A DNA stretch of 64,000 nucleotides, taken from IMG/VR virus record IMGVR_UViG_3300044641_009778; one strand, given 5' to 3'. This DNA is from an uncultured virus (IMG/VR IMGVR_UViG_3300044641_009778). Lineage: Duplodnaviria > Heunggongvirae > Uroviricota > Caudoviricetes. This document shows positions 1 through 64,000 of the stretch, piece after piece. Under the pieces are notes generated by a model, which was not told the DNA's origin, did no database searches, and worked only from the letters and a program-made list of their open reading frames with translations. The position numbers were made by a program, and so were the translations under genes. Each line of letters opens with the position of its first letter. Position 1 is the stretch's first letter.

Positions 1-587
1 AAGGTAATGTAGGTCTTGACTGTGCTGCTGACGCCGATGTAGTAATCTTTACGCCCTATGGTGTAGTCACCAGTAACACTTTTAGCTGGTATGTCCAGAT
101 TGTAGATCTGCGCTGCACCACCGCCTGGACCTGTGGCTGCAATTCTGCTAACCCATTCTTTGAGATATCGAACTTCGCGTTCTAGATCTTTCTGCGGTTG
201 AGCCAGCACAGGCTCGGGATTGACCACCGTACTTTCACGTACTTGGCGACTAAGATAGTCTGCTACCGCATCCTGCAGTCTGGGTGTTTCTATGTTTATT
301 TCTAGCTGCGGATCCGCCGGGGTCTCGGTGAGTACGGTGGCGTCGGGGACGGCGGCGGTCGATGCGGCAGAGGGCGGTGATTGAACCAGCTCATTGGGTG
401 TTACCTTTCCAAAAATTTCGGTTAGGTCGGCTGTGATTCTTTCACGAAGTTCAGCCTCACGTTGCAGGCGCTGCTGTTCTTCGTCTTCTAGTTCGGCAAT
501 TTCTGCAAGCAAACGTGGTGTGGGTTCCTGGCCAAATCTTCGAGCCATTTCCGCCAGTGTGCGTTTTTCCTGCAGTGCGCGATTCAT
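1..587 (-). CDS. hypothetical virion-region protein, 3' end runs off window
   Basis: ATG at 585-587 overlaps the upstream TAA (TAATG); frame open to position 1 (MNRALQEKRTLAEMARRFG...GPGGGAAQIYNLD); not in ORF track. Confidence 0.7.
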   Translation of the reverse strand, partial: MNRALQEKRTLAEMARRFGQEPTPRLLAEIAELEDEEQQRLQREAELRERITADLTEIFGKVTPNELVQSPPSAASTAAVPDATVLTETPADPQLEINIETPRLQDAVADYLSRQVRESTVVNPEPVLAQPQKDLEREVRYLKEWVSRIAATGPGGGAAQIYNLDIPAKSVTGDYTIGRKDYYIGVSSTVKTYIT

Positions 588-850
588 TACTTGCTCTTTT
601 TAGCGGCATTCTTACGACTGTTGTTGCGCTTGGGTTTGGTGTTCTTGGCTACTGCGGTTTTGATTTCTTCGGCCGGAGTACTGGGAGCCTCTGCTGCGAC
701 TTCCACCACTGGCGTATGCACTGGTGCGGGCTCGGGTGCCGGCGGTGGAACATAGACATGCGATTCCGGCGACATCACCGGTGCTTCAACAATTTTGGAT
801 CGAGGTGTAGTGGGCTCTCCGAACAACCAGCCCCAAAGTTTACCAATCAT
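587..850 (-). CDS. hypothetical Pro/Lys-rich protein
   Basis: Coupled to neighbours by overlapping start/stop codons. Confidence 0.65.
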   Translation of the reverse strand: MIGKLWGWLFGEPTTPRSKIVEAPVMSPESHVYVPPPAPEPAPVHTPVVEVAAEAPSTPAEEIKTAVAKNTKPKRNNSRKNAAKKSK

Positions 851-1410
851 TTTTTCTTTCTCCGTAGTATTTTATGACGACCTAACATGATGTCTCGACC
901 TGCGAGATTGGGATTGGCCACCGGTGTGGCCTGACTGCTAAATCCAAGGCCAACGGCATTGGAGATATTGATATCTTCGGCAAACTCTCGAAAGCCCTGC
1001 ACACGCGCACCCGTAATGCTGCGACCTGCTAGAAAATTTTCCACCACAAAAACTGCAGAATCAAGTTCAGCGGACTCAGTGATGGTCCACACACGAGCTT
1101 CGAAATTCGCTGGACTGGGTTCGCGATTGAGTTCGAGATTTTCTTTGATTAAGGTCAGTGCTGCCGCAAAACTAAGTATGCGTTTATTCTCAAATGGCAC
1201 CTTTTCAATGATGCGTTTCAATCGATACACCAGACGATGCAGCAGAGTATAGGCATCGCGTTCTTCCACAGTATTGAGCTCTCGTTCCTTCTTCAATACT
1301 TGACCCTTTTTGTCAATTATACCCAACCGATAGGCATCGGTGTCTTCGAAGGGAGTGGTGAGAATTTTAAGAATTCTGTAGGTAATGATGGTGTCGACAA
1401 AGCGTGACAT
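847..1410 (-). CDS. conserved T4-like hypothetical (probable virion protein)
   Basis: N-terminus YRILKILTTPFEDTDAYRLGIIDKKG recalls a family common in T4-like phages. Confidence 0.75.
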   Translation of the reverse strand: MSRFVDTIITYRILKILTTPFEDTDAYRLGIIDKKGQVLKKERELNTVEERDAYTLLHRLVYRLKRIIEKVPFENKRILSFAAALTLIKENLELNREPSPANFEARVWTITESAELDSAVFVVENFLAGRSITGARVQGFREFAEDINISNAVGLGFSSQATPVANPNLAGRDIMLGRHKILRRKKK

Positions 1411-1799
1411 TAAATCTTCCTTAGTTTTTCAACAATCATGGAGTCCAAGGGTATTTCGCTTTCCGGCACTCTCATACCAGTGCTTACAATTACGTACTGC
1501 GGCATGAAGTTTAAAAACACCAAAAAGGTCTTCAAATAGGTCCAGAGACTGCGAGGCATTCTAAAAAACAACATATTGGTGGCGGCTTCTATGCCGAATA
1601 CATTGTACAGCACCAACAGATGATTTATAATGAGTCGTTCCTTGAGTTCGCCACCGCTGTGATAGCGACCCAGCAATCTTTTCACGTAGCGCAGACGTTT
1701 TACGTCGTCATAGAACTCCGGCAATCCCGAACAACCGGGATTGTCGTAATTCTTTATGGCATACATTAAAAAGTTTTCGTCAGTCAATTCAGGTTTCAT
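1410..1799 (-). CDS. conserved T4-like hypothetical protein
   Basis: ELTDENFLMYAIKNYDNP...ERLIINHL recalls a widespread T4-like family. Confidence 0.8.
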   Translation of the reverse strand: MKPELTDENFLMYAIKNYDNPGCSGLPEFYDDVKRLRYVKRLLGRYHSGGELKERLIINHLLVLYNVFGIEAATNMLFFRMPRSLWTYLKTFLVFLNFMPQYVIVSTGMRVPESEIPLDSMIVEKLRKI

Positions 1800-1808
1800 T
1801 TAATGTTG

Positions 1809-2072
1809 TTACCAGTCTGAAAGTGCGATCTTCTTCCAGTTGTTTGTGGCTACACAGACATAGACATTGCTGGTATCAAAGGCTAGACTGCCCGTGGTGC
1901 CTGCACTGGTGGATGTCGCCGGCGGTACAGTAACCCAGATGTTGCGTGCGACGCTGCTTACAAAATTGCCGACAGTGATGCGTTTGCTTTCACCGCCCTG
2001 CACCACATACAGCAGGCTGGTGAGGCCTGCGGTAGTGATGCTGGCTAGTTCGCTGAGTTTTTGATCAGCCAT
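1809..2072 (-). CDS. small virion structural protein
   Basis: C-terminal PATSTSAGTTG...YVCVATNNWKKIAL motif seen in phage fibre/decoration proteins. Confidence 0.7.
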   Translation of the reverse strand: MADQKLSELASITTAGLTSLLYVVQGGESKRITVGNFVSSVARNIWVTVPPATSTSAGTTGSLAFDTSNVYVCVATNNWKKIALSDW

Positions 2073-2080
2073 GGTTTACC

Positions 2081-2650
2081 TTAGATTGTGGTTACAACGC
2101 TGGTCGAACCACCTACGGTCAGAGCAGCAGTGGCAACATCGGTCAATGCAATGGTGAGATCCGACGTAACACCAACCTGACCATCGTCATTGATACCCAT
2201 GGTGATGGTCTGACTGCTGATGGTCAATGTCTGACCAGTGGTGCTTGGTGCAGTAAAGGTAAAGTCCACATAATTACGCGCTGTAGCATTGCCGCTGCGA
2301 GTCGCAGTAACGTTGGTGGCTACACTGGTGCCAGCCGGTGTGGCCTTTACAATCAGTGTACCTGTAGTGGTTGGAACAATCTTTTCGTTCCAAACCACGC
2401 GCACAGTACCAGTAGCACCGGTGCTGTAGCTGGCAGCCAGGAAGTATACCTGAGAAATTGTTGCTCCACCGAGTTTTTCGGATGCACTAGCGCCACCGCT
2501 GAGGTTGCGAATAGCTACTAATACTTCGTCGGTGCCGTCTGGGCGTGTAATTTCCCAGCCGCGCGTTGTCGCAAAAGTGCGACTCTTTTCTTCAGCGGTC
2601 AAGTTCTTAGGCTTGCTTTCGTCGCTGGTTGTTGCGCCCCATAGTGGCAT
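2081..2650 (-). CDS. virion structural protein, Thr-rich beta fold
   Basis: MPLWG N-terminus, AGGAG RBS, late promoter upstream. Confidence 0.7.
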   Translation of the reverse strand: MPLWGATTSDESKPKNLTAEEKSRTFATTRGWEITRPDGTDEVLVAIRNLSGGASASEKLGGATISQVYFLAASYSTGATGTVRVVWNEKIVPTTTGTLIVKATPAGTSVATNVTATRSGNATARNYVDFTFTAPSTTGQTLTISSQTITMGINDDGQVGVTSDLTIALTDVATAALTVGGSTSVVTTI

Positions 2651-2682
2651 GTTGTTTCTCCTTAAAAATGGATTACTTTGTT

Positions 2683-3894
2683 TTATTTATCATCTAAATC
2701 CTGCTCTGCGCTGTCCTTGCTGCGCGGGGCTGGACTCATGGTTTCAACTTTCTTGGTACTGCCGTGATAGATGTGGCGAGTACGTTTTCCGCTGGGCTGA
2801 GTTACAACGAAACTATGATGAGCCTGGCCAGCCTTGCTGCCGGACTTTTCATCGCTGATCTTATTGCCGGCGTTCTTATGTGCGTCCTTGATCTTCTGGA
2901 GATCGCTGGCCATCATGGCCTCCAGGAACACATCTTCGTTCTTGGCCTTGTAGCTCGCATCAACCTTGTTGAAGAATGCCTTTTTCTTTTCTGGTGTGTC
3001 GAGCTCGCCGGGATGTTTGACACCGTGCTTGGTCATCATGGCACGGAAGTGCGCATCATAACCGCTGCTCTTTTGAGCTTCACTGATGTCATATTCCTTG
3101 GTGGCAGTGATGATGGTTTCATCTACGGCCGCGGGTTGATCGTCGTCGTATTCTTCATTGATGGGAAAATCAACATCTTCCTTCATACCATGTTTGATTT
3201 TAGCATTCATACGAGCAGCTGAACGTTCATTTCTACCTTGCATAACATTGGCACGACTTTTAAGCATTGCTGCTTGTACAGCACCAACAACTTTATCTTT
3301 TTCATCTTTGGACTGAGGTTTGGCGGTTGCTTCTTTGACATCGCGCTCCGGCATCTTGTCCATGGTTTCGTATTTTTCCTTGGTCTTTTTGTGACCAGCG
3401 GCCTTGACGTCGTCATCTTCCATTTCGTCGTCATCGTCTTTTTCCATTTTTGATTCGCCGATCTTTTTCGCGCCCTGTTTGACGATGGCATCAATCGGAC
3501 CCGGACCCGTAGCCTGTTGATTGGCAGCCGCCAAGGCAGCGTCCATGGCCTTTTTCTTGATGTCCTGTTTGGGGTCGATGCTAACCGGAGCATTGACGTT
3601 GCCTTCGGCTACCTTTTTAGCCTTTTTGGTGCTGTGCATATGGCTTTCGCTCTGCACAATCGTCAGTTCGCTGATGGGCACACCTCGCTCTACGCCGTGT
3701 TCAAATTGAACATCATACCAGGCAATGTTGCCGTAGCGATCCGGATCGGCATGCTCTTCGGCAATGGTGGCACCCTGACCGTATTCAGCGTGTTCTACGT
3801 GCTTGGCGCAGTTATGCACAACCTTGCCATCGTCCTGCATCATGGTGGCTTCGCTGGCATACATGTTGCGAATCGATTCTAATAGACTTTTCAT
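2683..3894 (-). CDS. putative internal head polyprotein
   Basis: MKSLLESIR N-terminus; charged modules separated by Glu-ending linkers. Confidence 0.65.
   Translation of the reverse strand: MKSLLESIRNMYASEATMMQDDGKVVHNCAKHVEHAEYGQGATIAEEHADPDRYGNIAWYDVQFEHGVERGVPISELTIVQSESHMHSTKKAKKVAEGNVNAPVSIDPKQDIKKKAMDAALAAANQQATGPGPIDAIVKQGAKKIGESKMEKDDDDEMEDDDVKAAGHKKTKEKYETMDKMPERDVKEATAKPQSKDEKDKVVGAVQAAMLKSRANVMQGRNERSAARMNAKIKHGMKEDVDFPINEEYDDDQPAAVDETIITATKEYDISEAQKSSGYDAHFRAMMTKHGVKHPGELDTPEKKKAFFNKVDASYKAKNEDVFLEAMMASDLQKIKDAHKNAGNKISDEKSGSKAGQAHHSFVVTQPSGKRTRHIYHGSTKKVETMSPAPRSKDSAEQDLDDK
2684..2690 (-). promoter_or_regulatory. T4-type late promoter (ATAAATA)
   Basis: ATAAATA ~35 nt upstream of the 2650 start. 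Confidence 0.55.
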
Positions 3895-3915
3895 TTTTTA
3901 TTTCCTTTTTTGCTA

Positions 3916-3952
3916 TTGACAGTTATTGACAAACCCTTTAATATCGCGGTGT
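3916..3952 (+). promoter_or_regulatory. antisense sigma70-like promoter with tandem TATTGAC
   Basis: TTGACA-N17-TAATAT-CGCGGTGT; matches the element at 58374-58410. Confidence 0.45.
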
Positions 3953-3964
3953 AGCACTTTTATG

Positions 3965-4927
3965 TCATCGGTTATGATGAAAATTTAGTAACCAATGCGC
4001 TAGCTGTTTTTTACGCGGACTAGCTGAATCCGAACTTCGAATGCGTCGCAGTTCCGCAGCACTTTTCCCTTTGAGTCCATGTCGTGCTGCATCACCGCGG
4101 TCCTGTGGATTACGTCCGTCTTTAAAATTTTCCTGTACCTTGCGATATTCGCTCTCATCGGCTCCGGCCTGGCCCTGAAATTTCTTGGTTATTTCCTGCG
4201 GTGCATGGCCTGCTATTCTGCCCTTCCAGACATTATAGGTCTTGCCACCATGCACCATCTTTTCTGGTGTGGGATCTATGGCAATATGATGTCCGCGATG
4301 CAGCAGCATTTCATGTTCGTTATCAAATTCCTTGGGACCAGTGCTGGACTTTATATGATTCAACGACGCTGCCTTGGTGCCCTTGGGCATATGTATCTGC
4401 AGTATGTGCCCTTCTCCGTCGCCCTGCATGTCAGAAAAATGTGCGGCAATTTTGTGATCCAAAGAAGTAGACACATAGTGCGGCATGTGAGCCACACCCT
4501 GAGCATTGGTTTTAGGCTTGGTTCTCAGACCTGTGAATACTGTCATGTCTCGGTCGGTGGATGCACTGTTTAATGCGTTGTCCAGTCCCTGCACCATCTG
4601 TCGGCCCTGTGGTCCATGAGTACCATAGAAGGAACCCTTGTATTTGTCGTCATAGTGCTTTTTCAGCATGCCGTTGATGAATCTAGACTCATCGAATTCC
4701 TGTCCTGGTACCTGTCCAGGCACAACTCCAAATTTATAGCGTTTAGCAAACTGAGTATGTTCCTTGCCCAGTCGATTATTTTTATGTATGTCTTTAAACT
4801 CTTTTTCTGCGGGGTCGACTGCTTCCTGCAGACCTGGTTGTTTAACAAAGTCAGTATCCAGTATGGGCAACATGTATTGACCATGAATTTTTCTACTAAA
4901 TTCTCGCAGCTCGCGAAACGTTCGCAT
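3965..4927 (-). CDS. Alt/VIP2-like ADP-ribosyltransferase with capsid-targeting N-terminus
   Basis: VFTG / YVSTSL / ILQIHMPKG / EHEMLL ART motifs; start MRTFRELRE overlaps the upstream stop. Confidence 0.8.
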   Translation of the reverse strand: MRTFRELREFSRKIHGQYMLPILDTDFVKQPGLQEAVDPAEKEFKDIHKNNRLGKEHTQFAKRYKFGVVPGQVPGQEFDESRFINGMLKKHYDDKYKGSFYGTHGPQGRQMVQGLDNALNSASTDRDMTVFTGLRTKPKTNAQGVAHMPHYVSTSLDHKIAAHFSDMQGDGEGHILQIHMPKGTKAASLNHIKSSTGPKEFDNEHEMLLHRGHHIAIDPTPEKMVHGGKTYNVWKGRIAGHAPQEITKKFQGQAGADESEYRKVQENFKDGRNPQDRGDAARHGLKGKSAAELRRIRSSDSASPRKKQLAHWLLNFHHNR

Positions 4928-5592
4928 CAGCAGTTCCACTTTCTCAGAGCCAAAGCTTTGCGTGTTGGTCGACCTTTTTCATCCTTCATTGGACCTTTGC
5001 TGCCGCCCATGCGCGCACAAAAACTCTTGCGACGTTTAGCAGCCTTGCCGTCGGGATCAAGTTTACTGGGCGGCGTAGTCACCGCCATGCTTAGTTTTGA
5101 TCCTGGGTTGGCTCGGCGATAGCTGGCTATGCCTTTGGCATTTAAACCACCACTTGGACTTTTACCTTCTTTGCGAGTCCAGGCCGGCGATGCTTCATTG
5201 AACTGATCCTGCATCTTTCTTCCAGTTTTCGGATGATGAAATGTACCGGTATCATTGTTGTATACATGCACCAATTCATGATCTGGTTTATTCTGCGATC
5301 GAGCTATGGCGTCCTTGGCATTTTTAGCTTCGATATTACTATAGGTCATGCGTGTTGTTTTATTGTGCGCATGACCTACTTCGAATTGTGCTTCGTCAAT
5401 TTCTGCTTCCTCGTTGCGAGCTGCCCAGATGTTGTCCACCATGTTGGGGTAAGGTCGTCCAGCGGCTTTTGCGCGAGCACGAGCTCGAGCCTTGTTGGCA
5501 GGACTTAGTTTTTCGCTGTCGCCGCGCTGTGCTACTGGGTTGGGCTTGTCCCAGACTTGTTTGGCTTCGCGTATCTGTTTAAATGTCTTCAT
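4927..5592 (-). CDS. internal head polyprotein with C-terminal DUF6321-like module
   Basis: MKTFKQIREA; C-terminal AWTRKEGK...RRKSFCARM...ALRKWNC. Confidence 0.7.
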   Translation of the reverse strand: MKTFKQIREAKQVWDKPNPVAQRGDSEKLSPANKARARARAKAAGRPYPNMVDNIWAARNEEAEIDEAQFEVGHAHNKTTRMTYSNIEAKNAKDAIARSQNKPDHELVHVYNNDTGTFHHPKTGRKMQDQFNEASPAWTRKEGKSPSGGLNAKGIASYRRANPGSKLSMAVTTPPSKLDPDGKAAKRRKSFCARMGGSKGPMKDEKGRPTRKALALRKWNC

Positions 5593-5804
5593 ACACCGTT
5601 TCCTCCGCTGCCGCCGCCTCCGGCGCCACCACCAGATCCGCCGCCACCACCGGCATCGGCCGATGAGTCGCTGGCCGGACCGCCTCGACTACTGCTGCTT
5701 TTACCGCCGCGATTGCCTCGAGCAAAATTTAGCTTGCGGCCCTTGTAGTATTCTCGATACACCGGTGCGGGCTGGGCCTCGCGAATCTGCTGCAGAGTTT
5801 TCAT
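5589..5804 (-). CDS. small Gly-rich internal protein
   Basis: MKTLQQIREA; ATGA overlaps on both sides. Confidence 0.6.
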   Translation of the reverse strand: MKTLQQIREAQPAPVYREYYKGRKLNFARGNRGGKSSSSRGGPASDSSADAGGGGGSGGGAGGGGSGGNGV

Positions 5805-7288
5805 TTCTTTACCTGACCTGCAAAAGTTTTCTGCGCGCCCGGGTGTGCATCGTGACTGATGCCATGCAGGTGATCGGTGCTGCCCTGATTGCGCAGAGCT
5901 TCGATCTCGGCCTGTTTTTCCTTCATGCGCTTCAGATAATAGCTAGGATCCGGCAGGCCAGATTTTTTACGAATTTCTTGATGACGATCGTAGAGACTCT
6001 TGGCTTCGTTGGTGCGCACACCGGCCTTGGACATGAGTCGTTCAGCGCGAGCCGAGGCATCCTTTTCCGGCTTCAGCACATTGGCAATCTTTAGAGTGCG
6101 ATGCGGTTTGATGCTACCAAAACTTGAATAGGCATCGTCCTTGGTATAGGCCGGAGTTTCATCGACCTGTTCAGTATCTTCTTTGACGCTGTGGCGAGTC
6201 TGAATTTTATAATTGGCCTTTTGTATGCCCTTGATTCTTTTTTCTTCTTTGTTGCGGTCACCACCGATCAAAGACTTGTTTGCCTTGGTGGCATATCTCA
6301 GCATGGTAGAAGTTCTGAGTTCGTCAACCTGTGCAACTTCTTCTTTGACTTCGCTCTGCATGTAGTCGGCCACAGTAGTAATATAGTCCGCCGCCAGGGT
6401 AATTTTACTCTGTACCCATTCAGCCATGTTGGTGTTGTCGTCCAGCATGTCATGAACCTGCTGAGCATTGGCTATGATGCTGCGCAGCTGACTCTTGGCC
6501 ATGTCGCCTTCGTAGTCATATTCTCGGCTATCCTTGGCTTCCTTCAATCGGCTGTCAGCCGCCAGATGAGTTTGTTGGGCTTTTTTAGCATAGGCTGGAT
6601 CGGTGTCGGCACGCTTGGATACCAGTCTATCTACCGCTCTTTTGTTGACCTGGCGCAGAAGTTTTTGGCCCTTGTTGGTGTCTCCAACTTCGTCAATTTG
6701 TTCGACTTCTTCGTTGACAGTACCAATGTAGTGATGGTCGTGCACCTTGTAGCCTTTGCGTTTGTGATGTGCTATGGCAGACTTGATGGCCTTTTCTCGG
6801 TCATCACTAGTAACACGCACTGTCTTCTGTATGGTTTCCTTGCGTTTGCTGACCATGGGATGGTTGGGATCAGTGACTGTCAGTCCAATGCGGTGCACGG
6901 CTTCACCCAGTTCTTTTTCTTCTTTGCGCAGTTTATTCATCTGCGTCTTAATCATGTTCATTTTACTCTGATGAACTTTGACTGCCTCATGATCGCCCGC
7001 ACGGTTGGCTGCTATGGCCTTCTCTGAGTGACGATCGTGCGCTGCCTTTAGGTTGGCCATTTTGTCCTGACCCCAGGCTGCCTCATCGATGTCAACCTCT
7101 TCGGTTTGTCGCTTGGCAGCATAGGATGCACCCAGAGCCATGCGGATGCGTTCCTTTTTGCTTTTGCCCGCAAACTTAGGATTGTCGCTGTGCACAAAAT
7201 CCGATATCCATTTGCCCGTAGGATCTGCGGCTCGAAGTTTTTCCATGAGCGCTTGTTCTTCGCGAATGTCCCAGAGTAGTTTTGACAT
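5801..7288 (-). CDS. internal head polyprotein with repeated protease sites
   Basis: Repeated EEVxxxDE linkers between basic modules; late promoter upstream. Confidence 0.7.
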   Translation of the reverse strand: MSKLLWDIREEQALMEKLRAADPTGKWISDFVHSDNPKFAGKSKKERIRMALGASYAAKRQTEEVDIDEAAWGQDKMANLKAAHDRHSEKAIAANRAGDHEAVKVHQSKMNMIKTQMNKLRKEEKELGEAVHRIGLTVTDPNHPMVSKRKETIQKTVRVTSDDREKAIKSAIAHHKRKGYKVHDHHYIGTVNEEVEQIDEVGDTNKGQKLLRQVNKRAVDRLVSKRADTDPAYAKKAQQTHLAADSRLKEAKDSREYDYEGDMAKSQLRSIIANAQQVHDMLDDNTNMAEWVQSKITLAADYITTVADYMQSEVKEEVAQVDELRTSTMLRYATKANKSLIGGDRNKEEKRIKGIQKANYKIQTRHSVKEDTEQVDETPAYTKDDAYSSFGSIKPHRTLKIANVLKPEKDASARAERLMSKAGVRTNEAKSLYDRHQEIRKKSGLPDPSYYLKRMKEKQAEIEALRNQGSTDHLHGISHDAHPGAQKTFAGQVKK

Positions 7289-7312
7289 GATGGTTCCTTA
7301 GGTTCGATCTTA

Positions 7313-7319
7313 TATTTAT
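7313..7319 (-). promoter_or_regulatory. late promoter (ATAAATA)
   Basis: ATAAATA 25 nt upstream of the 7288 start. Confidence 0.6.
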
Positions 7320-7747
7320 TATTTCTGAATACTGCGCAACATCCAGCGATGCTTTTTATGCACGTCCATGCGCTGAGTAAGAAAATCAGCCAGGCCAACT
7401 TCGCCCGCAGCTTCCGCACTCATGAAGGCCTGCAAGAGACCTTCCATGACAATGTCGTTGTCGGCTTCGAGTCGGCGTATCATTTCCAGCGCTGCTGGTA
7501 CGGTGTTGTCGTCTTGAACTTTGGTGAGTTCCATGAGCATGCGGTGCGCGCCCGGAGCATAGCTGTCCAGAGCTCGAACTTCTTCGGCTATGACATCCAC
7601 TACGTCGAACAGCTCTTCGTAGAGTTTGCCGAGAAAGTCGTGATACTGCACAAAGTCCGGTCCTTCGACATTCCAGTGGTAATAGTGCGCCTTGCTGTAC
7701 ATGGCAAAGGTATCGGCCTGCACTCGTTTTAGATCATCAACCAACAT
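7319..7747 (-). CDS. dps: Dps/ferritin-like DNA-protection protein
   Basis: HYYHWNVEGPDF.QYH...DVIAEEVRAL...KHRWML Dps signature. Confidence 0.9.
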   Translation of the reverse strand: MLVDDLKRVQADTFAMYSKAHYYHWNVEGPDFVQYHDFLGKLYEELFDVVDVIAEEVRALDSYAPGAHRMLMELTKVQDDNTVPAALEMIRRLEADNDIVMEGLLQAFMSAEAAGEVGLADFLTQRMDVHKKHRWMLRSIQK

Positions 7748-9580
7748 TTAAACCTCCATTTTGCGATATTGTTTGAGTCGGCGTACGCCTTTGTGCTGTT
7801 CCGGCGCCGAAGGATGCTGCATGGGCAATTTTCCGCCAGCCAATTGTACGGCAGCGTTGTTGACTACGGTGTTGCTGACCTCCACGCCTTCGCGATGATG
7901 GCGCAGACGTTCTTGTTCCAGTTTACGCAGCTTGGGTAGTAAACGATTGCTGATGCGAGCTATGGCCGGACGACTGCGACGCACAATGGCCTCGATGCGA
8001 TCTTTTTCTGCGGCGCTGAGTTTACTCTTGTCGCGACCTCGCAGTAGTCGTTGCATGATCATGCTGCGCGCACCAACAACGGCGCGTTTCTTCATGCGTG
8101 CCGGTGTGCTTACTCGATGTCGAGCCACGCGTGCAGCAATTTCGCGACGCGATTTTGTCTTGAGGAAATCCAATCGCTTCTTCATGCGCTGTGCTGCAGT
8201 CAGGGCTTCGTCCAGCACCGCGCCGTCGAGTTCGAATTCTTCTTCGGCTTCTTGATGTTCCTGATCGGCATAGAGATGCTCGATGTCTTCCCAGCTGAGC
8301 TGATCGATGTGACGTTCGATTTCTTCGAGATCCTTTTCAGTAACGTCTTCGGATTCCTGATGACGATTGGGATCAAAGGCTTCGCTGTGCAGATTGGCAT
8401 GCGGCGCAATCTTCATCATGCGATGAGCTGCGTTCTTCATGTACTCGTGGTGATGATGCAGGGCATTCACACTACCCAAGAGACCGGCAGCGCGACTAAG
8501 GTTGCGTTCAAATTCCGAGACAGCGTGGTCGTCGAGCTTGCCCGCACCTTCGGCCCAGTCTAGGATGTTGAGATAGTGTGCCGTGCTGTCCAGGGCACCT
8601 GCCAGCACAAATGGGTCAATGGTGCCACTCTGCGCATCAGTATGAAATGCATTGCGAGCTTCGGGATGATTCTTTAATCGATCCAGACTGCGTTCTGTGC
8701 TGATGTGCTGCGGATCGGCCTTGGCGTGACTCTGCATATATGTGGAAAAACTTGTGCGCGCCGTCGGTGCCTCATCGCCGCCGTCTTCTTCCTGCAAACT
8801 ATCTACGGCATTGAGCCAGCGTTTTACTGCTAGATCTTCGTTGATCTGCACCGTAACATAGGTCGGTCCTCGATAGACAATTTCGCCGGTCAGTCCAGTA
8901 TAGTTATCAAAGACTGTTTCGCCGAGTCGCAGCACGGTGCCGGCCACATAGGCTTCGCGGGCATCTTCTTCGTGCATGCCCATGCCGTGTCGCACATCGT
9001 GATAGAGATGCTGAGCGTGTTTTTCGTTGCTGCGAATTTTAGACGGCAGATTGGCCTTGAACTTTTCGTAGTGACCGCCGGCAGCGTGTTTGCGCATGTC
9101 GGTGCCGCTGATGCCGGCCTTGCGTTCGCCGGTGTTCTCAGTAGTGATGCGATCAAATTTGTAATATCCGTGACTCTTGCCAGCCACACCGTTGTAGTCG
9201 TGCAGCAGTTTATGATAGCCTGCAGCACGATCGCCGCCGCCGGCTACCACGAAATGTTTGACTCCGGCAGCGTGAGCCTTGGCAGCCTGGTGCAGAATCG
9301 ACGGTTCGTCTGGCGAACTGGTGTCGATGTGCGTATGCGGTAGATGCCCAAAGGCTCGTTTCAGATGTGTAAGCTTCTGTACGCGAGTCAGGGGATTCTT
9401 TTTCTTGTCGTGCGTATGACTGGCAATGACGTGCAGTTCAGCATTATGCTTCTGCGCAATGTCGTGTGCTGCCTTGACGTTTTCTTCGTGGCCACTGGTA
9501 ACCGGATTCATGCGGCCAAACAGCACTACTCTGGTCTTGCTGCGCGCCGCTTCTGTGATTACTGAGCGAAAAGGTTTCAT
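7748..9580 (-). CDS. HxGH cytidylyltransferase-like nucleotidyltransferase with extra C-terminal modules
   Basis: FGRMNPVTSGH, NPL, GGDR, ISGTDMR motifs; MKPFRSVITEA N-terminus. Confidence 0.8.
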   Translation of the reverse strand: MKPFRSVITEAARSKTRVVLFGRMNPVTSGHEENVKAAHDIAQKHNAELHVIASHTHDKKKNPLTRVQKLTHLKRAFGHLPHTHIDTSSPDEPSILHQAAKAHAAGVKHFVVAGGGDRAAGYHKLLHDYNGVAGKSHGYYKFDRITTENTGERKAGISGTDMRKHAAGGHYEKFKANLPSKIRSNEKHAQHLYHDVRHGMGMHEEDAREAYVAGTVLRLGETVFDNYTGLTGEIVYRGPTYVTVQINEDLAVKRWLNAVDSLQEEDGGDEAPTARTSFSTYMQSHAKADPQHISTERSLDRLKNHPEARNAFHTDAQSGTIDPFVLAGALDSTAHYLNILDWAEGAGKLDDHAVSEFERNLSRAAGLLGSVNALHHHHEYMKNAAHRMMKIAPHANLHSEAFDPNRHQESEDVTEKDLEEIERHIDQLSWEDIEHLYADQEHQEAEEEFELDGAVLDEALTAAQRMKKRLDFLKTKSRREIAARVARHRVSTPARMKKRAVVGARSMIMQRLLRGRDKSKLSAAEKDRIEAIVRRSRPAIARISNRLLPKLRKLEQERLRHHREGVEVSNTVVNNAAVQLAGGKLPMQHPSAPEQHKGVRRLKQYRKMEV

Positions 9581-10230
9581 CGTTGTTCCTCGGATTGGAA
9601 TCGCTTCAATGTTCCATCGGGCTGTGCATGCCAGGCATGGAAATTGGTCGAAGGATACTCTCGTTTTAGTTTTAAAAAGTGCTGCAAATTGGTGCGACTG
9701 TCATCGTACATATGCACACTACCATAAGGGTGCTTATCTAAGTATCGACGCAGGACGGCATTCTTTTTTACTGCGGGCAAATCTTCGCCGGGTTCGTTGC
9801 CGGCTCGGTGCGCGTGTATGGGCTTTTCTGGATGATCTACTGCCACACCGTGACGCCGGAAGGTGTCTAAGAACCGATTCTTATCGTCAAAGTCCGCACG
9901 CGCAGTATTCATGATTACACGACTGTGCGGAACCGACACCACATGATTATGTATGGCCTTCATTTTGTTCAAGATGGGATGTATGGGTTTACTGGTGCGC
10001 TGAAAACGCTTGGCATCCCGAAACTCCGAAAAGTCATACTGATGACCCTTAGGTAATTTATGATCATTGAACTCTGAGTTACTGAGCTTCTGTACAACCT
10101 TGCCAGTGGGATCCTTGACATGAATCTTGGCGCTGGTGTGAAATAGAGTATCGTCGATGTCAAAGACATGCAGGCTGCTTCGGCGAGCTGCCTCGTCTAA
10201 GTCTACGATGTGTTCTAATAGGCTCTTCAT
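9577..10230 (-). CDS. HAD-family phosphatase
   Basis: VFDIDDTLF motif I, NTAR motif II, MYDD motif IV. Confidence 0.85.
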   Translation of the reverse strand: MKSLLEHIVDLDEAARRSSLHVFDIDDTLFHTSAKIHVKDPTGKVVQKLSNSEFNDHKLPKGHQYDFSEFRDAKRFQRTSKPIHPILNKMKAIHNHVVSVPHSRVIMNTARADFDDKNRFLDTFRRHGVAVDHPEKPIHAHRAGNEPGEDLPAVKKNAVLRRYLDKHPYGSVHMYDDSRTNLQHFLKLKREYPSTNFHAWHAQPDGTLKRFQSEEQR

Positions 10231-10586
10231 TTTTTATAATGTGCGTGAACTTGACTGCCGTGAAATTCTACGTAGTGCGCATTCTTAACTGGTGTACCGT
10301 CATCCTTGTGCACAAAGGGATGCTCGGCATCGCCACGCACAAATTTAATCTCGCGTTTGACATGACCTGCGGGTACGGACTTCGCAGGCGTGCCATGCAT
10401 ATAAGCATAGACCCGTTTGCCGGCCTCGTGCGCATCATGATCAACGTGCGGACGGGCATCCTTTAAAATGACATGCGGGTGTTCGCCCTTGAGTCCATGA
10501 CCCTCGCTGTCGTGACGCAGTTGCCAGTGCTGATTGGTGTGGTTATAATTAACCATGTCTTCGTGAAACTGTCTAAATGTCTTCAT
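10227..10586 (-). CDS. His-rich small internal protein
   Basis: Start reassigned to MKTFRQFHED (ATGA overlap). Confidence 0.65.
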   Translation of the reverse strand: MKTFRQFHEDMVNYNHTNQHWQLRHDSEGHGLKGEHPHVILKDARPHVDHDAHEAGKRVYAYMHGTPAKSVPAGHVKREIKFVRGDAEHPFVHKDDGTPVKNAHYVEFHGSQVHAHYKK

Positions 10587-11062
10587 TTTTTGCGTTTGTT
10601 CTTTACTGGTGCAACATAGCCAGGCCTGCGAGTTGGACCAAACTTTCCTCCGGGTCCTCGGGGCCATCCAACAAATCTTGTTTTGGCAAATCCAGCCACT
10701 ACTGTGGGTGCTATGGAATTAATTACTGCAGTATGCGAGTCCTTGGCAAAATCGATGTTGGGCGCACCATCCTTCATCTCGCCAAAAAAGTAATTGAACA
10801 TCTCGGGGTGCACGTCATCGCGATCCACAATGATGGCGTCCCAGGTCTGTGGCCAGTTAGGACCAACTCCGGCCGGTGCAGGTATTTCACGCACAAATAC
10901 ATGAGCATTGCCGCCCATGAGACTGCCGCTAAACCCCAGATGTTTTAATTCGGTGTACAGGCTTTTGAGAAAAGATTTCCAATGGTCGTCTCCGCCGCCT
11001 CCGCCACCGCCGCCCGATCCACCAGGCATTAAGAATTCTCTGAGTTGTTGGAAGGTCTTCAT
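10583..11062 (-). CDS. hypothetical internal protein
   Basis: MKTFQQLREF followed by a poly-Gly linker. Confidence 0.65.
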   Translation of the reverse strand: MKTFQQLREFLMPGGSGGGGGGGGDDHWKSFLKSLYTELKHLGFSGSLMGGNAHVFVREIPAPAGVGPNWPQTWDAIIVDRDDVHPEMFNYFFGEMKDGAPNIDFAKDSHTAVINSIAPTVVAGFAKTRFVGWPRGPGGKFGPTRRPGYVAPVKNKRKK

Positions 11063-12294
11063 TTGGTATCCAACATGGGCATTTTGTCGTTTTTAAAACC
11101 ACCCTTGGTCAGATTGGCCTGACTAAATCCGCCGGCGCCACGATTGATTAATTTCGTAGGACGATTCTCTCGGGTGACTGCCACCGTACCTTCGGCAGTG
11201 GTAGGCTGACCGTTGATGGTGTATTTGTATCCGGTAGAATCTCCGCGAGCCAGCACCGGCAATAAAACATTCTTGGCATTCTGAATGTGCTGATGCATCT
11301 GCAACAGAGCCTGTAGCTGCGCTTTGTTCTTTTTAATGTGAGCCTGATGTGCCTGCAGTTGTGCGGTCTTTTGCGCCTTGGCTTTGTCGGTTTTTACTGA
11401 ATCAATGGCCTTTTGATGTTTGGCTGTGACGTGCTGATGCAAACCTTCCACACTAGGCGCCTCGCCATGCACCACACTTCTGTTGATGTAGGTGGTGACG
11501 TGATCCTGATCCAGACCATGCAGGGCGCCGAAGGTACCGTGACGATCACTCTGAGTAAGCAGCTTACCGGCAGCGTTCATTTCCTTCTTGAACTTTTCAT
11601 GCTCGTCATCAGTGTACTTGGCCTGCTTGGCATCGAATCCTTCGTGCCAGTGATGCATATGCACATCGGGACTTTGTCTAAATCCTGTGGTGTCGGGCGT
11701 ATAGTCAGCCTTCATGGTTTCTAGATTGGTGCCTCGGTAACCAGTATGTACATAGAACCCCATCTTGGCTCGAGCTATCTTCGCAGCCTGCGGCGATTTT
11801 TTATCGGCAGTATATTGTATGAGCTGCGGCTTGAAATGATAGTTGCCCTTTTCGTCCTGAGTCACATCGCCGTCGTCTTTGTGATACAAAAAGTCGCCCT
11901 GATAAACACCAGCACGGGGTGCTACCTTGGGAAGATGTTTGAGTGCAGCTTTGAGTTTACTGACCAGACCCGGAGCGTGACCGTGGTTGCGTTCGATGTC
12001 GGCCGCGGTGTAATTGAGCTTGGGATCTTTGTTGAAGGCGCTCTTGCTGGCCACAAAGAATTTACCGGTTTCTGGATGATGACCAAACACTACGCTGGGT
12101 GCGCCATCGTACTTGGTCATGACCTTGGTACCCGAGTCATGACCCTGCAGATGCTCAGCAGTGGTCTTCAGAGTATTAAAGGCGTGATGAAATCCGGGCT
12201 CGCCGGATTTGATTAGGTGATCTTCGGGATGCTCAAGATGCTTGAGCTTGTCTTCGGTGGTTTCTTCCACCAGGAAACTGGTAAAGCCTCGCAT
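11059..12294 (-). CDS. DUF6267-like protein with RNA-ligase/covalent nucleotidyltransferase motifs
   Basis: TKYDG, YQGDF, EGTV, KLINR; HLEHPED N-terminus. Confidence 0.7.
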   Translation of the reverse strand: MRGFTSFLVEETTEDKLKHLEHPEDHLIKSGEPGFHHAFNTLKTTAEHLQGHDSGTKVMTKYDGAPSVVFGHHPETGKFFVASKSAFNKDPKLNYTAADIERNHGHAPGLVSKLKAALKHLPKVAPRAGVYQGDFLYHKDDGDVTQDEKGNYHFKPQLIQYTADKKSPQAAKIARAKMGFYVHTGYRGTNLETMKADYTPDTTGFRQSPDVHMHHWHEGFDAKQAKYTDDEHEKFKKEMNAAGKLLTQSDRHGTFGALHGLDQDHVTTYINRSVVHGEAPSVEGLHQHVTAKHQKAIDSVKTDKAKAQKTAQLQAHQAHIKKNKAQLQALLQMHQHIQNAKNVLLPVLARGDSTGYKYTINGQPTTAEGTVAVTRENRPTKLINRGAGGFSQANLTKGGFKNDKMPMLDTK

Positions 12295-12326
12295 GTTCGC
12301 CCATTGGAATAAATGATTTGACCTAT

Positions 12327-12333
12327 TATTTAT
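12327..12333 (-). promoter_or_regulatory. late promoter (ATAAATA)
   Basis: Upstream of the internal-protein operon. Confidence 0.6.
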
Positions 12334-13736
12334 GCCGTTCCGTATTTCAACTCGTAGTTCAGGGTACCCTGGCTAGCCTCGATGCTGGTGTAACCGCTCT
12401 TGGTACCGATGATCTTCAGGGTGGCTTCGCCGCTGCGCAGCATCTTGAACTGTATGGTGCCGTCCTTGAGCAAAGGACCGGTCTGTAGATTGGCTTGATA
12501 GTAGTCCTTGGCCCCCAGGATCTTCAGCATGATTTTGATGCTCTCGGCATCGTTGTTCAGAGCCTCGGCAAGTTTTTTGCTAAGAAACACCGTTGTACTG
12601 CTGTCCAGATTGCGCAGCGCAGTTTCATTGTTGTCGGCCTTCATGGCAGCTGCCAAGGCAGTATAGGCCCGGCGACTAGCAGGACTGTATTTAGTCATGT
12701 CGTCCGTGGCCTTGAAATCCTGATAGACCTGATAGGTATTGGGAACTGCCTTGCTGTCGAGTTTTAGGATATGACGAATACCAGCTTCATACACAATCTT
12801 TTTACTGCTGGTCTTCAATGCTCGTTCATCGGTCACACCCAGTGTAGTGGCTGCGCCGTACAATTTTTTAATCCAGGTATCACGATTTTGCAATATGTTG
12901 GGATTCTTAAGAATATAGCTAAGTATATTGCTGAACAGACTGGCGGGCGCGCCGGCATCGGCTTTGCTGCTCACCGGAGCATAACTGCCATCCTGTAGTT
13001 CAAAGGCACTGTCTGCTCCGGGAAAACTTTCGTCCAAGGGCAGAACAAAACTACGCACACTTCGACCTGTGAATGGGTTGGTGCCTGTAATGTTGCTGCT
13101 GGCCTTGCCGCTCAAGACAATCAGACCCACCACCAGTTCGCCGACGTATTTGGCGAACTGATTTTTCTCAGAATCGTCGATGGCATCCAACCATTTAATT
13201 TTGGTGAAGTCCGAGCCGCTGAAATAATTGATCAGGCTTTTCTTAAAATTAGGATTTTGATCCAGCAGTCGATTGGCCTGCAGATTGGCTTTAACGATGC
13301 GACAAAGTTCGCCTGTAGTTTTAAAAACCGCACACTCTACATTTTCGTGACCCAAGAGATTGATGCGAACCTTGGGCGCACCGCTGATGAGATTGGCACT
13401 TTGAAGTTTATAGTCCGAGGAACCGGTTTCTTTATTTTTGCTGAGATCGTCGATGTCTACTAGGTAGCGACGACCTTTGATGGTGGCGGGTATGCGAATT
13501 TTAGCCTTTTCACTTACGGGCTGACCTCGACGCGGCGGTGAAGTAAGATAGCTCAAAACCTCTTCTTCAGTAAGGCTGTCTACGGTAGCAACCTCACCCT
13601 GAAAACTCAATGTTTGAAAGCTAGAAGGATCGCTGGGTGTACTGACTTTGATGGTAGAGCTCTTGACTACGGTCTGTACTTTGCCCTTGCCCTTGTAATA
13701 TTTGCGCCATGCGCCAATGCCGCCTGTGCTAGCCAT
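12330..13736 (-). CDS. hypothetical, possible divergent PD-(D/E)xK nuclease
   Basis: GE...PGADS...PVSSK pattern. Confidence 0.55.
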   Translation of the reverse strand: MASTGGIGAWRKYYKGKGKVQTVVKSSTIKVSTPSDPSSFQTLSFQGEVATVDSLTEEEVLSYLTSPPRRGQPVSEKAKIRIPATIKGRRYLVDIDDLSKNKETGSSDYKLQSANLISGAPKVRINLLGHENVECAVFKTTGELCRIVKANLQANRLLDQNPNFKKSLINYFSGSDFTKIKWLDAIDDSEKNQFAKYVGELVVGLIVLSGKASSNITGTNPFTGRSVRSFVLPLDESFPGADSAFELQDGSYAPVSSKADAGAPASLFSNILSYILKNPNILQNRDTWIKKLYGAATTLGVTDERALKTSSKKIVYEAGIRHILKLDSKAVPNTYQVYQDFKATDDMTKYSPASRRAYTALAAAMKADNNETALRNLDSSTTVFLSKKLAEALNNDAESIKIMLKILGAKDYYQANLQTGPLLKDGTIQFKMLRSGEATLKIIGTKSGYTSIEASQGTLNYELKYGTA

Positions 13737-13770
13737 AAAAAACTCCGGTGGATTAGACCGGAGTATTTAT
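13737..13770 (-). promoter_or_regulatory. late promoter overlapping an SD-sequestering/terminator hairpin
   Basis: ATAAATA overlapping ACTCCGGT-loop-ACCGGAGT-TTTTT-ATG. Confidence 0.65.
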
Positions 13771-14486
13771 CTATTGTATTCGCACATTTTCATTATAACA
13801 TTATGTAGAGCGCGGTCCACCGGCAGTCCAGACTTCTTTTGCTCTATTAATTTAAATTTAGCTTCATTGAGTATATTGATGCAAAGACCTTTGTAAGATA
13901 AACTCGGAACAACCAATTTGACTTTACTGCCATGTCGCTCAAAGCCCGCCCAGTTGATAAATCTAGCCTTGGACTTTTTTTCCTGGGTTAAGAGCTCTAC
14001 GGTTTTTTTACCTGATAGCATGCAAGCATCGATAAATTCGTTGCGGCTTTTATCGAACGCAACCAAAATACTTGGCCTATTTTTAGTTTTTAAATTATCT
14101 TCAGTATTAATAGACCATTTAGCCATTATTACCGATGACAACGGCATTTTACTGTTATCTCTGACGCAGCATATTCCGCCACGAGGACCTACGGTGAAGT
14201 TTTCGCTGCTAATGGTGGAGAATTTTAATTCAATTTCCTGCAGTTCGCCGTCGAGCATCATTACAGCATCTGCACCGGTTTTACCGGTCAAGGGCAGAGC
14301 CCCGACCGCAACCGCAGTCATAATGTCATGCACTTTATCCATGAGACTCAGCGGGGCCTGTTCGCCGGCAGCAACATCAAAGAAATGGTACCGCGATATG
14401 TCCAGACTCTTTTTATAATTGCGTTGAAAATATTCTGTATTCTCTGCAACGCGACGCCGAAATTCCGCTTTGGATATCATGATCAT
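13767..14486 (-). CDS. PD-(D/E)xK endonuclease-like protein
   Basis: GADA...EIELK motif; AT-richer than flanks. Confidence 0.6.
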   Translation of the reverse strand: MIMISKAEFRRRVAENTEYFQRNYKKSLDISRYHFFDVAAGEQAPLSLMDKVHDIMTAVAVGALPLTGKTGADAVMMLDGELQEIELKFSTISSENFTVGPRGGICCVRDNSKMPLSSVIMAKWSINTEDNLKTKNRPSILVAFDKSRNEFIDACMLSGKKTVELLTQEKKSKARFINWAGFERHGSKVKLVVPSLSYKGLCINILNEAKFKLIEQKKSGLPVDRALHNVIMKMCEYNR

Positions 14487-14854
14487 GCCTCGTAGTCGAT
14501 TTTATGAATCATGCTGAGTTTCTTCGGTACATCCCAGGACTTTAGATAGTCGTTGTCTTTATCGAAGATCTCTAGATACTCTGCTTCGGTGATGACGCGC
14601 GAGCTTAGAATGCTTTCGCCGATGAACTCCTGACTAAGTTCGGCAGCGCGCTCCATTACTACTTCGTCGCAGGCATGCTCTTCTTTGTCGGCCAACACCG
14701 CATAACGCATGCGATGCTGTGAAATGGTTTCCACCAGCACCAGTACTTTACCGTCGGCTCGTTCGGTCAACGTCGGAACATCGTCGGGAACATAGCTGTA
14801 TACTCCCTTGCGACCATCGTTGTCCACTAATGGTAAGAATACTTGCTTCATCAC
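14483..14854 (-). CDS. hypothetical protein
   Basis: Coupled ORF. Confidence 0.7.
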   Translation of the reverse strand: MMKQVFLPLVDNDGRKGVYSYVPDDVPTLTERADGKVLVLVETISQHRMRYAVLADKEEHACDEVVMERAAELSQEFIGESILSSRVITEAEYLEIFDKDNDYLKSWDVPKKLSMIHKIDYEA

Positions 14855-15738
14855 ACCTCCACATATTTAAGTTTAAAATCATCGGCTCGAGATTCATAGC
14901 CGTCGTAACCGCGGGGATTGCAGACAATGCGGGTAGTGCCAATCATGTAGTCAAACTCTTCGTGAGTATGTCCATGAGTCCATAATCGAATCTGTCGACG
15001 ATCCAAGATAAAATTGTCTAGATTGGTGCTGTAGGCACCGTTGACCAAGACTTCTTTCTTATAGCGGGGGTGAGTACTGGCCTTGCTGGGTGCGTGATGC
15101 CCAACCACCACCGTAGTCATTTCTGGATACAAGGCCAGCACCTGATCCAAGGCTTCTAAAAATTCGCGATGCTCGGCCACGGTGTCTTCGGGAGTGAAGG
15201 GCGCGGGGCGTTGCTTCATGGTCCAGCTGTTGGGTTCATCGGCTGCAGCATGATAGTCGCGATAGTTCACCATGCGATTGCTGTTATCCACACCGCGATA
15301 GTCATTCATTCGGTAGGCAATTTCTCGCATGGTGTGTGGATCTTCGCCATTCATGTCGGTCCACAGCGTACCGCCGAAGAACAGTATGCCGTTGATGATG
15401 CGATAGTCGTTGTCCAGGAAATGTACATTGTGCAGGTCGCCGAAGGTACCCTGAATGATTTTTGCGGTCTTGGCATAGTCACCGTGATAGTGTTCGTGGT
15501 TGCCCATGATCAAGATTACCTGCGGAAAGCGTTCCGCACACCGCACTACAAAGTTATTGTAGCGTTCGGCTCGAGCCACCACCGAGGCCGTGGCCGGCAC
15601 GGTAGCGCTGCCATGCGCTGCTAGATCGTCGGCCACTAGAATGTCGCCGCCCAGGATCAGCACATCGGCGTCTTCGTCGTTGTGGAGATCTAGATCGCCG
15701 AACTCTAGATGCAGATCCGAACATACTGCTATTTTCAT
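14851..15738 (-). CDS. calcineurin-like metallophosphoesterase
   Basis: SDLH, GGD, GNHE, HHAP, HGHTH. Confidence 0.9.
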   Translation of the reverse strand: MKIAVCSDLHLEFGDLDLHNDEDADVLILGGDILVADDLAAHGSATVPATASVVARAERYNNFVVRCAERFPQVILIMGNHEHYHGDYAKTAKIIQGTFGDLHNVHFLDNDYRIINGILFFGGTLWTDMNGEDPHTMREIAYRMNDYRGVDNSNRMVNYRDYHAAADEPNSWTMKQRPAPFTPEDTVAEHREFLEALDQVLALYPEMTTVVVGHHAPSKASTHPRYKKEVLVNGAYSTNLDNFILDRRQIRLWTHGHTHEEFDYMIGTTRIVCNPRGYDGYESRADDFKLKYVEV

Positions 15739-15932
15739 TTCATTTCCTGTTGATTTTCAACTATGACTTGACACATGCTGCTAAGCGGTATAGTGGCAAT
15801 GAACAACAACAACCATAACCAACTTTCGGTGCGGGCAATAAGACTGCTGATGGTCATGATGCAGAATACATCGAAGGTATTCATGCTGCGTTCGAACAAA
15901 AACCGACTTAGAAAGCTAAAAATTTTCATCAT
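15735..15932 (-). CDS. small membrane protein
   Basis: Hydrophobic; GGAG RBS; promoter directly upstream. Confidence 0.55.
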   Translation of the reverse strand: MMKIFSFLSRFLFERSMNTFDVFCIMTISSLIARTESWLWLLLFIATIPLSSMCQVIVENQQEMK

Positions 15933-15938
15933 GTCTCC

Positions 15939-15966
15939 ATTATAAAGGAACGCTGCGGAATGTCAA
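15939..15966 (-). promoter_or_regulatory. early sigma70-type promoter
   Basis: TTGACA-N16-TATAAT with CGTTCCT in spacer. Confidence 0.7.
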
Positions 15967-16787
15967 GTCCAGAGTGCTTGACGAATTTTGATCAGACGAA
16001 TCATCATGGCCTCGTCTTCGGCTTCGTATTCTTCTTCCATGCGGTGCATCTGTTCTAACATGGGACCGGTGTCGACCTTTTCTTCGTTGTCGTCGCCAAA
16101 GAGCCAGTCATCGGATTCTCGGCGGCGGCGCGCACAGTACTCCGACCAGCCACTGACATCCATGGGCTCGGGTCGCTTGGGTCGAATTTCCGTCCACCAG
16201 TGATACAGTTCGTAGATTTCTCGGGCTGTCTTGGCCTGTGGGCTGGGCTTGCCATACTCCGGATCGTCTTCGGCCACCCAATCGATGTTGGTCAAGGCCA
16301 TCTGCCAGTTCAGGTTATCCAGGCCGGCCTCGGCGGATCGCCACACTCTTACGTTCCACCAACCAAAGCGCCACCAGGGTGCGTTATACTTTTTGCGCTG
16401 TTCTCGGTCTTCCCAGACCAGATGAAACCAGGCCAGTTCTACTTCAACAAAGTCAACAAGCTCATTAAAAAGACATGGAAGAAAACGCCAGCCAACATCA
16501 CGCCACTGGCCGCGAGGAATGTCGCTTGGATGAGCAGTGAGAGCGTGGGTGCGAGTAATCCAACGATTGTTGATGTAATATTTGATGGCATAGAGTTGGT
16601 CCGGAATAAAATAAACAATGCGCTGCAGGTAATCCAGGCCTTCGTCGGCCAACCAGTATCGAACGGGGTGTGCGGTGCGAGCAGCTTGACGCCAACGACG
16701 CCAGCCTTCGCTGGTTTCAGCCTTGGGTGAAGGTGTGCCTCGCAACCAATCGGCAAATTTTGAACAGGTCCAGTAATGATTACGCAC
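15963..16787 (-). CDS. hypothetical Trp-rich phage protein
   Basis: Long ORF with AGGAG RBS. Confidence 0.75.
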   Translation of the reverse strand: MRNHYWTCSKFADWLRGTPSPKAETSEGWRRWRQAARTAHPVRYWLADEGLDYLQRIVYFIPDQLYAIKYYINNRWITRTHALTAHPSDIPRGQWRDVGWRFLPCLFNELVDFVEVELAWFHLVWEDREQRKKYNAPWWRFGWWNVRVWRSAEAGLDNLNWQMALTNIDWVAEDDPEYGKPSPQAKTAREIYELYHWWTEIRPKRPEPMDVSGWSEYCARRRRESDDWLFGDDNEEKVDTGPMLEQMHRMEEEYEAEDEAMMIRLIKIRQALWT

Positions 16788-16873
16788 AGCACACTCTCCT
16801 TGAATTAGTGCCGGTTACGGCTCCGGCGTTGTCGTCGATTTAATTGTTAAATGCCAGACAACCGATTTCAGCA

Positions 16874-17128
16874 TTAGTTACCGAAGGCTTCGGTGCCAAA
16901 TACTGCATAGGCTTGAGCCACCATGGCGCGGCTCGGAGTGCCCAGACGGTAGAAGGTCTTACCGTCGGTCTTGCGAGTGTCGCTATACACAGCATAGCCT
17001 TCACCGCGCAGTTTGCTGATCTGCGAGCGCACAGAGTCAGGGGTGGTGGCAACAAGGCCAGCCAGTTGACCAGATGTAAAACGCTTGCCGGACTTCAGCA
17101 CCTTCAAGATACGATCACTTTGAGTCAT
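16874..17128 (-). CDS. winged helix-turn-helix protein
   Basis: TSGQLA...SVRSQISKLRGEGYAVY HTH pattern. Confidence 0.75.
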   Translation of the reverse strand: MTQSDRILKVLKSGKRFTSGQLAGLVATTPDSVRSQISKLRGEGYAVYSDTRKTDGKTFYRLGTPSRAMVAQAYAVFGTEAFGN

Positions 17129-17155
17129 TACAACATCTCCATACCGCCGACTAGG

Positions 17156-17191
17156 AAAAACGCAGAGCCGCGGCGGTGTATCGGCTCTGCG
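17156..17191 (-). terminator. hairpin plus U-tract (also possible pseudoknot)
   Basis: 10-bp stem CGCAGAGCCG/CGGCTCTGCG followed by TTTTT. Confidence 0.6.
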
Positions 17192-17201
17192 TTGGCTGCA
17201 A

Positions 17202-17531
17202 TTACGCAGCCCGCTTCTGTGCAGTCTTGGTTGCGCTGCCTACAACGGCCTGAGCCATTTTGCTCGGCTTGGCTGCGCGAGGCTGGCGCTTGGCGATGGT
17301 GGCCTCGATCACCGCGCGGTACTCCGGTACCGACATGAACTCCGGCAATGTGGCCAGATATTTAGCCAGGGCATCGCGATCCATGGGGTTGGGCAGCGCC
17401 ACATACTTGATGCGAGTATCGCCGGCGCGAGTTTGACGTGCGATGCTGTCTTCTACGCTCAGAGTGCTGTTGCGCACCTTCCAAGTGCCTTTAACATTGC
17501 AGCTAACGCCAGCGGTTACAAATTTACTCAT
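17202..17531 (-). CDS. hypothetical early protein
   Basis: AGGAG RBS, promoter upstream. Confidence 0.7.
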   Translation of the reverse strand: MSKFVTAGVSCNVKGTWKVRNSTLSVEDSIARQTRAGDTRIKYVALPNPMDRDALAKYLATLPEFMSVPEYRAVIEATIAKRQPRAAKPSKMAQAVVGSATKTAQKRAA

Positions 17532-17580
17532 ACTATTCTCCTAATGTAATGTGATGTGTGAACTTCATACTGCAACTACT

Positions 17581-17609
17581 ATGATAGCACCTTCGGTGCA
17601 AAATGTCAA
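17581..17609 (-). promoter_or_regulatory. early promoter
   Basis: TTGACA-N17 (ending TGC)-TATCAT. Confidence 0.65.
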
Positions 17610-17612
17610 TAC

Positions 17613-17828
17613 CTATTTAAGGGTACGAACATAGGGCGTGACCGAACCATCAATATTGTAGCGACCAACGGCTCGAGTACCTTTACTATCGGTGCGATAT
17701 GCGGTTCGGTACTGATAATACGCTGCCCGCTGCGCTTCGAAAACTTCGGGATTGGTGACCAAGACTCCATCGACTTTGATGTGAGCCGGCGGCAGTGCTA
17801 CAAACCCATTGCTGTCTAGATTAATCAT
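17613..17828 (-). CDS. hypothetical protein
   Basis: Start MINLDSNG, GAGG RBS. Confidence 0.55.
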   Translation of the reverse strand: MINLDSNGFVALPPAHIKVDGVLVTNPEVFEAQRAAYYQYRTAYRTDSKGTRAVGRYNIDGSVTPYVRTLK

Positions 17829-18024
17829 TGAACGCCTCGCGATTGAATTCACCGGGTACCGCAATTTCCAGAATCTCGCAGACATCGTCGATGCTCATCT
17901 GCGTCTCCATGGCAATGTATTCGATGTCGTCCAGACTAAAGTCAGTGATGCCGATGTCAAAATCATCGCAGAGACTGTCGGCAACTTCTAAAACTTCGAT
18001 TACTCGATTCTTAATCTTTCCCAT
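17821..18024 (-). CDS. small acidic hypothetical protein
   Basis: Start MGKIK, AGGAG RBS. Confidence 0.6.
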   Translation of the reverse strand: MGKIKNRVIEVLEVADSLCDDFDIGITDFSLDDIEYIAMETQMSIDDVCEILEIAVPGEFNREAFND

Positions 18025-18038
18025 GATTAATCTCCTTA

Positions 18039-18314
18039 TCAATATGCAATTTCTGTGCCGTCGGAGCTGACCAGCACTGTTTCTTCTTCGCGTCTAGCGT
18101 CCATCATTTCAGCAAGGATGAACTTGGCAACGTTCATCTGCTTGCGAATCTGTTCTTTGGTATCCACACCGAAATTCTGCATTTCTTGACAATCCGACAA
18201 AATGCCCATTACAACCATTTCAAGACCTGAGAGTCTAGCAGTGATGCTGTTGATGTACTGATCACGGATATCGTCTTCGGTCATACCATAGCACTTGGAT
18301 TCAAATTCAGTCAT
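18039..18314 (-). CDS. hypothetical early protein
   Basis: Start MTEFESK after AAGGA RBS. Confidence 0.65.
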   Translation of the reverse strand: MTEFESKCYGMTEDDIRDQYINSITARLSGLEMVVMGILSDCQEMQNFGVDTKEQIRKQMNVAKFILAEMMDARREEETVLVSSDGTEIAY

Positions 18315-18344
18315 TTCGTTTCCTTTCTTATTCATCATACTACC

Positions 18345-18372
18345 ATTGTATAGGAACGATGCTAGAAGTCAA
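18345..18372 (-). promoter_or_regulatory. early promoter (repeat class)
   Basis: TTGACT-TCTAGCATCGTTCCTA-TACAAT. Confidence 0.75.
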
Positions 18373-18542
18373 CCGTTTTCTGCCGCGTCAAACGCCAAGC
18401 AGATCAAGGCTTTTGAAGCGACCCTGACGCAGGTCGCTCCAGCGTCGCTGGTTTCGCTCCACACGCTGACGATATTTCGGGGTCCGCAGATCACGAGCCA
18501 CACAATTTCGTTGTTGTAGTTTATTAGCATTGGTCTTGGTTT

Positions 18543-18731
18543 TCACAGTTCTTCTAGAAAATTTTGGAGGTAGACATCTTCTTCGGCATCGGCCAGAATT
18601 TCTTCTAACTCTTGACGAATTTTTTCTTCGGATACATCAAAGGCTTCGTTTTGGGAGTAGTACTCAAACATTACTCCACGAAGTACTTCGATTTGCTGGG
18701 GGGTTAAAGAAACATTAACAGATTTAGACAT
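18543..18731 (-). CDS. small acidic hypothetical protein
   Basis: Start MSKSV after AAGGA RBS. Confidence 0.6.
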   Translation of the reverse strand: MSKSVNVSLTPQQIEVLRGVMFEYYSQNEAFDVSEEKIRQELEEILADAEEDVYLQNFLEEL

Positions 18732-18762
18732 TTCGGTTCCTTTCCTATTCATCATAACCACC

Positions 18763-18790
18763 ATTGTATAGGAACGATCCGAAATGTCAA
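18763..18790 (-). promoter_or_regulatory. early promoter (repeat class)
   Basis: TTGACA-TTTCGGATCGTTCCTA-TACAAT. Confidence 0.75.
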
Positions 18791-18801
18791 GCACCGCTAA
18801 G

Positions 18802-18957
18802 TCATTGATTTTCTTGGGGTTCTTCTTCGAGTTCGATGAGCCCGCGTTCGTGCAGGGTATTGATGGTGGCTACTATGCCGTCGATTCGGCCGCCCTTGTA
18901 GGCCAGCCAGGCCACCAGAGGATAGCCAGCAATGCTGATGAGGTCAAAAAATTCCAT
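18802..18957 (-). CDS. 51-aa single-TM protein (not in ORF track)
   Basis: MEFFDLISIAGYPLVAWLAYKGG...; AAGGA RBS. Confidence 0.55.
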   Translation of the reverse strand: MEFFDLISIAGYPLVAWLAYKGGRIDGIVATINTLHERGLIELEEEPQENQ

Positions 18958-18964
18958 GTGGTCC

Positions 18965-19615
18965 TTAGATGGTGGTGTGTGGTATCCATTGATAGGTTTT
19001 CTTCAATAGACGATGGCGGACTTCACTCCAGTCCGGGCTGTGACGAAAACTGCGAGCATAATAATTCCAGCTCCAGACCTTGCGACGTCGACCGATGTTG
19101 CGCAGTATGGCATAGGGATCCTGGCCTGGATAGTTGAAGCGAATTTCCATGGCTATGTCGTGAGCATAGGCATCGATTTCATCGAACTCTGCCAAATAGT
19201 CCATCTGATCTTTGTCGCTTTTGCGTCCGGCCTTGATGTCGTAGTACAGAGTATAGGGATTGTCCAGATGCTGACGTCGTTCACTCTGCGAACGATGCAG
19301 CAGTTCATGCTGCACGACCTGACTTAGCTGGAATCTAAATTCTCTCCAATTGTGAGCATCGATGATGAACTCATCCACACAGGTGGCAAAGTGCAGACTG
19401 ATGGTGATGTTGCGGACTTCAATGTCGCTGTCGAACAAACCACTCATGGCGCTCTGATGTGCCTCCAGACCAGCATCGGGCTGGAGATCGACTCGTACAT
19501 CAAATGGTTGCAGACAGGCCTGAATGCGACGACGTATCAGGGTGTGCGGCAGCGAGCCCCAGAGTTTCGGAGCCCAGCGATCAATCCTTTGGTTTATGTC
19601 CTTGGCCAGATACAC
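18965..19615 (-). CDS. zincin-like HExxH protein
   Basis: QHELLH...DEIDAYA; late promoter at 19636-19642. Confidence 0.65.
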   Translation of the reverse strand: MYLAKDINQRIDRWAPKLWGSLPHTLIRRRIQACLQPFDVRVDLQPDAGLEAHQSAMSGLFDSDIEVRNITISLHFATCVDEFIIDAHNWREFRFQLSQVVQHELLHRSQSERRQHLDNPYTLYYDIKAGRKSDKDQMDYLAEFDEIDAYAHDIAMEIRFNYPGQDPYAILRNIGRRRKVWSWNYYARSFRHSPDWSEVRHRLLKKTYQWIPHTTI

Positions 19616-19638
19616 GATGCCTCCGGGTTCAAACCTAT

Positions 19639-21012
19639 TTATATTTTGATTGAACTGAAGTCTCGACCGGGCTTGCTGCGGGGCTGCCAGCTGGTTTCGG
19701 TCTGTCCGCTGTCCACCAAATCACGCTGAGCCCGAGCCTCTACATCATAGAGCTTCATCTTGGCTCGATCTATGCCTATGACAAACTTGCGATTCGAGGT
19801 GGGGTCGTTGTAGCGATTCTTCAACTGCTTGACCATGAGCTGATTCAATCCTTCTAACTCTTCGGTGCTGATCAGGGCAAACATCAAATCCGCCGTAGCC
19901 GGCAGGCCAAACGATTCCGACGTGTCGGTAAGTTCAACATCGGTGTTGCTGTAGCCGGTGCGGGTAGTCTGTGTGGCCGTCAAGATCGGCACATTGTGTT
20001 CTACGGCCAGACCCCGCAGCTCTTCGGCTATGCTCTTTACCAGGGTATAGCTATTGACTGCTGAACTGGCCTTGAGTCTGGAACTCGAACAGATATTCAA
20101 ATAATCGATCATGATGATGTCGGGATGAAACTTTTGCTTGAGTGCGAGCTCGTTGAGCAGAGTTTTAAAATGTCCGCTGTGCGCCGACGCTGTTGGGTAT
20201 TCCTTGATAATCAATCTACCTTCGGTTTTATCCTTGATGCGCTGTATGCGATTGTCGAACATCTGTCGCGGAAGATCATGAAGTTGATCCATGGGCAGGT
20301 TCATCAAATTGGCATCGATGCGTTCTGCGATGCGTTCCTCGGCCATCTCCATGGTGATGTACAGCACATTGCGACCCATGCTCATGCTGGCAGCGGCTAC
20401 GTGACACATGAACAAACTCTTGCCCACGCCCGTACCGGCCAAGGCCACATTCAGGGTCTTATTGGGCAGGCCACCGTTGGTGATTTTGTTGAACATCTCC
20501 AGATCAAAGGCAATGCGACTTTCTACGCGATGATAGTATTCGAAGCGATCTGCGGAGTCAGTTAAATAGTCATGACCCACGCTGTTATCAAATCCCACAC
20601 TCAGTGCATCCTGCAGCAGACTGGGCAGGCCATCGGCCGTCATGTTCTTGTCGCGACCATCGATGATCTCAATGCTCTTCAATATGGCATTGTAGATGGC
20701 TCGATCCTTACACCAAGCTTCGGTCTCACGAGTCAGCCAGTCGTTGTTCACATCTTCGGCAGTCAGACTCTTTACAACTTCAGTGGCCTGTCGAAAGGCT
20801 TCTTCTTTGATCGTGGTCTTCTGCAGAGCAATTTCCAGAGCCTCCGCAGTAGGACAGTTATTGAAGTCTTCGATGAACTGCTGTATGCAGCGAAATACTG
20901 TGCGATATTCTTCGTCTCCGAAATATTCAGTCTTTAAAAAAGGAAAAACCCGGCGCATATAACCTTCGTTATGCACCAGGTTTCGAAGTATGGTCTTTTC
21001 AATTCGTTCCAT
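19639..21012 (-). CDS. 41: replicative DNA helicase (DnaB-like)
   Basis: AGTGVGKS, IDYLNIC, SESFGLPATAD. Confidence 0.97.
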   Translation of the reverse strand: MERIEKTILRNLVHNEGYMRRVFPFLKTEYFGDEEYRTVFRCIQQFIEDFNNCPTAEALEIALQKTTIKEEAFRQATEVVKSLTAEDVNNDWLTRETEAWCKDRAIYNAILKSIEIIDGRDKNMTADGLPSLLQDALSVGFDNSVGHDYLTDSADRFEYYHRVESRIAFDLEMFNKITNGGLPNKTLNVALAGTGVGKSLFMCHVAAASMSMGRNVLYITMEMAEERIAERIDANLMNLPMDQLHDLPRQMFDNRIQRIKDKTEGRLIIKEYPTASAHSGHFKTLLNELALKQKFHPDIIMIDYLNICSSSRLKASSAVNSYTLVKSIAEELRGLAVEHNVPILTATQTTRTGYSNTDVELTDTSESFGLPATADLMFALISTEELEGLNQLMVKQLKNRYNDPTSNRKFVIGIDRAKMKLYDVEARAQRDLVDSGQTETSWQPRSKPGRDFSSIKI

Positions 21013-21307
21013 CCGGTCCTTCGGTTAGGTATAGTTCTAGGATACTGTGTATTGTAGACTTAAATGCCGCAGAAGTCAATTCCTCTTCGCCATGACCTCC
21101 GGAATCCAGCACGTCATACTCATAGGCAATGCGGAGCTGGTCGTGTTCTTCGATGAAACGCACACGACCAATTCGAAATATTACTCCTTCGAAATCTCCG
21201 CTGCTGATGCGAACATTCCAGCTGTCATCAACTTCGCTGGCCAGCAGATCAGTCTTCGGATAGGCTGGCGTATTCTTCGTCGATTTCTTCTTTAGAAAGG
21301 TCATCAT
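20999..21307 (-). CDS. gp40-like protein
   Basis: Position between uvsX and 41; size. Confidence 0.55.
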   Translation of the reverse strand: MMTFLKKKSTKNTPAYPKTDLLASEVDDSWNVRISSGDFEGVIFRIGRVRFIEEHDQLRIAYEYDVLDSGGHGEEELTSAAFKSTIHSILELYLTEGPDGTN

Positions 21308-22307
21308 TGAGATTGTTGTTGCTTACATGGTAACGAGTTTCAACATAGTCGCGGAATTCACGGTTGCCGATTATGGGCATCCAAAACTCTTTGGTGTAAG
21401 TATCCTTGAGACGGAATTTTTGTTCTTCGCCCTTGCGACTATACCAACCGTTGCTGGGCTTAAAAACAAAGCCGCCTTCTTGTGCAACATCCAGCAGTCC
21501 ACTCCAGCGACTGATGCCGCCTTCGTAGGTGACTTCAACAGGTATGCGACTTTTCTCTCGAACATAGCGACTTTTTTCCACATTGATGATAAAATTGTAG
21601 CCCACAATTTCCTGACCGTCTTTTTCCTGCTGGCGACCGATGATGAAGATGTTGTCGGCTGAGTAGTAAATGCCGGTACCGCCGCTGACCACAGCCTTGG
21701 GAAACAGGCCTTGTTCCATGTAGGTATGGTTAACCACAATCATGGGAATGTCTTTGATGTTTAAATGCGGAGTTACCATACGGAACAGACTCTTGAGCTG
21801 CTTGGCTCGAGTCATGTCGGCCACGCTTTTACCTTCCAAGGCATCTTCGACTTCTTTCTTCGATGCCAGATTACCTACGCTGTCTACAATCACAATCACA
21901 TGGTCGCCGCGCTCCACACCATTGAGCTGCTGCATGCTATCGTGCTTGAGCTGTTCAATATCGGTTATGGGTGTATGAAGTACACGGGCTGTGTCAATTC
22001 CGAAGCTATCAAAATAAGACTGAGGGCTACCAAACTCACTATCGTAAAAAAGTACAACAGCGTCTTCATATTTGTCCATGTAGGCCTTGGCCAACATTAG
22101 GGCAAAGGCGGTTTTAAAATGCTTACTGGGTCCAGCGAACACAGTAAGGCCGGGTGCCAAACCTCCGTCCATTTTACCGCTGAGTGCGACATTGATCATC
22201 GGCACCGGCGTTTGAATAAGATCCTTGGCGTTGAAAAATTTACTTTCACTCAGCACCGCGGTGTCTTTGATGGTGCTGTTCTTCTGCAATTTACTAAGTA
22301 GACTCAT
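21249..22307 (-). CDS. uvsX: RecA-like recombinase
   Basis: AGPSKHFKT, YDSEFG, DSVGNLAS. Confidence 0.97.
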   Translation of the reverse strand: MSLLSKLQKNSTIKDTAVLSESKFFNAKDLIQTPVPMINVALSGKMDGGLAPGLTVFAGPSKHFKTAFALMLAKAYMDKYEDAVVLFYDSEFGSPQSYFDSFGIDTARVLHTPITDIEQLKHDSMQQLNGVERGDHVIVIVDSVGNLASKKEVEDALEGKSVADMTRAKQLKSLFRMVTPHLNIKDIPMIVVNHTYMEQGLFPKAVVSGGTGIYYSADNIFIIGRQQEKDGQEIVGYNFIINVEKSRYVREKSRIPVEVTYEGGISRWSGLLDVAQEGGFVFKPSNGWYSRKGEEQKFRLKDTYTKEFWMPIIGNREFRDYVETRYHVSNNNLNDDLSKEEIDEEYASLSED

Positions 22308-22327
22308 AATGTCTCCTGCAACTCATG

Positions 22328-22504
22328 TTAAGATGATTTATTTCTCTGCAATTTATTCTGCAGAGTACGATGTATTTCCTGCATTTCTTGGTGTGTAACT
22401 GTTTTAAGACGACACATCAGACATTCATTGTAGATTTCCACACTAACACCATGTGCATCATATTCAGTGAAACTTTTTTGACATTTGGGACATTGAATTT
22501 GCAT
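22328..22504 (-). CDS. 58-aa Zn-ribbon-like protein (not in ORF track)
   Basis: MQIQCPKC...ECLMC; AGGAG RBS. Confidence 0.6.
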   Translation of the reverse strand: MQIQCPKCQKSFTEYDAHGVSVEIYNECLMCRLKTVTHQEMQEIHRTLQNKLQRNKSS

Positions 22505-22512
22505 TATAGCTC

Positions 22513-24987
22513 CTAGGCAAATAAATCAGCCAAGCTGGCCTGCGGTGACGTATTCCAACCCAGCCCTTCGATGATACCATTCAGTGGTTCAATAAAACTT
22601 TTCTCCCACATTGTATCATAATCTACATAAGAAGTCAATTGTAATTCTTGGGGAAAATTGCCGACAAATCCGATGCAGTTTTCTTTGATGGGGTTGGGTT
22701 CGCGAAGGTAAAGAAATCGAATCTTTTCACCCTCTTGAATCTGTTGATATCGATCGGTTAGACCGCGTTGTTTGACGTAATGATTGAACAACAAGGCTCC
22801 GCGCACGTGCATGGGCGTGCCTTTAGAATATATATCGGTGCTGCTGGTGTACTTGGCCAAATTATTCACACCGCGCGGAAACGCAATGGCCTCCGGCGGG
22901 AGCTTAACATACTGAGTTTTCGCTTCCTTAATGAAGTCTTGAAGCGCAGCCTCGTCTTTGGAAATCGCAACCTTGACCGCATCCTTGAGTGTCTGGCGAA
23001 TAACTTCCGGAGTTGACGAACGGACAATTTCGAGCCCCATGACTTTGAGTTTCGGTTCTGCATACTGCACTCCTTCGTTGTTGAAGACATTGAGAGCATA
23101 GCGTTTCTTGGCCACCCAGATGCCGCGGGTCGCAATGGCTTCGCGCTTGAATACAATCTTCTGTTCAAAGGCCTGCGTATAGTCAGCCAAGTTACCGCAG
23201 GCTCGATTAATGGCCGGAGCGATCTTTTCTTCACAGATTCGATCTAATATGGCCACAATTTCTTCGTTGCTTTTATCGGCATAGTATTTCTTCACCAGGG
23301 GGTCCAATGTGATGTAGCAGCTATCTGTGTCGGAATAGAAGCTGTACACCACATCCTTGGTGCCGCAGACCTTGTTGAGATATTCATCCAAGGCTCGGCC
23401 TACTGTGCGAATGATGTATTGACCTGTGAGTGTAATGCCTTCGGCGATGCGATCATCGAAGTATCGGAAATAATAGTTGGCCCAGGCACCGTATAAACTA
23501 TTGAGCTGAATTTTGCGCGCCATCTGGAAATTATTATACTTGCTGATGTCGTTCTGATAGCGAGGATTTTTTGTTTCCTCGTAGAGACGCTGAGCCTCCA
23601 GCATTTTCTTTTTATAGTCCTGTCGATCCTTGAACAGCTTGGCCACCACTTCGGGAAACAAGCCGCGTCGGTCTCGGCGGAAATAATAACCGTTGGCACT
23701 CATGCAGTGTTCGATGTTTACTTGACGATCCAACAATCGATCCACCTTGGCGCTCATTACATCAGAATAACCTATGGGCTCGGCCAAGGGATTGAATTCT
23801 GTCATCAGAGTTTCCGGACTCATGTTGTACTGCATGATGATCGACGGATACAGACTGGTGGCATCAAAACTCACCACCCAATCATACTTGCCCGGCACTG
23901 GGTCCTGTACATAGGCACCTACAATGCTGCGATCCGGCCGACTGGTGTCACGCGGATGCACAACAATGTTCTGATCCCAGAGATGGTTATACAAGATACA
24001 GTCCCAGATGCGCACTGCGCTGAACACGTCGGCAAAATTACACTTGGCGTCGTAGGCCATGGTGAGCGCCAGCTCTATGAGCTTCATTTTATCTTCAAGT
24101 TGGCTTACTCGTTCAACGTCGATGCGGTTATACTCTACGAACCGATCCCAGTCGTTGGTATAAAATTCTCGAAAGGTATTAAAAGGATTGTCCAGTTTAC
24201 CAACACCTAACTCCACCTTACAAATATAATCCAGCTTATAGCTTTCCTGAGCGTTGTAGGTAAACTTCTTATAAAGGTCCAGATAGTCAAGTTGGTTTAC
24301 ACCGGCAATGTCATAGGTCACCAGCACCTTGTCGTTCATTTTAATTTCGCGAGCGCGTACTGTGCGCCAGGGACTGAGCTGTTTGACAGCGTCTTCGCCT
24401 AGAACACGGCGGATGCGATGCACCAAATAAGGAACATCAAACAAACCAATATTCCAACCAGTGATAACATCTGGACAGCGATGTACCCAATCAGCAATAA
24501 ATCGTTTGAGCATATCGCTCTCAGATACGAAATCTCGGATGCTATACGTCGTAATATTTTTCGTGGCATAGTCTTGACTGCTGATCAGCAGTATGCGTTC
24601 GTTGGCAGTATCGATGTTGGGAAAGCCTGACTCGGTTTCAGTTTCAATATCGATGCTGGCGATGTAGATTTCCGACATATCAAAATCGATCTGGCCAGCA
24701 TAGTTTTCTGTGATGTACTGATACTGCCAGTTGGTGTTGCCATGGATGCGCATGTTGCTCACACCATCGTAGTTCTTGATGAAGTCACGCGCTTCTGCAA
24801 CGTCGGCAAACTCCATGGGCTCCAGGGCTTCGCCGAAAAGATTGTGATATACGGCCTCGCCGGGACGATTCTTGGGTAGGAATAATCGGGGCTGAAACTG
24901 AGCTTTCTTTTCGAATCTGCGACCGTTATGGACGCCCCTGACGCAGATGCTGTTGCCGATCTGTGCTACATTGGTATAAAACTTCAT
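22513..24987 (-). CDS. 43: family B DNA polymerase
   Basis: DIET exonuclease motif, DATSLYPS, KIQLNSLYG, YSDTDS. Confidence 0.98.
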   Translation of the reverse strand: MKFYTNVAQIGNSICVRGVHNGRRFEKKAQFQPRLFLPKNRPGEAVYHNLFGEALEPMEFADVAEARDFIKNYDGVSNMRIHGNTNWQYQYITENYAGQIDFDMSEIYIASIDIETETESGFPNIDTANERILLISSQDYATKNITTYSIRDFVSESDMLKRFIADWVHRCPDVITGWNIGLFDVPYLVHRIRRVLGEDAVKQLSPWRTVRAREIKMNDKVLVTYDIAGVNQLDYLDLYKKFTYNAQESYKLDYICKVELGVGKLDNPFNTFREFYTNDWDRFVEYNRIDVERVSQLEDKMKLIELALTMAYDAKCNFADVFSAVRIWDCILYNHLWDQNIVVHPRDTSRPDRSIVGAYVQDPVPGKYDWVVSFDATSLYPSIIMQYNMSPETLMTEFNPLAEPIGYSDVMSAKVDRLLDRQVNIEHCMSANGYYFRRDRRGLFPEVVAKLFKDRQDYKKKMLEAQRLYEETKNPRYQNDISKYNNFQMARKIQLNSLYGAWANYYFRYFDDRIAEGITLTGQYIIRTVGRALDEYLNKVCGTKDVVYSFYSDTDSCYITLDPLVKKYYADKSNEEIVAILDRICEEKIAPAINRACGNLADYTQAFEQKIVFKREAIATRGIWVAKKRYALNVFNNEGVQYAEPKLKVMGLEIVRSSTPEVIRQTLKDAVKVAISKDEAALQDFIKEAKTQYVKLPPEAIAFPRGVNNLAKYTSSTDIYSKGTPMHVRGALLFNHYVKQRGLTDRYQQIQEGEKIRFLYLREPNPIKENCIGFVGNFPQELQLTSYVDYDTMWEKSFIEPLNGIIEGLGWNTSPQASLADLFA

Positions 24988-25012
24988 TGATGCTCCGGGG
25001 TCAATTACCTAG

Positions 25013-25041
25013 ATTATAAATACTACGGGGTGCGATGTCAA
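25013..25041. promoter_or_regulatory. overlapping divergent promoters: - strand sigma70 (gene 43) and + strand late TATAAATA
   Basis: - strand TTGACA-N17-TATAAT; + strand TATAAATA at 25015-25022. Confidence 0.7.
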
Positions 25042-25102
25042 GTATATTATCGCAGCCGTGATATGTCAATAACTAAATTAAAAACGACATTGATCGAACC
25101 AA

Positions 25103-25876
25103 ATGGATCCAGTAACACTATTTGCCCTCGCTAACGGCGCGGTCAAATTAGTCAAAGAAGGCTGTAAGCTCTACAAGGACATCAAGGGCGCAGCGGGCGA
25201 TGTTAAAGATGTCCTAAAGGACTTGGATGACCAGTTTCATACAAGGTTCCGTGATCGTGCGCCCAGTGTTGCGGAAAAGAACCAGTATGTTACCGAAAGA
25301 AATCGAGTCATTGAGCTCAACAAGCGCAATGGCGAAACCACCAATATCTATCAGGAAATCGGCAATCATCTAGGAACATATTTCGATAATTATCACAAGT
25401 GTTTCGCCATCTTTGAAGAAGAAGAACGCCGCAGTAAAAACGAAGTCTACGTCGGCGATGACAGCATTGGCAAACGAGCCCTGATGCGCGTGTTGATGAA
25501 GAAACAACTGGAAGCCATGGCCACCGAACTGCGTGAGATCATGGTGTACAATAGCCCTCCGGAATTGGGCGCACTCTGGACCGAAGTCAGCGAAATGATG
25601 CAGGTCATGGGCAAGGAACAGAAGCTGGCCATAGCTCGACAGATGCGTCGCAATGCCGAACAGGCCAAAATTGATCGGCGACGTCGTAAAAAACTTTTAT
25701 ACAAAGTAACGTGTTGGAGTTTAGTAACAATTTTTATCGCCAGCATCATCATAATATTTGCCTTGGTGATAAACTATAGAATTGAACGCTATCCGGAACT
25801 TGGTAACTGCATACCACCCAAGGGCAGCTGGTTATATAAAAAGTGGACCAATTTAGTTTGGGCCGAATGCGAATAA
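25103..25876 (+). CDS. helical protein with C-terminal TM segment
   Basis: First gene of + strand cassette; basic patch then hydrophobic helix. Confidence 0.75.
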   Translation: MDPVTLFALANGAVKLVKEGCKLYKDIKGAAGDVKDVLKDLDDQFHTRFRDRAPSVAEKNQYVTERNRVIELNKRNGETTNIYQEIGNHLGTYFDNYHKCFAIFEEEERRSKNEVYVGDDSIGKRALMRVLMKKQLEAMATELREIMVYNSPPELGALWTEVSEMMQVMGKEQKLAIARQMRRNAEQAKIDRRRRKKLLYKVTCWSLVTIFIASIIIIFALVINYRIERYPELGNCIPPKGSWLYKKWTNLVWAECE

Positions 25877-25891
25877 CCTTAAGGAGCAATC

Positions 25892-26122
25892 ATGTGGTGG
25901 CAACCTCAGATAGAACTACCTAATATCAAGACCTCGGTGGAAAAGCAGCAAAAATTTTTATGCGAATTTGTTGACATAAAACGCAATGGCTGGCGGCACT
26001 ATAGCACGGCACTCAATGATTTAACCTATGAGTTTTATCGGCCTCTGTTGAAACGTCTGGACCAGCAGGTCGAAGACTTTGCAGAGAATTTAAAAACTGC
26101 AATTAGGACACCTATTCTATGA
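25892..26122 (+). CDS. hypothetical protein
   Basis: AAGGAG RBS. Confidence 0.65.
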   Translation: MWWQPQIELPNIKTSVEKQQKFLCEFVDIKRNGWRHYSTALNDLTYEFYRPLLKRLDQQVEDFAENLKTAIRTPIL

Positions 26123-26301
26123 AATACCTAGCATTACTGCTGGTCTTGGCCGGCTGTGATCAATACTATCGTTATCCCTGTCAAGACCCAACCAATTGGA
26201 ACACACCGCAGTGCAAACCTCCGGTGTGTGAAGTAAACCGAGATTGTCCACATCTAATCTTTGACAAGGATGTTACAAATGGCAAAAACAAAAACAACTA
26301 A
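26119..26301 (+). CDS. small Cys-rich lipoprotein
   Basis: Signal peptide with LAG-C lipobox; four further Cys. Confidence 0.75.
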   Translation: MKYLALLLVLAGCDQYYRYPCQDPTNWNTPQCKPPVCEVNRDCPHLIFDKDVTNGKNKNN

Positions 26302-26641
26302 GCCCGGTGAGCGCTACACCGAACAAGAACTCATGGTGCGACTCAAGGTATTCATCGGCGTTTGTCTAGCCACTACCTTGATTGGTATTGTATTTGTAGT
26401 GTTGTACAGTATCATTTTTGTAACACAGCCCTTGGATGCCATCAGTCCCATAGACAGCAAATTCTTTGAACTGATTATTCCAGTGGCGACTTTCCTCTGC
26501 GGTACTCTGAGTGGCATTATGTTGGCTGGTACAGGTCGCGAAGCTGCCATGGCTGGTGCAGAAATGCAGCGCCAGGCTCAAGAAGCAGCTGCCGGTGAAA
26601 ATTACGGCCCGGACCCTGAGCCCGAAGAAGTTCGATCATAA
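26279..26641 (+). CDS. two-TM membrane protein (holin-like?)
   Basis: Two hydrophobic helices; AAGGA RBS before MAKTK. Confidence 0.65.
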   Translation: MAKTKTTKPGERYTEQELMVRLKVFIGVCLATTLIGIVFVVLYSIIFVTQPLDAISPIDSKFFELIIPVATFLCGTLSGIMLAGTGREAAMAGAEMQRQAQEAAAGENYGPDPEPEEVRS

Positions 26642-26679
26642 CCCGTGGGCGGTCAGCGTCCACCTAACCTGGAGTAATC

Positions 26680-26985
26680 ATGCGTAATTTACTTTTAACT
26701 CTGTTGTTGGTGCCGACGCTGGCCTGGTCTGCAAATTTTAAATACGACAAAACCATAGTCTGTGGTGACCGTCAGGACATCATTGCGGATCTGCGGGGCG
26801 ACAAATATTCAGAGTCGCCGCTGTGGCGGGGGCTGGATGCCAATGACGACAGCGAATATCTGATGTTGGTGAATCATCGCACCGGCACCTGGAGCATACT
26901 GCAGATGAATGCCACTACGGCTTGCGTATTGGGCGTGGGCACCAGCATTAAGATCATGCTGGACAATCTGGGCAATTCTATCTAA
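26680..26985 (+). CDS. secreted protein
   Basis: Sec signal ...LAWSA; GGAG RBS; two Cys. Confidence 0.65.
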   Translation: MRNLLLTLLLVPTLAWSANFKYDKTIVCGDRQDIIADLRGDKYSESPLWRGLDANDDSEYLMLVNHRTGTWSILQMNATTACVLGVGTSIKIMLDNLGNSI

Positions 26986-27930
26986 CTAGGCCTGGCCACC
27001 AAAACGTGGTCGGTCAAACGCTCGGTCCTGGGTCATGACCCAGGTTCCACCCAGAGCTCGCCAGTCGGTGGCGGCTGCGGCTCGCGCGCCGTTGCTTAAA
27101 TTAATCAAAGGATTGACTGTGTCGTTGTCGGCGCTGACTGCGGCAAAGTTAAGATGATGACTATTGGGTCCGCGCGTAATTTTGGTTATGTCAAATCTTT
27201 TCGGCGCCCAAAGTCCACCGATGTATTCTCCGAACCATTCTGGTCCAAGTATGACATCGTCCAACAGGATATGATCCGCAACGCGCATATCAGCATAGGG
27301 TGTTGAACCATAGATGCCGATGTACTGAGTTTGACCGGGGTTGTTCATGTAGCCATTGTTGTTGACCGTAGGCTGTGTATTAGTGGTGAACGCAGTTTGT
27401 CGTTCACCGTTGACCCAGAGACGCACACGATCTGAAATTGCAGCATTGCTGATGTCCGCAGTAAGATGCACATTATGCCATTGATTCAGCGGCCAGGTCT
27501 GTACAGTGTCCAATCGCCAACGAAAAACCGACGCTACATAGGCATAGGCCTGTATGCCACCGTTGAGAAGAAAGCCGATGTTGTCATAGTTGCCAGCTGC
27601 ATTGTAGGCTGCCATGAAGTAGTTGTTGCTGGCAAATGCTAGCTGCTTGACCCAGACATTAATGGTGTAGCGATTGGCATTACAACCCGATGGAGCAGTG
27701 CGTTGCAAATACTGAGTACGCGCCGAATTGAACTGCAGACTGGCCGGCGGTCGATAGCTCGGTATGTTTTCTAGATTCTGTAAATTTACGGCGCTGGCAT
27801 CGTTGGCTCCGCGACCCAGACGATCTCGCACAACGGCATTGTCCAAGGACATGGGCTGATCCGCAGCAATTCCTAGCTCGGTGCGAAGATCGGCAAAACT
27901 GAACTGCTGTCCGAACCTAGGCAAGGCCAC
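26986..27930 (-). CDS. LamG/ConA-like adhesin
   Basis: MALP...SFADLRTELG N-terminus; YTINVWVK, WHNVHLT, RLWVNG. Confidence 0.75.
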   Translation of the reverse strand: MALPRFGQQFSFADLRTELGIAADQPMSLDNAVVRDRLGRGANDASAVNLQNLENIPSYRPPASLQFNSARTQYLQRTAPSGCNANRYTINVWVKQLAFASNNYFMAAYNAAGNYDNIGFLLNGGIQAYAYVASVFRWRLDTVQTWPLNQWHNVHLTADISNAAISDRVRLWVNGERQTAFTTNTQPTVNNNGYMNNPGQTQYIGIYGSTPYADMRVADHILLDDVILGPEWFGEYIGGLWAPKRFDITKITRGPNSHHLNFAAVSADNDTVNPLINLSNGARAAAATDWRALGGTWVMTQDRAFDRPRFGGQA

Positions 27931-28429
27931 GACGAATCTCCTGTAGCTGTTCGTCCAACTCTTTGATGGCTTGAATCAACAGCGGCACCAGTCGTTCGTA
28001 ACGCACCGTTAGATAGTTGGCATCTATGGGCGCGGGTGCTACGGCTTCGGGCATCACGGCCTGTACTTCCTGCGCACTCACACCAACCTGCGTAACTTCT
28101 GTGTCATAGCCATACGAACCAGCAACCTCGTTGCCTCGATAATAGAAGCCCGACAACGTACGAATTTTAGCCAAGGCATCTTCGATGTTGCCAATGCGGG
28201 TCTTCATGCGTTCGTCGCTGTAGAATGCGGTAATGTTGTTGGTGCAGCGAATTTCGCCGGGCACGCCGATGTCCTGGGTACCCACGCTGAGACTGTTGAG
28301 AATTACTACGGGCTCGACATAGGTGGGCTCGGCCTGTGGTTTAACCTGCTGTCGCACCGTAGTAAAGGTTTGATTGATCGACGGTGCATATACAGTCTCG
28401 AAATTTTGATTTTGAACTTGATTGGGCAC
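27917..28429 (-). CDS. peptidase S74 intramolecular chaperone-domain protein
   Basis: YSDERMK...GVSAQEV...YERLVPLLIQAIKEL; late promoter at 28453-28459. Confidence 0.85.
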   Translation of the reverse strand: MPNQVQNQNFETVYAPSINQTFTTVRQQVKPQAEPTYVEPVVILNSLSVGTQDIGVPGEIRCTNNITAFYSDERMKTRIGNIEDALAKIRTLSGFYYRGNEVAGSYGYDTEVTQVGVSAQEVQAVMPEAVAPAPIDANYLTVRYERLVPLLIQAIKELDEQLQEIRRGLA

Positions 28430-28464
28430 GATAACTCCTCAGTGGAATGCGCTATTTATCTGCA

Positions 28465-28884
28465 TTAATCAGTAACTTCTCGCCAGGTCTGATCGCCCAG
28501 CCACTGTATCTTGCAGACATATTCGTATTTATCGGGCGCGCCTGTGGTCCAATCATCTGGACCCATGTTGCTTAGACGACTAATGCCGTCGATGTGATCC
28601 CAGATTAGCCAGTAGAAACCGCCGGGATAGATCTGAAATCTATACTCAGCGGCATGCACAAGATCCGTGATCCAGAGTCGACGCTTGATGTCTTCGGCCT
28701 GCTTCTGCAATACCTTCACCAACTCCATGATGCGATTGTATTCCTGTTCGGCATTCATGCGCGCAGCGTTGATCATGAGATCTTTCTGCTGTTTGACCGG
28801 CACTAGCTCAAATTTCGGCGCACCAACATCCAGAGCATATTCTACGCTGCTTTTCTTCCAGGGATCGTACTCGGTAAGTTTCAT
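28465..28884 (-). CDS. DUF2452-like protein
   Basis: Y..DVGAPKF N-terminus, coiled coil, W-rich end. Confidence 0.65.
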   Translation of the reverse strand: MKLTEYDPWKKSSVEYALDVGAPKFELVPVKQQKDLMINAARMNAEQEYNRIMELVKVLQKQAEDIKRRLWITDLVHAAEYRFQIYPGGFYWLIWDHIDGISRLSNMGPDDWTTGAPDKYEYVCKIQWLGDQTWREVTD

Positions 28885-28890
28885 GGTGTC

Positions 28891-28966
28891 TGGTCCGACC
28901 GGCAGGATTCGAACCCACATCGGTACAAGGTAGAAGCTTGTTGCCTATCCATTCGGCCACGGTCGG
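28891..28966 (-). tRNA. tRNA-Arg(TCT)
   Basis: Cloverleaf; loop CTTCTAC; encoded CCA. Confidence 0.85.
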
Positions 28967-28969
28967 GAT

Positions 28970-29054
28970 TGGTGCGAGCAGAGGGACTTGAACCCTCATG
29001 ACTTGCGTCGGCAGATTTTAAGTCTGCTGTGTATACCGATTCCACCATGCTCAC
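28970..29054 (-). tRNA. tRNA-Leu(TAA)
   Basis: GCAGA-CTTAAAA-TCTGC; long variable arm; CCA. Confidence 0.9.
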
Positions 29055-29059
29055 ATAGT

Positions 29060-29266
29060 TCAAGATTTGGTGTCCGGTGTTTTAACTTCCACCGGCGGTG
29101 GTTGTACGTAGTTGAATAATTTTATGGGCGTCCAGTAGCGGGTAAATAATCGATTCAATATCACCGCGGTTGCTGAAATTACCAGAATGCCAAGACACAC
29201 CAGCACCGATCCAACTAAAAATTCCGCAGCGCCGATGATGACTGTGGCTGTTTGACTATCCACCAT
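29060..29266 (-). CDS. small membrane protein
   Basis: GGAG RBS; hydrophobic. Confidence 0.55.
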   Translation of the reverse strand: MVDSQTATVIIGAAEFLVGSVLVCLGILVISATAVILNRLFTRYWTPIKLFNYVQPPPVEVKTPDTKS

Positions 29267-29280
29267 ATGTTCTCCGTTGA

Positions 29281-29925
29281 TTATATTTCTAACAATGTTG
29301 CTTTTTCTTGATTTCCCAAAATTGTTTTTGGTGCAAACCATGTATTAAATGACAAGCTAGTTCTCGGCGTTTTTCTAGACTTTTCTATTGTTTTTACTGA
29401 ATGAGGTAGTGATGAAGGAAATAACATTAGACTACCTACTTCTACTGGTAACCACCAGTTCATAGAATTAAATATATTATATTCTTCTATGTCATAGGAT
29501 AGTACATTTTGCATTAGTGTCATCGGGCTTTGACTTGTAAATGATATACTATCCTCCGTTTCATCAACATCGATATACAAAACACCAGAAATATAACTAT
29601 TGGCATGAGTATGTTCGATATGCGACTCTTCATAATCGGTCCAATTAAGCCAACTTTCAGTTATCTTCAATGCCATGTAATTTTTAGGGCATAAAACATT
29701 GGCAACATAGTAATCAATTTGAGATTGAATATAGGTTTTTATATCTTGAAAAATTACATTGTCTAACACTCGAGTATCTACACTACTGTAATTACCGCCT
29801 GCAGATTTCTTTAAACTTTTTTTACAATCCTGTACATAAAGAATTTCTTCTGCTGTAAATTTTCGTTGTAACTTTGACTCCATTACTGGTACTGGAAAAA
29901 GACCGTATGTCACTGGTGCTGTCAT
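29281..29925 (-). CDS. putative 2OG-Fe(II) oxygenase (TIGR02466-like)
   Basis: HTH..SYISGVLY, LFPSSLPHSV, RTSLSFN. Confidence 0.85.
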   Translation of the reverse strand: MTAPVTYGLFPVPVMESKLQRKFTAEEILYVQDCKKSLKKSAGGNYSSVDTRVLDNVIFQDIKTYIQSQIDYYVANVLCPKNYMALKITESWLNWTDYEESHIEHTHANSYISGVLYIDVDETEDSISFTSQSPMTLMQNVLSYDIEEYNIFNSMNWWLPVEVGSLMLFPSSLPHSVKTIEKSRKTPRTSLSFNTWFAPKTILGNQEKATLLEI

Positions 29926-29927
29926 AA

Positions 29928-30398
29928 TTAAGCTGCCTTTAAACTTTTGATGCGATCTGCGGCATAGCTGGCTGCAAATGCTCGAGGTTTCACCATGGGT
30001 ACGACATTGCAGGTACCGCGTATATAGCCTATGGCTTCGTTGATTACGCAGCTCGATCCATGCAGTTCGCTGGGATTGATGTCGAGGTGTACTTCGACTT
30101 CACGATCCTCCAGCACATCGTGCAGCTTCTGATACAGTTCCGCAATCTTATAGACTTCGTTCATGAGTCGCATGCGCGGCCGATCCTTGCGATGTTCGTA
30201 ATCACGTTCGCGCTGCACTTCACCGAAGATTTTGCAACCATTGTTGCCGTTGATGTGCACCACAATGGCCAGAGTATAGTCTGCGTACCAGTCCTTGCCA
30301 ATTTGAAATCTATCGCTGTCGCCGCCGATGTAGATTTTTGTGGCCGGCGTCTGTGCTTCGATGAAACGTCGTACCTGTTCAATGTCAATTTTTCGCAT
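29928..30398 (-). CDS. RNase H-like (YkuK/DUF458-like) protein
   Basis: KIYIGGDS, EVHLDIN, AASYAAD. Confidence 0.8.
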   Translation of the reverse strand: MRKIDIEQVRRFIEAQTPATKIYIGGDSDRFQIGKDWYADYTLAIVVHINGNNGCKIFGEVQRERDYEHRKDRPRMRLMNEVYKIAELYQKLHDVLEDREVEVHLDINPSELHGSSCVINEAIGYIRGTCNVVPMVKPRAFAASYAADRIKSLKAA

Positions 30399-30408
30399 TG
30401 CTCGTCCT

Positions 30409-30483
30409 TGGAGCGGGTAGTCGGGTTCGAACCGACGACATTTTCCTTGGCAAGGAAACATTCTACCACTGAATTATACCCGC
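30409..30483 (-). tRNA. tRNA-Gly(GCC)
   Basis: TTTCC-TTGCCAA-GGAAA; U73; CCA. Confidence 0.9.
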
Positions 30484-30490
30484 ATTAACA

Positions 30491-30564
30491 TGGCCCCGGT
30501 GCACGGACTCGAACCGCGACAAGCAGTTTTGGAGACTGCCGTGCTGCCATTACACCACACCGAG
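30491..30564 (-). tRNA. tRNA-Trp(CCA)
   Basis: GCAGT-CTCCAAA-ACTGC. Confidence 0.9.
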
Positions 30565-30568
30565 GTTG

Positions 30569-30745
30569 CTACTTTTTCTGCTCATCAATGAATTTTTTCA
30601 GAGCCTCCGTCACACAATCTTCGGTGCTCAGTATGTCCTGATAGTCGCTGGGACGCTTTTTGAAGATGGCATCCCAGTTATTGTCAAATGTATCAATATC
30701 CACACTGAGTGGTCTGGGTTTGCTACCCTTGCCTCCGTCGCTCAT
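30569..30745 (-). CDS. small phage protein
   Basis: MSDGGKGSKPRP...FDNNWDAIF. Confidence 0.65.
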   Translation of the reverse strand: MSDGGKGSKPRPLSVDIDTFDNNWDAIFKKRPSDYQDILSTEDCVTEALKKFIDEQKK

Positions 30746-30758
30746 ATCTATCTCTGGT

Positions 30759-30832
30759 TGGTACCCTCGACTGGTAACGATCCAATGTCTATCGCTTATC
30801 AAGCGAGTGCTCTGCCTTTGAGCTACGAGGGC
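30759..30832 (-). tRNA. tRNA-Ile(GAT)
   Basis: Loop TTGATAA; atypical T-loop ATCGTTA. Confidence 0.85.
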
Positions 30833-30923
30833 GTTGATTAAAGATTTTTGTGAATCATTATTAAAAGAATTATCACCATGACTAGTACTGCGATTGCCCC
30901 ATCATGGTTCTCCTTTGGTTAAC

Positions 30924-30998
30924 TGGGGTGTCCAACGGGTACCGACCCCGTACCTACTCTTTCACAGAGAGCAATGCTACCACTACACCATGGACACC
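30924..30998 (-). tRNA. tRNA-His(GTG)
   Basis: Loop CTGTGAA; G-1/C73. Confidence 0.85.
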
Positions 30999-31000
30999 AT

Positions 31001-31075
31001 TGGCCGGTCCGGAGAGATTCGAACTCCCGACAGCTGGTTTCGAAGACCAGAACTCTTCCGCTGAGCTACGGACCG
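31001..31075 (-). tRNA. tRNA-Arg(TCG)
   Basis: CTGGT-CTTCGAA-ACCAG. Confidence 0.9.
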
Positions 31076-31078
31076 GTG

Positions 31079-31639
31079 TTACATTGTAGGACCATTACCA
31101 TTTTGAAACCCCACACTACCGCCTTCTTCTTTGATTCGTTTAATTACATCTTCAAATAAAACCGGACGATAATCATAGTGTTCCACGCACACACAATGAT
31201 AACGTGGATCAATCGCACCATCTTTCTTTACTCTATTGTAATGAAGATGTCCGTGAATATTGGTACCGAAACGACCCAGACTTTCTTCGTGCACCGGAAT
31301 ATGACTGAGTATCATTCCGTTCATTACATGATAGCCTCGCACATCGCGAAAATATTCCGTATATTCTTCGAGCCGAAAAATGTCGTGATTGCCTTTGATC
31401 AAAACTTTATCGCCATTGAGCCTGGAGAGAGTTTTAAGCGCCTTGCGGTTGATCACTACGTCGCCGAGATGATAGACCTTATCGTTGGGGCGCACAGTTT
31501 CGTTCCAGCGCCGCACCATTTCTTCGTCCATCTCCGCAGCATCATCCCAGGGTCGAAGCTTGGTGCCGTCGTCGCGAAGGAACCGGCACACGCCGCTGTG
31601 GCCAAAGTGTGTATCCGAAACTAAAAATACTGCGGGCAT
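31079..31639 (-). CDS. calcineurin-like phosphoesterase
   Basis: SDTHFGH, LGDV, GNHD, HGHLH. Confidence 0.9.
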   Translation of the reverse strand: MPAVFLVSDTHFGHSGVCRFLRDDGTKLRPWDDAAEMDEEMVRRWNETVRPNDKVYHLGDVVINRKALKTLSRLNGDKVLIKGNHDIFRLEEYTEYFRDVRGYHVMNGMILSHIPVHEESLGRFGTNIHGHLHYNRVKKDGAIDPRYHCVCVEHYDYRPVLFEDVIKRIKEEGGSVGFQNGNGPTM

Positions 31640-31660
31640 GATTAACTCCTCTATCTTTCT

Positions 31661-31689
31661 ATTCTAGCATCTTTATACATCGATGTCAA
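31661..31689 (-). promoter_or_regulatory. early promoter
   Basis: TTGACA-N17 (ending TGC)-TAGAAT. Confidence 0.7.
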
Positions 31690-31690
31690 G

Positions 31691-31924
31691 TCATCGGCGC
31701 CGAATCTTCATACCCACCCAGGTACCGCAAAAAGCACCTGCGCAGGCCGGTATCAACATCCAGTGATTGCTGGTGTAGTTAATGATGGCAACGCCGGCCA
31801 TCAGGTACACTGCTACTGCCCAGCAGCTGGATTTAAATGCTTCGTTGTTGTTGACGGCTCTGAGATAATAGGTATAGAACGCATCAGTAAAAAACAAAGC
31901 CAAAAATGTCGCAACATAGTCCAT
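31691..31924 (-). CDS. small multi-TM protein
   Basis: Start MDYVATF; three hydrophobic segments. Confidence 0.6.
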   Translation of the reverse strand: MDYVATFLALFFTDAFYTYYLRAVNNNEAFKSSCWAVAVYLMAGVAIINYTSNHWMLIPACAGAFCGTWVGMKIRRR

Positions 31925-31935
31925 GATGTCTTTCT

Positions 31936-32009
31936 TGGTCTCGGTAGGAAGAATCGAACTTCCGCCACATGCTCCCAAAGCACGCATGATACCATTTCAC
32001 CATACCGAG
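31936..32009 (-). tRNA. tRNA-Pro(TGG)
   Basis: Loop TTTGGGA; C1-G72. Confidence 0.9.
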
Positions 32010-32014
32010 TTACT

Positions 32015-32091
32015 TGGTGGGCCGGGAGAGACTCGAACTCTCTGTCCCCCGATTATGAGTCGGACGCATATACCAGTTATGCTTCCGGCCC
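32015..32091 (-). tRNA. tRNA(CAT), possibly Ile2
   Basis: Loop CTCATAA; GGGCC acceptor typical of Ile2. Confidence 0.8.
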
Positions 32092-32092
32092 T

Positions 32093-32167
32093 TGGTGCAT
32101 CGTGCTGGATTCGAACCAACGACAACCTGCTTGTAAGGCAGGGACTCTACCGCTGAGCTAACGATGC
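32093..32167 (-). tRNA. tRNA-Val(TAC)
   Basis: CCTGC-CTTACAA-GCAGG. Confidence 0.9.
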
Positions 32168-32171
32168 GAAC

Positions 32172-32247
32172 TGGTGCCGGTTGTAGGACTCGAACCCACC
32201 ACCTGATGATTACAAATCAACTGCTCTACCTGATGAGCTAAACCGGC
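32172..32247 (-). tRNA. tRNA-Thr(TGT)
   Basis: Loop TTTGTAA. Confidence 0.9.
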
Positions 32248-32249
32248 TC

Positions 32250-32325
32250 TGGTGGTGATGGAGGGAATCGAGCCCCCGACCGTCACCGTATGAAGGTGCC
32301 GCTCTTCCAACTGAGCTACATCACC
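32250..32325 (-). tRNA. tRNA-Met(CAT)
   Basis: Loop TTCATAC. Confidence 0.85.
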
Positions 32326-32326
32326 G

Positions 32327-32402
32327 TGGAGCGGGCGAAGAGATTCGAACTCTCGACAATCTGCTTGGAAGGCAGACGCTCTACCAACTGAGCTACGCCC
32401 GC
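32327..32402 (-). tRNA. tRNA-Gly(TCC)
   Basis: TCTGC-CTTCCAA-GCAGA. Confidence 0.9.
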
Positions 32403-32406
32403 GTTA

Positions 32407-32482
32407 TGGCTGTCTTGGCTGGGATCGAACCAGCGACAGGGTGATTAACAGTCACCTGCTCTACCAACTGAGCTACAAGACA
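32407..32482 (-). tRNA. tRNA-Asn(GTT)
   Basis: GGTGA-CTGTTAA-TCACC. Confidence 0.9.
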
Positions 32483-32485
32483 ATA

Positions 32486-32722
32486 TTACTTGTTGGAGAC
32501 GCAGATATCACCTTTGAACAGATATACGTTGCTGTCGATGCGAGCCTGCTCGAACAGCTGGTTCTCTATGCAGACATAGGGATCCTTGTAGTTCAAAAAG
32601 TAATAGTACACTCCATAACCCGCTCCGGCTAGAATCAGCAGGATGGGTATGTACTTGATATACTGCACAATGCCAGGCATCATGCTGAGTATCTGTGGCA
32701 GGATTTTTAATAGGTCTTTCAT
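32486..32722 (-). CDS. small TM protein with late promoter
   Basis: Start MKDLLK; ATAAATA at 32728-32734. Confidence 0.6.
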   Translation of the reverse strand: MKDLLKILPQILSMMPGIVQYIKYIPILLILAGAGYGVYYYFLNYKDPYVCIENQLFEQARIDSNVYLFKGDICVSNK

Positions 32723-32734
32723 GCCACTATTTAT

Positions 32735-32826
32735 TGGTGGAGACGGTGGGATTCGAACCCACGGATCGACTTGCGTCAATCGACGGTTTAGCAAACCGCT
32801 GCCTTCAGCCTCTCAGCCACGTCTCC
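32735..32826 (-). tRNA. tRNA-Ser(GCT)
   Basis: Loop TTGCTAA; long variable arm. Confidence 0.9.
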
Positions 32827-32943
32827 GATGATTACTGCAAACAAATAAAACAACGTCATCAAGGCAGCTACTGCCACGCCCATGCCAATCCAATAACCTA
32901 TGATGGTGAGTATGACTTTGGCTATGATCACGTTTCCTCCGTT

Positions 32944-33020
32944 TGGTAGCGGGTGCAGGATTCGAACCTGCGATCTCTGGCATATGAAACCAGCGAGAAC
33001 GACCTCTTCTCTAACCCGCA
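32944..33020 (-). tRNA. tRNA-fMet-like (CAT)
   Basis: Unpaired 1:72 (T/T); loop TTCATAT. Confidence 0.8.
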
Positions 33021-33028
33021 ATAAATTA

Positions 33029-33223
33029 TTAGGCCAATTGATCGACGTTACTGCCTTTGGCAGCCGTATCTAGCTGACCCTGCGCAGTGTACAGCGTCAC
33101 CGTAAAGAAATGTCGTTCAACCTGCGTGACATCGTTGCCTTTATCATAGTCAAAAGTTATTCTTTTTTCTACGGTGCGAAAATCACCCTGTACACCATAA
33201 TACATTACTGAATTTATTTCCAT
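33029..33223 (-). CDS. small hypothetical protein
   Basis: Start MEINS after AAGGA; ends KGSNVDQLA. Confidence 0.55.
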   Translation of the reverse strand: MEINSVMYYGVQGDFRTVEKRITFDYDKGNDVTQVERHFFTVTLYTAQGQLDTAAKGSNVDQLA

Positions 33224-33232
33224 ATTTTTCCT

Positions 33233-33308
33233 TGGCGGTCCTAGGGGGTAACGATCCCCACTCTTCTGGCGTGACAGGCCAGCGTGCGTCCGTGAACACT
33301 TTAGGACC
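33233..33308 (-). tRNA. tRNA-Asp(GTC)
   Basis: Loop CTGTCAC; T-loop ATCGTTA. Confidence 0.85.
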
Positions 33309-33314
33309 AAATTC

Positions 33315-33389
33315 TGGTGGACCATGACAGATTCGAACTGTCTACTCCGCGGTGCAAACGCAGTGTTTTCCCAATTATACTAATGGCCC
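33315..33389 (-). tRNA. tRNA-Ala(TGC)
   Basis: G3-U70; loop TTTGCAC. Confidence 0.9.
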
Positions 33390-33476
33390 TGGTGGGTGCT
33401 CTCCGATTCGAACAGAGAAGGTCTGAGACAACAGATTTACAGTCTGCCCCCGATACCATTACGGGACTAAGCACCC
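33390..33476 (-). tRNA. tRNA-Tyr(GTA)
   Basis: GCAGA-CTGTAAA-TCTGT. Confidence 0.85.
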
Positions 33477-33483
33477 AAAACTC

Positions 33484-33560
33484 TGGAGTTGGCGATGGGA
33501 TTCGAACCCACATGAAACGGATTTGCAGTCCGTGGCCTAACCATTCAGCTACACACCAAC
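33484..33560 (-). tRNA. tRNA-Cys(GCA)
   Basis: ACGGA-CTGCAAA-TCCGT; U73; apparent 2-nt insertion before the D arm. Confidence 0.8.
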
Positions 33561-33561
33561 A

Positions 33562-33637
33562 TGGTAGGGGATACAGGACTCGAACCTGTGCGTGTCGGAA
33601 TCAAAATCCGATGCCTTACCAACTTGGCGAATCCCCA
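33562..33637 (-). tRNA. tRNA-Gln(TTG)
   Basis: TCGGA-TTTTGAT-TCCGA. Confidence 0.9.
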
Positions 33638-33642
33638 ACAAA

Positions 33643-33720
33643 CCATATTAAAGCACATTCTGTCGCCGTTTTTGCTACGCTGGTAACGACCAAGACCTCA
33701 AAGAATGTGCTTTAATATGG
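33643..33720 (-). ncRNA. tRNA-3'-linked long hairpin, copy 1
   Basis: 19-bp perfect inverted repeat starting with the CCA of tRNA-Lys. Confidence 0.6.
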
Positions 33721-33793
33721 TACGGGCAGAGGGGATTGAACCCACGACACACGGATTAAAAGTCCGCTGCTCTACCAACTGAGCTATACCCGC
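33718..33793 (-). tRNA. tRNA-Lys(TTT)
   Basis: Loop CTTTTAA. Confidence 0.9.
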
Positions 33794-33796
33794 ATA

Positions 33797-34018
33797 ATTG
33801 CTTAGGCCACGTCTTTCCACGGATCGCCCCTATGCTGGAGTTGTTACCCTGTCCGAACACTAATAGCGATTGCTGCGTAGTGTCCACGCTGCTATGTCGT
33901 CTGAAACACCGGAGACACCACATCGAAATGCAGAGTCTATGTTTCGCTAACGGTGCCATAGCCACCGGGATTCTCTCGTTTACCACACGCTACTTTCAGG
34001 AAAGTAGTAACCGGAACT
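33797..34018 (-). ncRNA. candidate ~220-nt structured ncRNA
   Basis: No convincing RBS-led ORF; several hairpins. Confidence 0.45.
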
Positions 34019-34021
34019 TTA

Positions 34022-34119
34022 TGGTGGTTGGGCGTCACGCCAACTTTCTACTTACCACAAGGATTCTCATTACAGGTTGTTTCAGAGCACAGCCACCATA
34101 CAGTGACCAAATCCCAACC
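34022..34119 (-). ncRNA. tRNA-like RNA with acceptor stem and ACCA end
   Basis: GGTTGGG...CCCAACC-A-CCA; non-canonical body. Confidence 0.5.
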
Positions 34120-34130
34120 TTGCTTCTTCA

Positions 34131-34216
34131 CCATAGTGAAGCACACTACCCTAGACAGCTACTTTGGGACGGGCTGGCCGATACCGGGACACCGCTCGAA
34201 ATGTACTTCACTATGG
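34131..34216 (-). ncRNA. tRNA-3'-linked long hairpin, copy 2
   Basis: 17-bp stem (two G-U pairs) starting with the CCA of tRNA-Glu. Confidence 0.6.
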
Positions 34217-34290
34217 TACACCGTAGGGGATTCGAACCCACTCTAGCCACCTTGAAAGGGTGGTGACCTCAACCAGATGTCTAACGGTGC
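34214..34290 (-). tRNA. tRNA-Glu(TTC)
   Basis: CCACC-CTTTCAA-GGTGG. Confidence 0.9.
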
Positions 34291-34332
34291 ATCGGTACCA
34301 AATTTTTAATGAACATCAACTACCATACTGCT

Positions 34333-34361
34333 ATTCTAGCACCACTTGAGCGTCGTGTCAA
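34333..34361 (-). promoter_or_regulatory. early promoter for the tRNA array
   Basis: TTGACA-N17 (ending TGC)-TAGAAT. Confidence 0.75.
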
Positions 34362-34367
34362 GCAGTT

Positions 34368-34580
34368 TTAGCTACGAAATATTCCTACTATGTAAATCAT
34401 CATCAATCCAGCGTTCACACAGATAAGATTGATGTCGCGGACTCGGATGCTCCAGGTCAAATACAACAAGCTACCGAGATTCAACAAATACACATTCAAG
34501 GGATCAATGCGAAAGCTGGTGCAAATCGCCCCGCCGAGCGTGGCTGCTAACGCTGTCCACTTAATAATATCATTTAACAT
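34368..34580 (-). CDS. small three-TM protein
   Basis: Hydrophobic; near-leaderless after promoter. Confidence 0.65.
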   Translation of the reverse strand: MLNDIIKWTALAATLGGAICTSFRIDPLNVYLLNLGSLLYLTWSIRVRDINLICVNAGLMMIYIVGIFRS

Positions 34581-34586
34581 ACACCC

Positions 34587-34614
34587 ATTGTATAGGAACG
34601 ATGCTAGATGTCAA
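34587..34614 (-). promoter_or_regulatory. early promoter (repeat class)
   Basis: TTGACA-TCTAGCATCGTTCCTA-TACAAT. Confidence 0.75.
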
Positions 34615-34647
34615 GCCCCGAATAACTCATTGATTTACAAGTATTTT

Positions 34648-34740
34648 TGGCGGAGGGCGGAGGAGTCGAACCCCATCCGCTTTTGGCAGAACCTGGTTTT
34701 CAAGGCCAGTCGCAGGACCATCCCCGCTGCATCACCCTCC
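34648..34740 (-). tRNA. tRNA-Ser(TGA)
   Basis: Loop CTTGAAA; long variable arm; G73. Confidence 0.85.
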
Positions 34741-34744
34741 AAGT

Positions 34745-34774
34745 AAAAACCCCAGATCTTTTGGATTCTGGGGT
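34745..34774 (-). terminator. intrinsic terminator immediately 5' of tRNA-Ser
   Basis: ACCCCAGA/TCTGGGGT stem plus T-tract. Confidence 0.7.
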
Positions 34775-34803
34775 CTTGGTAAAAACGTATATCTGTCGTG
34801 TAC

Positions 34804-34908
34804 CTAGATCCCCCAACCTCCATCCCAGCGTGTATTGAAGCCGTACTGCTCCGAGCCGGGGCAACTTGGCTTAATTAATGCTGGTGAAAGGGCGATGAGT
34901 TGATGCAC
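34804..34908 (-). CDS. putative 34-aa attenuator leader peptide
   Basis: AGGAG-N5-GTG; MHQLIALSPALIKPSCPGSEQYGFNTRWDGGWGI*. Confidence 0.55.
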   Translation of the reverse strand: MHQLIALSPALIKPSCPGSEQYGFNTRWDGGWGI

Positions 34909-34974
34909 GACTACTCCTGATTGTTCTACGTATATATATCTGCTGCTTCTAAGAAACCGCGGTGAGCATAAAAA

Positions 34975-35277
34975 TTATTTTACGGCTCGAATGATGTCCT
35001 GTTGCTTGGCCAGGATCAACGGACTGAAGGCTGCCTTGTAATTGTTCAGCAGATCGTCCGCAGGATCAATCATGAAGATTACGTGGTCAAAGCTGATTTC
35101 AAATTCTTTGTCGGCGGCATAAGGAACCCAGTGAGTAATGTTGATGTTGGCTCGACTGGTTTCCGTGGGTTGGATCAGCACAATGCAGGGGTTCTTTACC
35201 TTGAGATGCGTGGTGGTGTCCACAACCTCGGCAATGAGATCCTCGCCGGTGCTCATGCGAATAAGTTTAACGTCCAT
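34975..35277 (-). CDS. Sm-like conserved T4-type protein
   Basis: VKLIRMSTGEDLIA...WVPY. Confidence 0.75.
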   Translation of the reverse strand: MDVKLIRMSTGEDLIAEVVDTTTHLKVKNPCIVLIQPTETSRANINITHWVPYAADKEFEISFDHVIFMIDPADDLLNNYKAAFSPLILAKQQDIIRAVK

Positions 35278-35315
35278 GATGTCTCCATAGCGGGGCCGTT
35301 GCCGGCCCCGGGTTA

Positions 35316-35810
35316 TTATTTGTCTTCGTTCAGCAGCTGCTTGGCCGAGGCCTTGCCGCCTTCCTTGACTTCAATTTTCTTGGCCTTCTTGTGTTCTGGA
35401 ATCAGTCGCTCCAGAGCAATCTTTAGCATACCGTTGAACAGTTCGGCATCTTTGATTTCAATGTGATCATTGATGGCAAAGGTGCGAGTAAAGTTACGGG
35501 CTGCAATGCCTTTGAAAATATACTCACCGCTGTCGTCTTCCTTGGCGTTACCTCGGACGATGAGTTTGTCATCCACAAATTCAATTTCAATATCCTGGCG
35601 AGCGAAACCAGCCAGAGCCATTTCAATGACATAGGTATTGTCACCGGTCTTGCGAATATTGCAGGGCGGATAATTGGGAATATTTTTTGTGACATCGTCG
35701 TGCAGCTTGGCCAGACGATTAAAATGATCATCAAATCCAACGAAAAATTTCTCAACGTCTTTGAACACCGACGCAGGATTGAGTGTATGATCCAGTGTAA
35801 ATGCCTTCAT
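35316..35810 (-). CDS. hsp20: small heat-shock protein (IbpA-like)
   Basis: NYPPCNI, IEMALAGF, KGIAARNFTRTF, NGMLKIAL. Confidence 0.95.
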   Translation of the reverse strand: MKAFTLDHTLNPASVFKDVEKFFVGFDDHFNRLAKLHDDVTKNIPNYPPCNIRKTGDNTYVIEMALAGFARQDIEIEFVDDKLIVRGNAKEDDSGEYIFKGIAARNFTRTFAINDHIEIKDAELFNGMLKIALERLIPEHKKAKKIEVKEGGKASAKQLLNEDK

Positions 35811-35813
35811 AGT

Positions 35814-35834
35814 AATCTCCTTGTTAAGCGAGTT
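35814..35834 (-). promoter_or_regulatory. ROSE-like RNA thermometer
   Basis: CTC-G-CTT pairs with AAGGAG SD, with a bulged G. Confidence 0.6.
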
Positions 35835-35952
35835 AAAATAAATGCTGCCCCGAAGGCGCAGCGATTTGCCGCTTACGATTGCGGCGACAGTCTAACGTTC
35901 TGTCCGGTCAGGCTGCCGGTAAGCTGCCTGCAGTACGTCCCATCCCGGGGAA

Positions 35953-36177
35953 TTAATCTAACGCGCCGCCTTCGGAACTCACCAGATCTTCGAGATCCTG
36001 GCGAAGTTTGTCGCGGTTGGTTACATTGCGCTGATCCTCTGGTACCTGCGGCAGGCTCTGCGCACGAATTTTGTCGATAAGCTGTGCCACAGTCTCATAG
36101 GGCAGTTTAGCCAAGGCCAGCAAAATCGCATTGGTTTCGTTGATGCTTAGATGTAATGTAATTTCATCGGGTCTCAT
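35953..36177 (-). CDS. hypothetical protein
   Basis: ATGA overlap with regA. Confidence 0.7.
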   Translation of the reverse strand: MRPDEITLHLSINETNAILLALAKLPYETVAQLIDKIRAQSLPQVPEDQRNVTNRDKLRQDLEDLVSSEGGALD

Positions 36178-36602
36178 TCTTTATATCCTCTTTTCTTGCC
36201 AATGTTATATTTGGTTTGAAGATTCCACTGCTGCTTTTCTTCGTAGTTAAGAATTTTAATCTGACTCAATGGAGCCTGATCTTCAAACTTCTCTGCGTTA
36301 TATATCGTGATCAGGCCCCAGTCCGACAATAATTTTGCTATGCTGTTACGACGCTGAATATCGTTCTTGCTGAGGTCTGCGGCCTTGCCATCGAGGGCAA
36401 ACAGCTCTTTGAAATGTACAATGAAGTAATGTCCTTGCTTGTGCAGGATATGACAGCTCTGATACAGGGTATTGTCGCGGCGGCTGGCCACACCAATGCG
36501 TGTCAGCGTCTCACGAACCTTCAAAAAGTCATCGGGCTGATTGAGTTTGACCTCCAACGGAGCATAGTCAAACGGCAAATCTAATTTAAAAAAGTCATTC
36601 AT
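36174..36602 (-). CDS. regA: translational repressor RegA
   Basis: DDFLKVRETLTRIGVAS, QSCHILHKQG, VHFKELF. Confidence 0.97.
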   Translation of the reverse strand: MNDFFKLDLPFDYAPLEVKLNQPDDFLKVRETLTRIGVASRRDNTLYQSCHILHKQGHYFIVHFKELFALDGKAADLSKNDIQRRNSIAKLLSDWGLITIYNAEKFEDQAPLSQIKILNYEEKQQWNLQTKYNIGKKRGYKE

Positions 36603-36627
36603 GTAACCACCCTTATCTACAGGGCAG

Positions 36628-37065
36628 TTATCCGCCCCGATTCAGTCTGGATTTTATTGTTTTGATCTGGGTGTCAGACAACAAGGGCAATACTTGACGA
36701 GCCTTTTCTTTGCTATAGCCATAGTATTCCTGGATTGTGTCCAGCACTTCAACCGTTTCGGCTTTCAACCACTTGTTGTAACGCTTGCGTGGTCTAATGG
36801 TATTTATAAGAAAATCGAATTGGAGAAGTCTATCCAGGTGAGGGCGACTGTTCATTTCGTTGGCATAGATCGCAGTATCGGCGCCGAAGCTCAGGCCACG
36901 ATTGATGATGTAGGGATTGTACTGCTTCTCGCTCCACTCATCTACGATCAGAGATTCTTTGCTGTGATGAATAGCGTTGATGAAATCAAAAGGACTGATG
37001 CTGGGTTTCTTCCAGACTTCTTCTTCCTTGGCGGCTTCGACATCAAATCCCAGTGCATTTTTCAT
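36628..37065 (-). CDS. 62: clamp loader small subunit
   Basis: SPFDFINAI, YNPYIINRGLS, RPRKRYNKW. Confidence 0.9.
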   Translation of the reverse strand: MKNALGFDVEAAKEEEVWKKPSISPFDFINAIHHSKESLIVDEWSEKQYNPYIINRGLSFGADTAIYANEMNSRPHLDRLLQFDFLINTIRPRKRYNKWLKAETVEVLDTIQEYYGYSKEKARQVLPLLSDTQIKTIKSRLNRGG

Positions 37066-37253
37066 TTCAAGAAATCCTCGGCTTCTTCGTCGGTCAGGGG
37101 TCGTTGCACAATGGTGAACAGCAAGGGCATGCCGTCGGGTCCGCGACGCAGTAGAAGCTGTCGCAGAAACTTTTCGCCCTGTAGTCGCCACAGCGGCGAA
37201 TTAAGTATGGTAAAGCCGCAGTCGTCGGCCAATTTTCTAATGTGATCGTTCAT
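37062..37253 (-). CDS. hypothetical protein
   Basis: Coupled ORF. Confidence 0.55.
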   Translation of the reverse strand: MNDHIRKLADDCGFTILNSPLWRLQGEKFLRQLLLRRGPDGMPLLFTIVQRPLTDEEAEDFLK

Positions 37254-37552
37254 GTCAACATCCTTATTAGGCCAACAGCATCAATGGTTACTAACAATAG
37301 ATAGTTAGCCAACATGCCAAAAGATTTCCGGCTATAACTAGCCCAAGCATAGATGGCACAACCAGTAATCCACACAGGATAAAGTACCAAGAGGGGAGGT
37401 GCTGGTACGGTAAGTGCCATTGTAATAGCACACCCAATACTAATGAGCCAAGCAAGACACTCGGCAGTAAAGCGAGCAGGATAACTCCGATAGTCACGAC
37501 GAATCCAATCAAAGATGTCACATAGGATGTTGTTCACAGATTCTGCGCCCAA
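37250..37552 (-). CDS. membrane protein
   Basis: Three TM helices. Confidence 0.65.
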   Translation of the reverse strand: MGAESVNNILCDIFDWIRRDYRSYPARFTAECLAWLISIGCAITMALTVPAPPLLVLYPVWITGCAIYAWASYSRKSFGMLANYLLLVTIDAVGLIRMLT

Positions 37553-37752
37553 TTAGGACCTACATAATAGTCTAGCACCTTTTCCATGCCAGTCAATAGA
37601 TTTCTGTAGTAATCAATGTCGCGCTGTATGCCTTCGCTGCGATGTTCGATGCGCTCCAGTCGACAAATGTCGTCAATCATCGACCGATAGTCGCCCAACA
37701 AGCGTCCACGAAACAACCCATCAAATGTATCATCATCTACGTCAATCAGCAT
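37534..37752 (-). CDS. hypothetical protein
   Basis: GGAG RBS before MLIDV. Confidence 0.55.
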   Translation of the reverse strand: MLIDVDDDTFDGLFRGRLLGDYRSMIDDICRLERIEHRSEGIQRDIDYYRNLLTGMEKVLDYYVGPNWAQNL

Positions 37753-37951
37753 CTTGAACTCCAAAGTAGGTTTTAATCTTGTCAACATAGGTGCTGGCTG
37801 GCTCGCGGCAGACTACAGCATCCGCAACAACCCCAGCACACGCTCTTACTATGCGCTCGCCATAGCGTTGCAGCGCAGCTTCATCCCAGCCATCCGGCGT
37901 ACCCTGACTGTATAAACCTTCTTCATAGGCAATGTTTAGCAAGGGTGTCAT
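37742..37951 (-). CDS. hypothetical protein
   Basis: ATGA overlap with gene 44. Confidence 0.55.
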   Translation of the reverse strand: MTPLLNIAYEEGLYSQGTPDGWDEAALQRYGERIVRACAGVVADAVVCREPASTYVDKIKTYFGVQDAD

Positions 37952-38889
37952 TTGAACTCGCAGGCTGCCATGATTTCCGTGAGACAAGCCACCAGATTAA
38001 TTTCCTGGTCGGCTACAAAGGCTGACTTGTACTGATAGTCAGCCAACAGCAGAATTAACTGCGGGACCTGCTTGACATGATCAGTCAATTGTTCATAGAG
38101 TCTGCGGAATATGGTCTGCGGATCGCTGTCCTGATTGTTTACTACCCAGCCGCGCATCTTCTTGAAGTCTTTTTCTCGCAGAGCTTCTACGAGCTCCTTT
38201 AAATTGACTTCCGACAGACTGCTTAACACACCTTCGTCAATCGCACCGCCGCTGCTATAACGCTGCAGTTCGTTTAGGATGCGGCGATAGTCCGGAAAAA
38301 AGCGTTCAATGAGTCGCGCCACACTCTTGGCATCGGCAGCGATACCTTCGGCTTCGAGTATCTCCATGGCTCGACGATGAAACTGCGCAGCAATCTTAGG
38401 ACGATCCGACTTGGCCATTTTAAATTCAATGACCGTGGTTCGACTATGCAAGGGCGCAATGATGCGATGCTTGAAATTGCAGGTAAAGATGAAACGACAA
38501 TTTTTGCTAAACTCTTCGATAAAGCCTCGCAGCGCAGGCTGAGTACTGTTGGGATTGAGATAGTCGGCCTCATCCAGGATCACCACCTTAATCTTACCAC
38601 TGAAACTCACCGAGCTCGCAAAGTTTCTAATCTTGGTGCGCAGCATGTCGATGCCGCTTTCTTCGGAACCGTTGATGACAATGTAGTCACAACCTAGCTG
38701 TTCACAGAGTGCGCGCGCCACTGTAGTCTTGCCCATGCCGGCGCCACCACAGAGCAGCATGTTGGGAATTTCATCCTTTTCAAGAAACTGATTAAATACT
38801 GCGCGTTGATCTTCGGGCAGGATGCAGTCGTCGATGCTGCGCGGACGATAGCGTTCTACCCAGAGAAATTCATCGGACTTACTGTGCAT
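37948..38889 (-). CDS. 44: clamp loader ATPase subunit
   Basis: LWVERYRP, GGAGMGKTT, ILDEAD, LHSR. Confidence 0.97.
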   Translation of the reverse strand: MHSKSDEFLWVERYRPRSIDDCILPEDQRAVFNQFLEKDEIPNMLLCGGAGMGKTTVARALCEQLGCDYIVINGSEESGIDMLRTKIRNFASSVSFSGKIKVVILDEADYLNPNSTQPALRGFIEEFSKNCRFIFTCNFKHRIIAPLHSRTTVIEFKMAKSDRPKIAAQFHRRAMEILEAEGIAADAKSVARLIERFFPDYRRILNELQRYSSGGAIDEGVLSSLSEVNLKELVEALREKDFKKMRGWVVNNQDSDPQTIFRRLYEQLTDHVKQVPQLILLLADYQYKSAFVADQEINLVACLTEIMAACEFK

Positions 38890-39106
38890 TGTTGCTCCGC
38901 AGTTGATTTTTAGATATTAGTTCACTGACTTGGCCATCGTACATATGATGAACTTCTAGCTGCATGCCTATGGCTCGCAACCAGGTATTGAGATTGTCGC
39001 ACAAGGCGCCGTAGTCGGCGTTCTCAAAACTAACATCGACGTCTAGTTCAGTATTGCCGCTGTGTTCGTTGCTTTTTGTGTAGTGTAGACGAAATTGAGT
39101 GGGCAT
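38879..39106 (-). CDS. hypothetical protein
   Basis: GAGG RBS. Confidence 0.55.
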   Translation of the reverse strand: MPTQFRLHYTKSNEHSGNTELDVDVSFENADYGALCDNLNTWLRAIGMQLEVHHMYDGQVSELISKNQLRSNNAQ

Positions 39107-39107
39107 A

Positions 39108-39767
39108 TTATACCTCGCTCGCAGGTTCCAGAGCTAACCAATAGGCCAGATCCTTGGTGGCGTGCTTGAAATGCAGGAACTTCAATTTGCTGAGCGTGAT
39201 GTGATATGCGTCCGGCACCAGCTTGAGTCGCTCCACCGGCAGGATACAATTGAAGCTATGCTCACTGGTACCCACGGTGCGGGTATAGTTGTTGCTGTTG
39301 GGTGTGGTGCTATCACCCATGGTCAAGGTCACCTGACCCTGCACACTCTTAAGGATTACATTTTTTGCCGACGTAATGGCCGCTGCTTTGTTCAGCATTT
39401 CAACTTCGGCCTTGGTCATGTCGAATTCAAAATGCGGCTCTACCGGAATGTTCTTGCCAGCTTCGGGCGCTACAATTACTGTGGGCTCGGCATAGTAATA
39501 TTCAAACTTGCCGCCGTCTTTGCTTACCGTAAGACTGCGATCACCGAAGTCGATGTCCTGATCCTCCATGAGAGTAAGCAGAGCCAGGAAGCTGTTCAGA
39601 TCATAGATGTTGAACTCACGCGGAAAAGTTTCTGCAACTGTGGCGCGAGCAAATACATCCTTGCCGGGGCTGATGGTGCTGATCACCGATCCTGGATGGA
39701 TGCGAACATTCTGATTGATGGTGGCAAAGTTCTTTAGAACATTGATGGTGTCGGTACTGAGTTTCAT
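39108..39767 (-). CDS. 45: sliding clamp
   Basis: MKLSTDTINVLKNFATIN, IYDLNSFL, YWLALE. Confidence 0.95.
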   Translation of the reverse strand: MKLSTDTINVLKNFATINQNVRIHPGSVISTISPGKDVFARATVAETFPREFNIYDLNSFLALLTLMEDQDIDFGDRSLTVSKDGGKFEYYYAEPTVIVAPEAGKNIPVEPHFEFDMTKAEVEMLNKAAAITSAKNVILKSVQGQVTLTMGDSTTPNSNNYTRTVGTSEHSFNCILPVERLKLVPDAYHITLSKLKFLHFKHATKDLAYWLALEPASEV

Positions 39768-40183
39768 TGGTCTCCCTCCTTGGGTGTATTCGTTGAGTCA
39801 TGCACATGAAGTGCTATCAATGCATAGTGTAGCACCTTCATCAAGTCCTGTCGATTGTATCCGTCTTTTTTTCCGTAGCGTTGCGCATATTTCATTACGT
39901 TACCAAGAGCAAAGCCCATGCCGTGTCCGCTGTCGATGATGAACTCTGTGGCCTGGAATCGGTTCTGTGCGTAGTGCTGTGTATAGGTTTTATCGACATA
40001 GGAACGAACCTGAGACAATAGTCGGTCTTCGTTGAACTTATACTTGGGCCGAAAGATATCTTCCTTGGGCAGTTCTTTTTCCAGGCGACGTACTTCGTCG
40101 CTCTTGATTTGTCTCACCGGTGGCTCGGCCATGTAATCATACTGCGACGTATCGCCGATCTTCCAGCTATGCTCTTCTTTCAT
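39764..40183 (-). CDS. DUF3310/SaV-like (T7 gp1.7-like) protein
   Basis: HY...GFALGNVMKYAQRYGKK...DLMKVLHY. Confidence 0.8.
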   Translation of the reverse strand: MKEEHSWKIGDTSQYDYMAEPPVRQIKSDEVRRLEKELPKEDIFRPKYKFNEDRLLSQVRSYVDKTYTQHYAQNRFQATEFIIDSGHGMGFALGNVMKYAQRYGKKDGYNRQDLMKVLHYALIALHVHDSTNTPKEGDQ

Positions 40184-40198
40184 GGTTACTCCTAGAAT

Positions 40199-40230
40199 AA
40201 AAAAGGAGAGTGGCATCTAGCACACTCTCC
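40199..40230 (-). terminator. intrinsic terminator
   Basis: GGAGAGTG/CACTCTCC plus T6. Confidence 0.75.
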
Positions 40231-40247
40231 AAAACCCCTGAGGAGGG

Positions 40248-41423
40248 TTAAAACGGAACTTCTTCGGTGGGATCCGGAGTCACTGCAACCTCGGGTGCAG
40301 CTTCTGCGACCGCCGGAGCGTCGACCTTGCTGTAGAGATCCAGGAAGGCTGCTTTGGTCTCGGCATCGAATCTGTTGATGCAGAGCTCAATGGCCTTGTT
40401 GCGATCATTGAACATGGCAAAGGCCTTGATGATGTGCAGCAAACGTCGAGTGCTGATCAGTTCATCTACGCCGCCTTCTTCGAAGGTCCGACGAATAATT
40501 TCTGCCCAGCCTACGAGCTTCTCAACAAAGTCTTCGTCCAGGCAATTCAGTTCCTGCATCTTCAGCGTCAGGATCTTCTTCTCGACCTTGCTGCCCGGGA
40601 ACTCCTGTTCTACGGTAATGGCAAAGCGTTCCAGAAATGCTTCGTCGATGATTTGTGCTGCAATGAAGCGCCCATCGTCGGTGCCCTTGCCTTTGGTGTT
40701 GGCAGTAGCCACGATGTTGAAGCCTGCGGCCGGATGCACAATTTCGCCGGTCTTCTTATTCATGTACGGCTTGCCTTCCATGATGGCCTGCAGGCACATC
40801 AATTTATTGCTGCCGCGGTCACATTCGTCAATCAACAGGATGGCACCGCGCTTCATGGCAGTCAACACCGGGCCTTCGCGATACACTACATTGCCGTCGA
40901 TCAGGGTATTGCCGCCGATCAAATCATCTTCATCAGTTTCGATGCTGATGTTGACTCGGAGACATTCGCGCTTGAGTTCTGCACAAACCTGCTCCACCAT
41001 GGTGGTCTTACCATTGCCGCTGAGGCCGGTAATAAACACCGGATAGAAGATCTTACTGGCCAGGATCTTTTTAAGATCTCTATGGAAGCCAAAGGATACG
41101 TAGTTCTGATCTATGCGCGGTACTGCGTCGTCCAAGGTCGTCTCCATTTTTTTCTGGCGCACCAAGGGCACAACCTGCGCAGCCAGCGCTGCTGCTTCTT
41201 CTTCTACCGCAGTACGGGCAGCGGTATTCTTCGGCAACAGCAGTTCTAGATCATACATGCCTCGACCAGACTTCAGTGCTGCATTGTCGATGATGAAGCG
41301 AGGGTAGGGAAGATTTTGATAATGTGCTTCTTGAATAATTTCGCCGCGGCTTACTGCGGTACCGAAACCCTTGATCAGATGATCAACAAATTGTGCTTTT
41401 TCAGCGTCAGTCCATTTACTCAT
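40248..41423 (-). CDS. cobS: CobS/MoxR-like AAA+ ATPase
   Basis: GLSGNGKT, LLIDE, TANTKGKG, EAFLERF. Confidence 0.9.
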   Translation of the reverse strand: MSKWTDAEKAQFVDHLIKGFGTAVSRGEIIQEAHYQNLPYPRFIIDNAALKSGRGMYDLELLLPKNTAARTAVEEEAAALAAQVVPLVRQKKMETTLDDAVPRIDQNYVSFGFHRDLKKILASKIFYPVFITGLSGNGKTTMVEQVCAELKRECLRVNISIETDEDDLIGGNTLIDGNVVYREGPVLTAMKRGAILLIDECDRGSNKLMCLQAIMEGKPYMNKKTGEIVHPAAGFNIVATANTKGKGTDDGRFIAAQIIDEAFLERFAITVEQEFPGSKVEKKILTLKMQELNCLDEDFVEKLVGWAEIIRRTFEEGGVDELISTRRLLHIIKAFAMFNDRNKAIELCINRFDAETKAAFLDLYSKVDAPAVAEAAPEVAVTPDPTEEVPF

Positions 41424-41459
41424 AATATATTACCTCCTCAGGTATTCACAACATCTATG

Positions 41460-41487
41460 ATTATAGCACCTTGACAATCGATGTCAA
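41460..41487 (-). promoter_or_regulatory. early promoter with palindromic -35
   Basis: TTGACA-N16-TATAAT. Confidence 0.7.
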
Positions 41488-41495
41488 GCATTTTT

Positions 41496-43640
41496 TTATG
41501 CTACCTGGGCAATGAATCGCCCCAGCAGCACACGACTATTCTTCTTGTTATTCTGTAGTTTGGTAAAGGCTCGTTCGATGGTTCGCAACGATGCATTGTC
41601 ATCGACTTCGATTTCATTGTCGCTGACCGACAACGACTTACCGCCTCGGACCAAATAGTGTTCGGCATAGCCCTGATCATGACTTACAATTACACCGGTG
41701 CGACGCAGTTCGGTGCAGCGGCGCAGAAGATCGGATTCAACCTCTGCGGGATCTCGACGATCAAACAGAGCCTGCCGCACCGTACCACGACCAGGATCAG
41801 TGACGATATGAAAGCCTATGATCTTGGCACCAGTGATCTCCTGCACAAACCGAATCAATCCACGTGTGCCTTGACGGTCATGTCGAGGTATCCGCACACT
41901 CTTCTTGGTCTCGACATCAATGATGTTAAGATTGTTGTGCCGAGGATGCTCCATGCCCTTGCAATATACATGACGGCCGCCGCTGGCATCGTTCATCACC
42001 GACGCAATGCGCAACGATGTGTCGCTTTGGCCATCGGTCAGCACCACCATGTTCACAATTTCTGCGGCGGTGCGTTCTTTGAAGCGATCATATACATCGG
42101 GAAGCATTAATATGGCATCATTCAATGGTGTGCCATTGAGGTGTTCAGTGTCGGGTATCCAAGCACCAAATGCCTGGTCACGATATTTCCAACGCGGGCC
42201 ACCGTCGCGTCCCCAGGCATTGTGCAGCATGATCATGTTGCTGACCTGGCGTTTGAATTCAGTGCTGCTCATGGCGTCGCTGAAGTACTGACGCAGTTTA
42301 AAAAACTTATCACTGATGATGACATCGCCGTCTTGAAATTTAGATTTCATTGCTTCGTGACGAGCAGTTATCACATCCCAGGATTCGCCTTCGGTGAGAT
42401 TGGTGAAGCCATAGACTTCGAATTTGATGTTGACCTTGCGACAGAACTGCACCATCACCAGCATCTGTTCAATCACCGGCCCCATGTTCTCGCTCATGCT
42501 GCCACTCATGTCAAACACCATGATCATGCCATGGTTCTTACCGTTGGGCAGGCTAGTAAATCTACGAAACAGATCTTCGCTGAGTTGATAATTGTGAATC
42601 TTCTTCATATCAAGTTCGCCGCTCTTGGCTACACGGGCTCGTGCCAACTGCTGAGCAGAACGACGCATCTCGAACTGCTGCACCAAGAAGTTTACGTAGC
42701 GATCATTCTTTTCTCGAAAGTCTCGCATCACCTGAGCGCGTTGTGCTTCTTGATCATCACGGAACGCTGAAAGTTCTGACATGACCTGCTGATAGGGTGT
42801 GATGACGGGCCGGCTATCGATGCGACGGAAATAGTAATTGTAGTACGGCAGACACGCAGTATCCAAAAGATCTACTTCTTTGTTGCGGAATGCTTCGTCG
42901 GTTTCGGCATGCGGTTCTTCCTGAACCTGCTCCAGTTCATCGTCTGGACCTATGGCCGATTCTTGACTAGGCTGTGCATCGTCATCAAACAATTCTTCGC
43001 CATCCTCTTCGGTCATTTCGCCGTCGAGTTTACCATACTGCTCGGCCATCTTTTCGGCTTCTTTTTTCTTTTCTTCGAGCTCTTGCTTGCAGTGGTCAAA
43101 CAGGTCCTGAGCCAGCTGTTGCACATCTTCCCAGGTTTCCAGAGCGTGCATGCGTTCAATCCATACTGTCTCTGAACCTTGGAAGGGTACACGCAGTTGG
43201 CTGCCGACTTTGAAGTGTAGGTTAAGACGATCGATGAGCAGCATTTCGCCAATGTCTTTGTCGGCCAGACCAAAGAAGTCGCGATCCAAGAGCTGCTGAT
43301 AGGCAGCATAGAAACTTGGTCGCAGACCTGGGAATCGATTCTTGATGCGTTTTTCGATGCGAGCGTCTTCCACGATGTTCAGGAAACCTGCAAATGCTCG
43401 ACTCTTATTATTGCGAGCAATGGCATCGTGCCAACCCTCGGCCGGAGTATACAAGGCATGCCCTACTTCATGACCCACCAGCAGGTCATACAGCACACCG
43501 TCCATGTCGTTCCACACCGGCAGAGTCAATATTCGACCTTCCGGTGAGAAGCTGGCTGTGGCTACTTTGCGATGCTGGATAATTAGATCTTCGCTGGCCA
43601 GCAGTCGGGCCAATATGCTTTTACTTTGTTTCAGATCCAT
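41496..43640 (-). CDS. CobT-like metallopeptidase-VWA protein
   Basis: HEVGH, NIVEDARIE, DMSGSM, GTP, LTDG. Confidence 0.85.
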   Translation of the reverse strand: MDLKQSKSILARLLASEDLIIQHRKVATASFSPEGRILTLPVWNDMDGVLYDLLVGHEVGHALYTPAEGWHDAIARNNKSRAFAGFLNIVEDARIEKRIKNRFPGLRPSFYAAYQQLLDRDFFGLADKDIGEMLLIDRLNLHFKVGSQLRVPFQGSETVWIERMHALETWEDVQQLAQDLFDHCKQELEEKKKEAEKMAEQYGKLDGEMTEEDGEELFDDDAQPSQESAIGPDDELEQVQEEPHAETDEAFRNKEVDLLDTACLPYYNYYFRRIDSRPVITPYQQVMSELSAFRDDQEAQRAQVMRDFREKNDRYVNFLVQQFEMRRSAQQLARARVAKSGELDMKKIHNYQLSEDLFRRFTSLPNGKNHGMIMVFDMSGSMSENMGPVIEQMLVMVQFCRKVNIKFEVYGFTNLTEGESWDVITARHEAMKSKFQDGDVIISDKFFKLRQYFSDAMSSTEFKRQVSNMIMLHNAWGRDGGPRWKYRDQAFGAWIPDTEHLNGTPLNDAILMLPDVYDRFKERTAAEIVNMVVLTDGQSDTSLRIASVMNDASGGRHVYCKGMEHPRHNNLNIIDVETKKSVRIPRHDRQGTRGLIRFVQEITGAKIIGFHIVTDPGRGTVRQALFDRRDPAEVESDLLRRCTELRRTGVIVSHDQGYAEHYLVRGGKSLSVSDNEIEVDDNASLRTIERAFTKLQNNKKNSRVLLGRFIAQVA

Positions 43641-43664
43641 GACACCTCCTCAGGTAATACTATT

Positions 43665-43692
43665 ATTCTAGCACCTTGATACGCGTTGTCAA
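43665..43692 (-). promoter_or_regulatory. early promoter
   Basis: TTGACA-N16-TAGAAT. Confidence 0.7.
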
Positions 43693-43695
43693 GCA

Positions 43696-44550
43696 TCATT
43701 TCATGCAGGTTGCTCGAGCCATTTTACGCCAGTCGCCACCCATCTGCATCAGAGCCATGAGCTTGAGCAGCATTCGGATGCTTAATTCACGCAACCGATC
43801 CTGATTCTCAATCACAAAATCCATGATTTCGGTTTTCTCGGCGTCGTCCAGCATCTGGTTATCCAGCACACCGCCGGCTACAACCTGCTTCAGGCGTACA
43901 ATATAGTCTCGCTTGGTCTTGATGCCTACGTCTAGATAGTGGCTACGGCTAATCAGAGCCTGGAAGTGCGGAGCCAACTTGTTGCCTTTTTCGATTAGGT
44001 TATCAAAATCATAGTTAGTGATAAAGATAATCGAACCTTCGAATTCAAAATTGCGAGGCAAGCGTTCGCCGTCTTCGTCTTCCATCTTGGTCTCGCTCAA
44101 CCAGCTGAGTCGGCGTACTCGACTCATATCACAGGCAGCCTTGAGCAGGTTAAGACAGACATCATCTAAGAATACACTGTCAGCATCGTCGAACACCACT
44201 ACACAGTCTGGGTGACGGTTCTCATACAACATCTTATAGAGTCCGGTGGGACGAACATAGCCCTTGACGAATGTGCAGAGCTTCTGGCCTTCCATCTGAT
44301 CCATGATCTGAGTCACAGTATGACTCTTGCCTACACCAGCCGGACCAGATATGATCAGCGTCTTATTATAGCCTTTGAAGGTGGCCATGGCCATGGTATA
44401 CATGGCATCAAATTTATCGCTGAGTCGGTTAGCAATGCTGTCTTCGCTTTCTTCTTTAACCACAACCAAGGGCTGTGATATAATGTCTTTTGCTAAGGCA
44501 AGACGCTTGGCAGTCATTCTAACACCGGACCTAGGGACTCCTCTGGGCAT
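43696..44550 (-). CDS. AAA ATPase
   Basis: GPAGVGKS, VVFDDAD, IFITN, ALISR. Confidence 0.85.
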   Translation of the reverse strand: MPRGVPRSGVRMTAKRLALAKDIISQPLVVVKEESEDSIANRLSDKFDAMYTMAMATFKGYNKTLIISGPAGVGKSHTVTQIMDQMEGQKLCTFVKGYVRPTGLYKMLYENRHPDCVVVFDDADSVFLDDVCLNLLKAACDMSRVRRLSWLSETKMEDEDGERLPRNFEFEGSIIFITNYDFDNLIEKGNKLAPHFQALISRSHYLDVGIKTKRDYIVRLKQVVAGGVLDNQMLDDAEKTEIMDFVIENQDRLRELSIRMLLKLMALMQMGGDWRKMARATCMK

Positions 44551-44580
44551 TTCGACTCCTTATCTATCAATATAACAACC

Positions 44581-44608
44581 ATTGTATAGGAACGATCCGA
44601 AATGTCAA
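44581..44608 (-). promoter_or_regulatory. early promoter (repeat class)
   Basis: Identical to 18763-18790. Confidence 0.75.
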
Positions 44609-44662
44609 GCCCCGCAGAAGCCAAGCAGATCAAGGGGTTTCACACGGGGTCAGCAGAGATTG

Positions 44663-45139
44663 CTAGCGACACCACCAGTCTTCGTAGGGGAATACGACCC
44701 ATTCTTGTTCGCGATCGGCGTGGATTTCTTCGGCTACGAAGTTGGCGCTAAATTTACTAGATGGTTTTTCTAAGAGCACGGCATACCGGACCCAATGATT
44801 GAGTTCACGTTTGGCATACATGGCATCGATGGCCTGCAGAGTGCGCCCGGTGTCGTTGATGTCGTCCACCACCAGCACATCGTTGGCCATGATTAGACTC
44901 TGAGCCACCACAGCCTCGGCTCGTTTATAGGCATCGCTGTTGGGATAATCGCGAGTGCTTAATGGTAGAGCCAGCATGGGCACTTCAAAATAGTGACTAA
45001 GCATCACACCAATGCCGAGTCCGCCCCTCACAGGCGCTACAATTACTCCGGGTCGATAGCCTGCGATGGTCATCTGCTGAACAAGCGCACCGCAGTAGTT
45101 CTTGATGTCGTCGTTGGTTATGAAGCGTTTCTTTGTCAT
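44663..45139 (-). CDS. type I phosphoribosyltransferase
   Basis: VRGG, VLVVDDINDTGRT, WVVFPYE. Confidence 0.9.
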   Translation of the reverse strand: MTKKRFITNDDIKNYCGALVQQMTIAGYRPGVIVAPVRGGLGIGVMLSHYFEVPMLALPLSTRDYPNSDAYKRAEAVVAQSLIMANDVLVVDDINDTGRTLQAIDAMYAKRELNHWVRYAVLLEKPSSKFSANFVAEEIHADREQEWVVFPYEDWWCR

Positions 45140-45366
45140 GATCTAGTAATCGCAGTAATTTTATCAATCTGTTTCTGAATCACAGGCGCACGATTGGGCC
45201 AGTGTATATAATCCTTGTCGGGATTCTTCATTAGGTTTTTGAGCAACGGTAATATCAGAGCTTCTACCTGCTGTAATTTGTTCTTGGTTTCATCTACCTG
45301 AGCTTGAACCTCGGTGGGGTCAAAATCTACGGCGGTAAAACCAAAGTCGAAATCGTCGTCGTTCAT
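45136..45366 (-). CDS. conserved T4-like hypothetical protein
   Basis: DFDFGFTAVD...PLLKNL..NPDKDYIHWPNR. Confidence 0.75.
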   Translation of the reverse strand: MNDDDFDFGFTAVDFDPTEVQAQVDETKNKLQQVEALILPLLKNLMKNPDKDYIHWPNRAPVIQKQIDKITAITRS

Positions 45367-47081
45367 CGAGCAGCTATCCTTGAAAAGTTTTGATGTTTCT
45401 CAAATTTAATTACTGAGCGGAATTTATCGAAAAGTTGATCGCCTTTGTGGCTAATGACAAATACTCTGGTGTCCTCGCCCAAGGTGTTCAAGACATTCAT
45501 CAGGTAGTCAGTGGCATTGTTGTCCAGGCTACTATCAAATACTTCGTCCAACAGCAGCAGATTGGTGGCCGCAGAGTTCTTCATCTTGGCTATGGTGCGC
45601 CAGGTAAACAGCAACGCCAGGTCGATGCGCTGCTTTTCGCCTTCGCTAAAACTGGCATAGCTAAAGTCGTCGCGGTGCCGACTTTTAATGGTTTCGTTGA
45701 AGGCTTCATCTAATTCAAAGCTCACAAAGAAGTCCATGGCGTTCAAATATTTATTTACCAGCTTGTTGATGATGGGCAAATATTGACGCACAATGCGAGT
45801 CTTGATGCCAGTGTCTTTGAGCAGGTTGCTGGCTATGTCCTGATAGTAACGTTCTTCGTTGAGAGCGGTTCGTTCGCTGTTCATGTTTACTACTTCTTTG
45901 GCCAGACCACGCAGACGACTCTTCTCTTCGTCGATGTTGCTGTTGTCATTGTTGTGTGTCTTTAGTTCGGCGTCAAGCTTTTGTATGTACTTTTGATTGG
46001 CAATAATGGCGTTGTTGTGTGCGATAATTTCTTTGTTGTATTTGGCTATGGTGTCACTGATGGTGTGAATCTCATCCAAACGATTCTGTACTGTTTCGAT
46101 GTTGTCGGCCAATTCATTCAGTGCAGTTTCAATCTCCGCCATGCGAACATTCTGAGCAGCCACGGCATTTTCTTTTAGGTCATGAGGCAGACCCTGCTGA
46201 CAGGTTGGACATGTATCGTTGTCGTGGTAGAACGCAATCTCGCTCTGAGCCTTGCCGATGCGTTCTGTCAACTTGCGTTGCAGTTCACTCAACTTACGCG
46301 CCTTGGCTATCTGAGTATCCTCGTCGGAAATTTCTTCTCGAAGTTTGGCAATGCGGATTTCCAACGCTACGGTGTCTGCGGTATTGCTTTCCATCTCATC
46401 GTTGGCTGCGGCAATCTGTTGTTCAATTTCTTCGCGTCGTTTTTCTGCGTCGCCCACCAGAGTCTTGATGTAGTCATCCTGCAGACGCACCTTTTCTTTC
46501 TGCACTTCGATGTCGGCCTCGATGCTTTTAATTGCATCCTTGAGTGCGCTGCTGCGTTCTTTGAGCAGGGTATTCATAGTGCTAAAGATGCGAATGTCCA
46601 GCAGGTCTTCGATGATTTCTCGGCGATGACTGGGCGGCAGCTGCATGAACGGAGTAAAACTCGCACTGCCTAAAATTACAATCTGTGTAAAGCTCTTGTA
46701 GTTTAATTTTAGGATGTGTTCTTCGAGATAGCGTTGAAAGTCTCGACTATCGGCTTCTTGATTGATTAGATTGCCATCAACATAGATTAGGAAGATTGCG
46801 GGCTTGATGCCTCGCACTATTCGATAGTTTCGTCGTCCGATGTCGAATTCAACCTCCACTCGGGCCTGTTTACCGTTGATTGAGTTGATGAGCTGCGGCT
46901 TGCTGATGTTGCGGAATGCCTTGTTGAATAACGCAAAGCAGATAGCGTCCAGGATGGTTGATTTGCCGGCACCATTCTCACCCACAATCAAGGTCGTGGT
47001 GCTGCGATCCAGCTGAATTTCTGTGCCGGCATTGCCGGTGCTTAAAAAATTACTCCAGCCTATCTTTTTAAAATTAATCAT
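45363..47081 (-). CDS. 46: recombination endonuclease ATPase subunit (Rad50/SbcC-like)
   Basis: GENGAGKST, CPTC hook, FSEGEK, LLDEVFD. Confidence 0.97.
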   Translation of the reverse strand: MINFKKIGWSNFLSTGNAGTEIQLDRSTTTLIVGENGAGKSTILDAICFALFNKAFRNISKPQLINSINGKQARVEVEFDIGRRNYRIVRGIKPAIFLIYVDGNLINQEADSRDFQRYLEEHILKLNYKSFTQIVILGSASFTPFMQLPPSHRREIIEDLLDIRIFSTMNTLLKERSSALKDAIKSIEADIEVQKEKVRLQDDYIKTLVGDAEKRREEIEQQIAAANDEMESNTADTVALEIRIAKLREEISDEDTQIAKARKLSELQRKLTERIGKAQSEIAFYHDNDTCPTCQQGLPHDLKENAVAAQNVRMAEIETALNELADNIETVQNRLDEIHTISDTIAKYNKEIIAHNNAIIANQKYIQKLDAELKTHNNDNSNIDEEKSRLRGLAKEVVNMNSERTALNEERYYQDIASNLLKDTGIKTRIVRQYLPIINKLVNKYLNAMDFFVSFELDEAFNETIKSRHRDDFSYASFSEGEKQRIDLALLFTWRTIAKMKNSAATNLLLLDEVFDSSLDNNATDYLMNVLNTLGEDTRVFVISHKGDQLFDKFRSVIKFEKHQNFSRIAAR

Positions 47082-48129
47082 CCTGATTTTGCGCTTCTAC
47101 GTAGAGTTCTTTTAGCAGAGTTTTGATCCGATCCTTGCTGGCATCGGTTTCCGTACTGTCCACAAAGGTATTGAGCAGGCTCAAAGTATCTTCTAGGTCT
47201 AAATTTTCGTCGTCCAGGGCATCGGCCTCGAACTCAGAAAAGTCTTCGATGATTTTTAATTCTAGCAGACCTGCACGATAAAGTCTATCGACAAATGCGT
47301 CAAACTTTGCAAAATCAGTTTTATTAACCACTACGAGCTTGACATTCTTTTCTGCAAAGGTGTTGACATCAAAACTCGCAGGATCGAATTTAGTATCATC
47401 ATAGGAAAACTTTTCAAACATCGTATAGGGATTGGCGACAAAGGTCAATTCCTGTGTCTTGGTATCTAAAATATGAAAGCCGCGCGGATCATCGAAGTCA
47501 TTCCAGGTCATCTCATAGGGATTGCCGAGATACTGGATGTTGCCTTTGCGACTACGATGATGAAAATGGCCGGAACAAACCAAATCGAATTTGTCAAAGA
47601 TTTTTGGATCCATGCCATCTTCGCTCTGTTGTCCTCGATGCATGACGAACCCAGCCAGCTCTAAATGACCCATGAGCACCGGAGCTGTGCTGTTCTTGAC
47701 CGCCTCCATGCACTCCGCATAGTTGTCGGCGCAGATCCAGGGCAACATCAGAATGTTGAAGTGGTCTAACTCCAGTGTGTTGGGACTACCATAGGTAACG
47801 ATGTTAGGATAATCGCTGAGCAGCAGATCCGGGCTATTTACTTCGTTGGTGTTCTTGAAGTAGGTGTCGTGATTGCCGGTGAGCATATGCACAACTATGC
47901 CATTTTCTTCTAGACGGTTGAAGAAATAGTCGCGACAGTTTCTTAGAATATTGAAGTTAATATACTTACGACGGTCAAAACAATCGCCAAGATGAATGAC
48001 AGTTGTAATATGTTCCCGTGTAAGAGTTGGAAAAAAGACTTCATCATAGAATTTCCTAAAAAAGTTATCGAATGGTAAACTATCAGATCTAGCTCCAAAG
48101 TGTGTGTCGGTTATCAGCGCAATTTTCAT
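47074..48129 (-). CDS. 47: recombination endonuclease nuclease subunit (Mre11/SbcD-like)
   Basis: DTHFG, LGD.FD, GNHD, SGHFH. Confidence 0.97.
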   Translation of the reverse strand: MKIALITDTHFGARSDSLPFDNFFRKFYDEVFFPTLTREHITTVIHLGDCFDRRKYINFNILRNCRDYFFNRLEENGIVVHMLTGNHDTYFKNTNEVNSPDLLLSDYPNIVTYGSPNTLELDHFNILMLPWICADNYAECMEAVKNSTAPVLMGHLELAGFVMHRGQQSEDGMDPKIFDKFDLVCSGHFHHRSRKGNIQYLGNPYEMTWNDFDDPRGFHILDTKTQELTFVANPYTMFEKFSYDDTKFDPASFDVNTFAEKNVKLVVVNKTDFAKFDAFVDRLYRAGLLELKIIEDFSEFEADALDDENLDLEDTLSLLNTFVDSTETDASKDRIKTLLKELYVEAQNQDD

Positions 48130-48308
48130 AGTTGGGTTTTAAGGTTTTCAATGCGGTCCTTGAGCATTAATTTTTCTTTTTTCATTTTGCTCATATCGGT
48201 ATCGTTAAGGTAACTGCTGTAACCCCAGGCTATGCTGTATTCTATTTCTCGGTGTCGTTCTTCTAGATGTTTGATGGTCTCTTTAAGGCTGTGTTTTTCG
48301 TCTAACAT
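48126..48308 (-). CDS. DUF465/YdcH-like small protein
   Basis: LEERH...KKEKLMLKDRI. Confidence 0.65.
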   Translation of the reverse strand: MLDEKHSLKETIKHLEERHREIEYSIAWGYSSYLNDTDMSKMKKEKLMLKDRIENLKTQL

Positions 48309-48317
48309 AGTAGCTCC

Positions 48318-48596
48318 TTAGGCAAATATATTTGACCATTGTTTGAGTTTGAGTTTTTTAGATTGTTTAGCAGATTCTAGGATGTCGGCGTTGAGTACGC
48401 CTTGGTCAATTAAAATGTCCACCATGGCCAAGACGTCGCCAATTTCCTGTTCTAACATGGCCCGGTGTGTGTACTGCATATCGGATTTGTAGTGTGCTGT
48501 GTGAAGGCCAAATCGTCGAATTTTGCTGACCTCTACTATAACCTCAGCGCATTCTTCTTGAAGGATACCCAAGGTTTCTTCTGTACGAGCGTTCAC
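48318..48596 (-). CDS. MazG-like NTP pyrophosphohydrolase
   Basis: EECAE...EIGDV. Confidence 0.75.
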   Translation of the reverse strand: MNARTEETLGILQEECAEVIVEVSKIRRFGLHTAHYKSDMQYTHRAMLEQEIGDVLAMVDILIDQGVLNADILESAKQSKKLKLKQWSNIFA

Positions 48597-49096
48597 GCAA
48601 ATAGATCCTCATTCCATTCGCGATGCCCTTCTCGAAACGCCATGTTGCTTTGCGTTTCTCGAACCTCGACTCGGTAACACCAGAGGCGCTCGGCTTCGCC
48701 TGGACCCCAGTAGTCTGGAATATAAACTCCGTTGACAAACTTATAGAGCTGATCCGCCAAACCTTCGCAGCCGAGTTTAGGCAAGATGGTGAGCTTGGCC
48801 AGATTCTTGGCCTGCAGCATTTTATAGGTTTCCAATTCTGGATCGTCTTCGGCCACCAGCAGAGTATGATCAAACTGACTCTCTAGTATGCCTTTGAGTT
48901 CTTTTAAACCACCGTAATCCGCTGCCCAGTTACGAACATCGAGATCGTTGGTGCCGAAATAAAACTTCATACTAAAACTATAACCATGAATTAGATTGCA
49001 ATGACTATCCGCACGCCATTGACGATAGGCGCAGGGAAATGCGTCATGATATTCTTTGGTGCTTACGTATTTGTAGGTGATTGCTTCTTTTGCCAT
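48593..49096 (-). CDS. queD: 6-carboxytetrahydropterin synthase
   Basis: CNLIHGY, DYGGLK, FDHT, GCE, VRET; own promoter 49132-49160. Confidence 0.9.
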   Translation of the reverse strand: MAKEAITYKYVSTKEYHDAFPCAYRQWRADSHCNLIHGYSFSMKFYFGTNDLDVRNWAADYGGLKELKGILESQFDHTLLVAEDDPELETYKMLQAKNLAKLTILPKLGCEGLADQLYKFVNGVYIPDYWGPGEAERLWCYRVEVRETQSNMAFREGHREWNEDLFA

Positions 49097-49611
49097 GCGT
49101 GCTCCTGAAAATCTGTTTCAATTGACTGTTGATTATATAATGCCATTGGTACTTTGTCAATTACCAGGCCAGCCTGTTTGATCTGCTCCAATCGAGTTTT
49201 TTCTATGTTATAGACTCTTTGACGCAGTTCGGTGGTGGAAAAACTGTGCTTGCGATCATTGAAGTAGAATTCAATGCCGCGATTTAGACATTCAGTTTTT
49301 CCGGTAAAATCCCGCCCCTGATACTCTACTCCGAGTATGCGAATGTCTATGGGATAGCTCAGAAAAATGTCGATCAATTCTTTTTCTGTGCTGTACACCA
49401 CAATCTCATCCACATACTTGCAGGCATCGATCTGCACAAACCTTTCAAATACACTTTGTATGGGTTTGTTCTTTTCTTTGGGGCGATCAATGGTGGGATC
49501 GGTCTGAAGCCCGACTATAAGATAATCGCAGTGTCGCTTGGCTTCTTTTAACATGGCGACATGACCTGCGTGAAACAGATCAAAGGTTGAACAAGTAAAT
49601 CCTGTTTTCAT
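49063..49611 (-). CDS. TagD-like cytidylyltransferase
   Basis: FDLFHAGH, RKHSFSTT. Confidence 0.85.
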   Translation of the reverse strand: MKTGFTCSTFDLFHAGHVAMLKEAKRHCDYLIVGLQTDPTIDRPKEKNKPIQSVFERFVQIDACKYVDEIVVYSTEKELIDIFLSYPIDIRILGVEYQGRDFTGKTECLNRGIEFYFNDRKHSFSTTELRQRVYNIEKTRLEQIKQAGLVIDKVPMALYNQQSIETDFQEHAWQKKQSPTNT

Positions 49612-50189
49612 TTAAATTTTGGTCCATGTGCCCAGGTTACTAAACTGTTTCTCCGACCGCGCTGCACCGGCGTTACTTCGTGCAGCATAAAGCTCGGAAA
49701 AACCACCAAGGCTCCGCGTTGACGCGGCACAGACATGGGCTTGTCTCTGCCGACATGCATCAATAAATCGCCGCCGTCGTAGGTTGAAGCATCGGTCAAT
49801 TGCAGCACCAGACTTAGTTTGCGACTGGTCATTTGACTTTTTACTCCGTAGACGGTGTCGAGATGCGGAGCATAAAATTCTGCGCGATCCTCGTTGTAGT
49901 TTGTGAACTGCAACGGTTCGTATTGATCTATGACAAAGCCATAGTGTTCGTTGTTGATTTTAGTCAGGCCAGAAAATACTGCGTCGAATATCCACTGAGT
50001 GTCGGTTTGAGGGTACAGCCAGCTCAGAGTGCAGCTTCGAGTATTGTTTGCAGTCTGGCCTTGAGCCAGCAGACCTTGTTCGACCTGACTGGCTTGCCCC
50101 ACAGCCACAATCTGATCTAATTGTTGATCAGTAAAGCCGCTGTGGGCCACAACAAAGGGTTCGACAAGTTCTTGTCGCAGCGGACGCAT
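49608..50189 (-). CDS. 2OG-Fe(II) oxygenase (prolyl-hydroxylase-like)
   Basis: HLD, RKLS, FPSFMLHEV, RNSLVTW. Confidence 0.9.
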   Translation of the reverse strand: MRPLRQELVEPFVVAHSGFTDQQLDQIVAVGQASQVEQGLLAQGQTANNTRSCTLSWLYPQTDTQWIFDAVFSGLTKINNEHYGFVIDQYEPLQFTNYNEDRAEFYAPHLDTVYGVKSQMTSRKLSLVLQLTDASTYDGGDLLMHVGRDKPMSVPRQRGALVVFPSFMLHEVTPVQRGRRNSLVTWAHGPKFK

Positions 50190-51217
50190 TAAATTTCTCG
50201 TCTAACTCTTGTAATGTCTGCATGCACCATGCCGCGGCAAAGCTCTTCAAGATTGGTGCGACTCTCCCAACCTAATTTTTCTCGAGCCTTGCTGGGATCG
50301 CCAATCAATAAATCTACTTCTGCGGGACGATAAAACTGCGGATTGACTCGCACCAAAACTCGTCCACGGCCAACTTCATAGGCCACTTCTTCTTCGCCCT
50401 GACCATCGAAGGCAACGTCGATATCGGCAGCAGCAAATGCCATCTTAACAAAATCGCGCACAGTTTCTGTGCGGCCAGTGCTGAGGATATAGCTGTCAGC
50501 GTTGTCCTGCTGCATCATGCGCCACATACCTTCAACATAGTCTTTAGCGTGACCCCAGTCGCGTTTGGCATTCATATTACCAAGTTCGATGTGAGTTTGA
50601 ATATTGTGCTTGATGCGAGCCACGCCGTCGGAAATTTTTCTAGTAACAAATTCCTTGCCGCGCAATTTACTCTCATGGTTAAACAGAATACCGCTGCAGG
50701 CATAGAGATTATAGCTCTCGCGATAATTAACAGTCATCCAGTGCGCAAATAATTTGGCCACACCATAGGGACTGCGGGGATAAAATGGAGTATCTTCGTG
50801 CTGTGGTATGGTTTGAACCTTGCCAAACATCTCGGATGTGCTGGCCTGGTAATATCGAATCTCTGGATTGATCATGCGAATGGCTTCGAGGAAATGCAGT
50901 GGGCCAGTGGCATTGATTTCTGCGGTAGTCAAGGGTTGTTCAAAACTCAGACCAACAAAACTCTGTGCAGCTAGATTATATATCTCCTGCGGCTCGGCCT
51001 GCTGAATGAGTCGCATGATGCTGCTGAAGTCAGTAAGGTCATAACCTACTAATTCCAGACGTTCATGATCCTTGATGCCGAGCTCTTCGATGCGCCAAAA
51101 ATTCGGTGCGCTGGTGTGTCGATATGCACCAAATACTTTATAGCCTTTTTCCAGCAAAAGTTCTGCAAGATAGGCTCCATCCTGACCAGTAATACCTGTG
51201 ACGATAGCACGACGCAT
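50189..51217 (-). CDS. gmd: GDP-mannose 4,6-dehydratase
   Basis: [32 protein letters not shown]; own promoter 51243-51271. Confidence 0.97.
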
Positions 51218-51260
51218 GTCGTTCCTCCATGATTAAAAACTTATTATAGATTAACTGCGG

Positions 51261-52346
51261 TTATTTGTCAATGAAGCTGCGAATGTCTTTGAACATTTTG
51301 TCGCCGCTGAAGAAGGTAGTTTGAATTCGATCCAATTGAGTTTCGAGATGAATACGATAGTTGTCATAGTTCTCAACAAAGTCAATGATATGATTGGCCA
51401 AGGCCGGTTTGGCTATGGCAAAATTGCTGTAGAAATCTTCGTCAACTTCGTACTTAAATGGTGCATCATAAATTTCTCGATATGATAATTTGTTCGGCAC
51501 TATGGGCAGACATCCTGCACTCATGGCCTCAAAGGTTCCGATGCCGAGATTTTCATGCTTATTGGCAGAGAAGATAACCTTGCAGGACTTTAAAAAGTCG
51601 TAGTATTGATCTTTGCTGAAATTCTGTTCCTGAGTTTTAACAAACTCGATCTCCGGATGAGTACGCTGCACTTCGTCTCGAAGCTCATCAAAGATCCAGG
51701 GAGCCTTGTCGTAGTTTAACCGATGCGGAAATACCACAATGTCTTTTTTAGGTTGTGTATTGCGAAGATTTTTAATCCACTCCAGGGGATACACACCAGG
51801 ACTGAAGCAACGCTGTTGGCGTGCTTCGGTGTTGTTCAAATCCAGAGTTTTTAGGAACAGATTGAGATTGTGACTGGTGCCAAAGAAGTTTTGATCTAAA
51901 GCATAGTAAATGCTGCGCTCCAGTTCTCGCGCCCAATTTTTATTTTCTATGGTGGCGCCGAGAATGTCGGTTGGATCATACCAGCCCGCATGCCAGATGC
52001 CGCCCATATAGACCTTGATGCCGGTAAGCTCACTCATGTACTTCACAAAGTGTACGGTTTGATTCCAGGCATCGGTAAAAAGAAAGTAATCGCCTTTCTT
52101 TACCGTACCATCACCGAACATTTTTGCAATTTTAGCGGCCTGGCTGGCCTTGTATTCGCAGGTGCCGGCAAAATTAAAGAATGCTCCGGCCTGCGGAGCA
52201 TCATAACCTTCGGCCGTGCCATGAATGTTTTGCACAGAAAATACATCGCCGAGATGTTTTTCGGCAATCTGCGGAAAATAGGTCTGCCACTGTTTGGTAT
52301 AGCGATTATCCAGTGGTTCGATATCAACAATATAGAGAGTTCTCAT
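51261..52346 (-). CDS. GT-B glycosyltransferase
   Basis: FPHR...K, ENLGIGTFEAM (Ex7E). Confidence 0.85.
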   Translation of the reverse strand: MRTLYIVDIEPLDNRYTKQWQTYFPQIAEKHLGDVFSVQNIHGTAEGYDAPQAGAFFNFAGTCEYKASQAAKIAKMFGDGTVKKGDYFLFTDAWNQTVHFVKYMSELTGIKVYMGGIWHAGWYDPTDILGATIENKNWARELERSIYYALDQNFFGTSHNLNLFLKTLDLNNTEARQQRCFSPGVYPLEWIKNLRNTQPKKDIVVFPHRLNYDKAPWIFDELRDEVQRTHPEIEFVKTQEQNFSKDQYYDFLKSCKVIFSANKHENLGIGTFEAMSAGCLPIVPNKLSYREIYDAPFKYEVDEDFYSNFAIAKPALANHIIDFVENYDNYRIHLETQLDRIQTTFFSGDKMFKDIRSFIDK

Positions 52347-53131
52347 CGGCGTTCTATGTCCTCTTCAATGCAGCTTTCGCCGTATTGAATTTCAATCATC
52401 TTCAAAGGTTCATTGGTATCATTGCAAAGTTGATGCCATTGTGTGCGAGGTATGTGCACATACTCATGCTTATTATATATGCCTACGAGGTCGACGTCGG
52501 TAGATTTTTCATCGATGGTCAACACCGTAGCCGTACCTTCGGCCACAAACCAATGCTCGGCTCGTTGCTGATGCTTCTGCATGCTGAGTCGATAACCTGG
52601 CTCCACAGTCAATTCTTTGACCTTGGTCTGATCACCTACGGTATGCAGTACTCGATAATAGCCCCAGGGCCGTTCGGTTTTAGGCGCCTTCCATTCCTGC
52701 AGTATCCAGCTGCTGCTGTTCTGTTTATGTTCGCCGCCTACGCCAAATCTAAAACTTAAATTGGGGTCGAGGTGATCTTGTTCGTTGATGTTGCCTTCGA
52801 CTCTATCACCGCCGTTGGCAAAAATAATTTCAATCTCAGGATCGGGAAACAATTCTCGCACGCGTTCGATGGCATTGCATGCTGTGCCATCATCGTCATT
52901 GAATTCTATGACTCCATCCACGCCGCGCAGATGTCGAATAATCTCTGCGCGTTCTTCCCAAGGCATGAACTCACGCCCCTTTTTACGACACAACCAGGCA
53001 TCGCTGTTCACACCCACAATTAGACCATCACCGAGTCTAGCAGCAGCATCCATGTAGGCAATGTGTCCGCTGTGTATGGGATCAAATCCACCGGTGACTA
53101 AAACTATTTTTTTAATTTCTTTTTCGCTCAT
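52343..53131 (-). CDS. cytidylyltransferase fused to type II mannose-6-P isomerase-like cupin
   Basis: GGFDPIHSGH, FANGGDR; RPWG, LSMQKH..RAEHW. Confidence 0.85.
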   Translation of the reverse strand: MSEKEIKKIVLVTGGFDPIHSGHIAYMDAAARLGDGLIVGVNSDAWLCRKKGREFMPWEERAEIIRHLRGVDGVIEFNDDDGTACNAIERVRELFPDPEIEIIFANGGDRVEGNINEQDHLDPNLSFRFGVGGEHKQNSSSWILQEWKAPKTERPWGYYRVLHTVGDQTKVKELTVEPGYRLSMQKHQQRAEHWFVAEGTATVLTIDEKSTDVDLVGIYNKHEYVHIPRTQWHQLCNDTNEPLKMIEIQYGESCIEEDIERR

Positions 53132-53523
53132 ACTGCTGGCCTCGCCCAATATTGTAAAATTGCTCCGTTTTCTCCGTCTTCAGATACTTCTACCACCATG
53201 TCGCGACCTGGATAGCGCTCCGCGGTTTTGACAATTATTTCCTCGGCAATCATCTCGCAACTCTTATAGTCGAGTTGCAGACAATCTTGTTGCCTTGTAT
53301 ACAGTGATTCAAGCCACCTTTTGAATTGAATGAATTCGATGTCGCGGTCGTTGTGTTCGACATTGATGCGCACCCTGAAATGAAAGATGTGGCGATGAGG
53401 ATAACCAAGGAACGAAACATCATATTCATCTCCGGTGGCTAGGTTAGGGTCGGTGAGTGCTGCAGGATACTTATGTATGCCTTCGCGTTGAAATGTTACT
53501 TCGATCCATCGTCGTATCATCAT
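53128..53523 (-). CDS. dpdL: DpdL-like QueD paralogue (T-fold)
   Basis: LGYPHRHIF = LxxxHRHxF; SCEM; EDGENG. Confidence 0.7.
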   Translation of the reverse strand: MMIRRWIEVTFQREGIHKYPAALTDPNLATGDEYDVSFLGYPHRHIFHFRVRINVEHNDRDIEFIQFKRWLESLYTRQQDCLQLDYKSCEMIAEEIIVKTAERYPGRDMVVEVSEDGENGAILQYWARPAV

Positions 53524-54770
53524 ACAAATAATCCTTCCAATGTGCTGGGTTCGGTATATTCTAATACTGGTTGTGTGTCCATGTAGGGACCGACATGTCG
53601 TAGCCAATGATCAAAATCTGCGGCAGTCTGTACTGAGTATAAGGCATCAAAGGCATTCTTGTCAAGTCCTTTGGCAAACTTCATCACGGCTTCCCGACTT
53701 CGACTTACTCGGTCTACTTGTTCGATAAAGTTCTTGATGCAGCTAGACACATACACAACATAGGTCTGCAGACTGTTATCAATCGAACCATGCTTGGCTT
53801 CGTAGGTTCGGCTGCTGATGTTTAAGCACTCATAGAAGGTGTCTACATCCAATTCATAGAACGGATAATTGCGTTTAATGTCTTCAAGAATGATGCGATA
53901 GCTATCGTCAAAAGCTCGAGTAAAGGTAAACGTGGTATCGTTCATGTAGTATCGACCCTGAGTAACTCCGCTGGTGTGCGTAGTCGAGTCATAGCTCATT
54001 TCCACATTCTGATATACTCCGTTCTGCATCATAATGATCTGCGGCAGCATGCGATATACAGATCCCACACCCAGCAAGTGCAGATGTCGGCTTTCCAATT
54101 CAATAGGCAGCTGTGAATAATAAAAGGCTCGTTTGATATCTTCGAGACTGCCTTTGCCCAGTGCCGCGGCTCCCATGGCTATACCGCCGATCTTTCGGAT
54201 ATGGTCCGGAGTGAGTTCGTCCACAATATACTCTACCCATTTCATATATGAGTCATAGTCATTGCCTTGAGCAATCAACATAGGGCGAGCATCACTGCCT
54301 TTTTCTTGAAAATAATCTATCTGTCGTCGGAGATTTCTTCCGGTCTCTCTAGCGCATCGCTCAAGATCACTGCGGTCAAAACGGCGATTAGTAAGGTCAA
54401 GCCGTTCACTGCGTCCGCTATCCAAAGTACGCACAGGAATAACGTCAAAACACATGGCAATAGTAGAATTTTTAGCTTGGCTGGCATAAACTTCTTCTTT
54501 GAGTTGGTCAGTAATGGTTTTACCCAGCGTAATCATCTGCAGTCCACCGCTGTCGGCATGGATGCTATGCACGTGTGGTCTGTAGTGTTCACCCATCCAT
54601 TCGCCGATGCGTTTTTCCACAAAGGCATTGTACAACAGGCTTACACGATGATTATTGGTATTGTTCAAGGCACCAAAAGTACGACAGAACCAATCCATGT
54701 TCTGCGGACTCAGGCTCTCAAGGTACATTAATTTAAAGTAACTGCTGCCACTAGCAACGTATTCAAACAT
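53520..54770 (-). CDS. dpdA: 7-deazaguanine DNA transglycosylase (TGT fold)
   Basis: DSGG, FD, QG, HLLGVG, SYDST; que-gene context. Confidence 0.85.
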   Translation of the reverse strand: MFEYVASGSSYFKLMYLESLSPQNMDWFCRTFGALNNTNNHRVSLLYNAFVEKRIGEWMGEHYRPHVHSIHADSGGLQMITLGKTITDQLKEEVYASQAKNSTIAMCFDVIPVRTLDSGRSERLDLTNRRFDRSDLERCARETGRNLRRQIDYFQEKGSDARPMLIAQGNDYDSYMKWVEYIVDELTPDHIRKIGGIAMGAAALGKGSLEDIKRAFYYSQLPIELESRHLHLLGVGSVYRMLPQIIMMQNGVYQNVEMSYDSTTHTSGVTQGRYYMNDTTFTFTRAFDDSYRIILEDIKRNYPFYELDVDTFYECLNISSRTYEAKHGSIDNSLQTYVVYVSSCIKNFIEQVDRVSRSREAVMKFAKGLDKNAFDALYSVQTAADFDHWLRHVGPYMDTQPVLEYTEPSTLEGLFV

Positions 54771-54771
54771 A

Positions 54772-55275
54772 TCAACTTCCCAGTATTTTCATTAGGTGTT
54801 TGGCCTGTGTAAGGGCGTCATCCAAAGCATTATGATATACTCCCTCGCGTTTGTCAATGGGAATATTTACTAGATTTTTCATGGTGCGGTAGCATCGATC
54901 TTCCCAGGGCAACCAAGGACGCGTCATGTTCACTGCTCGATAGGCATTGTCCATGATGACATTATCAAAGCCTGCGCCGTTGCCCCAGGTAGGCAAACTC
55001 TTTTTGCCGTACCAATCACTAAAGGCAATCAAACTGGCCTCCAGGGGCAGATTGTTTTTAAGCAAAGCATCGCGCGCTTCTTTGCTTTGTTTGCTCCACC
55101 ATTCTAAAGTAGACTTCTCAAAATGCAGTCCAACCTCTTTACAGGTAGCTGGATCTACGGTGCAATAAAATGTATCGATGATTTGATCATCTTGAAATTT
55201 TACTGCGCCAATGCTGGCTATGGCGGCATTTGATCTGGTGCTATAGGTTTCCAGGTCAATCATTACGTTTATCAT
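54772..55275 (-). CDS. DEDDh 3'-5' exonuclease
   Basis: IDLET, WGNGAGFD, HNALDDA. Confidence 0.9.
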   Translation of the reverse strand: MINVMIDLETYSTRSNAAIASIGAVKFQDDQIIDTFYCTVDPATCKEVGLHFEKSTLEWWSKQSKEARDALLKNNLPLEASLIAFSDWYGKKSLPTWGNGAGFDNVIMDNAYRAVNMTRPWLPWEDRCYRTMKNLVNIPIDKREGVYHNALDDALTQAKHLMKILGS

Positions 55276-55610
55276 CGTTTTGTTCCGTGTAGGCGAAGTA
55301 TGTTTACTTGATCATTGGGAGCCACATAAGCTCGAGCTGCTACTATAGTACCAAAATCCGCAGGATTTTGCATGCTGGTGAACTCAATCATGTTGTTGTC
55401 CAACATATAATTAGCAAGTTTTTGTGCTAGGCGACGTTTGAGTTCCCATTTATATTCATCATTGCTAAGTGATACTGTTTCTGAATCGTCGATGCGCGCA
55501 GTGACCTTGACAAGTTTACCACCGATGGCGTACTCGGTGGTTTCTATGTTGGCATCGTCTTCGAAGTCAGAGATCCTGGGCCAGGGTTTAAGTCGCGATG
55601 ATAAACGCAT
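55272..55610 (-). CDS. hypothetical protein
   Basis: Coupled ORF. Confidence 0.65.
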   Translation of the reverse strand: MRLSSRLKPWPRISDFEDDANIETTEYAIGGKLVKVTARIDDSETVSLSNDEYKWELKRRLAQKLANYMLDNNMIEFTSMQNPADFGTIVAARAYVAPNDQVNILRLHGTKR

Positions 55611-55930
55611 CAGGAAGCAGAACCATCTTCAGGCATGGGACGATATTTAATGGCGCCTTGCTGCAGCATTTCGCTGAGCACCATTTCTACAGATCCACCG
55701 TGACGAATAGAGTGACTACGAAATGCCTTGCCAATGCCGTAATGGTCGGCCAGCTTTTTATCCCAGCGACGTTCAGTGCGCATTTTATTCATGGCTCGGC
55801 GCTGTGCGCGGTTAGGACGAAAATTTTTAGCAAACTCTTCTTCGGCCGCGGCTGTATCCAGACTGGGTTCTTGAGCCTGCGCTGGAATTAAATCGGCTCG
55901 ATTCATCATACCATAAAGTAATTTATTCAC
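55610..55930 (-). CDS. hypothetical protein
   Basis: AGGAG RBS. Confidence 0.6.
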   Translation of the reverse strand: MNKLLYGMMNRADLIPAQAQEPSLDTAAAEEEFAKNFRPNRAQRRAMNKMRTERRWDKKLADHYGIGKAFRSHSIRHGGSVEMVLSEMLQQGAIKYRPMPEDGSAS

Positions 55931-55940
55931 ATCACTCTCC

Positions 55941-56612
55941 TTATTTCATTTTAGCAACGATGTCGTAGAATTCTTTCTTCAGGCTCTTGTCACTTTGGAA
56001 CACACCGCGCATGATCGCAGTAGTCATATCACTCTCGTGTTCTTTGACACCGCGATGAGTCATGCAGTGATGTTCGGCCTGAATCAGCACAGCCACACCT
56101 TCGGCCTGAGTTTCGGCTTCTACGGCATCGGCGATTTGTACGGTCATTTCTTCTTGGATCTGAGGACGGCTGGCAATCCAATCCGCAAGGCGATTGAACT
56201 TACTAAGTCCAATGACGTTCTTTCCAGGATAGACTCCGATATAGGCACGCCCCACAATATTTTGGAGGTGATGAGCACACGTAGAACGTATTGTGATGGG
56301 TCCGGTGACGTAGAGTTGATCGTATTCTGTGACATTGGGAAATGCGGTAATTTTTGGTGCAGCTCGATATCGGCCTCCGAAAGTTTCTTGCACAAACATC
56401 TTGGCCACGCGATGTGCGGTGTCCTGCGTATTATGATCATTGTCGGTATCGATGATCAGACTCTGCAGCACAGCCTCCATCTTCTTTGCTACTTCTTCGG
56501 TTAGTTTATCTAACTCACGGGGATGTTCGATAAATTCACTGATGTTATCATTACTAAAAAATCTTTTTCCGCTGGCTTGAATGCGCTGACGGATTTTATC
56601 GGACATTGCCAT
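55941..56612 (-). CDS. folE: GTP cyclohydrolase I
   Basis: STCAHH, GLSKFNR, QIQE, HHCMTHRG; own promoter 56642-56670. Confidence 0.95.
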   Translation of the reverse strand: MAMSDKIRQRIQASGKRFFSNDNISEFIEHPRELDKLTEEVAKKMEAVLQSLIIDTDNDHNTQDTAHRVAKMFVQETFGGRYRAAPKITAFPNVTEYDQLYVTGPITIRSTCAHHLQNIVGRAYIGVYPGKNVIGLSKFNRLADWIASRPQIQEEMTVQIADAVEAETQAEGVAVLIQAEHHCMTHRGVKEHESDMTTAIMRGVFQSDKSLKKEFYDIVAKMK

Positions 56613-56859
56613 TTTTGCTCCTTATAAAGATATTACGTAGTATTGTAGTGTATTTAGTAATGAAAGTCAATATACCCTGCCTTTTTCGCAGAGTCCAGCT
56701 ACCGTCGCCGTTGTTGATCCATTCCAGAGTATCGCCGATCTTCCAGTCCAGCCCCTTTAAAATTTCATCACTCAACGGTAAAACGTAGTCGCCACTTTCG
56801 TTGTCGTATTCAACAGTAACGGTCCAGCGTTTACTTACCAATGACGTTTCCAAAGACAT
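56596..56859 (-). CDS. AbrB/MazE-like small protein
   Basis: VLPLSDEIL..LDWKIGDTLEW. Confidence 0.65.
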   Translation of the reverse strand: MSLETSLVSKRWTVTVEYDNESGDYVLPLSDEILKGLDWKIGDTLEWINNGDGSWTLRKRQGILTFITKYTTILRNIFIRSKNGNVR

Positions 56860-57754
56860 AGCAATGATTCCTTGTAGACACCATGTAGCCGCGCTGCATG
56901 GCTTCGACAGCAATATCCGCAACCACGGAATTTTCCTGCGCATCCTTGGTTGCACCCACGGGCATGACCCAGATGTCCGGACTATAGAAACCAGCTTCAC
57001 CGAACATGCGTTGAATGCGATCTGCATGCCCATCTAATTCAGACCAACATTCCGCACTACCATTGCAGACAAATTTAAGAATCGATGTACTAAAGGTTTT
57101 TGTTGCATAGTCAAAAATAACATCATCCTTGACTGCGTCTTTTTCACCAGCCACTGTCCAGAGTTTAGGACTCATGGCCCAGTGCCAACGACTGCCACCA
57201 TCCTGTGGAAATTCTTCGTTGATAAATTCCTGCAGCTCTTCGGTTAAGGGGCGTGTGGCGTTGGTTTCTACCGTGACTGTGCGGGGAAGATTTCCTCGAG
57301 CCTTGAATTCCTGCAGTATGGCCAACATGGCTTTTTGCCACATCATGGGCTCGCCGCCGGTAAAACAAAGCTGTGTATCCTGGCCAGTTATGGGATGCAC
57401 CCATTCACCCTGCGGATTGGTGCTGTGCCGCAGTTGATCAGTCAGCAGATCACAGACTCGGCCAGCATCGGCATCGTGCGCCAGATTTTTATACTTGGCA
57501 CTCCAGCTGTAGCTTGAATCACAGCCATGATCCCACACCGGTAGATCTTCGATGCGTTTCACTGAATTGACATCAAAGCTCTGATAGGGCAGAACATAGG
57601 TTGCGGGATTGGTGGGATCCATCTGACCAAATCCGTTGCATTCTAGATTACAACCAAAGAAACGCAACCACACACTGGGTTTTCCTGCGAGCTCTGCTTC
57701 GCCTTGAAAACTATAAAAAATTTCGGAATATCGTATCTTTTTTGACATATTCAC
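56831..57754 (-). CDS. queE: 7-carboxy-7-deazaguanine synthase (radical SAM)
   Basis: EIFYSFQGE, GCNLEC...CDS, TGGEP, ETN, SPK; promoter 57770-57798. Confidence 0.93.
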   Translation of the reverse strand: MNMSKKIRYSEIFYSFQGEAELAGKPSVWLRFFGCNLECNGFGQMDPTNPATYVLPYQSFDVNSVKRIEDLPVWDHGCDSSYSWSAKYKNLAHDADAGRVCDLLTDQLRHSTNPQGEWVHPITGQDTQLCFTGGEPMMWQKAMLAILQEFKARGNLPRTVTVETNATRPLTEELQEFINEEFPQDGGSRWHWAMSPKLWTVAGEKDAVKDDVIFDYATKTFSTSILKFVCNGSAECWSELDGHADRIQRMFGEAGFYSPDIWVMPVGATKDAQENSVVADIAVEAMQRGYMVSTRNHCYVFGNVIGK

Positions 57755-57775
57755 CTCAATTAAAGCCTGATTATA

Positions 57776-58348
57776 TTAGTTTTTATCCTGTTTGTCAATA
57801 TCTTCTTGAAACTCCAACTGCGCAACATCTTCGGGGGATTGTTCGACTTTGACGGGCAGACTGACTACACGAGCATAGTCGTAGCCATCGATTTGATTTT
57901 TTAGGTAGTCGATGAATTGATTTTGGAACTCGCCGTTGTCATGTTCCTGCGTAATGATTTCGTTGAGATCCAGCTGATCGATGTATCGATATTTAGTTTC
58001 CAGCTGTTTCTTTTCACGCTGAATGCGACGCACAAAGGCATAGAATGTAATCTGAGTAAAATATGCAAATGGATTTTTACTCTTGGCCGGATCGAAATTG
58101 CTGACCACGCTCAGACAATTTTCAATGGCATCGCTGATCATTTCATCTTTGAAACTATAGTTAATGAAGTTCGATTTGTAGCTCAGGTGTCGGGCGATTT
58201 TGATGAAACACTCGCCGATGTATTCCGGTACCTGCGGTCGTTCCTCACCGTTCTGCGCCGCTGTTTCGACTGCGGTTCGATAGGCGATCAGGGCTGCCAG
58301 AAACTCCTGATTATTGATGTAATGATTTCCTTGCTTCACGGCTTCCAT
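57776..58348 (-). CDS. 55: late-transcription sigma factor
   Basis: HYINNQEF, NFINYS, NPFAYFTQI, RRIQREK. Confidence 0.95.
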   Translation of the reverse strand: MEAVKQGNHYINNQEFLAALIAYRTAVETAAQNGEERPQVPEYIGECFIKIARHLSYKSNFINYSFKDEMISDAIENCLSVVSNFDPAKSKNPFAYFTQITFYAFVRRIQREKKQLETKYRYIDQLDLNEIITQEHDNGEFQNQFIDYLKNQIDGYDYARVVSLPVKVEQSPEDVAQLEFQEDIDKQDKN

Positions 58349-58373
58349 GTTGTGCTCACTTTCGATACTGTTA

Positions 58374-58410
58374 TTGACTTTTATTGACTTACTGCCTATA
58401 ATCACGGTGT
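58374..58410 (+). promoter_or_regulatory. antisense consensus sigma70 promoter
   Basis: TTGACT-N17-TATAAT-CACGGTGT; TTATTGACTT x2. Confidence 0.55.
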
Positions 58411-58416
58411 GGTTAG

Positions 58417-58815
58417 TTAATGCAATAGCTTAGTATCAAACTCACCAATCATTAATAGTTCCTCTTCAATGTCTTCTCCCTCTGCGTAATCCATCTCAAT
58501 TTGTTCTGGATCACCGTCGCCACTGATGTACTGTTCATAGCTAGCGATTGCTCTTGCATCCAGATCCGCTATGGTTACGATGCTTTGCACAGCCAAGGGA
58601 TAGTGTTCATCATGCGTGATGGGTACCCAGGGCTGCATGCCCACCACTTCATTTAATTTTCCGTCTTCGAGAAAACGAAAACTATAAAACGCTACGGGAT
58701 TTTGAATATCAATGTATCGCAGTTCGTTCAACTGCCTGCTGGTGATTTCTTGTTCAGTTGTAAAGGCCAATAACTCACCGGTGGTTAATTTTGCAGCCTT
58801 GTAATAGGTATTCAT
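58417..58815 (-). CDS. Sm-like hypothetical protein
   Basis: KLTTGE...NP...PWVP; usual position after uvsW. Confidence 0.7.
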   Translation of the reverse strand: MNTYYKAAKLTTGELLAFTTEQEITSRQLNELRYIDIQNPVAFYSFRFLEDGKLNEVVGMQPWVPITHDEHYPLAVQSIVTIADLDARAIASYEQYISGDGDPEQIEMDYAEGEDIEEELLMIGEFDTKLLH

Positions 58816-60293
58816 TGAATATTCACCTTTATGAGTTTATAGTCGAAATGCTCTTCGTTGTAGATACGAATGCGTTCCGCTAGATGCAGCAGTGTAAAAT
58901 TTCTATGCGTCTTGTAACTAAGGTCATCGCCGATGTCATAGAGATTGCACTGCCGTTTATCCTCGCTGGTTCGAAGCCCGCGACCTATGCTTTGAAGGTT
59001 GCGAATGCGACTTTTGCTCGGGCTTGCAAATATAATATTATGCAGTCTGCGTATATTTATCCCCGTTGAAAATGTGCCGTAGCTCGCTACAATTATGGCA
59101 TTGTCTTCTTTTTCTGTGATGGCTCGTATGGCTTCGCGATCCGCAGTCTCAGTTCCGCCATGCACTAAAAATATTTTACGGCCTTCGGCTGCCTTAGCTT
59201 CTATCATGGCGTGCAGAGGTATGCCGTGCTTCTCTACGAATTGAAACAGCACCAAGGTATTGCCTTCCTGCGCCAAGGCAAGATTGCGAATAAATCGATT
59301 GCGCGCCGGATGAGTAACCACCCAGTCCATTTCTTCCTGATAGCTGAGACCTCGCAGGGACTTGCGAGTTTCTTCGGGATAGCTCAGAGTGATGCATTGA
59401 ATTTTTAGGTCGGTCAAAGTTTGATTTTTAATTAGCTGCTTGGTGGTGGTCACACGATGTACTGCACCAAAAATGCCTTCTAGCACCAACTTATGTGTCT
59501 TCAATCCATCCAAGGTACCGGTGGTGCCAATGCGATATGCACACTGCGGCATTTTATTAAGTATGCCGGTCAAACTGTTGGCCTTGAAGCCATGCGCTTC
59601 GTCGCCAAACACCACATCAAATTTAGCAAAATACTGCTTGGGTAGTTTATAAAGGCTCTGCCAAGTGCTGATAATTACCGGATAATCGGCATCGCGATCG
59701 CGACCAGCATAGACTCGATGCACAAAATTGCTAACCTTGAAACCGTTGTGAGAGCTGTAATCTTGAAAGTCGGTGTATAGTTGTTCCACCAACGATGTAG
59801 TAGGAACAATGATTAGGATGCGACGATTACTGGTCAGGTGGTAGCGCATCAAGGAATACAGGATCATGCTCTTGCCCGAGCCCGTGGGGCTTAGCAACAA
59901 TGCTCGATGCTGATGCACCGCATGATTTACGGCATCCAGCTGATAGTCTCGAATCTCCAGAGGCTCACCTCGCGCATGCAGATTTAATTCTTCGATATAG
60001 TCTCGCACATCAAAATAGGGTTGCGGCAATTTAATCTGTTCATCGCTGACGGTGTAATTGTTTTGAGCAGCAAACTCCTTGACATAGGACACCAATCCTA
60101 CGTATAATTCACGACTGAATAAATTGTAAAGACGCACCTTGCCATCCCAGAGTTTGGCGCGATACTGCGGCATAAACCGCGCATTGGGCATTTCATAGGT
60201 AAAAAAGTCATTGATCTCCTGCATGATGCCTACATCAGCACTTTCTACTACGCAGTGAACATGATTCTTACTTTTAATTACGATGTCAGCCAT
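58812..60293 (-). CDS. uvsW: SF2 helicase UvsW
   Basis: SPTGSGKS, DEAH, QSIGRGLR. Confidence 0.96.
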   Translation of the reverse strand: MADIVIKSKNHVHCVVESADVGIMQEINDFFTYEMPNARFMPQYRAKLWDGKVRLYNLFSRELYVGLVSYVKEFAAQNNYTVSDEQIKLPQPYFDVRDYIEELNLHARGEPLEIRDYQLDAVNHAVHQHRALLLSPTGSGKSMILYSLMRYHLTSNRRILIIVPTTSLVEQLYTDFQDYSSHNGFKVSNFVHRVYAGRDRDADYPVIISTWQSLYKLPKQYFAKFDVVFGDEAHGFKANSLTGILNKMPQCAYRIGTTGTLDGLKTHKLVLEGIFGAVHRVTTTKQLIKNQTLTDLKIQCITLSYPEETRKSLRGLSYQEEMDWVVTHPARNRFIRNLALAQEGNTLVLFQFVEKHGIPLHAMIEAKAAEGRKIFLVHGGTETADREAIRAITEKEDNAIIVASYGTFSTGINIRRLHNIIFASPSKSRIRNLQSIGRGLRTSEDKRQCNLYDIGDDLSYKTHRNFTLLHLAERIRIYNEEHFDYKLIKVNIQ

Positions 60294-60730
60294 TACATAC
60301 CATTGGTGAATTTGTGCCACTCTATTGCGGACTTGATGTCCCAGGTGCGGCTACTGATGCTTTTTAAAATGCTTTCGAGCTGCTGATATACGGTTCTCAG
60401 ATATTCCACTTTGTCGGACTGTGTAATCAAGTCGTCGTCGGTGCTGAGAAATTCGTCCATTTCATTTTTAATGGGTTTGACTCCCTGCCATTGTTCCCAG
60501 CCCAATTCAGTTAATTCTTCGCGACTGAGTTCGCCGCGGTAGTAGCGATATTTAGTACGCCGCAGTCTGGCCAGATCGCTTTCGGCTTTGCGAAGCTGTA
60601 GTCTGCTGCTGGTCAACAGATTGAGATACTTGCTGTGCAGAACGGGGACGTTGGCGCTAGAGTGTCCAAGATTGGTCTCGTCGATGCGACAATCCTTGGC
60701 CCAGGCTTCTTGTATTTCAGTCAATTTCAT
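60293..60730 (-). CDS. uvsY: recombination mediator UvsY
   Basis: LHSKYL, YYRG, IKSAIEW.KF; promoter 60757-60785. Confidence 0.9.
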   Translation of the reverse strand: MKLTEIQEAWAKDCRIDETNLGHSSANVPVLHSKYLNLLTSSRLQLRKAESDLARLRRTKYRYYRGELSREELTELGWEQWQGVKPIKNEMDEFLSTDDDLITQSDKVEYLRTVYQQLESILKSISSRTWDIKSAIEWHKFTNGM

Positions 60731-60787
60731 AATCTATCTCCATTTCAGATACCGTAATTATAACGGATATCCGATCAAGAGTCAATG

Positions 60788-61354
60788 TTATAATGTATTT
60801 ACTGTGAAACGTGAATATCGGAAGTTAGCTATGCCGATGAAGTATTCCATGCCCGCAGATGTGATATCAAAGTCCAGACCTTCTAGACTTGTTGGAAATG
60901 CGTCTTTGAATTCTAAACTTACTGTGGGTTTGTTGTTGCTATCCAACACCAGCAAAGTAGCGTCACTGAATATACCAGGATAAGGATCGCGCCCGTTGAG
61001 ATTGAACAAATTACGTTGCTGTAAAACTCTGGCCCATTGAGCTCCGCTTTCCGGAGTACCGAGACCCACCATCCATTCGTAGAGTTCCTTGTAGTTGCTC
61101 ATGTCTTCGTTGATTAGAAACCGAATGGTAAAATCGCCAAAACTTAGTTTGTCACCGGGGTGCGGAACATCGGCAAATCTCGTAGATTGCACTGCTACTC
61201 CGAGCCCCAGGGCCGGTAGATTGGCACTTTGACATGTATAGGTTACGTTGGGTAGCTTGGCAACCAAGAATTTAAAACTGTTGGGTTTTAAGTAATTAAC
61301 TGACGTGGGCGTAGATTTATCAACTACGTTGCTGGTTATGGTGACGTTGGACAT
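60788..61354 (-). CDS. tail completion protein (gp3-like, tube fold)
   Basis: NYLKPNSFKF, CQSANLP, FPTSL; follows gene 23; late promoter 61377-61383. Confidence 0.8.
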   Translation of the reverse strand: MSNVTITSNVVDKSTPTSVNYLKPNSFKFLVAKLPNVTYTCQSANLPALGLGVAVQSTRFADVPHPGDKLSFGDFTIRFLINEDMSNYKELYEWMVGLGTPESGAQWARVLQQRNLFNLNGRDPYPGIFSDATLLVLDSNNKPTVSLEFKDAFPTSLEGLDFDITSAGMEYFIGIANFRYSRFTVNTL

Positions 61355-61389
61355 AATTTCCTCGCGCAATAATCACTATTTATCATAGT

Positions 61390-61418
61390 AAAAAAGGAAG
61401 GACCCGAAGGCCCTTCCC
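61390..61418 (-). terminator. terminator with cUUCGg loop
   Basis: GGAAGGGC-CTTCGG-GTCCTTCC-T6. Confidence 0.85.
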
Positions 61419-61444
61419 TAAAGTGCTCTCTGCGGAGCCTCCGA

Positions 61445-62728
61445 TTACATCAGGTTTGTAACCTTGACGCGACGGTAGTAGGTGTTGCTGTTGGCGCTCA
61501 GGCTGGTGAACGGGTTGGTTACCAGGCCATAACGTGTCTTGAAACCAATCTTCGGTTGGAAGGTATTGGGATCAACAGCACGTACCATCTGCAGCGGTAC
61601 ATATGGGCAATAGAACATACCAGCGTCATATGGGTTTGTACCCTTATAACCAACAACATAGAACTGGTTAGCAGTGTTCAGGTTCGCCGAATATGGGTCG
61701 ATGTAGACCTTGATCTTACCGTTCAGTACGCCGGCAAAGGTATTGCCAGTGTCATCAACGTTGAGGCTGGTGCTCAGTGCTGGAGTGTAGTCCAGGATAC
61801 CGGCCATGCTCAGTGCGCTTGCAACGTCTGCGGAGCAGACAATGAAGTTACCTTTGCCACGACGTGTTTGCTGAGCGATGTTGTTGGCGTCACGTTCGAT
61901 TTGGAACAGTAAGCCTTTGAAACGTTCGACGCTCCAACGGCCATTTGCGTCTACATCCAGGTCGAAGGTACCGTAGGTTGTGGTAGCACCAGTGTCTGCA
62001 CCTGGCTTGGCGGCAGCATAGATGGTACGGATAACTTCACGGTTGATTTCGAACAGGATTTCCTGGCTCAGGATGTTGCTCAGTTCGCCTTCGGCATCCA
62101 GACCATGTACTGCCTTCAGGTCTTGTGCCAGTTCGACGGTGTACTCGGCCTTCAGTGCACGTGTCTTGGCAGTAACTGTGGTCTTCTCGATGGAGAATGC
62201 CATCTGGTTGAACGCATAGGTATCGCCGAGTTGTTCAGCGTCGCCTGTGTCAATACCTACACCAGTGGTGTATGGACTAACAACTGGGTTAGTGCCAGCG
62301 TGAGCTGTGAGGCTCGAACCAGCGAAGTCGGTGTCGGCTTCGTTGAACAGTGCTTCGGTGTTACCCTGGCTTGTATAGTTGCTCTTCATAGCGAAGATCA
62401 AACCGGTTGGGCCTGTCATTGGCTGAACGCCGCAGACATCGTATGCCATCAAATTAGGCATTGCACGACGCACCAGGCTAATCAGGATAGGATCGTAACC
62501 AGCCATGTTGGCGTTGGGCGAACCGTTGACTTGGCCGCTGAAACCGCCGCCAATGGCGTTGGCTGGAGTGGTTTCCCACAGAGCCTGACGCTCTTCCATC
62601 AGAGCCTTTTCCTGGTTTTCCAGCAAAGTTGCTGTTACCGCACGACGGTACGGATCTTTAATTTCTGCAAGATCTGGGTGGTTGATGATACCTTCCCATT
62701 TCTTTTGTGCTTGTTCGGATAGAAACAT
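61445..62728 (-). CDS. 23: major capsid protein
   Basis: GVQPMTGPTGLIF, RALKAEY, FYCPYVPL, FQPKIGFKTRYG. Confidence 0.98.
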   Translation of the reverse strand: MFLSEQAQKKWEGIINHPDLAEIKDPYRRAVTATLLENQEKALMEERQALWETTPANAIGGGFSGQVNGSPNANMAGYDPILISLVRRAMPNLMAYDVCGVQPMTGPTGLIFAMKSNYTSQGNTEALFNEADTDFAGSSLTAHAGTNPVVSPYTTGVGIDTGDAEQLGDTYAFNQMAFSIEKTTVTAKTRALKAEYTVELAQDLKAVHGLDAEGELSNILSQEILFEINREVIRTIYAAAKPGADTGATTTYGTFDLDVDANGRWSVERFKGLLFQIERDANNIAQQTRRGKGNFIVCSADVASALSMAGILDYTPALSTSLNVDDTGNTFAGVLNGKIKVYIDPYSANLNTANQFYVVGYKGTNPYDAGMFYCPYVPLQMVRAVDPNTFQPKIGFKTRYGLVTNPFTSLSANSNTYYRRVKVTNLM

Positions 62729-62755
62729 TTGTTGCTCCTTAGGTTGAATTAATCT

Positions 62756-64000
62756 TTACTTTTTAACTGCACGGCTAATGGTCTGCATGTAACGCTCCAT
62801 GATGGGCGATGTGTCTGCAGGCTTGTCGCCATTCTGCACTGATTCCTCTAGCATGCGCTCTGGGCTGGCCGGAGCATTGGCCGGGAAATAATTTTCCTTG
62901 ACTACTTTAACTTTCTCTTCGAAAAGTTTTGCATTGTCAAATTCCACACCTTCCAGCAGTTTGGCCAATTTTTCAGCATCGGTTGCTGTTAGGTTGCGGC
63001 TGGCTTCGGTTACGATCTGTTCACGCTTGATGGCATCAAGTTCAGTCTTCAAAGCAATGTTTGCTTCGATGGCTTCATCGAGAGCAGCTACAGCTTCGTC
63101 AACTTTCCCTGACATGTCAGCCAAGACGTCCACGCGATCTTCTGGCACTTCAAAGTAGTGTTCTTGGAATAGGTTCTTTAGACCAAGCATAAAGTCTTCC
63201 GCTACTTCAGTGCGGAGACCATTGTCCACAGCAACCTCATTTTCCTGCATCCATTGTTCAACAACATAATTTAGATATGAATCAACCTTTTCAACAAGAC
63301 CTTCTTTGATAGTTTCAATTTCCGCAGCAGCTTGTTCGGCAAGCTCTTCGGTAATCTTTTCGATTTCATTGTTGACACGAGCAATTACAGCGGCTTCAAA
63401 AATTGCGCCGGCCTGTGTCTTGAATTCTTCGCTGAGTGTTTCATCGCCGGCAAATACGCTGGCAATGTCTTTGCGGAGGTCTTCCAGTGCCATGTCAATG
63501 CGACGTGGCTCCACGACTTCCTCAATGTCTTCTTCGGTAATAACTTCGCCGTCCAGCTGGTCTTCCTCTTTGAAAGGAATTTCGCCTTCGCCGCTGGCAC
63601 CAGGCTGTTCAAATGTACCCGGAGTCACACCCTTGCCGGTGGCTACCTTGACTGCGGCCTTGCGGCTATTGCCCTGCATTGGCTGAGTGGTGTCACCGCC
63701 GCCCTTTTTCAGGCTAGTGTCCGGAGTATTGCTGTGCATGTTCTGAGCTTCGGTGCTCTGAACATCGGCTTTTTTGCTGCTGCCCTGCATTGGCTGAGTG
63801 GTGTCACCGCCGCCTTTTTTCAGCGAAGTATCTTCGCCAGTGGGGTTACCAGAATATGGATCGATTTCGGTCCAGCTGGCCTTTTGGCTGTCGCCCTGCA
63901 TGTGAGCATTCATGCTTTCGCCGTCGTTGGTTTTACCAGCGTCGGCTTCGTTCAAAGCCTGAGCCTTGACTTTTTTAGCTTCCATGAGCTCGCGAATTTT
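62756..64000 (-). CDS. 22: prohead core scaffold, 5' end probably beyond window
   Basis: LSEEFK..A..IFEAA, VDSYLNYVVEQW; frame open to the window edge. Confidence 0.93.
   Translation of the reverse strand, partial: KIRELMEAKKVKAQALNEADAGKTNDGESMNAHMQGDSQKASWTEIDPYSGNPTGEDTSLKKGGGDTTQPMQGSSKKADVQSTEAQNMHSNTPDTSLKKGGGDTTQPMQGNSRKAAVKVATGKGVTPGTFEQPGASGEGEIPFKEEDQLDGEVITEEDIEEVVEPRRIDMALEDLRKDIASVFAGDETLSEEFKTQAGAIFEAAVIARVNNEIEKITEELAEQAAAEIETIKEGLVEKVDSYLNYVVEQWMQENEVAVDNGLRTEVAEDFMLGLKNLFQEHYFEVPEDRVDVLADMSGKVDEAVAALDEAIEANIALKTELDAIKREQIVTEASRNLTATDAEKLAKLLEGVEFDNAKLFEEKVKVVKENYFPANAPASPERMLEESVQNGDKPADTSPIMERYMQTISRAVKK
63655..63905 (-). repeat. 111-bp (37-aa) period repeats in gene 22
   Basis: DTSLKKGGGDTTQPMQG x2, plus a third MQG. 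Confidence 0.8.

What the first reader, a model, noticed from the sequence alone, without database searches (positions are those of the whole stretch)
33643..34216. Two homologous hairpin cassettes fused to the CCA ends of tRNA-Lys and tRNA-Glu, with different cargo loops
Seen on the transcribed strand: CCAUAUUAAAGCACAUUCU...AGAAUGUGCUUUAAUAUGG (19 bp, 40-nt loop) and CCAUAGUGAAGUACAUU...AGUGUGCUUCACUAUGG (17 bp, 52-nt loop). Both stems begin with the tRNA's own CCA and share CCAUA-x-U-x-AAG-y-ACAUU. They differ by compensatory changes and G-U pairs, which indicates RNA-level selection. The loops are unrelated. Inference: a processing signal (RNase III-like) that either gates tRNA 3' maturation or releases variable small RNAs. 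Both tRNAs are U34-modified species of the kind attacked by PrrC/RloC-type anticodon nucleases.
Basis: partly seen in the sequence, partly recalled or inferred. Interest (0 to 1): 0.75.

Follow-up and report, generated by a model that had tools for sequence, protein, structure and literature searches.

The report
Swappable RNA hairpin cassettes in phage tRNA arrays
The two hairpins belong to a large, undescribed family of RNA stem-loop cassettes that sit between the tRNA genes of uncultured lake phages and carry many different, individually conserved small RNA inserts, so they look like small RNAs released by tRNA processing, not mere tRNA trimming signals.

Summary
Both hairpins are real (20 bp/40-nt loop; about 18 bp/about 50-nt loop) and start at the CCA of tRNA-Lys and tRNA-Glu. 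They fold far better than shuffles. They belong to a phage-specific family: 111 distinct copies in the IMG/VR loci fetched, 1 hit in 185,579 bacterial and archaeal species genomes, none in cultured phages, no Rfam match.

Copies lie only in tRNA/small-RNA arrays and in the tRNA sense. Stems covary, and variable pairs pass through G-U, never A-C. Loops fall into 90 unrelated classes. The same cassette (stem plus loop) turns up between unrelated flanks.

The loop is often better conserved than the stem. The Lys-cassette loop is a nearly invariant motif of about 44 nt found in 40 viral contigs, closed by unrelated stems. It occurs after tRNAs, in the excised intervening segment of phage two-piece tmRNA genes, inside hammerhead-like stems and after a GOLLD RNA. 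Cassettes follow at least 10 tRNA species, and some have no tRNA nearby.

Best reading (0.5): co-transcribed spacer cassettes cut out by ordinary tRNA end-processing, the stem acting as scaffold and the loop as the selected small RNA. A role for RNase III and any link to anticodon nucleases remain untested. The scan noted a comparable CCA-ended hairpin in another T4-like phage.

The parts
33642..33721 (-). Cassette 1 ('Lys cassette'): a 20-bp perfect closing stem that starts at discriminator A plus the CCA of tRNA-Lys, enclosing a 40-nt loop
   Evidence: Covariance model R1 scores it 105.6 bits.
33659..33704 (-). Cargo of cassette 1: a nearly invariant motif of about 44 nt (CUUUGAGGUC...GGCGACAG). 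A hairpin with loop CGUU could pair with AACG downstream to form a pseudoknot; this is inferred only.
   Evidence: 40 IMG/VR contigs, 31 distinct sequences, closed by stems of unrelated sequence.
34130..34217 (-). Cassette 2 ('Glu cassette'): a closing stem of about 18 bp with two U-G wobbles that starts at A plus the CCA of tRNA-Glu, enclosing a loop of about 50 nt
   Evidence: The cargo is found in 7 IMG/VR contigs in two different contexts.
33718..33793 (-). tRNA-Lys(UUU); its 3' ACCA is the first four letters of the cassette 1 palindrome
34214..34290 (-). tRNA-Glu(UUC); its 3' ACCA starts cassette 2. It is the first tRNA behind the promoter-like site.
33562..33637 (-). tRNA-Gln(UUG), starting 6 nt after the 3' arm of cassette 1. 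Its RNase P site would free the 3' side of the cassette (inferred).
34333..34361 (-). Sigma-70-type promoter-like site, TTGACA-17-TAGAAT with a TG extension, 43 nt upstream of tRNA-Glu. The same site is present in the relative L002.
33794..34130 (-). 337-nt conserved non-coding spacer between cassette 2 and tRNA-Lys. In six other contigs its homologue is followed, not preceded, by the Glu-cargo hairpin.
   Evidence: RNA-library contigs of 4 runs cover 33818-34064. No Rfam match.

Best explanation
The two hairpins are members of a phage-specific family of modular RNA cassettes embedded in tRNA/small-RNA arrays. Each cassette has a closing stem of about 17-22 bp and a cargo loop of 20-200 nt. 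The family consensus stem is CCAUAUUGAAGCACAUU paired with AGUGUGCUUCAAUAUGG. Where an RNA lies upstream, its first letters are that RNA's discriminator A and CCA.

The cassettes are transcribed with the tRNAs from a host-type promoter. I propose that they are cut out as a by-product of ordinary tRNA end-processing: 3' maturation at the upstream CCA, and RNase P at the next tRNA. This is how the intervening segment of a two-piece (permuted) tmRNA precursor is removed, and that segment is the commonest home of the window's Lys cargo. On this reading the stem is a structural scaffold and end-protector, and the cargo is the part under sequence selection, probably a small RNA that binds a protein or another RNA during infection. 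Cassettes and their cargos are exchanged between phages by recombination.

Shown: existence, family size, strand, covariation, cargo conservation, and the range of contexts. Inferred: excision, stability of the product, action in trans, and the mechanism of exchange.
For: Family and specificity:
- 127 non-nested hairpins, 111 distinct, in the fetched IMG/VR loci.
- 1 hit in genome contigs, on an 8.4-kb MAG contig. No hit better than chance in 50,697 phage records.
- In five whole viral records the paired arms occur only in the tRNA region.

RNA-level selection:
- In 43 distinct hairpins oriented by their tRNA, stem positions 1-17 give 665 Watson-Crick, 54 G-U, 7 A-C and 5 other pairs.
- Pair 11 is GC 20 / GU 17 / AU 5, and pair 16 is UG 29 / CG 6 / UA 7. 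Neither is ever A-C.
- The strand with more pairs agrees with the tRNA strand in 81 of 91 cases.
- Closing stems of 18 Lys-cargo hairpins: 17 of 19 pairs change on both sides and 90.9% of cells are paired. 0 of 500 shuffles reach this, and slid controls give 35-55%.

Cargo is what is selected:
- Loops form 90 classes among 111 hairpins.
- Within a class the interior can be better kept than the arms: 31/33 against 21/34, 54/56 against 27/34, 43/44 against 30/34, 52/52 against 31/34.
- The Lys cargo occurs in 40 contigs (31 distinct sequences). By their flanking letters, 16 are tmRNA intervening segments, 8 have family arms or follow a tRNA, 2 are hammerhead-like and 5 are other. All are in the sense of the neighbouring RNA.
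- Rfam places the hairpin inside tmRNA_permuted/beta_tmRNA hits in 6 of 6 such loci scanned.

Excision precedent: permuted tmRNA transcripts are 'cleaved by tRNA processing enzymes' and the intervening sequence is absent from the mature tmRNA (passages of PMC11915505).

Independence from tRNAs: L014 has a cassette between two ORFs with no tRNA in the locus. Six contigs have the Glu cargo after the 337-nt RNA homologue and before a promoter-like sequence.

Transcription: a promoter-like site lies upstream of tRNA-Glu, and there is no terminator-like site on the minus strand.
Against: - There is no direct evidence that the cassettes are excised or accumulate. The one read-laying run used assembled contigs only and shows nothing usable over the loops.
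- Arm conservation is inflated by how the copies were found, through an arm pattern.
- Outside pairs 11 and 16, wobbles (8) and A-C mismatches (7) are balanced. The strand asymmetry therefore rests on two positions that could be inherited.
- The cargo's internal fold could not be tested by covariation, because it hardly varies. Its one freely varying position argues against one pair that I had drawn.
- The extreme invariance of the cargo could also reflect recent spread.
- A purely cis role in 3'-end processing would also place the cargo next to CCA ends.
Confidence: 0.5

Rival explanations
1. RNase III-type processing stalk. The 17-22-bp double-stranded stem exists to be cut by host RNase III. 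The cut separates the upstream tRNA from what follows and starts its 3' trimming. The loop is a free passenger without a function.
For: - The basal helix is 17-21 bp for the 10th to 90th percentile, median 18, close to two helical turns.
- Hairpins often border non-tRNA spacers, where RNase P alone cannot separate the products.
- 42 of 111 abut a tRNA 3' end. A further 16 of 66 have a T-loop motif within 40 nt upstream, against 2 downstream.
- From general knowledge: rRNA operon stalks and the phage T7 early RNase III sites work in this way.
Against: - Most tRNAs in the same arrays need no such hairpin; only 44 of 335 distinct tRNAs have a family hairpin.
- Nine cassettes sit between two closely flanking tRNAs, where RNase P would suffice.
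- Cargo is conserved more than the stem in several pairs, and the Lys cargo is nearly invariant. A free passenger loop would not behave so.
- The same cargo sits in a hammerhead-like stem that needs no RNase III.
- Cleavage itself was not tested.
Confidence: 0.2
2. Selfish palindromic mini-element acting on DNA (like a MITE, REPIN or Correia element). It spreads within and between phage genomes and is merely tolerated because it lands in processed spacers.
For: - The same cassette (arms plus loop, 88-100% identical) lies between unrelated flanks, and homology breaks exactly at A|CCATA...TATGG|T in 8 of 8 pairs examined.
- The near-identical relative L001 has 3 differences in the roughly 620 aligned columns outside the hairpins. 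Yet the interior of its Lys cassette is wholly different, and the Glu cassette carries a compensated arm change.
- Copy number varies from 1 to 6 per array.
Against: - No target-site duplication: the flanks only extend the palindrome by A...T.
- Copies are confined to tRNA/small-RNA arrays in five whole records, including a 400-kb record rated complete.
- One orientation prevails: 81 of 91, T-loop motifs in loops 11 sense against 0 antisense, and all Lys-cargo contexts in sense.
- Loops are unrelated between copies (90 classes), unlike copies of a master element.
- No gene is shared by all nine array regions compared.
Confidence: 0.15
3. Cis-acting folding or 3'-end element. The cassette, cargo included, helps the neighbouring stable RNA (tRNA, tmRNA acceptor piece, GOLLD, the 337-nt RNA) to fold or to obtain and keep its 3' end. 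It is degraded afterwards.
For: - The cassette always lies directly 3' of a structured RNA end or beside a cleavage site.
- In six contigs the hairpin ends a non-coding RNA unit just before the next promoter-like sequence.
- The Rfam beta_tmRNA consensus for the intervening segment begins cAAGggCAUUcc, which resembles the family arm AAGCACAUUC. This suggests a conserved processing context.
Against: - In the hammerhead-like context the cargo sits in a peripheral stem loop, not at a 3' end.
- L014 has the cassette between two ORFs.
- There is no U-tract, so it is not an intrinsic terminator.
- Ninety unrelated cargo classes are hard to reconcile with one cis function.
Confidence: 0.15

Closest known systems
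Intervening sequence (IVS) of circularly permuted, two-piece tmRNA genes (Rfam RF04321, RF01850)
   Same: A hairpin lies directly after an encoded ...ACCA 3' end and a few nt before the 5' end of the next RNA piece, and is removed by tRNA-processing enzymes (passages of PMC11915505). The window's Lys cargo itself sits in such segments in 16 of 31 distinct contexts. The Rfam consensus IVS start resembles the family arm.
   Different: In the window the flanks are two ordinary tRNAs (Lys, Gln) or a tRNA and a 337-nt RNA, not the two tmRNA pieces. In the family the CCA itself is paired into the stem, and the cargos are very diverse.
Functional RNAs released from tRNA operon spacers (E. coli 3'ETS-leuZ sponge RNA; recalled, no paper read here)
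   Same: A non-tRNA RNA is carried in the spacer or trailer of a polycistronic tRNA transcript and would be released by tRNA maturation.
   Different: Here the RNAs sit on a common hairpin scaffold, occur in many cargo classes and are exchanged between phages. No target is known: the window loops show no complementarity above chance to the window.
tRNA-linked pre-miRNA hairpins of murine gammaherpesvirus 68 (TMERs; recalled, no paper read here)
   Same: Viral tRNA-like genes are followed directly by stem-loops, which are set free by a tRNA 3'-processing enzyme.
   Different: That is a eukaryotic virus with pol III transcription and Dicer processing. The functional part there is the stem, whereas here it seems to be the loop.
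RNase III processing stalks (rRNA operons, phage T7 early RNA sites; recalled)
   Same: Double-stranded stems of about two helical turns punctuate a polycistronic transcript. In T7 the sites also resemble each other in sequence.
   Different: Cleavage is untested here. Cargo conservation and contexts without a tRNA are not expected for a simple cutting mark.
REPIN / MITE / Correia-type palindromic mobile elements (review PMC10969869, seen in a search listing only)
   Same: Conserved inverted arms, a variable centre, and the same unit in different flanks.
   Different: No target duplication, one orientation, restriction to RNA arrays, unrelated centres, and no cognate transposase seen.
Phage T4 stable RNAs C and D in the tRNA cluster, and the PeSL mobile cassettes of T4-type phages (recalled)
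   Same: Non-tRNA stable RNAs are co-transcribed in a T4-type tRNA cluster, and conserved stem-loops mark modules that are shuffled between T4-type genomes.
   Different: No sequence or Rfam relation was found. PeSLs flank protein genes and include a promoter.

Membership tests
Any Rfam 15 family | Covariance-model match at or above the gathering score | tested here: not met
   The only match over the hairpins is mir-7552, 26 bits against a gathering score of 59, E 0.84. Related loci gave nothing at their hairpins apart from chance miRNA-like hits.
RNase III processing site | Uninterrupted double-stranded RNA of about two helical turns | tested here: met
   20 bp and about 18 bp in the window. 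Family median 18 bp, 17-21 bp for the 10th to 90th percentile.
RNase III processing site | Staggered cleavage by RNase III within the stem | not testable with these tools
   Only assembled contigs of RNA libraries were available, with no read ends.
MITE / REPIN-type mobile element | Terminal inverted repeats, and the same unit in unrelated flanks | tested here: met
MITE / REPIN-type mobile element | Target-site duplication, or dispersal over the genome in both orientations | tested here: not met
   No direct repeat at the ends. Arms occur only in the tRNA region of five whole records. Orientation agrees with the tRNA strand in 81 of 91.
MITE / REPIN-type mobile element | A cognate transposase or RAYT in the genome | tested here: inconclusive
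   None among 24 + 56 window ORFs scanned. No gene is shared by all nine array regions. The genomes are incomplete.
Permuted tmRNA intervening sequence | Lies between the CCA end of the acceptor piece and the 5' end of the coding piece | tested here: not met
   The window cassettes are flanked by tRNA-Lys/tRNA-Gln and by tRNA-Glu/the 337-nt RNA. The homologous cargo does lie in such segments elsewhere.
Intrinsic terminator | G+C-rich stem followed by a U run | tested here: not met
   No terminator-like site on the minus strand in 33500-34900. A tRNA follows 6 nt after cassette 1.
Self-cleaving ribozyme | A conserved catalytic core shared by the copies | tested here: not met
   Loops are unrelated, 90 classes. 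There is no ribozyme hit at the window hairpins. The hammerhead-like cores seen in L212 and L228 lie outside the cargo.
Spacer-derived small RNA of a tRNA operon | Encoded in a spacer or trailer of a polycistronic tRNA transcript | tested here: met
Spacer-derived small RNA of a tRNA operon | Accumulates as a discrete RNA and acts on a target | not testable with these tools
   No raw reads were available. No complementarity above chance between the window loops and the window.

The most novel reading that the evidence does not exclude
Phage tRNA arrays double as launch pads for an exchangeable library of small structured RNAs. A common hairpin scaffold, derived from the excised segment of two-piece tmRNA genes, lets any cargo be expressed and trimmed by the host's tRNA machinery without a promoter or terminator of its own. 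Phages trade these cargos (at least 90 classes) much as integrons trade gene cassettes. The nearly invariant 44-nt Lys cargo would then be a new aptamer-like or decoy RNA aimed at a conserved host or defence factor.
Probability: 0.25. Interest if true: 0.9.

Novelty: new variant of a known kind. Interest (0 to 1): 0.72.

Why it matters
Large phages carry tRNA arrays whose non-tRNA content is mostly unexplained; GOLLD, ROOL and T4 RNAs C and D are examples. This finding gives a defined, abundant and easily searched class of elements in those arrays. It shows a scaffold-plus-cargo design, and it shows that the cargos are individually conserved and move between contexts: tRNA trailers, tmRNA intervening segments, hammerhead-like stems and GOLLD flanks.

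If the cargos act in trans, this is a new route by which phages express small RNAs. It would also be a ready-made natural design for tRNA-punctuated RNA expression. If they act in cis, they reveal an unrecognised signal for making CCA 3' ends and for maturing two-piece tmRNA. Either way the 44-nt motif is a concrete new RNA to test. The beta-type two-piece tmRNAs that carry the same cargo also hint at the host group of these lake phages.

Tried and rejected
- Whole genome of the window: none is held.
- Cultured relatives: blastn against 50,697 phage records found only tRNA-sized pieces, the best covering 19% of the query. A family hairpin used as query gave 6 chance-level hits, E of 2 or more.
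- RNA evidence: of the 24 runs listed, the 5 RNA runs each held 5-7% of the sampled words. Laying four of them (assembled contigs only) gave mostly tRNA look-alikes from other organisms and nothing usable over the two loops. I draw no conclusion from the lack of cover there.
- Loop complementarity to the window: no match beyond 10-nt exact or 13-nt near-exact chance matches.
- A dedicated protein: no RNase III, transposase or homing nuclease among the window ORFs scanned. The PF04308 RNase H-like gene inside the array is present in only 4 of 9 array regions compared.
- Is the 337-nt spacer a GOLLD RNA? No Rfam hit in the window or in loci with partial similarity.
- Cargo in bacteria: the Lys-cargo core with up to 2 mismatches was not found in the 401 genomes sampled from the class of G006.
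- Covariance model of the Lys cargo: only the three known carriers among 78 sources.
- Considered from memory and dropped without a test: a MotA-box or promoter reading of the 3' arm, protelomerase target sites, integron attC sites, and a preQ1-type riboswitch. Rfam gave no hit for the last.
- Papers: four full-text searches listed no description of such hairpins. This is not proof of absence. PMC516066, on beta-type two-piece tmRNA, is not held.
Full report
**Setting.** The window is part of a T4-like phage. It encodes family B DNA polymerase, UvsX, UvsW, UvsY, the gp44/62 clamp loader, gp45, RegA, the gp55 late sigma factor, the gp23-type major head protein, Hsp20 and 2OG-Fe(II) oxygenases. 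No whole genome is held for it, and no cultured phage record resembles the region beyond tRNA-sized pieces. DNA runs that hold the stretch are labelled freshwater or lake metagenomes. ARAGORN finds 22 tRNA genes at 28.9-34.3 kb, all on the minus strand. Rfam adds two long-arm tRNA-like genes, at 33394-33476 and 34652-34740. A promoter-like site, TTGACA-17-TAGAAT with a TG extension, lies 43 nt upstream of tRNA-Glu. No terminator-like site lies on the minus strand in 33500-34900.

- Cassette 1 (33642-33721) has 20-nt arms that are 100% complementary, with 40 nt between them.
- Cassette 2 (34130-34217) has 16-nt arms at 94%. As minus-strand RNA it extends to 18 pairs with two U-G wobbles.
- Both fold far better than shuffled sequence (z -6.2 and -4.3; 0 of 200 shuffles each).
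- Each begins with the discriminator A and the CCA of its tRNA. Cassette 1 ends 6 nt before tRNA-Gln.
- These are the only copies of the arm motif in the 64 kb.

**A large phage-specific family.** In those loci plus 80 loci around Hsp20 relatives, a script found 127 non-nested hairpins of the form CCATA...TATGG with at least 13 pairs; 111 are distinct.
- The consensus is CCAUAUUGAAGCACAUU, then a loop, then AGUGUGCUUCAAUAUGG. Total length runs from 59 to 223 nt (median 90), and the basal helix has a median of 18 bp.
- A two-arm pattern found a single hit in one genome each of 185,579 bacterial and archaeal species, on an 8.4-kb MAG contig that carries tRNAs.
- A family hairpin found nothing better than chance in 50,697 cultured-phage records.
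- Rfam 15 has no family for it.
- In five whole viral records, including a 400-kb one rated complete, paired arms occur only within the tRNA region. Each array of 20-24 tRNAs holds 1-6 cassettes.
- Caveat: because the copies were found through an arm pattern, arm conservation is overstated. Extra copies in the same loci are more divergent (for example CCAUAAGCAUGACAAUC). Unrelated hairpins that start at CCA also exist, after a tRNA-Leu and a tRNA-Asn.

**The structure is selected on the transcribed strand.** I oriented 43 distinct hairpins by the tRNA they abut.
- Stem positions 1-17 hold 665 Watson-Crick pairs, 54 G-U, 7 A-C and 5 others.
- The wobbles concentrate at pair 11 (GC 20, GU 17, AU 5) and pair 16 (UG 29, CG 6, UA 7). 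These pairs move between two Watson-Crick states through G-U and never through A-C, the path expected for RNA.
- Outside those two pairs, wobbles (8) and A-C mismatches (7) are balanced, so this argument rests on two positions.
- The strand with more pairs agrees with the tRNA strand of the locus in 81 of 91 cases.
- Eighteen hairpins share the Lys cargo but have closing stems of quite different sequence. Among them 17 of 19 stem pairs show changes on both sides and 90.9% of cells are paired. No shuffle of 500 reaches this, and slid controls give 35-55%.

**Not only Lys and Glu, and not only tRNAs.**
- Nearly all tRNAs of these phages encode CCA (321 of 335 distinct), so the shared CCA is the tRNA's own.
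- Family hairpins follow Glu-UUC (13 of 30), Lys-UUU (7 of 18), Gln-UUG (4 of 13), Ile-GAU (5 of 13), three Leu species (8 of 26), Tyr (4 of 13), Thr-UGU (2 of 16) and Gly-UCC (1 of 16). None of the other 18 named anticodon species has one.
- Glu, Lys and Gln are over-represented (24 of 61 against 20 of 274; Fisher 3e-9). Orthologous sites are counted repeatedly, however, and the sample was chosen through the hairpins.
- Of the 111 distinct hairpins, 42 abut a tRNA 3' end, 20 are followed by a tRNA within 16 nt, and 58 have neither by ARAGORN.
- Of 66 non-abutting copies with enough flank, 16 have a T-loop motif within 40 nt upstream, against 2 downstream. Some of these follow tRNAs or tRNA-like ends that ARAGORN missed.
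- In L014 a cassette lies between two ORFs with no tRNA in the 12-kb locus. Its CCA-UAG provides the stop codon of the upstream gene.

**Cassettes behave as discrete, exchangeable units.**
- Loops fall into 90 similarity classes, 71 of them singletons.
- In 8 of 8 pairs of hairpins with related loops, homology covers arms plus loop and stops exactly at A|CCAUA...UAUGG|U, and the flanks are unrelated. One unit follows tRNA-Lys and precedes tRNA-Met in one contig, but follows a non-tRNA sequence and precedes tRNA-Ser in another.
- The near-identical relative L001 differs from the window at 3 positions in the roughly 620 aligned columns outside the hairpins. Yet the interior of its Lys cassette is unrelated, and its Glu cassette has the same loop with a compensated change at pair 6 (G-C against U-A) and a change at pair 12.
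- There is no target-site duplication.

**The cargo is the conserved part.**
- Within loop classes the interior can be better kept than the arms: 31/33 against 21/34, 54/56 against 27/34, 43/44 against 30/34, 52/52 against 31/34. In each case the arms remain fully compensated.
- The 24-nt core of the Lys cargo occurs in 21 IMG/VR contigs. A pattern that leaves 14 central positions free finds 40 contigs with 31 distinct sequences. About 44 nt (CUUUGAGGUCUUGGUCGUUACCAGCGUAGCAAAAACGGCGACAG) hardly vary, while the closing stems are unrelated.
- Judged by the flanking letters, 16 of the 31 lie between ...UCCACCA and GGGG..., 8 have family arms or follow a tRNA, 2 lie in the third stem of a hammerhead-like core (CUGAUGAG...CGAAAC...GUC), and 5 are in other contexts.
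- Rfam confirms tmRNA_permuted/beta_tmRNA hits spanning the hairpin in the 6 such loci scanned. It gives a weak hammerhead hit in L212 (30.3 bits, below threshold).
- In L003 the same cargo, 100% identical over 40 nt, follows a complete GOLLD RNA (228 bits) that has tRNA-Lys embedded in it.
- All contexts are in the sense of the neighbouring RNA.
- The motif could form a small hairpin whose CGUU loop pairs with AACG downstream. The sequence varies too little to test this, and the one freely varying position argues against one pair that I had drawn.
- The Glu cargo occurs in 7 contigs. One is L001's own contig, where it follows tRNA-Glu as in the window. In the other six it follows a homologue of the window's 337-nt spacer RNA and precedes a promoter-like sequence, with different outer arms.
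- About a tenth of loops carry a T-loop motif, always in sense: 11 against 0.

[quoted passage not shown] The window's cassette 1 has the same layout: an ...ACCA end, a hairpin, a few nt, then the 5' end of the next tRNA-type RNA. It even carries the same cargo. The Rfam consensus for the beta-type intervening segment starts cAAGggCAUUcc, which resembles the family arm AAGCACAUUC.

I therefore read the cassettes as spacer RNAs that are transcribed with the array and set free by 3' maturation at the upstream CCA and by RNase P at the downstream RNA. On this reading the stem serves as scaffold and protection, and the cargo is the selected small RNA. The diversity and exchange of cargos, their conservation across unrelated stems, and the contexts without tRNAs favour this over a bare cutting mark. 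A DNA transposon is disfavoured by the single orientation, the restriction to RNA arrays, the lack of target duplication and the unrelated centres. I could not test excision, product stability or any target. A cis role in end formation remains a serious rival, and RNase III may well be one of the enzymes involved.

**Comparison and novelty.** The closest known things are:
- the tmRNA intervening sequence (same layout and, for one cargo, the same sequence);
- spacer-derived RNAs of tRNA operons;
- RNase III stalks;
- palindromic mobile elements.

The window's cassettes fail the defining position of a tmRNA intervening sequence. They lack the target duplication and dispersal of MITEs, lack a U-tract, and match no Rfam family. 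Four full-text searches listed no description. This does not prove that none exists, and PMC516066 could not be read. I did not test that case. I rate the finding as a new variant of a known kind (spacer RNAs and processing hairpins of stable-RNA operons), with a real chance that it is a new system for expressing and exchanging small RNAs.

Noticed in passing
window 33794-34130 (minus strand): A 337-nt non-coding spacer between cassette 2 and tRNA-Lys. It is 99% identical in L001. Homologues in six other IMG/VR contigs stand alone after a protein gene and are followed by the Glu-cargo hairpin. There are partial matches in L082, L092, L181, L166 and L208, and no Rfam hit. Contigs of four RNA libraries from four studies cover 33818-34064, one at word depth 480-900; DNA carry-over is not excluded. 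It is probably a new structured RNA.
   Followed up: partly
L003 4804-5263; L119 1-109: A complete GOLLD RNA (228 bits, E 1.7e-63) with tRNA-Lys embedded in it lies in the tRNA array of a relative (Hsp20 74% identical). It is followed at once by a hairpin carrying the window's Lys cargo. A partial GOLLD 5' end lies in L119.
   Followed up: partly
L213, L217, L219, L223, L225, L231 (about 320-600); L229 579-815; L239 1501-1932: Viral contigs carry circularly permuted, beta-type two-piece tmRNA genes (Rfam 85-150 bits). Their intervening segment holds the 44-nt motif, except that in L229 the motif lies upstream of the tmRNA gene. The MAG G006 (L239) has such a gene with an intervening hairpin of about 145 nt and a different cargo. 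This is a hint that hosts of these lake phages use beta-type two-piece tmRNA.
   Followed up: partly
L212 about 340-440; L228 about 340-440: Hammerhead-like cores (CUGAUGAG / CUGACGAG ... CGAAAC ... GUC) whose third stem is capped by the 44-nt motif. A tRNA-like sequence follows the predicted cleavage site. The Rfam score is below threshold (30.3 bits in L212).
   Followed up: partly
L127 1516-1587, L081 2061-2133, L113 619-690, L002 7763-7839: A recurring small RNA motif of about 72 nt (GGUGGUAUGUAG - hairpin - GAGGACCGGGAUUCC - hairpin) with a covarying outer helix, flanked on both sides by family hairpins. No Rfam match.
   Followed up: no
L002 8260-8318, L115 95-142, L109 after 1381; starts seen in L173 and L204: A recurring motif of about 45 nt (ACCCAACUAACUGUGAUAC - hairpin - GGUAGCGGUU) directly after family hairpins.
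   Followed up: no
L081 243-440, L115 1765-1958, L118 619-814: Group I introns (Rfam 53-71 bits, above threshold) inside the tRNA arrays of cassette-bearing phages.
   Followed up: no
window 33394-33476 and 34652-34740 (minus strand): Two long-variable-arm tRNA-like genes missed by ARAGORN. By eye their anticodons read GUA (Tyr) and UGA (Ser). Rfam scores them only against the tRNA-Sec model (30 and 38 bits).
   Followed up: no
window 29928-30461, 31079-31639, 28465-28920 (minus strand): Protein genes embedded in the tRNA array: a PF04308 RNase H-like protein (also present in 3 of 8 other array regions compared), a metallophosphoesterase and a DUF2452 protein.
   Followed up: partly
window 48593-49096, 55941-56612, 56831-57754: QueD-like, GTP cyclohydrolase and QueE-like genes. 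This is a 7-deazaguanine pathway, which could serve DNA or tRNA modification.
   Followed up: no
L111 957-1213; L116 2363-2620: Long hairpins of unrelated sequence that also start exactly at the discriminator plus CCA: 20 bp after tRNA-Leu-UAA and 16 bp after tRNA-Asn. The design may therefore be wider than this one sequence family.
   Followed up: no

Follow-up and report, generated by a model that had tools for sequence, protein, structure and literature searches.

Phage tRNA arrays are usually viewed as constitutive cargo, which either corrects a mismatch in codon usage or replaces tRNAs cut by host defence systems. At the head of the tRNA array in a 64,000-nucleotide stretch of DNA from an uncultured virus (IMG/VR IMGVR_UViG_3300044641_009778; hereafter the window), a small open reading frame (ORF) and a predicted intrinsic terminator precede the first tRNA gene, which raises the question of whether transcription of these tRNA genes is regulated. 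A sequence-only reading had proposed that the element follows the logic of the trp and his attenuators, and that it may act as a general sensor of tRNA depletion. The first of these proposals is supported by the conservation of the ORF, the competition between an antiterminator helix and the terminator, a ribosome-position folding model and a second group of leaders with the same layout. The element is thus probably a ribosome-mediated (leader-peptide) transcription attenuator, gating the entry of RNA polymerase into the phage tRNA genes.

Layout of the locus and the leader reading frame

The window belongs to a T4-like phage, as judged from the gp62/RegA context, with the genes upstream of the leader coding for the clamp-loader protein gp62, the translational repressor RegA, an Hsp20 protein and a DUF6561 protein. 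A near-identity search of the INPHARED phages gave no match to the window, and in a distant search of cultured phages regA alone was matched (~68 %), with no close cultured relative emerging. Public runs containing the stretch derive from lake and other freshwater metagenomes. The leader DNA of the window's own group occurs in two sequence types only, namely type W (the window and two contigs, one from IMG/VR and one from a metagenome, all identical in the leader) and type B (L002 and two metagenome contigs), a relative with ~83 % identity; a metagenome scan with the DUF6561 protein returned only copies of these two types.

The leader, terminator and tRNA-Ser(UGA) are all encoded on the minus strand (positions are those of the 64,000-nt window). 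A Shine-Dalgarno sequence, AGGAG (34914..34918), is followed after a 5-nt spacer, both as in B, by the leader ORF (34804..34908), which starts with GTG (34908-34906), comprises 34 sense codons and stops at TAG (34806-34804), as the sequence-only reading had it. The terminator consists of the stem CCCCAGA (34773-34767) / TCTGGGG (34756-34750) with a 10-nt loop, followed by a run of five T at 34749-34745, and has an energy of -12.0 kcal/mol without the U-run, or -16.6 kcal/mol when the A/U extension is included. The distance from the leader stop to the U-run is 54 nt (by coordinates), and the hairpin and T-run end 4 nt ahead of the start of tRNA-Ser(UGA) (34740), in agreement with the earlier placement of a terminator a few nucleotides before this gene. 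The whole element is self-contained and measures less than 200 nt. Contigs from RNA runs cover only 34935-35082 and 35191-35288, with the leader lying outside both.

The tRNA-Ser(UGA) gene, including CCA, extends over 34648..34740 (minus strand). ARAGORN makes no call here, and the best Rfam match is tRNA-Sec, the 38 bits of which fall short of the gathering score (47). Nevertheless, 14 IMG/VR loci share the anticodon arm exactly, while their stems show compensating changes, and tRNA-Ser(UGA) can therefore be taken as a real tRNA gene. Two sigma-70-like promoters, each matching 11/12 consensus positions, lie beyond it on the same strand. The first (TTGACA-16-TACAAT; 34587..34614) drives a 70-aa ORF and what follows, while the second (TTGACA-17-TAGAAT with TG; 34333..34361) precedes tRNA-Glu and the rest of the array. 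This bears out the reservation, already raised from the sequence, that two downstream promoters feed most of the array, so that tRNA-Ser(UGA) alone depends strictly on read-through. A consensus scan showed no promoter-like site between the terminator and tRNA-Ser(UGA) in the window or in B.

Ahead of the leader, no recognisable sigma-70-like promoter was found in the window, and in B none save for a 9/12 site inside the end of the upstream gene. In W and B the leader would form the last part of the gp62-regA-hsp20-DUF6561 transcript, a position in which an ordinary last small gene and its terminator would also be found. The absence of a dedicated promoter in both types is what would be expected if the locus were an ordinary operon end, in which the ORF is the last small gene of the operon and the hairpin a leaky terminator, tRNA-Ser derives from constitutive read-through and RNase P cutting, and any alternative pairing is incidental.

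Comparison of the two types points to translation of the leader ORF. Of its 105 nt, 18 differ between W and B, with the start, stop and length unchanged. When 18 changes are placed randomly the frame stays open in 26 % of permutations, and in only 0.13 % is it open with a peptide no less similar than the observed one. By codon position (1/2/3), the differences number 6/2/10 in the leader, as compared to 14/8/38 in the DUF6561 gene and 8/3/18 in the 70-aa gene, while the other five frames contain stops or undergo less conservative changes. A profile search of 1.84 billion representative proteins identified one further relative, P0001, a third lineage known as protein only. This is a 44-aa gene call, which aligns over its C-terminal 35 residues and carries one additional codon in frame. 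A second match of this search, P0002, is a repeat protein with 17 short matching stretches and was rejected as an artefact. The start, stop and length shared with B, the permutation result, the distribution over codon positions and the in-frame codon of P0001 together argue that the frame is translated. The pattern of W/B substitutions suggests that the peptide itself is selected, which leader peptides usually are not.

The same pattern, with its conservative replacements, is that of an ordinary gene, and it agrees with the operon-end account. It also raises the question of whether the product itself matters, either as a functional micro-protein or as a terminated transcript of ~190 nt acting in trans as a small RNA, with the position before the tRNAs being secondary. 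W, B and P0001 keep 25-27 identical residues, and a population variant with 16 listed differences in the neighbouring gene has none across 34705-34974. A true attenuator might also have such a role in addition, and trans roles of both the attenuator RNA and the peptide are reported for Sinorhizobium trpL (PMC6614838, PMC7298713). Set against a functional product, the peptide has no match to any Pfam or PHROG family, and P0001 is its sole relative among the proteins searched.

A second group of leaders with the same layout

The sequence-only reading had named the conservation of the ORF-plus-terminator architecture before tRNAs in relatives as a means of checking the proposal. The architecture recurs in 12 IMG/VR contigs, which carry seven distinct leaders (L033, L036, L038, L040, L041, L043 and L044). 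This second group derives from loci that share the tRNA-Ser and have another small ORF upstream, the peptides of which were used for the scan. Two further candidates were discarded as chance matches: L045, from a motif scan, falls within a large ORF, and L057, from a scan of genome contigs, is an antisense frame of a 559-aa Flavobacterium gene. A tblastn search with the L033 peptide against cultured phages gave no match.

The ORFs of the second group comprise 32-38 codons and stop at TAG in every case. In the six of the seven with downstream DNA, a hairpin and U-run lie 49-55 nt past the stop and are followed by tRNA-Gln(UUG), with the tRNA-Sec-like tRNA-Ser directly after tRNA-Gln in L033 and L044. 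Across both groups the TAG stop is found in 9/9 leaders for which DNA is available, while among the long ORFs of the window 20/107 end in TAG. A promoter scan of the second group covered all its leaders but L041. In 5/7 leaders (L033, L036, L038, L040 and L044) a promoter that agrees with the consensus at 10-12 of 12 positions is located ~35 nt ahead of the ORF, three of these (L036, L038 and L040) having two promoters in tandem, while L043 has none before the leader by the criteria of the scan. Between the terminator and tRNA-Gln no promoter-like site is present in 4/6 (L033, L038, L040 and L044), while L036 and L043 have a 9/12 and a 10/12 site, respectively. A consensus promoter, a sole 33-codon ORF, a terminator and promoter-less tRNA genes constitute the textbook arrangement of an attenuator.

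Within the ORFs of the second group, all four indel events are multiples of three (6, 3, 6 and 3 nt), while those past the stop measure 1, 1, 2 and 17 nt. All three codon positions are substituted about equally, for example 11/10/13 between L033 and L043. The combination of even substitutions and in-frame indels indicates that in this group the frame is under selection, and not the peptide. W, B and L041 have a Shine-Dalgarno-like sequence ahead of the start codon. Alignment of the two peptide groups with hhalign was not significant (E = 0.36), and the groups are linked by their layout, context and shared tRNA, without proven homology.

Alternative pairings and the ribosome-position model

Four segments of the trp type can be distinguished in the leader transcript, all given here by their positions on the minus strand. 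Segment 1 (34884..34896) corresponds to codons 5-9, and is separated from segment 2 by a central hairpin within the ORF (34825..34884; CCAGC...GCUGG with inner helices), which is part of the MFE fold of both W and B and is almost invariant in sequence between them. Segment 2 (34801..34822) is the G-rich 3' end of the ORF, made up of the last six codons, UAG and 4 nt past the stop. Segment 3 (34762..34781) takes in the terminator 5' arm together with the sequence flanking it on the 5' side and some of the loop, while segment 4 (34745..34756) comprises the 3' arm, TCTGGGG, and T5, the hairpin being identical in B.

The pairing of the ORF 3' end with the terminator 5' arm, which had been noticed from the sequence alone, does exist. 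The motifs GGGG, UCU and GGUA in 34815-34802 pair with UACC, AGA and CCCC in 34781-34769, and the duplex of segments 2 and 3 has an energy of -15.7 kcal/mol, as compared to -17.0 kcal/mol for the terminator arms. In the MFE fold of the nascent RNA of the window, 34822-34801 and 34781-34762 form this antiterminator with 17 pairs. The set would be completed by a third pairing, in which the 5' part of the ORF joins its 3' end, segment 2 in every leader being able to pair either near codons 5-8 (segment 1) or with segment 3. The full-length MFE fold combines 1:2 with the terminator and represents the untranslated, terminated state, while nascent RNA without the 3' arm folds into 2:3 in W, B, L036, L040, L043 and L044. 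As compared to dinucleotide shuffles, the pairing of the ORF end is modestly above expectation (P = 0.055 in the window and 0.18 in B), the local hairpin has a z-score of -2.3 (P = 0.018) in the window and -1.9 (P = 0.041) in B, and the leader structure as a whole is more stable than the shuffles (z = -3.09).

Between W and B, 14/20 pairs of the nascent-RNA hairpin hold by column, as do 11/17 in the 2:3 helix, and one compensatory pair occurs in each helix set, that of the 2:3 helix changing from C-G to U-A. B rebuilds the G:C part of the 2:3 helix in a shifted register. It keeps 19/24 pairs of the full-length fold by column, with the 1:2 partners being partly different in the two types. As W and B are two sequence types only, this comparison is without statistical power. 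In the second group the antiterminator comprises 11 pairs and shares 7 nt with the terminator arm; 93.9 % of its 66 cells are paired, which decreases to 21-64 % when the partner is slid by one to three columns. Two of its pairs are compensatory (G-C to U-A in one sequence and C-G to U-A in two sequences), and its covariation score is reached by 17/500 shuffles. The terminator helix is 90 % paired and its score is reached by 0/500 shuffles, while the 1:2 helix is 83 % paired and its covariation is not significant (204/500).

To model the effect of ribosome position, the RNA 3' of a ribosome with its A site on each codon in turn was folded by partition function, the ribosomal shield ending 12 nt past the codon and the readout being the probability of the terminator core pairs, P(terminator). 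The U-run was left out of the fold, as it would still be in the hybrid when the choice of fold is made, and the model is one of equilibrium folding, while attenuation is a kinetic process. Without a ribosome, P(terminator) is 0.98-1.00 in seven of eight leaders (1.00 in W, L033 and L043; 0.98 in L040), the exception being L044 (0.27). With the A site on codons 1-25, it falls to 0.00-0.71 in W, about 0 in L040 and L044 (up to 0.18 in the latter) and 0.03-0.34 from codon 3 in L033, and is low only from codon 13 in L043. It then rises in W to 0.59 at codon 26, 0.76 at codon 27 and 0.99-1.00 from codon 28 to the stop, and is 1.00 from codon 26 to the stop in L033, L040, L043 and L044. The switch takes the same shape as in W in L033, L036, L038, L040, L043 and L044, while B is mixed (0.02-0.92 over codons 1-26).

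The size of the switch, taken as P(terminator) without a ribosome minus the mean over codons 3-24, was compared with 110 dinucleotide shuffles per leader of everything 5' of the terminator. It amounts to 0.86 in W, 0.50 in B, 0.86 in L033 and 0.72 in L043, none of which is reached by any shuffle (0/110 each), and to 0.22 in L044, which is reached by 1/110. Folding of the alternative structures, another of the checks suggested from the sequence, thus returned the succession of terminator, antiterminator and terminator, which in the window is beyond all 110 shuffles. Including the U-run in the fold shifts the balance towards the terminator; in W, low values of P(terminator) are then confined to codons 13-14 and 19-22, and in B it is 0.94-0.97 at every position.

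On this model, the attenuator would have three ribosome-dependent states. In an untranslated leader, segments 1:2 and 3:4 would pair and transcription would stop 4 nt before tRNA-Ser(UGA). A ribosome translating in step with transcription and delayed in approximately the first 25 codons would leave segment 2 free of segment 1 to pair with segment 3, no terminator would form, and the polymerase would run through tRNA-Ser and on into the array. A ribosome that has reached the last codons or UAG would cover segment 2, which would allow the hairpin to form and presumably to terminate transcription. Slow decoding of the leader would thus be predicted to raise tRNA transcription, and fast decoding to shut it off.

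These results bear on the alternative accounts to differing degrees. For the ordinary operon end, the modest significance of the ORF-end pairing is favourable, and 5' truncation of control terminators gives it some further weight, as the window element lost its hairpin in 29/46 truncations and the weakest control (-7.3 kcal/mol) likewise in 28/46. Three of the five clear controls never lost it, and the strongest (-16.2 kcal/mol) did so in 7/46, although these controls are crude, with trimming one nt off and a poor choice of core at two sites. An incidental pairing would not readily account for a switch statistic that no shuffle reaches in W or B, nor for the covariation of the antiterminator helix. 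The recurrence of the layout behind dedicated promoters, with the leader as the only ORF, and the conservation of both TAG and the stop-to-U-run spacing likewise argue against a simple last gene, and the even substitutions within a kept frame fit a leader and not a functional protein. The operon-end account is therefore considered unlikely. That the product itself is what matters agrees with the stability of the leader structure, and appears quite unlikely given that the peptide is not conserved between the two groups and that, in the second, substitutions are even across codon positions. Lastly, a translation-independent RNA element, such as a protein- or tRNA-binding switch or a signal for the processing or stability of the tRNA precursor (RNase III, E or P) for which the ORF is irrelevant, would suit the good folding of the leader and a hairpin adjoining the tRNA 5' end, at which cleavage by RNase P would yield an upstream RNA with its 3' end protected by the hairpin, and is very unlikely in view of the conserved frame, length and stop, the ORF indels only in threes, the Shine-Dalgarno-like sequences and the Rfam results. 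In the latter, no family, including T-box, matched 34780-34925 (E up to 1) or the leaders of L002, L033, L043 and L044 (E up to 0.1), and the terminator itself gave the only, weak match (E = 0.61 in the window and 0.02 in L002).

Codon content and relation to known attenuators

If the element is an attenuator, the codons of its leader would determine what it senses. The W peptide contains 19/20 amino acids, with Val missing. The 33 codons that follow its start are of 29 different kinds, or 30/34 including GTG, with Gly encoded by GGC (twice), GGA, GGT and GGG. Counting thus upheld the figures first given for this ORF, of 19 amino acids, 30 distinct codons and all four Gly codons. The amino acid diversity of W is higher than expected from 33-residue windows of this phage's ORFs (P = 0.011) or from random draws (P = 0.017). 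In all ten peptides, namely W, B, P0001 (counted from its aligned Val) and the seven second-group peptides, 19 or 20 amino acids are represented, as compared to 0.05-1.5 % of same-length windows of the phage's own long ORFs. When residues common to two members were kept and the rest redrawn, the observed count was reached in 0.8 % of redraws from L033 to L041, 0.8 % from L033 to L043, 1.1 % from L033 to L044, 6.9 % from L033 to W and 0.8 % from L043 to B. The rarity of such redraws suggests that amino acid completeness is kept while the sequences change.

For the 25 codons at which stalling would be relevant the picture is less uniform. L044 has 19 kinds of amino acid (P = 0.0001), L041 has 18 (P = 0.003) and the L033 group and L043 have 17 (P = 0.023), while B with 16 (P = 0.10) and W with 15 (P = 0.28) are not unusually diverse. 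In W, 27/33 leader codons are matched by phage tRNAs, which is not significant against a background of 69 % (P = 0.08). No codon is repeated in tandem in the leaders, and a run of cognate regulatory codons is absent. Every leader contains at least one UCA and at least one CAA or CAG in codons 2-25, as single codons. In the window's long ORFs 0.42 % of codons are UCA, from which P = 0.10 follows for a single leader; this background is that of the window, the second group being AT-rich. UCA occurs at codon 8 in W and codon 17 in B, with UCG at codon 19 in both. Both codons are decoded by the tRNA-Ser(UGA) whose gene comes next.

The second proposal of the sequence-only reading, that of a general sensor of tRNA depletion, is thus plausible but unproven, with the 19-20 amino acids of all ten peptides supporting it and the ordinary diversity of the stall-relevant codons in W and B standing against it. 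The leader may tentatively be seen as a complete decoding probe, in which every amino acid is kept and a shortage of almost any tRNA turns on the phage tRNA array. Starvation, the codon demand of late infection or a host anticodon nuclease could be the trigger, and the array could then serve as an inducible counter-measure. A narrower version, covered by the same tentative assessment, is that the rare UCA/UCG codons (and CAA/CAG) report the level of the downstream tRNA-Ser(UGA) (and tRNA-Gln). Should the attenuator be real, the phage would gauge decoding speed and make tRNA on demand, leader-peptide attenuation would extend from amino-acid operons to RNA genes, and the sensing of a single amino acid would be extended to a leader that samples nearly the whole code.

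In the literature, no report of leader-peptide attenuation for phage tRNA genes was found, the coverage leaving out most subscription journals. The tRNA cluster of phage T4 shares the gp62/regA context and has tRNA-Gln first, as in the second leader group. Unlike the phage loci described here, it has the 95-aa trna.2 and a 97-nt AT-rich spacer before tRNA-Gln, with no annotated small leader ORF, and no hairpin and U-run could be discerned by eye in this spacer.

Among bacterial systems, the T-box riboswitches control antitermination by tRNA status, binding uncharged tRNA directly without translation. The phage element is similar in that antitermination would control genes of the decoding system, and differs in its conserved ORF and in the absence of a T-box match to the leader. 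In the pyrBI leader of Escherichia coli, which has ~44 codons and no amino-acid-specific codon run, the gap between the polymerase and the first ribosome sets termination. There a close ribosome melts the terminator, whereas a ribosome at the end of the phage leader ORF is predicted to allow termination. The pheST attenuator of E. coli, in which a leader peptide controls a component of the translation machinery, lies downstream of other genes, with upstream read-through contributing. It resembles the phage element in both its target and its position after other genes, but senses Phe codons and controls a protein gene, while the phage element has tRNA targets and no single repeated codon.

The closest likeness is to the trp, his, leu, thr, ilv and pheA leaders of the enterobacteria, in which the exclusive pairings 1:2, 2:3 and 3:4 are set by the position of the ribosome. 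A short leader ORF, four segments able to form mutually exclusive pairings, of which 1:2 is a candidate in the phage leaders, an intrinsic terminator before the regulated genes and a stop ~50-65 nt before the U-run are common to both, and in both the ribosome position would decide the fold. The phage element differs in that it would regulate tRNA genes and not biosynthetic enzymes, and in leaders that lack a run of codons for a single amino acid and instead include 19-20 amino acids. The stop falls within segment 2 or immediately behind it, stalling is predicted to relieve termination at nearly every one of the first ~25 codons, and no Rfam leader family matches the phage leader. What sets the element apart is tRNA genes as the putative regulated product, the absence of a codon run and the near-complete set of amino acids, while the logic is that known from the amino-acid operons.

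Stop codons and adjacent CAG and UCA codons of the leader ORFs

All nine leader ORFs, encoded in the window, in the relative L002 and in the seven members of a second leader group, terminate at TAG (window 34804-34806; L002 3473-3475; L033, L036, L038 and L040 1000-1002; L041 997-999; L043 982-984; L044 1015-1017), which is the rarest stop codon among the long ORFs of the window (20/107). Possible reasons for the conservation of this codon are RNA pairing and a requirement for slow termination that is specific to RF1. Within the second group, the L033 group and L043 have CAG and UCA codons side by side, at codons 11-12 (931-936 in L033) and codons 12-13 (916-921 in L043), respectively. Their order matches that of the genes past the terminator, where tRNA-Gln is followed, in L033, by tRNA-Ser(UGA). 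A scan of the region upstream of the L043 leader found no sigma-70-like promoter, and the octamer TATAAATA, the T4 late-promoter consensus, is located just 5' of the leader ORF (~855-870).

Variation and structure upstream of the leader

An 851-nt contig from the public sequencing run X3 represents a population variant and was compared over positions 34705-35288 of the window. The sixteen listed differences are all situated within 35002-35206, in the DUF6561 gene, with 15/16 falling, by arithmetic, at third codon positions. No differences were found across 34705-34974, comprising the leader and its flanks, and this invariance points to a leader under strong constraint or, alternatively, to a recombination boundary. 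Between the hsp20 and DUF6561 genes, a GC-only 8-bp hairpin (35291-35310), lacking a U-run on the coding (minus) strand, immediately precedes the ribosome-binding site of the DUF6561 gene.

Composition of the tRNA array

A hydrophobic ORF of 70 aa (34368-34580, minus strand) is encoded between tRNA-Ser(UGA) and the remaining array. It has its own promoter (11/12 consensus match), scores 26 bits against DUF6552, slightly below the cutoff of 27, and is retained in B, the L002 sequence type, with 8, 3 and 18 differences at the first, second and third codon positions, respectively. Further along the array, ARAGORN missed a tRNA at 33394-33476 (minus strand), which Rfam scores as tRNA-Sec-like (30 bits), and which has a long variable arm and GUA (Tyr) in its anticodon loop. 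Counting this tRNA-Tyr(GUA), the array serves 19 amino acids, with no tRNA-Phe found in the window array. A sub-gathering Rfam tmRNA match (36 bits) at 32735-32826 (minus strand) was rejected as an artefact caused by the long variable arm of the tRNA-Ser(GCU) which ARAGORN identifies there.

The tRNA-Ser(UGA) (34648-34740, minus strand) was likewise missed by ARAGORN, and Rfam favours the tRNA-Sec model for it. When its stems are assigned by reading the sequence, the acceptor stem has 8 bp, the T stem 4 bp and the D stem 6 bp, the D loop being 4 nt long, which is the 8/4 'allo-tRNA' shape. Such a shape would explain both the ARAGORN miss and the Rfam preference. PMC5389517 reports (8/4) tRNA-Ser in phage tRNA clusters.
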